16,919 nt of DNA from an uncultured bacterium (GTDB lineage Bacteria; SAR324; NAC60-12), in contig CAXGMD010000074.1 in assembly GCA_964010765.1 (NCBI GenBank), positions 1-16,919 of the forward strand, read 5' to 3'. Positions 1 through 16,919 of this stretch are shown one piece after another; positions within the stretch are counted from its first letter, which is position 1, and each line of letters begins with the position of its first letter. The position numbers were made by a program, and so were the translations under genes. The notes beneath the pieces are model-generated. The model was not told the origin of the DNA. It saw nothing but the letters and a program-made list of their open reading frames with translations, and did not search any database.

Positions 1-1
1 A

Positions 2-2032
2 ATCAGAGCCTCTAGCATCAACGGAATCTCCACCTGTTTCAGTATTGATTTTAACCTCTCCAAGTTCAGTTGATTCTTCAGCCAATTTTTGTTTTGATTC
101 AGGATTGACTACTCTAGCAGTTTGTTTAGTGACCGAAGTTTTTTCAAGAGAAAGCAAACCCACTTCTCCACCAATCTCACCCACTGCAAGTAGTTCTTTC
201 TCAGGTTCAACAGATGCCGCCACTAATGCTGTCTTAGAATTTTTGATTATTCTAAGTGGGGTGCCAGACGCAACTTCCCAAAGTCTAACGGTCTTATCTT
301 GGGAAACAGATACTAGTTGCTCTCCATAACCATCAAAAAATATCTGATGGACAATATCGCTGTGACCAACAATGACGTGTAAGAGGCTTGGCCTCTGAGG
401 ATTTGCCAAATCCCAAATCTTCACCAATCCTTCTTGACCTGATGTAGCTAGCAAAGGTTTGTGAGGATGAAATACAATATCTGTTAGATTTCTTTCGTGG
501 GCAGATGTACTTCCAACAAGAGTTGCATCTGTAGTGCGCCATATCTTGAAGGTTCTATCAACTGATCCTGTAGCCAGCAACTCACCATCTGGAGAAATAG
601 CCACGGCTGTCACTTGATCTTCATGCTCCTGCCGTTGAAAATTCATCCTCTTTGAGTTTGCATCCCAAAGAACCCACTTTCCATCAGAACCACCACTCAC
701 CAAGGTGTTACCATCTTTGCTGAAGGCTATCGCATTTACTTTGCCTTGATGCCCAGAAAGTTCGCTTGCTGGCTCATCCTCATCTAGATTCCAGAAAAGA
801 ATCTTCCCATCAGCCCCAGCTGTCACAAAGCTTGGTCCAATGGGCGAAAACTCCAGAGACTGCACTCTATGGTTCTTGGTATCAAAGTTTTTTTCTTCCA
901 GTTTGCTCTGAAGATTCCAAAGCTTCATAGTTTTGTCCAAGGAAGCAGTGACCAATCGATTACCATCTGGACTTAAGCCCAAACCTGAGATTGGTCGATC
1001 ATGTGCTAGAATTGATTCCCACTGAAACAATCTACCAGCCTGCCAAATTTGGATTTGACCTTTTTGGAGTGCAGCCATCACATTCGCTCCAGTTTTATCG
1101 AACCGGACCTGATTAGCTGGCGATTCTAGTTGAATTTTTTCTGGCAGTGCTCCTCCTGCGCGAAAATTCCAAAATCTGATTACTGATTCTTCAGAAGCTG
1201 TGATCAAAGTTTGTGCATCTGGATGCAAGTCCAAATCATGAACGGGTTTTCCAGTTTCTAAACGGAAGCCCATTTCCTCCTTATCCCAATCCCATACGAT
1301 CACGGTTCCATCAGTAGACCCTGATAATAAACGATCACCCAATTTATTGAATCGAAGTACACTAATTCTTCCAAAATGCTCACGAAACTCCCGAACAAGA
1401 GAAAAATTAGGGAAGCTCCATAGACGTAGTGTTCCCTCTTGGTCTGCACTGGCCAGTAGGTCACCTTTCGGATGAAGTGCAAGCGCAACAACTTCCGCAG
1501 GATGGGCACCGATCATTTGCTTTTCGATGACCCCTTTTTCCTGATTCCAATAAATTATCGAACCGTCAACACTGCCACTGAATAGTTCTGTGCCATCAAT
1601 ATTTTGAGCTAGGGCACTAACTGCGGTCAAATGGCCTCGCAAAACTTCCTGCTCAATACCTCGCTCCAGATCCCAGATTCTAACGGTCGAATCCATGCCA
1701 CCTGTGACCAGTTGTTGAGTCGTTGGATTTGATAAGAGTTCTTTCGGCCCATGACTCGCTGCGCTGATGTTTTTGAGGCGTTGTCCTGTTAAACCTTTCC
1801 AAACGGTAATGTTTGACGCATCATCCAAACTCACGATGAATTGATCTTCTGCACTGTAGATAGCCTTTTGAATCTTTCTTCCCTCTTGATCAATCATTTG
1901 AAAAAGTTGAAATTCTTCGGCTTGTACAAAACCACTGAAGAAAAGCATCATGACCAAACAAAGGTTCAAAGGGACATTCATGAAGAGCGTGCAAAGTTTC
2001 TGTAGGCGTGATATTGAATTCGTCTTTTGCAT
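2..2032 (-). CDS. Secreted/periplasmic WD40-repeat protein, about 14 repeats; 3' end lies beyond the left edge (partial, 677 codons in window)
   Basis: Not in the ORF track. Manual minus-strand translation from ATG 2032 (alternative ATG 1981) showed no stop to the window edge: MQKTNSISRLQKLCTLFMNVPLNLCLVMMLFFSGFVQA|EEFQ... followed by WD40 units such as LVTGGMDSTVRIWD, LRGHLTAVSAL...FSGSVDGSIIYWN, AHDRPISGLGLSPDGNRLVTASLDKTMKLWN, SGHQGKVNAIAFSKDGNTLVSGGSDGKWVLWD and VGHSDIVHQIFFDGYGEQLVSVSQDKTVRLWE, then a charged linker. Confidence 0.93.
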   Translation of the reverse strand, partial: MQKTNSISRLQKLCTLFMNVPLNLCLVMMLFFSGFVQAEEFQLFQMIDQEGRKIQKAIYSAEDQFIVSLDDASNITVWKGLTGQRLKNISAASHGPKELLSNPTTQQLVTGGMDSTVRIWDLERGIEQEVLRGHLTAVSALAQNIDGTELFSGSVDGSIIYWNQEKGVIEKQMIGAHPAEVVALALHPKGDLLASADQEGTLRLWSFPNFSLVREFREHFGRISVLRFNKLGDRLLSGSTDGTVIVWDWDKEEMGFRLETGKPVHDLDLHPDAQTLITASEESVIRFWNFRAGGALPEKIQLESPANQVRFDKTGANVMAALQKGQIQIWQAGRLFQWESILAHDRPISGLGLSPDGNRLVTASLDKTMKLWNLQSKLEEKNFDTKNHRVQSLEFSPIGPSFVTAGADGKILFWNLDEDEPASELSGHQGKVNAIAFSKDGNTLVSGGSDGKWVLWDANSKRMNFQRQEHEDQVTAVAISPDGELLATGSVDRTFKIWRTTDATLVGSTSAHERNLTDIVFHPHKPLLATSGQEGLVKIWDLANPQRPSLLHVIVGHSDIVHQIFFDGYGEQLVSVSQDKTVRLWEVASGTPLRIIKNSKTALVAASVEPEKELLAVGEIGGEVGLLSLEKTSVTKQTARVVNPESKQKLAEESTELGEVKINTETGGDSVDARGSD

Positions 2033-2093
2033 AATTCGATCTGAGTTCACGAACTTGAAGATTAAGATTTCTGTTTTCAAACTATGATGATTT

Positions 2094-2882
2094 ATGACGC
2101 TTCCAGCATCACCACTCCCCGAGGGTCCTGAAAAAGATGTGGCGATGCCACTGACCGATCACCTAACCGAACTAAGACGCCGGCTCATCATTTCGGTAGC
2201 TGTCGTTTTTGGCGGATTTGTAGTTGCGACTTCTTGTGAAATGGAGTTTCAGCAGCCAATTTTAAGCCTCTTTAGGCGGCCACTCGATGCACGGAATATT
2301 CCTCTGGTCTTTGACGAATTGACTGAGCCATTCTTCACTTATTTAGCAATCGGGCTGTATACATCGCTCTTTTTGACATTTCCCGTTGTTCTCTCACAGT
2401 TATGGTTGTTTATCAGCCCCGCCCTCTACAATCATGAAAGAAAAGCATTCTGGCCGTTCCTTCTGGTTTCGTATCCACTTTTTGTTGGTGGTGGAATGTT
2501 TGGTTATTTTGCAGTGCTGCCTTTTGGATACGATTTTTTCCTCGGATTTGAGAACCAATTCACACTTCCCTCCCTTCGGATGGGTGCATACTTATCGCTC
2601 ACGGTAAAGTTACTTTTTGCTTTCGGTCTCATCTTTGAGCTCCCAACGATCATCTACATTCTAGCGAGAATGGGACTTGTTGAAGCAGAATGGCTCAGGC
2701 AAAATCGGAAGTACTCCCTAGTCATTGTGTTTATTCTAGCAGCAATCCTCACCCCACCTGATGTCGTGACTCAGACTCTGATGGCTGGACCACTGATTAT
2801 CCTTTATGAAATAAGTATTTGGATCGCAAAAGTAGCTTCCCCCAACGAAAAGAAACCTGAGAACCATTCAGAATCTTCTTAA
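2094..2882 (+). CDS. tatC: Twin-arginine translocase subunit TatC
   Basis: MPLTDHLTELRRRL N-terminal motif, QLWLFISPALYNHERK, FGLIFELP, AAILTPPDVVTQ..MAGPLIILYE; multiple TM segments. Confidence 0.96.
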   Translation: MTLPASPLPEGPEKDVAMPLTDHLTELRRRLIISVAVVFGGFVVATSCEMEFQQPILSLFRRPLDARNIPLVFDELTEPFFTYLAIGLYTSLFLTFPVVLSQLWLFISPALYNHERKAFWPFLLVSYPLFVGGGMFGYFAVLPFGYDFFLGFENQFTLPSLRMGAYLSLTVKLLFAFGLIFELPTIIYILARMGLVEAEWLRQNRKYSLVIVFILAAILTPPDVVTQTLMAGPLIILYEISIWIAKVASPNEKKPENHSESS

Positions 2883-2891
2883 TTTGCCATA

Positions 2892-4352
2892 ATGAATTGG
2901 CATACCATCTTTCATCGTCTGCAGTGGATTTTGGGAGGAATTTCAATTGTTTTAATCCTCCCAACAATCTACGCACTTTTCGAAGATGTTGATTCGACTC
3001 CTGCCTATTTGCTCCCATCGGCTATTTCCCTAATTTTGGCCTTTTTGCTGAAAAGATTCCATCACAGTGGTGGGATCTTTCGACTTAGGGAAGGCCTAGT
3101 TTTCCTGTTTTTAAGTTACTTAATCACAATCTTTATTTTCGCTATTCCAATCTGGCTGATTGCAGATGTCAGCTACTCTGAAGCTCTTTTTGAATCTACT
3201 TCTGGAGTCACAACTAGCGGTGCAACAGTTTTCGAAGATGTTGAATCCTTGGCAGCCCATCTTCAATTTTGGAGGGCATTTATTCAGTCCATTGGTGGCC
3301 TAGCGACCATACTCCTCTTCCTATATGTCCCACCAATTATTGGAGTGGCTGGGCTACAACTTAGTCGTCAAGAAAGTCTCCGAATTCAATCTCCAGGAAC
3401 TCAGTTTGGCAAGAAAGTTTGGGGGATCCCTCAAATCCTTTTCAAAATCTTATTCATTTACATCTCCCTGCATATTCTGAGTTCTATTTGGATGGTTCTA
3501 GGTGGTTTGGACCTACATGATGCGATTTGTCATTCATTTGGGATATGGGCTACGTCTGGATTCAGTAATTACAATGATGGATGGGCAGCTTTTGGAACGC
3601 CATTCTTAGAGTGGGGTGCCATCTTATTTATGATCACCGCAGGAACGAACATTCTTTTTGTAGTCCGACTTCACAGTCAAAATTGGCAAAACATTCACAA
3701 TGAATCTGAATGGCTCTGGTACCTATTGGCGGTGTCTCTTCTTTCAGTCACTTGCGCAATGTTTCTGAATTTTGGAGACAATTTCTTGAATTTTGAAGAA
3801 TCTTTACGCGATGGCCTCTTCCAAACAATCTCAATGGTCACAAACACTGGAATTCAATTCGAGTCTTACTTAAATTGGCCAGTGGGAGCTCAAGCCATTC
3901 TCTTTTTAGCGCTGTTTATCGGGGCTTGTACTGGTTCGAGTTCAAGTGGGATGCGGATGCAGCAGTTGGTGGTTATGTGGAAGTATCTCTATTCATTGAG
4001 TCGGAGAGTCTTACAACCAATGGCGATTATACCCATCAGGATCAATGGTAAAACTGTTGGTGAAGATGCCTTTCAGGCAATTCTTGGTTTGTTTGGAGTG
4101 CATCTACTGGTGAGTTTGCTAGGCGGATTCCTCTTAACGATTCTTTCTGATTTAGATATTTTCAGTTCTTGGCAAATGGTATTGGTTTGTCTATGGAATT
4201 TAGGAACTGGCTTTGGATTATCTCACAACCCGGCTCTGGCAGCTACCTTACCTGATGTAGCCAAGGTTCCACTTATGTTTATTATGTTGTTAGGAAGATT
4301 GGAATTATTCGTTGTTCTGTTACTGTGCATGCCCAGTTTCTGGAAGAGTTGA
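2892..4352 (+). CDS. trkH: Trk-type K+ uptake membrane subunit TrkH (divergent)
   Basis: Four pore-loop glycine motifs (FESTSGVTTSGAT, WATSGFS, VTNTGI, LWNLGTG) and C-terminal MLLGRLE; 486 aa and hydrophobic; starts 9 bp after the tatC stop. Confidence 0.9.
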   Translation: MNWHTIFHRLQWILGGISIVLILPTIYALFEDVDSTPAYLLPSAISLILAFLLKRFHHSGGIFRLREGLVFLFLSYLITIFIFAIPIWLIADVSYSEALFESTSGVTTSGATVFEDVESLAAHLQFWRAFIQSIGGLATILLFLYVPPIIGVAGLQLSRQESLRIQSPGTQFGKKVWGIPQILFKILFIYISLHILSSIWMVLGGLDLHDAICHSFGIWATSGFSNYNDGWAAFGTPFLEWGAILFMITAGTNILFVVRLHSQNWQNIHNESEWLWYLLAVSLLSVTCAMFLNFGDNFLNFEESLRDGLFQTISMVTNTGIQFESYLNWPVGAQAILFLALFIGACTGSSSSGMRMQQLVVMWKYLYSLSRRVLQPMAIIPIRINGKTVGEDAFQAILGLFGVHLLVSLLGGFLLTILSDLDIFSSWQMVLVCLWNLGTGFGLSHNPALAATLPDVAKVPLMFIMLLGRLELFVVLLLCMPSFWKS

Positions 4353-6143
4353 AGACTGTTGTTGTTCAAGAGTTTTTAACAATTGGGCATAAATTCCATT
4401 GAGTGAGACCAATTCTGCATGATTTCCCCTCTCTGCGATGAGACCATTTGAAATCACAAGAATGTTTGTAGAGTGGCGGATTGTGCTCAACCGATGAGCT
4501 ATGGCGATAACAGTCTTGTACTTGAAAATCCTCTCGATCGCTTTCTGAATCAAATTTTCGGTCACTGAATCCACTGAGCTTGTTGCCTCATCCAGGACAA
4601 AGAGATCAGATTTACCTGCAATAGCTCTTGCAAATACAATCAGTCTCGCTTGACCTTCAGAGAGGTTTTTTCCATTTTCGAGAAGTTGAAAATCAAATTT
4701 CCCTGGTAATTTTTCAATGAATTCGTTGGCGTAAACATATCGCGCAGCTTCATCAACCTCATTCGATCCCACAATCGCCCTGCCCAATGAAATGTTGAAT
4801 CCAACACTCTCTTCAAACAAGTAAGTTTCTTGTTGTAATAGAGCAATCAGGCGTTGAAGTTTTCCTGTAGGGATTGAAGATAACTCGACTCCATTGATTC
4901 TAATTGAGCCTTCATAATTAGTGTAGGTTCTGGTCAAGATTCTAAGAATAGTTGATTTGCCCGACCCCGTTGTACCAACAATTGCAACTCTGTCCCCTTT
5001 GTTTACTTCAAAAGTGATTCCTTTGAGGACATAGGGGGAGTTGGGAGAATAACGAAAACGAACATTTTCAAATGTCAGATTCTCAAAGACTTCTAATTTT
5101 TTGGTGATTTCATTTTGTAATTGCGTTTCTGAGAGAGCCACATCTGTTTCTTCTCTAAACAATTTCTCGATATTTTCCAACGATGACATTGCTCTCTGAA
5201 AAACCGTCAGTTGTTGCGTAAACTCTCGGATAGGTACAAAGATTCGGTTCAATGTATTTATAAATCCAATCAGGGTACCTACTGTAACAGTTCCATCCAG
5301 AATTTCATGGGCGCCATACCAGATCATCAGTGCCATAGCGATAGAGGTAATTCCCTCAATGACAGAGAATAGGGTAGCATCGTAGAAATTAGAGCGCGAT
5401 TGTGCGTGAAGGAAATGCTGTGTTTTTTCCTCATATTGCTTCTGCACTTTGCTTTCAGTGGCATAAAGCTGGACTGTTTTTACGCCGTTTAAACACTCCT
5501 GTAGAAAACCCGTTGCCAGAGCTAGGGCTTCCCGAGTCAAGTTGTAGTAAAGACGGAGTTTTGCTCCCAGATAATTACTGATGAAATAAATGACCGGCAA
5601 GATGAACAAAACGATCAATGTTAACTGCCAACTGAAATAAAGCAGAACTCCAAGGAGGGCGACAGTTTTGAGTAAATCCGTAAAAATCGATAAAACCCCA
5701 GCAGCTAAGGATTCCCCTAGTGCCTCGAGGTCAGTGGTGATTCTGGTAAGAATTACTCCAACGGGTCTTTGATCAAAGAAGATTCTTGGTAAAGAGAGAA
5801 TGTGCTTGTAGAGTTCCTTGCGAAGTTCGTAGATTGCAAGTTGTCCAGTCTTTTGAAGCGAAAAGGTGTAAACCGCATCCGCCACATAGCCTAAAGTAAT
5901 GACACCTGCCGAAGCCCAGATCAACTCACTGAAGCCTTCAAATTGCCCCTTCATCAAATGATCATCGACAATTCTAATCACTAACCAAGGCAGCAGTAGC
6001 GTTGCTCCGACTGTAATTGGAATCGCGGTAAATCCTAGTAGGATCCAACGCCAGTTTGGCCACCAATAAGATAGAAATCTTGAAAAAGCCTGGGCGTCTC
6101 TATCTTTTGATAAATTAGAATCAGGTATTTTTCTGGTATTCAG
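4320..6143 (-). CDS. ABC exporter half-transporter (TMD-NBD), MdlB/TM288/YheH-like; start uncertain (CTG 6143 proposed, ORF track uses GTG 5981)
   Basis: Walker A GTTGSGKST, signature LSEGQ, Walker B/D-loop LFVLDEATSSVD, H-loop IAHRLSTI. The frame stays open upstream of 5981 to 6194 and encodes AFSRFLSYWWPNWRWILLGFTAIPITVGATLLLPWLVIRIVD, which looks like the elbow helix plus TM1. Family call is strong; start coordinate is tentative. Confidence 0.85.
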   Translation of the reverse strand: MNTRKIPDSNLSKDRDAQAFSRFLSYWWPNWRWILLGFTAIPITVGATLLLPWLVIRIVDDHLMKGQFEGFSELIWASAGVITLGYVADAVYTFSLQKTGQLAIYELRKELYKHILSLPRIFFDQRPVGVILTRITTDLEALGESLAAGVLSIFTDLLKTVALLGVLLYFSWQLTLIVLFILPVIYFISNYLGAKLRLYYNLTREALALATGFLQECLNGVKTVQLYATESKVQKQYEEKTQHFLHAQSRSNFYDATLFSVIEGITSIAMALMIWYGAHEILDGTVTVGTLIGFINTLNRIFVPIREFTQQLTVFQRAMSSLENIEKLFREETDVALSETQLQNEITKKLEVFENLTFENVRFRYSPNSPYVLKGITFEVNKGDRVAIVGTTGSGKSTILRILTRTYTNYEGSIRINGVELSSIPTGKLQRLIALLQQETYLFEESVGFNISLGRAIVGSNEVDEAARYVYANEFIEKLPGKFDFQLLENGKNLSEGQARLIVFARAIAGKSDLFVLDEATSSVDSVTENLIQKAIERIFKYKTVIAIAHRLSTIRHSTNILVISNGLIAERGNHAELVSLNGIYAQLLKTLEQQQSSTLPETGHAQ

Positions 6144-6194
6144 AGCAGAGATGAATTTGAAAAAAGGATGATGAAAATCTTTATTGGGTTGAAC

Positions 6195-6950
6195 TTAGCT
6201 AAACTTTAATTCAGTTCTTCGGCCTTGCGGGTCAATTCGCCAATATTCTCTGGTGCTTAGCCAATCTGGGATAATATGGAGTGATTTGGAGGAGTCTCGC
6301 ATCGAATACTCAAATCTTTCATGGAAATGCCCCAGAAAAAACTCATCTACTTCTTTTAAAGAAGCCTCAGCAAATTCTTCTAAGCGTTTTATTGGTAAAT
6401 GGATCTTAAATGCCTGATTGGATTGAGCCATTTTTGCCTCCAAGCTTTCTGCTATTTTGTTAGCAATTAAACTCGGGAGACATCTGAAAAGGATCTCAAA
6501 TGGTTGAGAATGAGAAAGTGCATACCACCGGAGATAATTCTTGTCATCTCGATTGACCTGATCCCCATGCTCAAAACCAAATCGCTTGCTTCCCCATGTT
6601 AAAAAGCCCCTCCCCAATGCAACTTGACTGAATGGCAACTCTGATTTCTTTAGCTGCTCTTGATTTCTTGGCAGCAGGAATTCACGGTTTCCAGCCACTA
6701 GAATCACATTGTTGGACCTTTCAGATAATCTACGAAAGGCTTTCAAGACTTCTCTATGAAGATGCGTCCAATATCGCTGATCAGCTAACCAAAGCTTAAA
6801 AAGATCACCTAAGCATATCAAAGTATGGACGTCATTTAGTGAATCCAAGAAATCAATGAATTCACCATAAGGTGCAGAATCGTAATCAAGGTGAGAATCG
6901 GTCACTAAGTAAAGGTTTCCGACGGGATCATGTATTGAGATGTCAAACAT
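6195..6950 (-). CDS. lpxH: UDP-2,3-diacylglucosamine diphosphatase-like calcineurin-family metallophosphoesterase
   Basis: Motifs TDSHL, LGDLFKLW, AGNREFLL, EHGDQVNRDDKNY and LGHFH match LpxH (DxH, GDLFxxW, GNRD, HGD..DD..Y, GHxH). ATG 6950 overlaps the upstream TGA (ATGTTTGA) and is preferred over TTG 6971. Confidence 0.75.
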   Translation of the reverse strand: MFDISIHDPVGNLYLVTDSHLDYDSAPYGEFIDFLDSLNDVHTLICLGDLFKLWLADQRYWTHLHREVLKAFRRLSERSNNVILVAGNREFLLPRNQEQLKKSELPFSQVALGRGFLTWGSKRFGFEHGDQVNRDDKNYLRWYALSHSQPFEILFRCLPSLIANKIAESLEAKMAQSNQAFKIHLPIKRLEEFAEASLKEVDEFFLGHFHERFEYSMRDSSKSLHIIPDWLSTREYWRIDPQGRRTELKFS

Positions 6951-7893
6951 TCTGTGGAACGAATTCGGCAAAACTTGCTTCGTGTAGTTTTCTTATTTCG
7001 AGATCAGGGATTTGGTATAAAATTTCTTGAGCTTCGTCCAAAAACTTCTGCATCACGGATAACGTTTTTTCTTTTGGATATCCCTTCAATTTACCTTTCA
7101 ACTCTGAAATCCCTTTCTCATTGGGGTTTTCTATTTTTATCTGCCAACTTGCTAGTTCTGGATCAGATAATTCACTCAACCAAATAACCAATGGGAAAAA
7201 GCTGAGTTTCGCAGAAATTTTCTCCTCTAACAGCTGTGGATCATCAAGAATTTGAAGATCATTTTTAAGAATTAGGGCAACACCCCATTTTTCACCAAAA
7301 GTCATTAGTTGTTGTTGTAAATTAGAGTTAGCTCCTCCCCAGATAGCACCACATTTTGCCGCTGCAGCCAATAAGCTAGCATCTTTTTCCCTGTAGACCT
7401 GCAAACATTTTTCAGGATCATTCTTAGAAGAAGCCCTTTCGGAAACTTCTAGGATTTGTCCCCTGGCGATATTTCTAGTAGCCCATGAGACGCATTGCAG
7501 AATTTCAATTTGCTCCAATCGTGTAAGAATTTGAAATGAAATTGAGAGTAGATAGTCCCCGAGTAATAGACTTGCTTCATTGCCCCACAAACTATCCAGA
7601 CTTCTCATTTGCCTTCTTGTTTGATTCGTCTCCGTAATGTTGCGATGAAGCACAGATGCAATATGCAAAAACTCTAGAGTACTCGCGGTGTGATAGGCGG
7701 CCTCAGGCTGGTCAGGTTGAAAAAGTTCAGAACACCTTAAAAGAAGAAAAGATCGGTATGGAGTGTGATGTGAGTCAATCAAGTAACGAATGATATCAGA
7801 CAGGAAGGGAACAGGACCTTGGAGATTAGTTTTAATCGCAGAATTGATTCTTTGAATTTCTGACTCGAACAATAATGAAGAGGAATCCGACAT
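6943..7893 (-). CDS. Trans-isoprenyl diphosphate synthase (IspB-like) homologue lacking both DDxxD motifs; predicted non-catalytic
   Basis: Scaffold motifs retained (LEFLHIASVLH, TRR, WGNEASLLLGDYLLS, IARGQILE, FGEKWGVA). First Asp-rich motif reads RNITE, second reads NDLQI, and KT reads KD. The ORF is uninterrupted at 316 aa. Confidence 0.88.
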   Translation of the reverse strand: MSDSSSLLFESEIQRINSAIKTNLQGPVPFLSDIIRYLIDSHHTPYRSFLLLRCSELFQPDQPEAAYHTASTLEFLHIASVLHRNITETNQTRRQMRSLDSLWGNEASLLLGDYLLSISFQILTRLEQIEILQCVSWATRNIARGQILEVSERASSKNDPEKCLQVYREKDASLLAAAAKCGAIWGGANSNLQQQLMTFGEKWGVALILKNDLQILDDPQLLEEKISAKLSFFPLVIWLSELSDPELASWQIKIENPNEKGISELKGKLKGYPKEKTLSVMQKFLDEAQEILYQIPDLEIRKLHEASFAEFVPQNV

Positions 7894-7898
7894 GGGTT

Positions 7899-8741
7899 TT
7901 AATTTTGTAGAATTCCAGGACGACTAAGATGGTAGGCTTCGACAAATACCGCAGCAAGAATGAGTGCAAAACCGATGATTGGCCAATAGGGACTCCATCT
8001 ACTGCGAATACTTTGTAAATGATAGTCAAGGAGAAACATTGCATAAACAAACCAAACCCCTACTGAGAGAAGTAGCCGCAAAGATGTTTCACCAATCAAA
8101 ATACTTTTGCTGAGCATCACTCCCAAAACTACTCCGATACTCAACAGTAGAAATCCCCATTTTATGGCAACATAGCTTGTTTTTTCTAATGTGCCTAGGG
8201 CTGGCATCCTTAGTCGAAGAACTCCCTCCAATTTAGTCTTGAGTCGATAATTTTGGTAAACAAACAGGCTGCTAGCAAGGCAAGCCAAGCTGAAAAATGT
8301 GTATCCACCAATAGTACTAATTATATGGGTCAAAAGCGCAGTTTGATAAATCCAAGGCTCTTGATTGCTCAAGGCAAGTGCCGGAATGCCACCCTGTGCA
8401 ATACTGATTGAAAGAATAAGAATAAGTACTGCAAATATTGGTAGGATCTCTACTTGTATCAGCTTAGACATTGGCACATGAAACCAAATCAGCCCACCTA
8501 TACTAAACCATGCTACAAAACTCAGGACATCACTGATGAACATGGTTGGCCAGAAAGCTTCCCACCACCATAATCCAATTATCAAGGTGCCGGCATGCAG
8601 TAACCAAAAAACAAAGAAGATTCTCTCACTCCACCTCAATAGCTTGGAATTATGATTTAGTGATTGGGAGAGTCTAACCCCCCAACTGAAAAGATAACCA
8701 AATACACAACCCCACATACCTGTTTGTAGTAGCCAGTTCAC
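7899..8741 (-). CDS. Cytochrome c assembly family membrane protein (CcsA/HemX/YpjD-like) without a WWD motif
   Basis: Multi-TM protein with LLTHII...GYTFF...LFVYQNYRLKTK...RMPALGTLEK...WGFLLLSIGVVLG...SVGVWFVY, the pattern of this family. GTG start overlaps the recJ TGA (GTGA, 8738-8741). Confidence 0.75.
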   Translation of the reverse strand: MNWLLQTGMWGCVFGYLFSWGVRLSQSLNHNSKLLRWSERIFFVFWLLHAGTLIIGLWWWEAFWPTMFISDVLSFVAWFSIGGLIWFHVPMSKLIQVEILPIFAVLILILSISIAQGGIPALALSNQEPWIYQTALLTHIISTIGGYTFFSLACLASSLFVYQNYRLKTKLEGVLRLRMPALGTLEKTSYVAIKWGFLLLSIGVVLGVMLSKSILIGETSLRLLLSVGVWFVYAMFLLDYHLQSIRSRWSPYWPIIGFALILAAVFVEAYHLSRPGILQN

Positions 8742-10477
8742 GCTACTGGCCTTAAATCAAGTACTCTGAATTGAAGAGCATTTTGGTTGAACCTACTTAT
8801 AATTTGAGGGCTCACGACCATATCAAAATACCCTCCCAAGTTGGGATACCAATCCGAACTATCCCAGGCGACTACCTCATATTTTTGATCATCATTGATA
8901 AGATTAAATTTCAGGTGGTTATTCCCAAACAATGAAATTGAATGCGGTTTAACCTTCCTGATGCCAATCACTGGTTCAGGATTATTTGGACCAAAAGGTG
9001 CCAGCCTTATCAAATCGCTAGCAAGCTGAGGGCTTAGATCTTCTTCATTTATCCAAGTTTCTATTTCTAAAAAATTCTCACCAAATTGTTTCTCAAATTC
9101 TTTTCCGCCCATTAAATATTGAAATTGTTCGCGAAAAGCTTCCATGTTTTTCGCCATCAAGCTCAGACCAGCTGCAGCCTGATGGCCACCAAATCTTTCT
9201 AAAACATCTGAACAGTTTGCAAGTACAGAGCGCACGTCAAACCCATCTAAACTACGCGCACTCCCACCAAGAAGTTCCCCTTGGTTTCGTGTCAGGGCTA
9301 ATGTAGTTTTTTGAAATTGGCGGGAAATCTTCGTCGCAATATTGCCCATCACACCCGGATGCCAGTTTTCATCAAATAAAATGATCGCATTGAGATGCGT
9401 CTGCTCAGAAGCCTGTCTCAAAGCACTGTGAAAAATTTCTCTCTCGATCATTTGACGTTCGCTGTTCAACTGAAGCAATTTATCAGCATACGGCTTGGCT
9501 TCGTTCAAGGAATGCGAAAGTAGAAGGCGAACACCAATTCGTGGGTCACTAAGTCGCCCCACTGCATTTATTTTAGGAGCTATTTTAAAGCTGATTGTGG
9601 TGGGAGTTATTCTACCACGTTGATGACTTGCTCGCATCAACGCCTGCAGTCCGGGTCGGGGGTGATCGTTCAGCACTTCCAAACCAGCCTGAACAAAGAA
9701 TCGGTTTTCGCCGGTCAGAGGCACTCTATCAGCTATCGTGGCAAGGCATACCAGATCCAAATCCCTTTTTAAGTCTGGCCTTATATAGCTGGTCTCCTGC
9801 CAATAACCTTTCTCTGTCAAGGTTTGATCCAAAGCTTGAAGCAGCTTATAAGCCACACCAGTACCACACAAGCCCTTGAAAGGATACTTACAGTTGGGTT
9901 GCTGAGGGTTGATCATTGCCGTAGCGTTCGGAATCTCTTCACCCAGAAGATGATGATCCGTGATCAGCAATTCCATGCCCAGTTCACGAATTATCAGAGC
10001 CTCCTCTACAGCAGTTGCTCCGTTGTCAACGGTCAGAATGAGGTCTGTTTTTCGACTTTTAAGCTCAACCAACGTCGGCTCGGTCAGCCCATAGCCATCT
10101 TTCAGGCGCTCAGGTATGAAATAATGCGCCTTGAGACCGATTCTTTTAAGATATCGATAGAGAATGACCGCACCAGCGGTACCATCAACGTCATAATCTC
10201 CATAGACAACCAAAGTTTCCCCATGGTTAAGAGCCTTTAAGATTCTCTCGACAGCTATCTGCATATCAGCCATCAAGAAAGGATCTGAACAATGCTCAAA
10301 GCGGGGATACAAAAAAGCTTCAATTTCCTCCAACTTTTCGAGTTGGCGAATTGTCAGAAGCTCCGCAACTACCTTTGACAACCCTAATTCTTTGCGAATG
10401 TGGTTGACAAGAAACGTCGATGAAGGTGATTCCAAATCCTGCCACGACAGGTCCCGAAAACTAGGGAGCTTTGTCAT
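8738..10477 (-). CDS. recJ: Single-stranded DNA 5'-3' exonuclease RecJ
   Basis: YGDYDVDG, TVDNG, TDHH, TIADRVPL, APKINAVGRL, WHPGVMG, GSARS, FGGHQAAAG, LAPFGPNNPEP; all DHH/DHHA1 motifs intact. Confidence 0.97.
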   Translation of the reverse strand: MTKLPSFRDLSWQDLESPSSTFLVNHIRKELGLSKVVAELLTIRQLEKLEEIEAFLYPRFEHCSDPFLMADMQIAVERILKALNHGETLVVYGDYDVDGTAGAVILYRYLKRIGLKAHYFIPERLKDGYGLTEPTLVELKSRKTDLILTVDNGATAVEEALIIRELGMELLITDHHLLGEEIPNATAMINPQQPNCKYPFKGLCGTGVAYKLLQALDQTLTEKGYWQETSYIRPDLKRDLDLVCLATIADRVPLTGENRFFVQAGLEVLNDHPRPGLQALMRASHQRGRITPTTISFKIAPKINAVGRLSDPRIGVRLLLSHSLNEAKPYADKLLQLNSERQMIEREIFHSALRQASEQTHLNAIILFDENWHPGVMGNIATKISRQFQKTTLALTRNQGELLGGSARSLDGFDVRSVLANCSDVLERFGGHQAAAGLSLMAKNMEAFREQFQYLMGGKEFEKQFGENFLEIETWINEEDLSPQLASDLIRLAPFGPNNPEPVIGIRKVKPHSISLFGNNHLKFNLINDDQKYEVVAWDSSDWYPNLGGYFDMVVSPQIISRFNQNALQFRVLDLRPVA

Positions 10478-10510
10478 GTGAGGACCAATTAAACCATTAA
10501 AATTTATGTG

Positions 10511-10546
10511 GAAAAATTAAATCTAATCTAGCAAGAAAAATTAAAT
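10511..10546. repeat. 12-bp perfect direct repeat GAAAAATTAAAT x2
   Basis: Copies at 10511-10522 and 10535-10546 (24-bp period), flanking the putative -10 element. Confidence 0.6.
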
Positions 10547-10553
10547 AAGTCTA
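10525..10553 (-). promoter_or_regulatory. Putative sigma70-type promoter for the recJ operon
   Basis: Minus strand reads TAGACT (10553-10548), a 17-nt spacer ending in TGc, then TAGATT (10530-10525), about 48 nt upstream of the recJ ATG in an AT-rich intergenic region. Confidence 0.45.
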
Positions 10554-10591
10554 CTTTGCCTCATCTGGTACCAAGTGTTACTATTGAAAAT

Positions 10592-11131
10592 TTATTTTGA
10601 TAATTTTGAGCTGAATCTACCTGGGATCATAAGTTGTAGAGTAGCAGTTTCGGGCGCAATTTCTGACCACAAAGAGATATTCAAGTTCATCTGGACGAAT
10701 GAACCCGTGGTTATCTGCAGAGGAATTGAAACTATAGATCCCGTGAGGATCCAAGAGATAAATTCTTCCAAACCTGGATTATGACCAACGATCAGAAGTG
10801 TTTGGATTTTTTCAGGAACTTCCTGAATTCTAGAAAGTATTTCTTCTTTAGAGGCGTGATAAAGCTCCTTTTCTTCTTCAATTTTGAAGAGAGTCGACAT
10901 TCCCCGACAAAAACCAGTTAAAGTATCAAGTGTTCTCCTGGAGTGTGAAGTAAGTATCAACTCAGGTGGTAAATTCAGCATCGCTGCAAGATTAGCCAGA
11001 CCAGGAAGATTATCTTTGCCTCTTTTATTCAGTGGCCGATCAAGATCAGAAAGATTTGAATTGTCCCAAGCTGATTTAGCATGCCTCAATAAATACAGGG
11101 TCTTTAGTGGATTCTGAGTTATTTTATCCAT
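10592..11131 (-). CDS. sixA: SixA-like histidine phosphatase
   Basis: LYLLRHAKS (RHA/G motif), DRPLNKRG, IVGHNPGLE. ATG 11131 is preceded by AGGA (SD-like) and is preferred over TTG 11146. Confidence 0.88.
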   Translation of the reverse strand: MDKITQNPLKTLYLLRHAKSAWDNSNLSDLDRPLNKRGKDNLPGLANLAAMLNLPPELILTSHSRRTLDTLTGFCRGMSTLFKIEEEKELYHASKEEILSRIQEVPEKIQTLLIVGHNPGLEEFISWILTGSIVSIPLQITTGSFVQMNLNISLWSEIAPETATLQLMIPGRFSSKLSK

Positions 11132-11152
11132 TTCGTCCTGCTGCAAATCTAG

Positions 11153-11938
11153 TCAACTCTTTTGAAGAAAATTCACTATCTCTGATAAAACATAGTCTTG
11201 AGATGTTTTTTCCAACATGGGGTGGTGACCTGCTTTCTCAAAGAATATAGATTTCACTTCAGATCTTTTCGCCTTTTTTTGTAAAAGACTACTCACTCCA
11301 GGGCCGATCACATCATCCTGTCCACCTTCCACAACAAGAATGTTTTGTTCCAATTGTGGGATAATTTCCAAAACTAGGTCCTGAAGATCAATCAATTGCA
11401 ACACAGCTTTCAAGGAGTGCTCTGAGTAACCCTGCCACTGAAGATCAACACTTTTTTTTTCTTTGGGAAAAGTGCTTTTAAAGAATGAAAGCAGCCAAAT
11501 CAACTGCCTTTTCCAATCTGGGAGATTTAACTGAAGCGCTGGCGCAACAAGAACCACTCCTTTTGGACGAATAGTCTGTAAACATGCCAACCAAAGCGCA
11601 AGCAGACCTCCGGCCGATTCACCAGCGATGAAAGTTTCATCACAATATTGATTCAATTCTCGCCAGCAGTGCTCGACCTTTTCAGCCCAATCTCGCCAGG
11701 TCGTTGTGGCTAACTTTTCAAGATTTTCTCCATGACCCGGAAGTAATGGTGCGGAAATAGTCCATTCTAGTTCGCCAAGTAGACTAGCAATCGGCCGGAC
11801 AGAGTTAGTTGTTGCAGTAAGACCGTGTAGGAGGAGAATACCTCGTCCACTTCTCTTTTCAAATAAACTATCTCCAGCCAAATGAGGATTTACTAAGTTT
11901 TTTGGATTAATCACTTCACAATCTTTCTTAAAATTCAT
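11153..11938 (-). CDS. Alpha/beta-hydrolase carboxylesterase / monoacylglycerol lipase-like
   Basis: GILLLHGLT oxyanion motif, PLLPGHG, nucleophile elbow GESAGG, acid residue in QDDVI and His in AGHH; triad appears complete. Confidence 0.88.
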   Translation of the reverse strand: MNFKKDCEVINPKNLVNPHLAGDSLFEKRSGRGILLLHGLTATTNSVRPIASLLGELEWTISAPLLPGHGENLEKLATTTWRDWAEKVEHCWRELNQYCDETFIAGESAGGLLALWLACLQTIRPKGVVLVAPALQLNLPDWKRQLIWLLSFFKSTFPKEKKSVDLQWQGYSEHSLKAVLQLIDLQDLVLEIIPQLEQNILVVEGGQDDVIGPGVSSLLQKKAKRSEVKSIFFEKAGHHPMLEKTSQDYVLSEIVNFLQKS

Positions 11939-12092
11939 CTTGCAAAATTGGCAAATTACCGAAAATCATTTTTTAGTTAGGTTAACTTCGAATGAAGTAT
12001 ACCAACAAACTGATGTGATTTTTAAGATTTCAAATAACATTTGGTAATTATTCTTTCTTAAGAGAGTACCACATTATAAAACAGTTAAAGCA

Positions 12093-13034
12093 ATGATTGA
12101 AGTTATTGAAATATCAAGAAATTTTGGAAAATTTCAAGCTGTGAATAAAGTTTCTTTTCAAGTGCAAAAGAGCAAGGTACTAGGGTTTTTAGGACCAAAC
12201 GGCGCAGGTAAATCTACGACCATGAAAATGCTAACAGGCTATCTCCAACCCAGCAGTGGAGATGCATTCATTTGCGGCCACAGTGTCACCAAACAATCAA
12301 TCAAAGCCAGAGCGGAAATTGGCTACCTTCCAGAGAGTGCACCTTCTTACGGTGAAATGCAGGTAGAAGAGTTCCTGAGATTCGCCGGGAAGGTGAGGGG
12401 ACTGAATGGGGAAAGGTTAAATTTCCAGATTGAAAAAGTCTTGGAAGAAACATCATTGAAGACTGTAAGAAATCAACTTATTGAGACTCTTTCAAAAGGC
12501 TACCGCCAGCGTACTTGTCTTGCCCAATCTCTGCTTCATGACCCACCCGTCTTGCTGTTAGATGAACCCACAGATGGCCTCGACCCTAACCAAAAACATG
12601 AGGTTCGAAACCTAATCAGCCAATTGAAGGAAGATCGGACAATTTTAGTTTCTACCCATATTCTAGAGGAGGTTGAGGCAATCTGCTCCCGAGTAATCAT
12701 TCTCTCGGAAGGCAAAATAGTTGGTGATGGAACACCTGAAGAACTTCTTTCGAGGTCCATCTACCACAACGCAATTAACTTAAAAATTAGTGCACAATCC
12801 AATCAGGATTTTCAGCAAATTCTCCAAGAAATTCCTAGTGTTGAGAAAGTTGAGATCCATGGTACCAACCACCAAACTCTTAAATTCCTTATTTTGCCAA
12901 AGCAAGGAAAATCCATTTTGGAAGAAGTGAAGGAACGTCTCGATCAAAACAACGTCAAAATAGTAGAGATGTATGTGGAGAAAGGTCGTTTAGACGAGGT
13001 ATTTCGCCAAATGACTACAATGGAGGCCACATGA
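12093..13034 (+). CDS. ABC-2 type ATP-binding protein (GldA-like)
   Basis: GFLGPNGAGKSTT, IGYLPE, LSKGYRQR, LLLDEPTDGLDP, STHILEEV; ATGA overlap with the next gene. Confidence 0.93.
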   Translation: MIEVIEISRNFGKFQAVNKVSFQVQKSKVLGFLGPNGAGKSTTMKMLTGYLQPSSGDAFICGHSVTKQSIKARAEIGYLPESAPSYGEMQVEEFLRFAGKVRGLNGERLNFQIEKVLEETSLKTVRNQLIETLSKGYRQRTCLAQSLLHDPPVLLLDEPTDGLDPNQKHEVRNLISQLKEDRTILVSTHILEEVEAICSRVIILSEGKIVGDGTPEELLSRSIYHNAINLKISAQSNQDFQQILQEIPSVEKVEIHGTNHQTLKFLILPKQGKSILEEVKERLDQNNVKIVEMYVEKGRLDEVFRQMTTMEAT

Positions 13035-13765
13035 ACGGAATAGTCCCTATTTTCGAACGCGAACTCTATGCGTATTTTCGGTCACCTGTTGCTTATGTCT
13101 TTATCATAGTATTCCTGATTGCATCCACGAGTTGCACATTTTTCTTGGGAGGTTTTTACGAATCACAGCAAGCCAGCCTGGAAATTTTCTTCTTGTTTCA
13201 TCCTTGGCTATATCTCTTCCTCATTCCTGCAGTCGGCATGAGGCTCTGGGCTGAGGAACGTCGTTCAGGAACCGCCGAATTGTTGCTGACTTTCCCAATA
13301 CATCCTCATACAGCTGTGCTAGGAAAATTTCTGGCTGGTTGGGTTTTTATTGGCTTAGCCCTACTGCTAACTTTTCCAATGATCATTACAGTAAATTATC
13401 TAGGACAACCTGATCACGGACCAATTTTTACCGGATATCTGGGGAGTTTTCTGATGGCAGGAGCTTATCTAGCAATATCAATCTGCACTTCGGCCCTCAC
13501 GAAGAATCAGGTGATCAGCTTTATTCTCAGTGTTGTGATTTGCCTAATTTTAGTTCTTTTGGGATGGGGTGTTTTGACTGATTCACTAAATCATCTATTT
13601 CCTGTCTGGATTGCGGATTTAGTTAGTCAATTCAGTTTCACTGCTCATTTTGATGCCATCAGGAGAGGCGTGATTGATTTTAGAGATGTGATTTATTTCT
13701 GTTCTATTATCGGATTTATGCTGGTGCTAAATGTTCGAATCTTAACAACCAGCAAAAGTCGTTAA
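13031..13765 (+). CDS. ABC-2 type permease (GldF-like)
   Basis: RELYAYFRSPVAY, MRLWAEERRSGTAELLLT, VLGKF, SALTKNQVISF, RGVIDFRD; GGAGG SD upstream. Confidence 0.92.
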   Translation: MNGIVPIFERELYAYFRSPVAYVFIIVFLIASTSCTFFLGGFYESQQASLEIFFLFHPWLYLFLIPAVGMRLWAEERRSGTAELLLTFPIHPHTAVLGKFLAGWVFIGLALLLTFPMIITVNYLGQPDHGPIFTGYLGSFLMAGAYLAISICTSALTKNQVISFILSVVICLILVLLGWGVLTDSLNHLFPVWIADLVSQFSFTAHFDAIRRGVIDFRDVIYFCSIIGFMLVLNVRILTTSKSR

Positions 13766-13781
13766 TTTTGGATGAGGTAAA

Positions 13782-15611
13782 ATGAAGAACTGGTCCTTGA
13801 ATAGTATTTTTCTGCTGTTGCTACTCGTTTGTTTAATTTCTATCAACGCTGTCGCATATCATGTTCCCCTACGAATAGATGCGACAACTGACAAACTCTA
13901 CACAATTTCAGAGGGTTCCAAAAAAATATTGACGGAGTTAGAAGATCCGGTTCGTGTTAAATTTTATTTCAGCTTTCACAATGAACAATTGCCTCCAAGC
14001 CTAAAAACATACGCTCAGCGAGTTGTTGAGTTGTTGGGTGAATATCAAACGATTTCCTTGGGAAAAATGACCCTGGAAGTCTTCGATCCTAAACCAGATA
14101 CAGAGGAGGAGGAGTGGGCAATCCGTTATGGGATGGAAGCACCAAAACTTCCCAATGGGGATAGCATCTTTTTTGGAGCCACATTTCTGCAAGTGGATCA
14201 AGAAATAACTATCCCTTTCTTTGACCCAAGGAGGCAGGAGTTTTTAGAGTATGACATCACTCTAGCAATCCACAGAGTAACCGAAGTCGAATTGCCAAAG
14301 ATTGCCATCTGGTCAGACCTCCCGATAAAAGGTAATCCACAGTTGATGATGCAACGACAAGGTGGAGAACCTTGGGCTTTATCAGAGGAAATTGAAAAAC
14401 TGTTTGATGTCGAGTTTTTACAATCTTCGTCAGGATCAATTTCAAATGATATTGATCTCCTCATGCTTCTACATCCAAAAAATCTAACTGATAATCAACT
14501 CTATCAGATTGACCAATACGTGCTGAAGGGTGGTAACCTTTTTCTTGCTTTGGACCCAAATGCCCGAGCAGAAGCTGCGACAGGAGGGCAGTCTCCTCAA
14601 AGTTTTGCTAGTGATTTGCCGAGATTACTTGAGAGTTGGGGAGTTCGTTATGATTCAAACCAAGTAGTTGGGGATCTCCAGCTTGCCACTTCAGTCAACA
14701 GTCGCAATGGAGTTTTGAGATTCCCTCCCTGGATCTCACTCGGCGTGAACCAACTCGACCGCCAGCATCCAATTACAAGTCAACTAGAGCAATTATTGTT
14801 CGCTGAGGCGGGGAATTTATCTCCATTAGATAATGCGACTACTACTTTTGAAGCTTTGATCAAAACCTCACCAAACAGCGGCTCTATCGATGCGCTTCAA
14901 CTGCGCTTTGGAAGCCCTGAGCAAATCGCCCGCAACATACAGGTGGATGGTCAACAAAAAACACTTCTGGCCCAAATTCATGGCACCTTTCAAAGTGCGT
15001 TTTCTGAGGGACCACCTGAGGGAGTAAGCGATGAGTCTTTTATCAAGAGATCTGAAGCATCCAGAACCATTTTGTTAGCTTCAGACGTTGACTGGATGAC
15101 AGACGGTTTTTCAATTCAAAGACTGAACTTGCTGGGTCAAAGTATTGTCCAACCCACCAATGACAATCTGAACTTGGCTTTGAATATCATTGAATATTTG
15201 AGCGGAAACGATGCCTTGCGTGAAATCCGTTCCAGAGGACAATTTCAACGCCCATTCACTCGTGTACTGGCACTTCAACAAGAAGCCCAAATTAAGTACC
15301 AACAGGAAGAAAATCAACTGCAAGCCAGTCTCGATAAAGTCCAAAATGAGCTAAATAATTTGCTTCAGGGGGTTCAGAAAGGAGAAAAGGAAATTCTCTT
15401 GCCCAAAGAAGTTCAAGATAAAATTGCTAATTTTCGAGAGCAGGAACGCCAAACCAGGCGTGAGTTGCGTGAGGTCAGAAAAATCCTTAGACAAGATATT
15501 GAAGAACTTGGTAATAATTTGCTTCTGGCAAACATGTTAATCGTTCCAGGTTTTGTAGGACTCTTTGGTTTTTTGATTTATCGTCGTCGGACAAGCGGAT
15601 TTAGAAACTAA
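13782..15611 (+). CDS. GldG-like ABC accessory / substrate-binding membrane protein
   Basis: N-terminal TM, RIDATTDKLYTISEGS, LEYDIT, IDQYVLKGG..LDP, NLNLALNIIEYLSG...EIRSRG..RPFT, long coiled coil, C-terminal TM followed by RRR; GAGG SD upstream. Confidence 0.9.
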   Translation: MKNWSLNSIFLLLLLVCLISINAVAYHVPLRIDATTDKLYTISEGSKKILTELEDPVRVKFYFSFHNEQLPPSLKTYAQRVVELLGEYQTISLGKMTLEVFDPKPDTEEEEWAIRYGMEAPKLPNGDSIFFGATFLQVDQEITIPFFDPRRQEFLEYDITLAIHRVTEVELPKIAIWSDLPIKGNPQLMMQRQGGEPWALSEEIEKLFDVEFLQSSSGSISNDIDLLMLLHPKNLTDNQLYQIDQYVLKGGNLFLALDPNARAEAATGGQSPQSFASDLPRLLESWGVRYDSNQVVGDLQLATSVNSRNGVLRFPPWISLGVNQLDRQHPITSQLEQLLFAEAGNLSPLDNATTTFEALIKTSPNSGSIDALQLRFGSPEQIARNIQVDGQQKTLLAQIHGTFQSAFSEGPPEGVSDESFIKRSEASRTILLASDVDWMTDGFSIQRLNLLGQSIVQPTNDNLNLALNIIEYLSGNDALREIRSRGQFQRPFTRVLALQQEAQIKYQQEENQLQASLDKVQNELNNLLQGVQKGEKEILLPKEVQDKIANFREQERQTRRELREVRKILRQDIEELGNNLLLANMLIVPGFVGLFGFLIYRRRTSGFRN

Positions 15612-15658
15612 AGATTGAATATTCGAGTTTTTTTGAAATGAAATCTAACTAGCAATTC

Positions 15659-16915
15659 ATGATACGACTCCCAATAAATGAACAAAAGCTTTTGCGAATG
15701 GCTACTGAGGTAATACTAGTACTGTTGATTCAACAATTTTTCTTTGGATTAGCATTCGCAGTTGAGCCGGATTGGGCAACTCTAAAAAAAAGAGTTCAGC
15801 CGCACATACAAAAGGGAGTTCTCTTAGTTGCCAAGAGAGGTGAGACTCGTTTCCACTACACGACGGATCCCGAAAGAAAATGGATCCCGGCTTCGACATT
15901 GAAAGTTCCACTGGCTCTATATGCTCTCGATGTTTGGGGAGAGGATCATCATTTCCAGACAGAGGTTTATCTTCGTGACAATCAAGATTTGTTAATCAAG
16001 GGGCTGGGTGATCCATTTTTTGTCTCTGAAGAAATTCAACTTTTGGGTAGAGAGCTCCAAGGCAAAATCGCATCAAAGATGAGACATTTACTGCTTGATA
16101 ACTCAGCATTTACATTTCCTCTTCAAGCAGATGGAGTTGAGAGGTCACGTAATCCATACGATGCTCTAAATGGAGCTTTATTGGTCAATTTCAACACCGC
16201 TTCTCTTGAAAAGAAAACGGATGGGACCCTAATTTCAGCTGAAAAGCAAACTCCGCTGACTCCGCTTACAATTTCCCTAGGAAAGCAACTCAAACCTGGT
16301 AAACAACGGATTAATCTAGCTGAAGATCCAGCTTTTGCACAAAGATATTCAGGTGAATTGATGCAAGCCATCTGGAAGGAAAATGAAGTGGAATTTACGG
16401 GAGAAATCAAAAATTCGCTTAAAAAGGAGAATGACAAATTGATCTTTCAGTACAAAAATTCCAAATCACTGAAAGAAATTCTCGAAAAAATGCTCAAGTA
16501 TTCAAATAATTTTATTGCGAATCAGATTTTGCTCTCTGCACCCCTTGAAAAAAATCATTCATCGATCGACTTTGAAAGATCAATCAAACCTTGGAAAGAT
16601 TGGTGGCAAAATAAAGTGGGGATCAGTCCAGAAAAGATCAGCCTGGTGGAAGCATCTGGAATATCTAGAAAGAATAGGTTGAGCGAGATGGACATGCTGA
16701 AAGTATTGGAACTGCTTCGAATGCATCCGCATCTACTTTCAAAGTATCAGGGATTAACGTCTAAAACTGGCTCACTAAAGGGGGTATACAGTTTGGTGGG
16801 ATATGCGGGCAATCAAGATGAGTGGGAATTCGTGCTGTTCCTTGAGCAAGAAAAAAATACTCGAGAAAAGATCGCCAAGGAAATCTTTTCATTTTTCAGT
16901 CATGTTGCTGAATAA
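15659..16915 (+). CDS. dacB: D-alanyl-D-alanine carboxypeptidase/endopeptidase, peptidase S13 (PBP4/DacB-like)
   Basis: SxxK (PASTLK), IKGLGDP, SxN (KYSNNFIA), EASGISRKNR, KTG (KTGSLKGV). Signal peptide ends in AFA; alternative start ATG 15698. Confidence 0.88.
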   Translation: MIRLPINEQKLLRMATEVILVLLIQQFFFGLAFAVEPDWATLKKRVQPHIQKGVLLVAKRGETRFHYTTDPERKWIPASTLKVPLALYALDVWGEDHHFQTEVYLRDNQDLLIKGLGDPFFVSEEIQLLGRELQGKIASKMRHLLLDNSAFTFPLQADGVERSRNPYDALNGALLVNFNTASLEKKTDGTLISAEKQTPLTPLTISLGKQLKPGKQRINLAEDPAFAQRYSGELMQAIWKENEVEFTGEIKNSLKKENDKLIFQYKNSKSLKEILEKMLKYSNNFIANQILLSAPLEKNHSSIDFERSIKPWKDWWQNKVGISPEKISLVEASGISRKNRLSEMDMLKVLELLRMHPHLLSKYQGLTSKTGSLKGVYSLVGYAGNQDEWEFVLFLEQEKNTREKIAKEIFSFFSHVAE

Positions 16916-16919
16916 TTTT

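Follow-up and report, generated by a model that had tools for sequence, protein, structure and literature searches.

Our analysis has identified psIspB, a 316-aa paralogue of the long-chain prenyl synthase IspB that is without the aspartates of both DDxxD motifs (DD-less). It is encoded at 6943..7893 on the minus strand of the window, the whole 16.9-kb stretch of SAR324 DNA that was analysed. Judged from its sequence, psIspB is a real, conserved bacterial pseudoenzyme. We consider it a dead duplicate of IspB that has been kept by selection and that may serve as a non-catalytic subunit, dimerising through helices E and F with an IspB-type synthase; we give this reading a probability of roughly 45%. 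More broadly, the role of psIspB is probably that of a non-catalytic partner or a lipid-binding protein, and not that of a dying gene.

Results

The psIspB gene is an intact reading frame with zero internal stops. As the initial annotation had described, it is separated by 5 bp from one neighbour and overlaps the other. Its product has both PF00348 superfamily homology (102.5 bits in a Pfam search; cut-off 27) and, in an AF2 model (pLDDT 84.8, pTM 0.86), the all-helical class I isoprenoid-synthase fold. The best Foldseek matches of the model were the long-chain prenyl diphosphate synthases 3mzv, 5ze6 and 3wjk (E 4.7e-12 against 3mzv_A; TM 0.76-0.83 among the top matches), and 3mzv_A was also the top PDB sequence match (E 5.2e-27). 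The loop in the region of the first DDxxD site (FARM; residues 88-99) was modelled poorly, with a pLDDT <50. Identity to the IspB paralogue of the same genome is 29%. All 16 matching NCBIfam models scored psIspB under their cut-offs, including PRK10888 (octaprenyl diphosphate synthase; 86.4 vs a cut-off of 412) and TIGR02749 (76.5 vs 383). Named public records label relatives of psIspB 'polyprenyl synthetase' or 'octaprenyl-diphosphate synthase', and these catalytic-enzyme names are probably mis-annotations. An ESM Atlas search with psIspB returned generic polyprenyl synthetase clusters only. Among proteins of 554-2000 aa, no fused form of psIspB was found at E <= 1e-20, which is weak evidence. 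A candidate two-domain form, P0019, was rejected; it is a fragment on a 1.3-kb contig, and a rescan gave PF00348 alone.

The catalytic motifs were compared by aligning psIspB to the IspB of the same genome and by counting residues per column over 28 aligned family members. At the IPP-binding motif site (residues 41-48; 7750..7773, minus strand), SHHTPYRS replaces GGKRLRP; the motif itself corresponds to HHTPYRS at residues 42-48, and the GK Lys is gone. The FARM (residues 84-88; 7630..7644, minus strand) reads RNITE in place of DDVVD. An acidic residue never occurs at its position 1 (R16/Q8/H4, n=28) or at its position 2 (N10/H9/R4/K3/Q1/Y1, n=28). At the second DDxxD site (SARM; residues 207-215; 7249..7275, minus strand), FQIVDDVLD is replaced by LILKNDLQI, and only position 2 is acidic (D20/E8 of 28). 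The KT site has become KD (K170-D171; 7381..7386, minus strand), with K170 invariant and position 171 variable. Compared with the same-genome IspB, 4-5 residues are missing from the GKPVGTDL loop, and GKxxGxD is gone. In active enzymes, the GK Lys and the Lys-bearing loop bind diphosphate. All 28 members have lost every one of the three FARM aspartates and two of the three in the SARM, and this recurrence of the same motif losses in 28/28 sequences indicates that they are not due to chance. The four replaced motifs and the unrecognisable GKxxGxD loop had been listed in the initial annotation, and the alignment agrees with that list. The proposal that the loss of the aspartates is common to orthologues also held, since all orthologues examined are without them.

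Other parts of the active site have been kept. The RR pair (R93-R94; 7612..7617, minus strand), described as retained from the outset, is invariant in 28/28 sequences, and GDYLL and GQ are retained as well. R47 is invariant throughout the family, as is H83, which lies immediately ahead of the former FARM; in all, the 28-sequence alignment has 22 invariant columns. Positions -5 and -4 before the former FARM stay small (A in 27 of 28; S/A/T), which suggests an open tunnel for long chains. The counterparts in human FPPS are Arg60 for R47, Arg112/Arg113 for R93/R94, Lys200 for K170 and Glu93 for E74; going by the roles given in PMC7815940, residues of homologues equivalent to R47, R93, R94 and K170 contact diphosphates directly. 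R47, H83, R93, R94 and K170 form an invariant set in psIspB that is diphosphate-contacting in homologues. The same source describes allylic substrate binding as requiring Mg2+ held by the aspartates of both DDxxD motifs (PMC7815940).

DD-less orthologues were found in 19 of the 25 genomes of the same SAR324 family, compared with 0/16 of the sister family. They come from no fewer than 11 genera, with identities of 30-40%, and the gene is intact in 18 of the 19 carrier genomes; the copy in genome G011 has an internal TAA. Four of the six family genomes without psIspB are 67-88% complete and are also without the neighbouring gene. In G014, a family genome with IspB, the DD-less gene was not found. 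Among database matches, 67/71 were without DDxxD at both canonical sites by regular expression, and 19 of these were also checked by alignment. A pattern scan of species representatives kept 80 loci, 29 of them DD-less. Titles of DD-less loci that name a lineage give SAR324, Delta-, Lambda- or Proteobacteria; in a few the title has just 'bacterium'. The remaining 51 kept loci were rejected as psIspB. All are catalytic with both motifs, most are titled Planctomycetota, and they were picked up because their helix E is similar.

In a prenyl synthase tree, the psIspB clade was monophyletic (SH-aLRT 99) and nested with SAR324 IspBs in a 52-row clade (support 99). Forcing psIspB together with the family's own IspB improved the likelihood by 11.4 (p-AU 0.757). 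Taken together, the AU test and this tree, which has no PDSS2, Dlp1 or other eukaryotic sequence among its rows, point to an origin of psIspB as a local duplicate of the IspB of this SAR324 family, independently of eukaryotic Dlp1/PDSS2. The label 'Dlp1/PDSS2-like' in the initial annotation therefore stands as an analogy and not as a statement of origin.

Within the genus, the dN/dS of psIspB was 0.10-0.16 (6 pairs), and that of IspB from the same four genomes was 0.045-0.089. psIspB has evolved about 2x faster than IspB, with far longer tree branches. The presence of DD-less orthologues across the family and the low dN/dS argue that psIspB is not a decaying gene. These data support its interpretation as a pseudoenzyme under purifying selection, which had been suggested from the single sequence.

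The most conserved segment of psIspB is helix E (residues 106-126, EASLLLGDYLLSISFQILTRL; 7516..7578, minus strand), a helix in the AF2 model. Its entropy is 0.43-0.49 bits in psIspB vs 0.61 bits in IspB from the same 13 genomes, and 15/21 of its residues are identical between psIspB and the same-genome IspB. F120, S117, G112 and D113 are invariant. In contrast, the former GKRxRP and FARM sites of psIspB have entropies of 1.80-1.87 bits and the SARM helix 1.57 bits, whereas the GKRxRP, FARM and SARM sites of IspB have 0.00-0.56 bits (same 13 genomes). The C-terminal third is the least conserved part of psIspB (2.3-2.6 bits). In most trans-prenyltransferases, the two subunits of the dimer meet through helices E and F (PMC7261888). 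The focus of constraint in psIspB has passed from the former catalytic positions to this dimer-interface helix E.

Three catalytic paralogues are encoded in the same genome, and one of them is IspB-like. The latter has both DDxxD motifs intact and sits on contig C63, with psIspB on C74; this bears out the expectation of a second, intact ispB in the genome. A verified catalytic IspB was present in 17/19 psIspB genomes; none was found in G013, and G021 was outside the check. G013 is a single-contig, 4.26-Mb relative with an intact DD-less gene. Its synteny with a congener is interrupted exactly at the IspB locus, and the sole prenyl synthase found in it besides psIspB is of the short-chain type, with Phe at -5. 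The combination of a DD-less gene with no IspB found argues against an obligate partnership with IspB. UbiA-family genes were found in G013 and four relatives (5/5), in a scan that blurs heme O synthase and quinone prenyltransferases. The 16.9-kb window encodes no other prenyl synthase, and none was among the annotated neighbours at 11 orthologous psIspB loci.

The most consistent neighbour of psIspB is a gene for a YpjD/CcsA-like polytopic membrane protein (7899..8741, minus strand; PF01578, 51.9 bits; alignment and hydropathy), which lies upstream in 14/19 carrier genomes; in the window, 5 bp separate its end at 7899 from psIspB. The Trp-rich WWD motif was not seen in its alignment. The two genes are unlinked in five genomes. 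The CcsA-like gene occurs once per genome; 11/16 sister-family genomes, which are without psIspB, have it too, so that it does not depend on psIspB. The stop of recJ (8738..10477, minus strand; TIGR00644, 518 bits) overlaps the CcsA-like start by 4 bp, and recJ probably opens the transcription unit that includes psIspB. The order RecJ, CcsA-like, psIspB recurs at 5 loci of other genomes. On the other side lies an LpxH-like metallophosphoesterase gene (6195..6971, minus strand; PRK05340, 82.8 bits, under the 134 cut-off), whose start (TTG 6971 or in-frame ATG 6950) overlaps the psIspB stop by 29 or 8 bp; this neighbour is present in the same genus (locus L034) and at 0/11 loci of other genera. 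In some genera, a PIG3-type quinone oxidoreductase is a conserved neighbour. Complex prediction for the YpjD/CcsA-like protein and psIspB gave a score of 0.00 in both runs, with no controls, and speaks neither for nor against an interaction.

A promoter and terminator scan of 5900-11300 found sites no more numerous than in shuffled sequence. RNA-library contigs from four studies cover psIspB, with DNA carry-over possible; in one marine metatranscriptome, contigs extend over 6856-7784, all with one differing letter. These contigs are uninformative on level, strand and transcript ends.

Discussion

Based on these observations, we propose that the ancestor of one SAR324 family duplicated its IspB gene and that the copy has since been kept by purifying selection. 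As the aspartates of both DDxxD motifs are replaced, save at the acidic SARM position 2, Mg2+-dependent condensation would be impossible for psIspB. Selection would preserve three things: helix E, with helices F and D held less strictly; the small residues at -4/-5 before the former FARM; and the basic diphosphate-contacting residues. We predict that helices E and F of psIspB form a dimer interface with a catalytic trans-prenyl synthase, for which IspB is the most plausible candidate, and that as a subunit psIspB may tune the activity, stability or product chain length of its partner. Pairing of psIspB with IspB is plausible. Several observations stand against the subunit reading: the two genes lie on separate contigs (C74 vs C63); G014 has IspB and no DD-less gene was found there, while the G011 copy is interrupted by a TAA; and what is conserved around psIspB is a gene for a membrane protein and one for a quinone oxidoreductase, with no isoprenoid enzymes. 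Moreover, a purely structural partner would not need the invariant R47, R93, R94, K170 and H83, so that a ligand-binding role fits these residues as well or better.

It is somewhat unlikely, on balance, that psIspB instead stands alone, as a probably homodimeric, metal-independent binder of an isoprenoid diphosphate (IPP or a polyprenyl diphosphate) that acts as a carrier, buffer or sensor, maybe at the membrane together with the YpjD/CcsA-like protein. Such a binder would suit the match of invariant R47, R93/R94 and K170 to the direct diphosphate contacts of human FPPS (PMC7815940). The FARM aspartates have given way to basic or neutral residues, R/Q/H and then N/H/R/K, a charge reversal that could replace Mg2+, and the small residues kept at -5/-4 agree with an open chain tunnel. 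The CcsA-like gene directly upstream in 14/19 genomes, at a 5-bp gap in the window, and the retention of psIspB in G013, where no IspB was found, also favour it. However, constraint is strongest on helix E rather than on the pocket loops, and the diphosphate-binding GK Lys and Lys-bearing loop are both lost. The link to the CcsA-like gene is weakened by the five genomes in which the two are unlinked and by the sister family, where this single-copy gene occurs without psIspB and so does not depend on it. A related proposal has psIspB form a metal-independent isoprenoid-diphosphate module with the YpjD/CcsA-like protein (in some genera with the PIG3-type oxidoreductase), for the transfer, sensing or buffering of polyprenyl diphosphate or quinone tails at the membrane and not as a synthase subunit; if real, such a system would be new to the literature. 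In that module, which we consider unlikely, basic residues would stand in for the Mg2+ cluster.

We regard as quite improbable a neofunctionalised enzyme that converts a prenyl or diphosphate substrate in some other reaction, through the conserved polar residues that remain (H83, R84, D/E212, Q146, D113 and K170). A group of polar residues in the pocket stays invariant at ~30% sequence identity, SARM position 2 is always acidic (D20/E8), and prenyl-diphosphate enzymes without canonical DDxxD exist, YtpB being one example given in PMC7839719. Nevertheless, conservation is lowest in the C-terminal third (entropy 2.3-2.6 bits), which in proteins of this fold forms the active-site closure, the former-FARM loop has low model confidence (pLDDT <50, residues 88-99), and no neighbour gene suggests a pathway. 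It is very improbable that psIspB has remained an active polyprenyl diphosphate synthase that uses unorthodox motifs, in spite of the intact fold, the RR pair, K170 and the one acidic SARM residue. Three FARM and two of three SARM aspartates are missing in 28/28 members, the allylic substrate needs Mg2+ on the DDxxD aspartates according to PMC7815940, and scores fall 4-5 fold under every NCBIfam enzyme cut-off. A decaying or functionless duplicate, already disfavoured, is hardly credible. The internal stop in G011, the failure to find the gene in G014, and the ~2x faster evolution with far longer branches would fit decay, but the gene is intact in 18/19 carriers of at least 11 genera with 22 invariant columns, its dN/dS is 0.10-0.16, its helix E varies less than that of the active enzyme, and RNA-library contigs cover it.

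Partnerships of the kind we favour for psIspB, in which a DDxxD-less or D-less protein joins a prenyl synthase, are established for Dps1/Dlp1, PDSS1/PDSS2, mint LSU/SSU, HexB/HexA and HepT/HepS (PMC4049637, PMC7839719). As described in PMC4049637, Dlp1/PDSS2 is the D-less subunit of the heterotetrameric decaprenyl diphosphate synthase of fission yeast, mouse and human; like psIspB, it is a full-length long-chain synthase homologue without aspartate-rich motifs and has a catalytic paralogue alongside. Unlike Dlp1/PDSS2, psIspB is bacterial and, in a tree without eukaryotic sequences, appears to originate from the SAR324 family's IspB. Dlp1 and PDSS2 are known to form a complex with the catalytic subunit and to be required for activity, whereas a complex of psIspB is a prediction. 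The catalytic SAR324 IspB also differs from the partner of Dlp1/PDSS2 in that it looks like a normal homodimeric-type enzyme. In proteobacteria-like lineages, IspB is regarded as a simple homodimer. psIspB has the same fold and length as homodimeric IspB, and its best sequence and structure matches lie there; it differs in the loss of both DDxxD motifs, the GK Lys, the KT Thr and the Lys loop, and in its inverted pattern of constraint.

HexA of Micrococcus luteus and HepS of Bacillus subtilis are, like psIspB, bacterial and DDxxD-less; they are non-catalytic partners, and HexA is proposed to contribute its hydrophobic cavity to the measuring of chain length (PMC7839719). psIspB matches HEPPP_synt_1 (PF07307) with 19.4 bits (E 8.9e-4), below the Pfam gathering score of 30. 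HexA and HepS are smaller proteins that have diverged much further, and hepS/hepT and hexA/hexB are operon partners. By comparison, psIspB is full-length, clearly IspB-derived and not beside a catalytic subunit gene. In plants, SSU-I, SSU-II and the rice GGPPS-recruiting protein are DDxxD-less, heterodimerise with a synthase and alter its product or location, according to PMC7839719. The plant GPPS/GGPPS small subunits resemble psIspB in that they are without DDxxD and have a catalytic prenyl synthase as paralogue, and the rice protein (5xn6_C) is a weak PDB match of psIspB (E 3.6e-7). Their lineage differs, however; they derive from short-chain GGPPS and psIspB, in all likelihood, from long-chain IspB. 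Plant SSUs bind the large subunit via CxxxC motifs, and the four Cys of psIspB are not spaced in this way.

A description of such a bacterial protein was not found in a full-text literature search. The non-catalytic prenyl synthase partners of Firmicutes and Actinobacteria are short, highly diverged subunits. If SAR324 has indeed long retained a full-length paralogue that derives from IspB and is without the aspartates, this type of prenyl synthase pseudoenzyme would have arisen there independently, by convergence. It also offers a natural experiment, in which active and dead copies occur in the same genomes and constraint has shifted to the dimer helix. Pairing of psIspB with IspB would mean that bacteria can regulate quinone-tail synthesis by exchanging subunits; should the two not pair, the diphosphate-binding residues kept in psIspB would suggest a new use of the fold.

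Results

Our studies have shown that psIspB lies within a compact minus-strand row of genes consisting of recJ (8738-10477), a Cytochrom_C_asm-family (YpjD/CcsA-like) membrane gene (7899-8741), psIspB itself (6943-7893) and an LpxH-like metallophosphoesterase gene (6195-6971, as listed from TTG 6971). The membrane gene is overlapped by recJ by 4 bp and ends 5 bp before the psIspB ORF. An in-frame ATG at 6950, the likely start of the LpxH-like gene, overlaps the psIspB stop as ATGTTTGA, which suggests that the two genes may be translationally coupled. Re-translation of the psIspB ORF gave 316 residues without a stop, of which residues 30-212 match Pfam polyprenyl_synt at 102.5 bits. The protein falls four- to five-fold under every NCBIfam enzyme cut-off (octaprenyl diphosphate synthase, 86.4 vs. 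412 bits). Alignment to the IspB of its own genome showed that HHTPYRS replaces GGKRLRP, RNITE (residues 84-88, nt 7630-7644) replaces DDVVD, KD replaces KT and LILKNDLQI replaces FQIVDDVLD, and that the GKPVGTDL loop is 4-5 residues shorter; RR, GDYLL and GQ are retained. The initial annotation had reported an intact ORF with nearly all of its catalytic motifs replaced, and its sequence details were all correct.

With the family alignment as input, AF2 gave a model with a mean pLDDT of 84.8 and a pTM of 0.86, low confidence being confined to the termini and residues 88-99, the loop following the former first aspartate-rich motif (FARM). The best Foldseek matches were long-chain synthases, namely Rhodobacter decaprenyl (3mzv), E. 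coli octaprenyl (5ze6, 3wjk) and M. tuberculosis Rv0562, and, in the heterodimeric B. subtilis and M. luteus enzymes, the catalytic chains were matched as well. A PDB sequence search agreed (3mzv_A, E 5.2e-27).

The window's own genome (3.86 Mb in 266 contigs, 92% complete) holds three more PF00348 genes, each with both DDxxD motifs. An IspB-like protein of 354 aa on contig C63 (29% identity to psIspB) is the second, intact ispB that the initial annotation had proposed looking for. The others are a short-chain-type protein on contig C128, with Phe at -5, and a 373-aa protein on contig C29 (locus excerpt L003, 1300-2421), which has ~60 extra residues at its N-terminus and small side chains at -4 and -5, features that would be compatible with a second medium- or long-chain synthase. 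The presence of a catalytic IspB was confirmed for 17 of the 19 genomes with a DD-less paralog; genome G021 was outside the check and G013 is the exception. In the latter, a single-contig genome of 4.26 Mb, searches by family and by protein yielded nothing beyond the paralog and a short-chain-type synthase, and no IspB. The synteny that G013 (L053-L055) shares with its congener G022 (L043) is interrupted precisely where the IspB locus ends, and no bases are masked.

When 5.8 billion proteins were searched with a word index, 71 matched at E <= 1e-10, and 67 of these lack DDxxD at both canonical sites by regex, down to 35% identity; 19 of the 67 were additionally checked by alignment. The four weakest matches (database proteins P0069-P0072) are catalytic enzymes of the usual kind. 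A profile was also searched exhaustively against 1.84 billion representatives at 50% identity, with 28,246 matches at E <= 0.001. In the top 150 of these, only 15 full-length proteins (at least 237 bits) and one fragment (212 bits) are DD-less, and full-length matches are catalytic from 217 bits down. These figures indicate that the DD-less family is small and sharply bounded. A pattern scan of species-representative genomes kept 80 loci. Twenty-nine are DD-less and titled SAR324 cluster, Deltaproteobacteria, Lambdaproteobacteria or uncultured proteobacterium, a few just "bacterium"; the remaining 51 are catalytic, the majority titled Planctomycetota.

Within the window's SAR324 family (f1, genomes G000-G024), a DD-less ortholog was found in 19 of 25 genomes. 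Four of the other six are 67-88% complete and are also missing the membrane neighbor gene, which makes it probable that the locus was not assembled there. In G014, IspB is present and no DD-less gene was found. In the 12-Mb genome G012, a 245-aa PF00348 frame (L070, G012:C746:69800-71300) is DD-less and highly divergent, with 25% identity to IspB and RQAEG at the FARM position. The G011 ortholog (L010, G011:C22:8345-9169), the sole broken copy among the 19 genomes, is interrupted by a single in-frame TAA near residue 121, which may reflect either recent loss or an error in sequencing. No DD-less ortholog was found in any of 16 sister-family (f2) genomes; the best match in each of them carries GGKRxRP, HDDVVD, KT and DDxLD.

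A maximum-likelihood tree of 71 sequences, none of them eukaryotic, placed the DD-less proteins in a single clade (SH-aLRT 99), nested in a supported group (99) that holds the catalytic IspBs of both SAR324 families. DD-less branches are far longer than those of IspB, and the genus-level branching broadly parallels that of IspB. Constraining the DD-less proteins and the f1 IspBs to one clade raised the likelihood 11.4 log units above the free quick search, and this constraint was not rejected (p-AU 0.757). Together with the f1-only distribution, this points to an IspB duplication that would date to the root of f1. Resemblance to Dlp1/PDSS2 would therefore be convergent, as judged from the position of the clade in a tree without eukaryotic sequences.

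Pairwise Nei-Gojobori dN/dS for psIspB is 0.10-0.16 among four genus members, compared with 0.045-0.089 for IspB and 0.03-0.08 for the membrane neighbor in the same genomes. The gene is thus under clear purifying selection, though evolving about twice as fast as IspB. RNA-library contigs from four studies cover it, including contigs over 6856-7784 from one marine metatranscriptome with one differing letter in total, and contigs from three salt-marsh runs that are 90-99% alike over the whole stretch. These low-depth contigs, in which DNA carry-over is possible, hint at expression.

In an alignment of 28 DD-less sequences, R47, E74, L76, H83, R93, R94, E106, L110, G112, D113, Y114, L116, S117, F120, T139, I142, G145, Q146, K170, L174, G200 and G204 are invariant. 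FARM position 1 is R16/Q8/H4, position 2 is N10/H9/R4/K3/Q1/Y1 and position 5 is E in 12 with the rest mixed, while in the second aspartate-rich motif (SARM) position 1 is mixed and position 2 is D20/E8. The GK lysine (44) and the residue following K170 (171) are variable; position -5 before the FARM (79) is A27/S1 and position -4 (80) is S, A or T. By far the most conserved segment is helix E (residues 106-126 of the AF2 model), with a mean entropy of 0.49 bits against 1.19 for helix F, 1.36 for helix D and 2.3-2.6 for the C-terminal third. In 13 matched genomes, helix E is even less variable in the paralog than in IspB (0.43 vs. 0.61 bits), whereas overall entropy is higher (1.76 vs. 1.17), and the former GKRxRP, FARM and SARM segments reach 1.57-1.87 bits compared with 0.00-0.56 in IspB.

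In 14 of 19 genomes, the membrane gene lies directly upstream of the paralog; the remaining five have it unlinked, on a different contig or, for G013, at a distance of over 2 Mb on the same chromosome. It is single-copy and conserved in both families, and its presence in 11 of 16 f2 genomes, which have no paralog, makes it independent of the latter. Its product is about 280 aa long with several hydrophobic spans, and alignment and hydropathy gave no evident Trp-rich heme-handling (WWD) motif; we take it to be YpjD/HemX-like. At four loci in four genera (L025 9153-10133; L027 7235-8215; L029 7050-8042; L035 9243-10223), a PIG3-family NAD(P)H quinone oxidoreductase (QOR; TIGR02824, 396 bits) is directly upstream of the paralog. 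Since in G015 this gene sits between the CcsA-like gene and the paralog, recJ, ccsA-like, QOR, psIspB is a possible ancestral order. Downstream genes differ among loci and include crotonase with YdiJ and PAPS reductase with CysN, among others; the LpxH-like gene, which is under the LpxH model cut-offs (82.8 vs. 134 and 67.7 vs. 190 bits), is limited to the window's own genus among the loci examined. No prenyl synthase was found near the paralog at any of 12 loci examined. Elsewhere in the window, 2-2080 (-) encodes a large bacterial WD40 beta-propeller protein that runs off the window edge; its 693 aa or more contain at least nine WD repeats and match many propeller families with eukaryotic names and none of the NCBIfam models. 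At 12093-15611 (+), an ABC transporter trio resembling GldA/GldF/GldG is under the gliding-motility equivalog cut-offs; to our knowledge, gliding is not known for this lineage.

Discussion

Taken together, these analyses suggest, with a probability of about 0.9, that psIspB is a conserved pseudoenzyme derived from IspB. Allylic diphosphate binding is reported to require Mg2+ held by the DDxxD aspartates; Arg112, Lys200 and Lys257 contact the allylic diphosphate directly, and IPP is bound by Lys57, Arg60 and Arg113 (PMC7815940). Four of these six basic residues are kept in psIspB, namely Arg60 (R47), Arg112/Arg113 (R93, R94) and Lys200 (K170), and the Lys57 and Lys257 equivalents are lost. Helices E and F are described as making dimer contacts in most trans-prenyltransferases, with a helix E Phe stacking on its counterpart (PMC7261888); judged by its distance from the GD motif, F120, which is invariant, probably corresponds to this residue. 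The picture that emerges is of a protein predicted to be unable to ionize an allylic diphosphate and to have kept the dimer helix, an open tunnel and a partial basic diphosphate pocket.

As to mechanism, we tentatively favor, at somewhat under even odds, a role in which psIspB would dimerize with a catalytic trans-prenyl synthase as its non-catalytic partner. This reading is based on the strongest constraint falling on the dimer helix, on the near identity of helix E to that of IspB (15/21 residues) and on the repeated evolution of such partners, which include Dlp1/PDSS2, plant small subunits and HexA/HepS (PMC4049637, PMC7839719). The main rival, which we consider doubtful, is that psIspB is a stand-alone, metal-independent binder of isoprenoid diphosphates, possibly linked to its membrane neighbor. 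Three observations favor it: the residues that contact diphosphate are invariant, charge is reversed at the FARM, and in genome G013 a paralog and no IspB was found; the absence of the latter, if real, also argues against an obligate partnership with IspB. A new catalytic activity is unlikely. Residual synthase activity, set beside the predicted inability to ionize the substrate, is very improbable, and a decaying gene, set beside the low dN/dS, slightly more so.

A full-length bacterial IspB paralog without the aspartates was not described in the full-text literature searched, whose coverage leaves out most subscription journals, and public records with names call the DD-less proteins polyprenyl synthetase or octaprenyl-diphosphate synthase. 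In conclusion, we class psIspB as a non-catalytic prenyl-synthase paralog of probably independent bacterial origin, derived from IspB.
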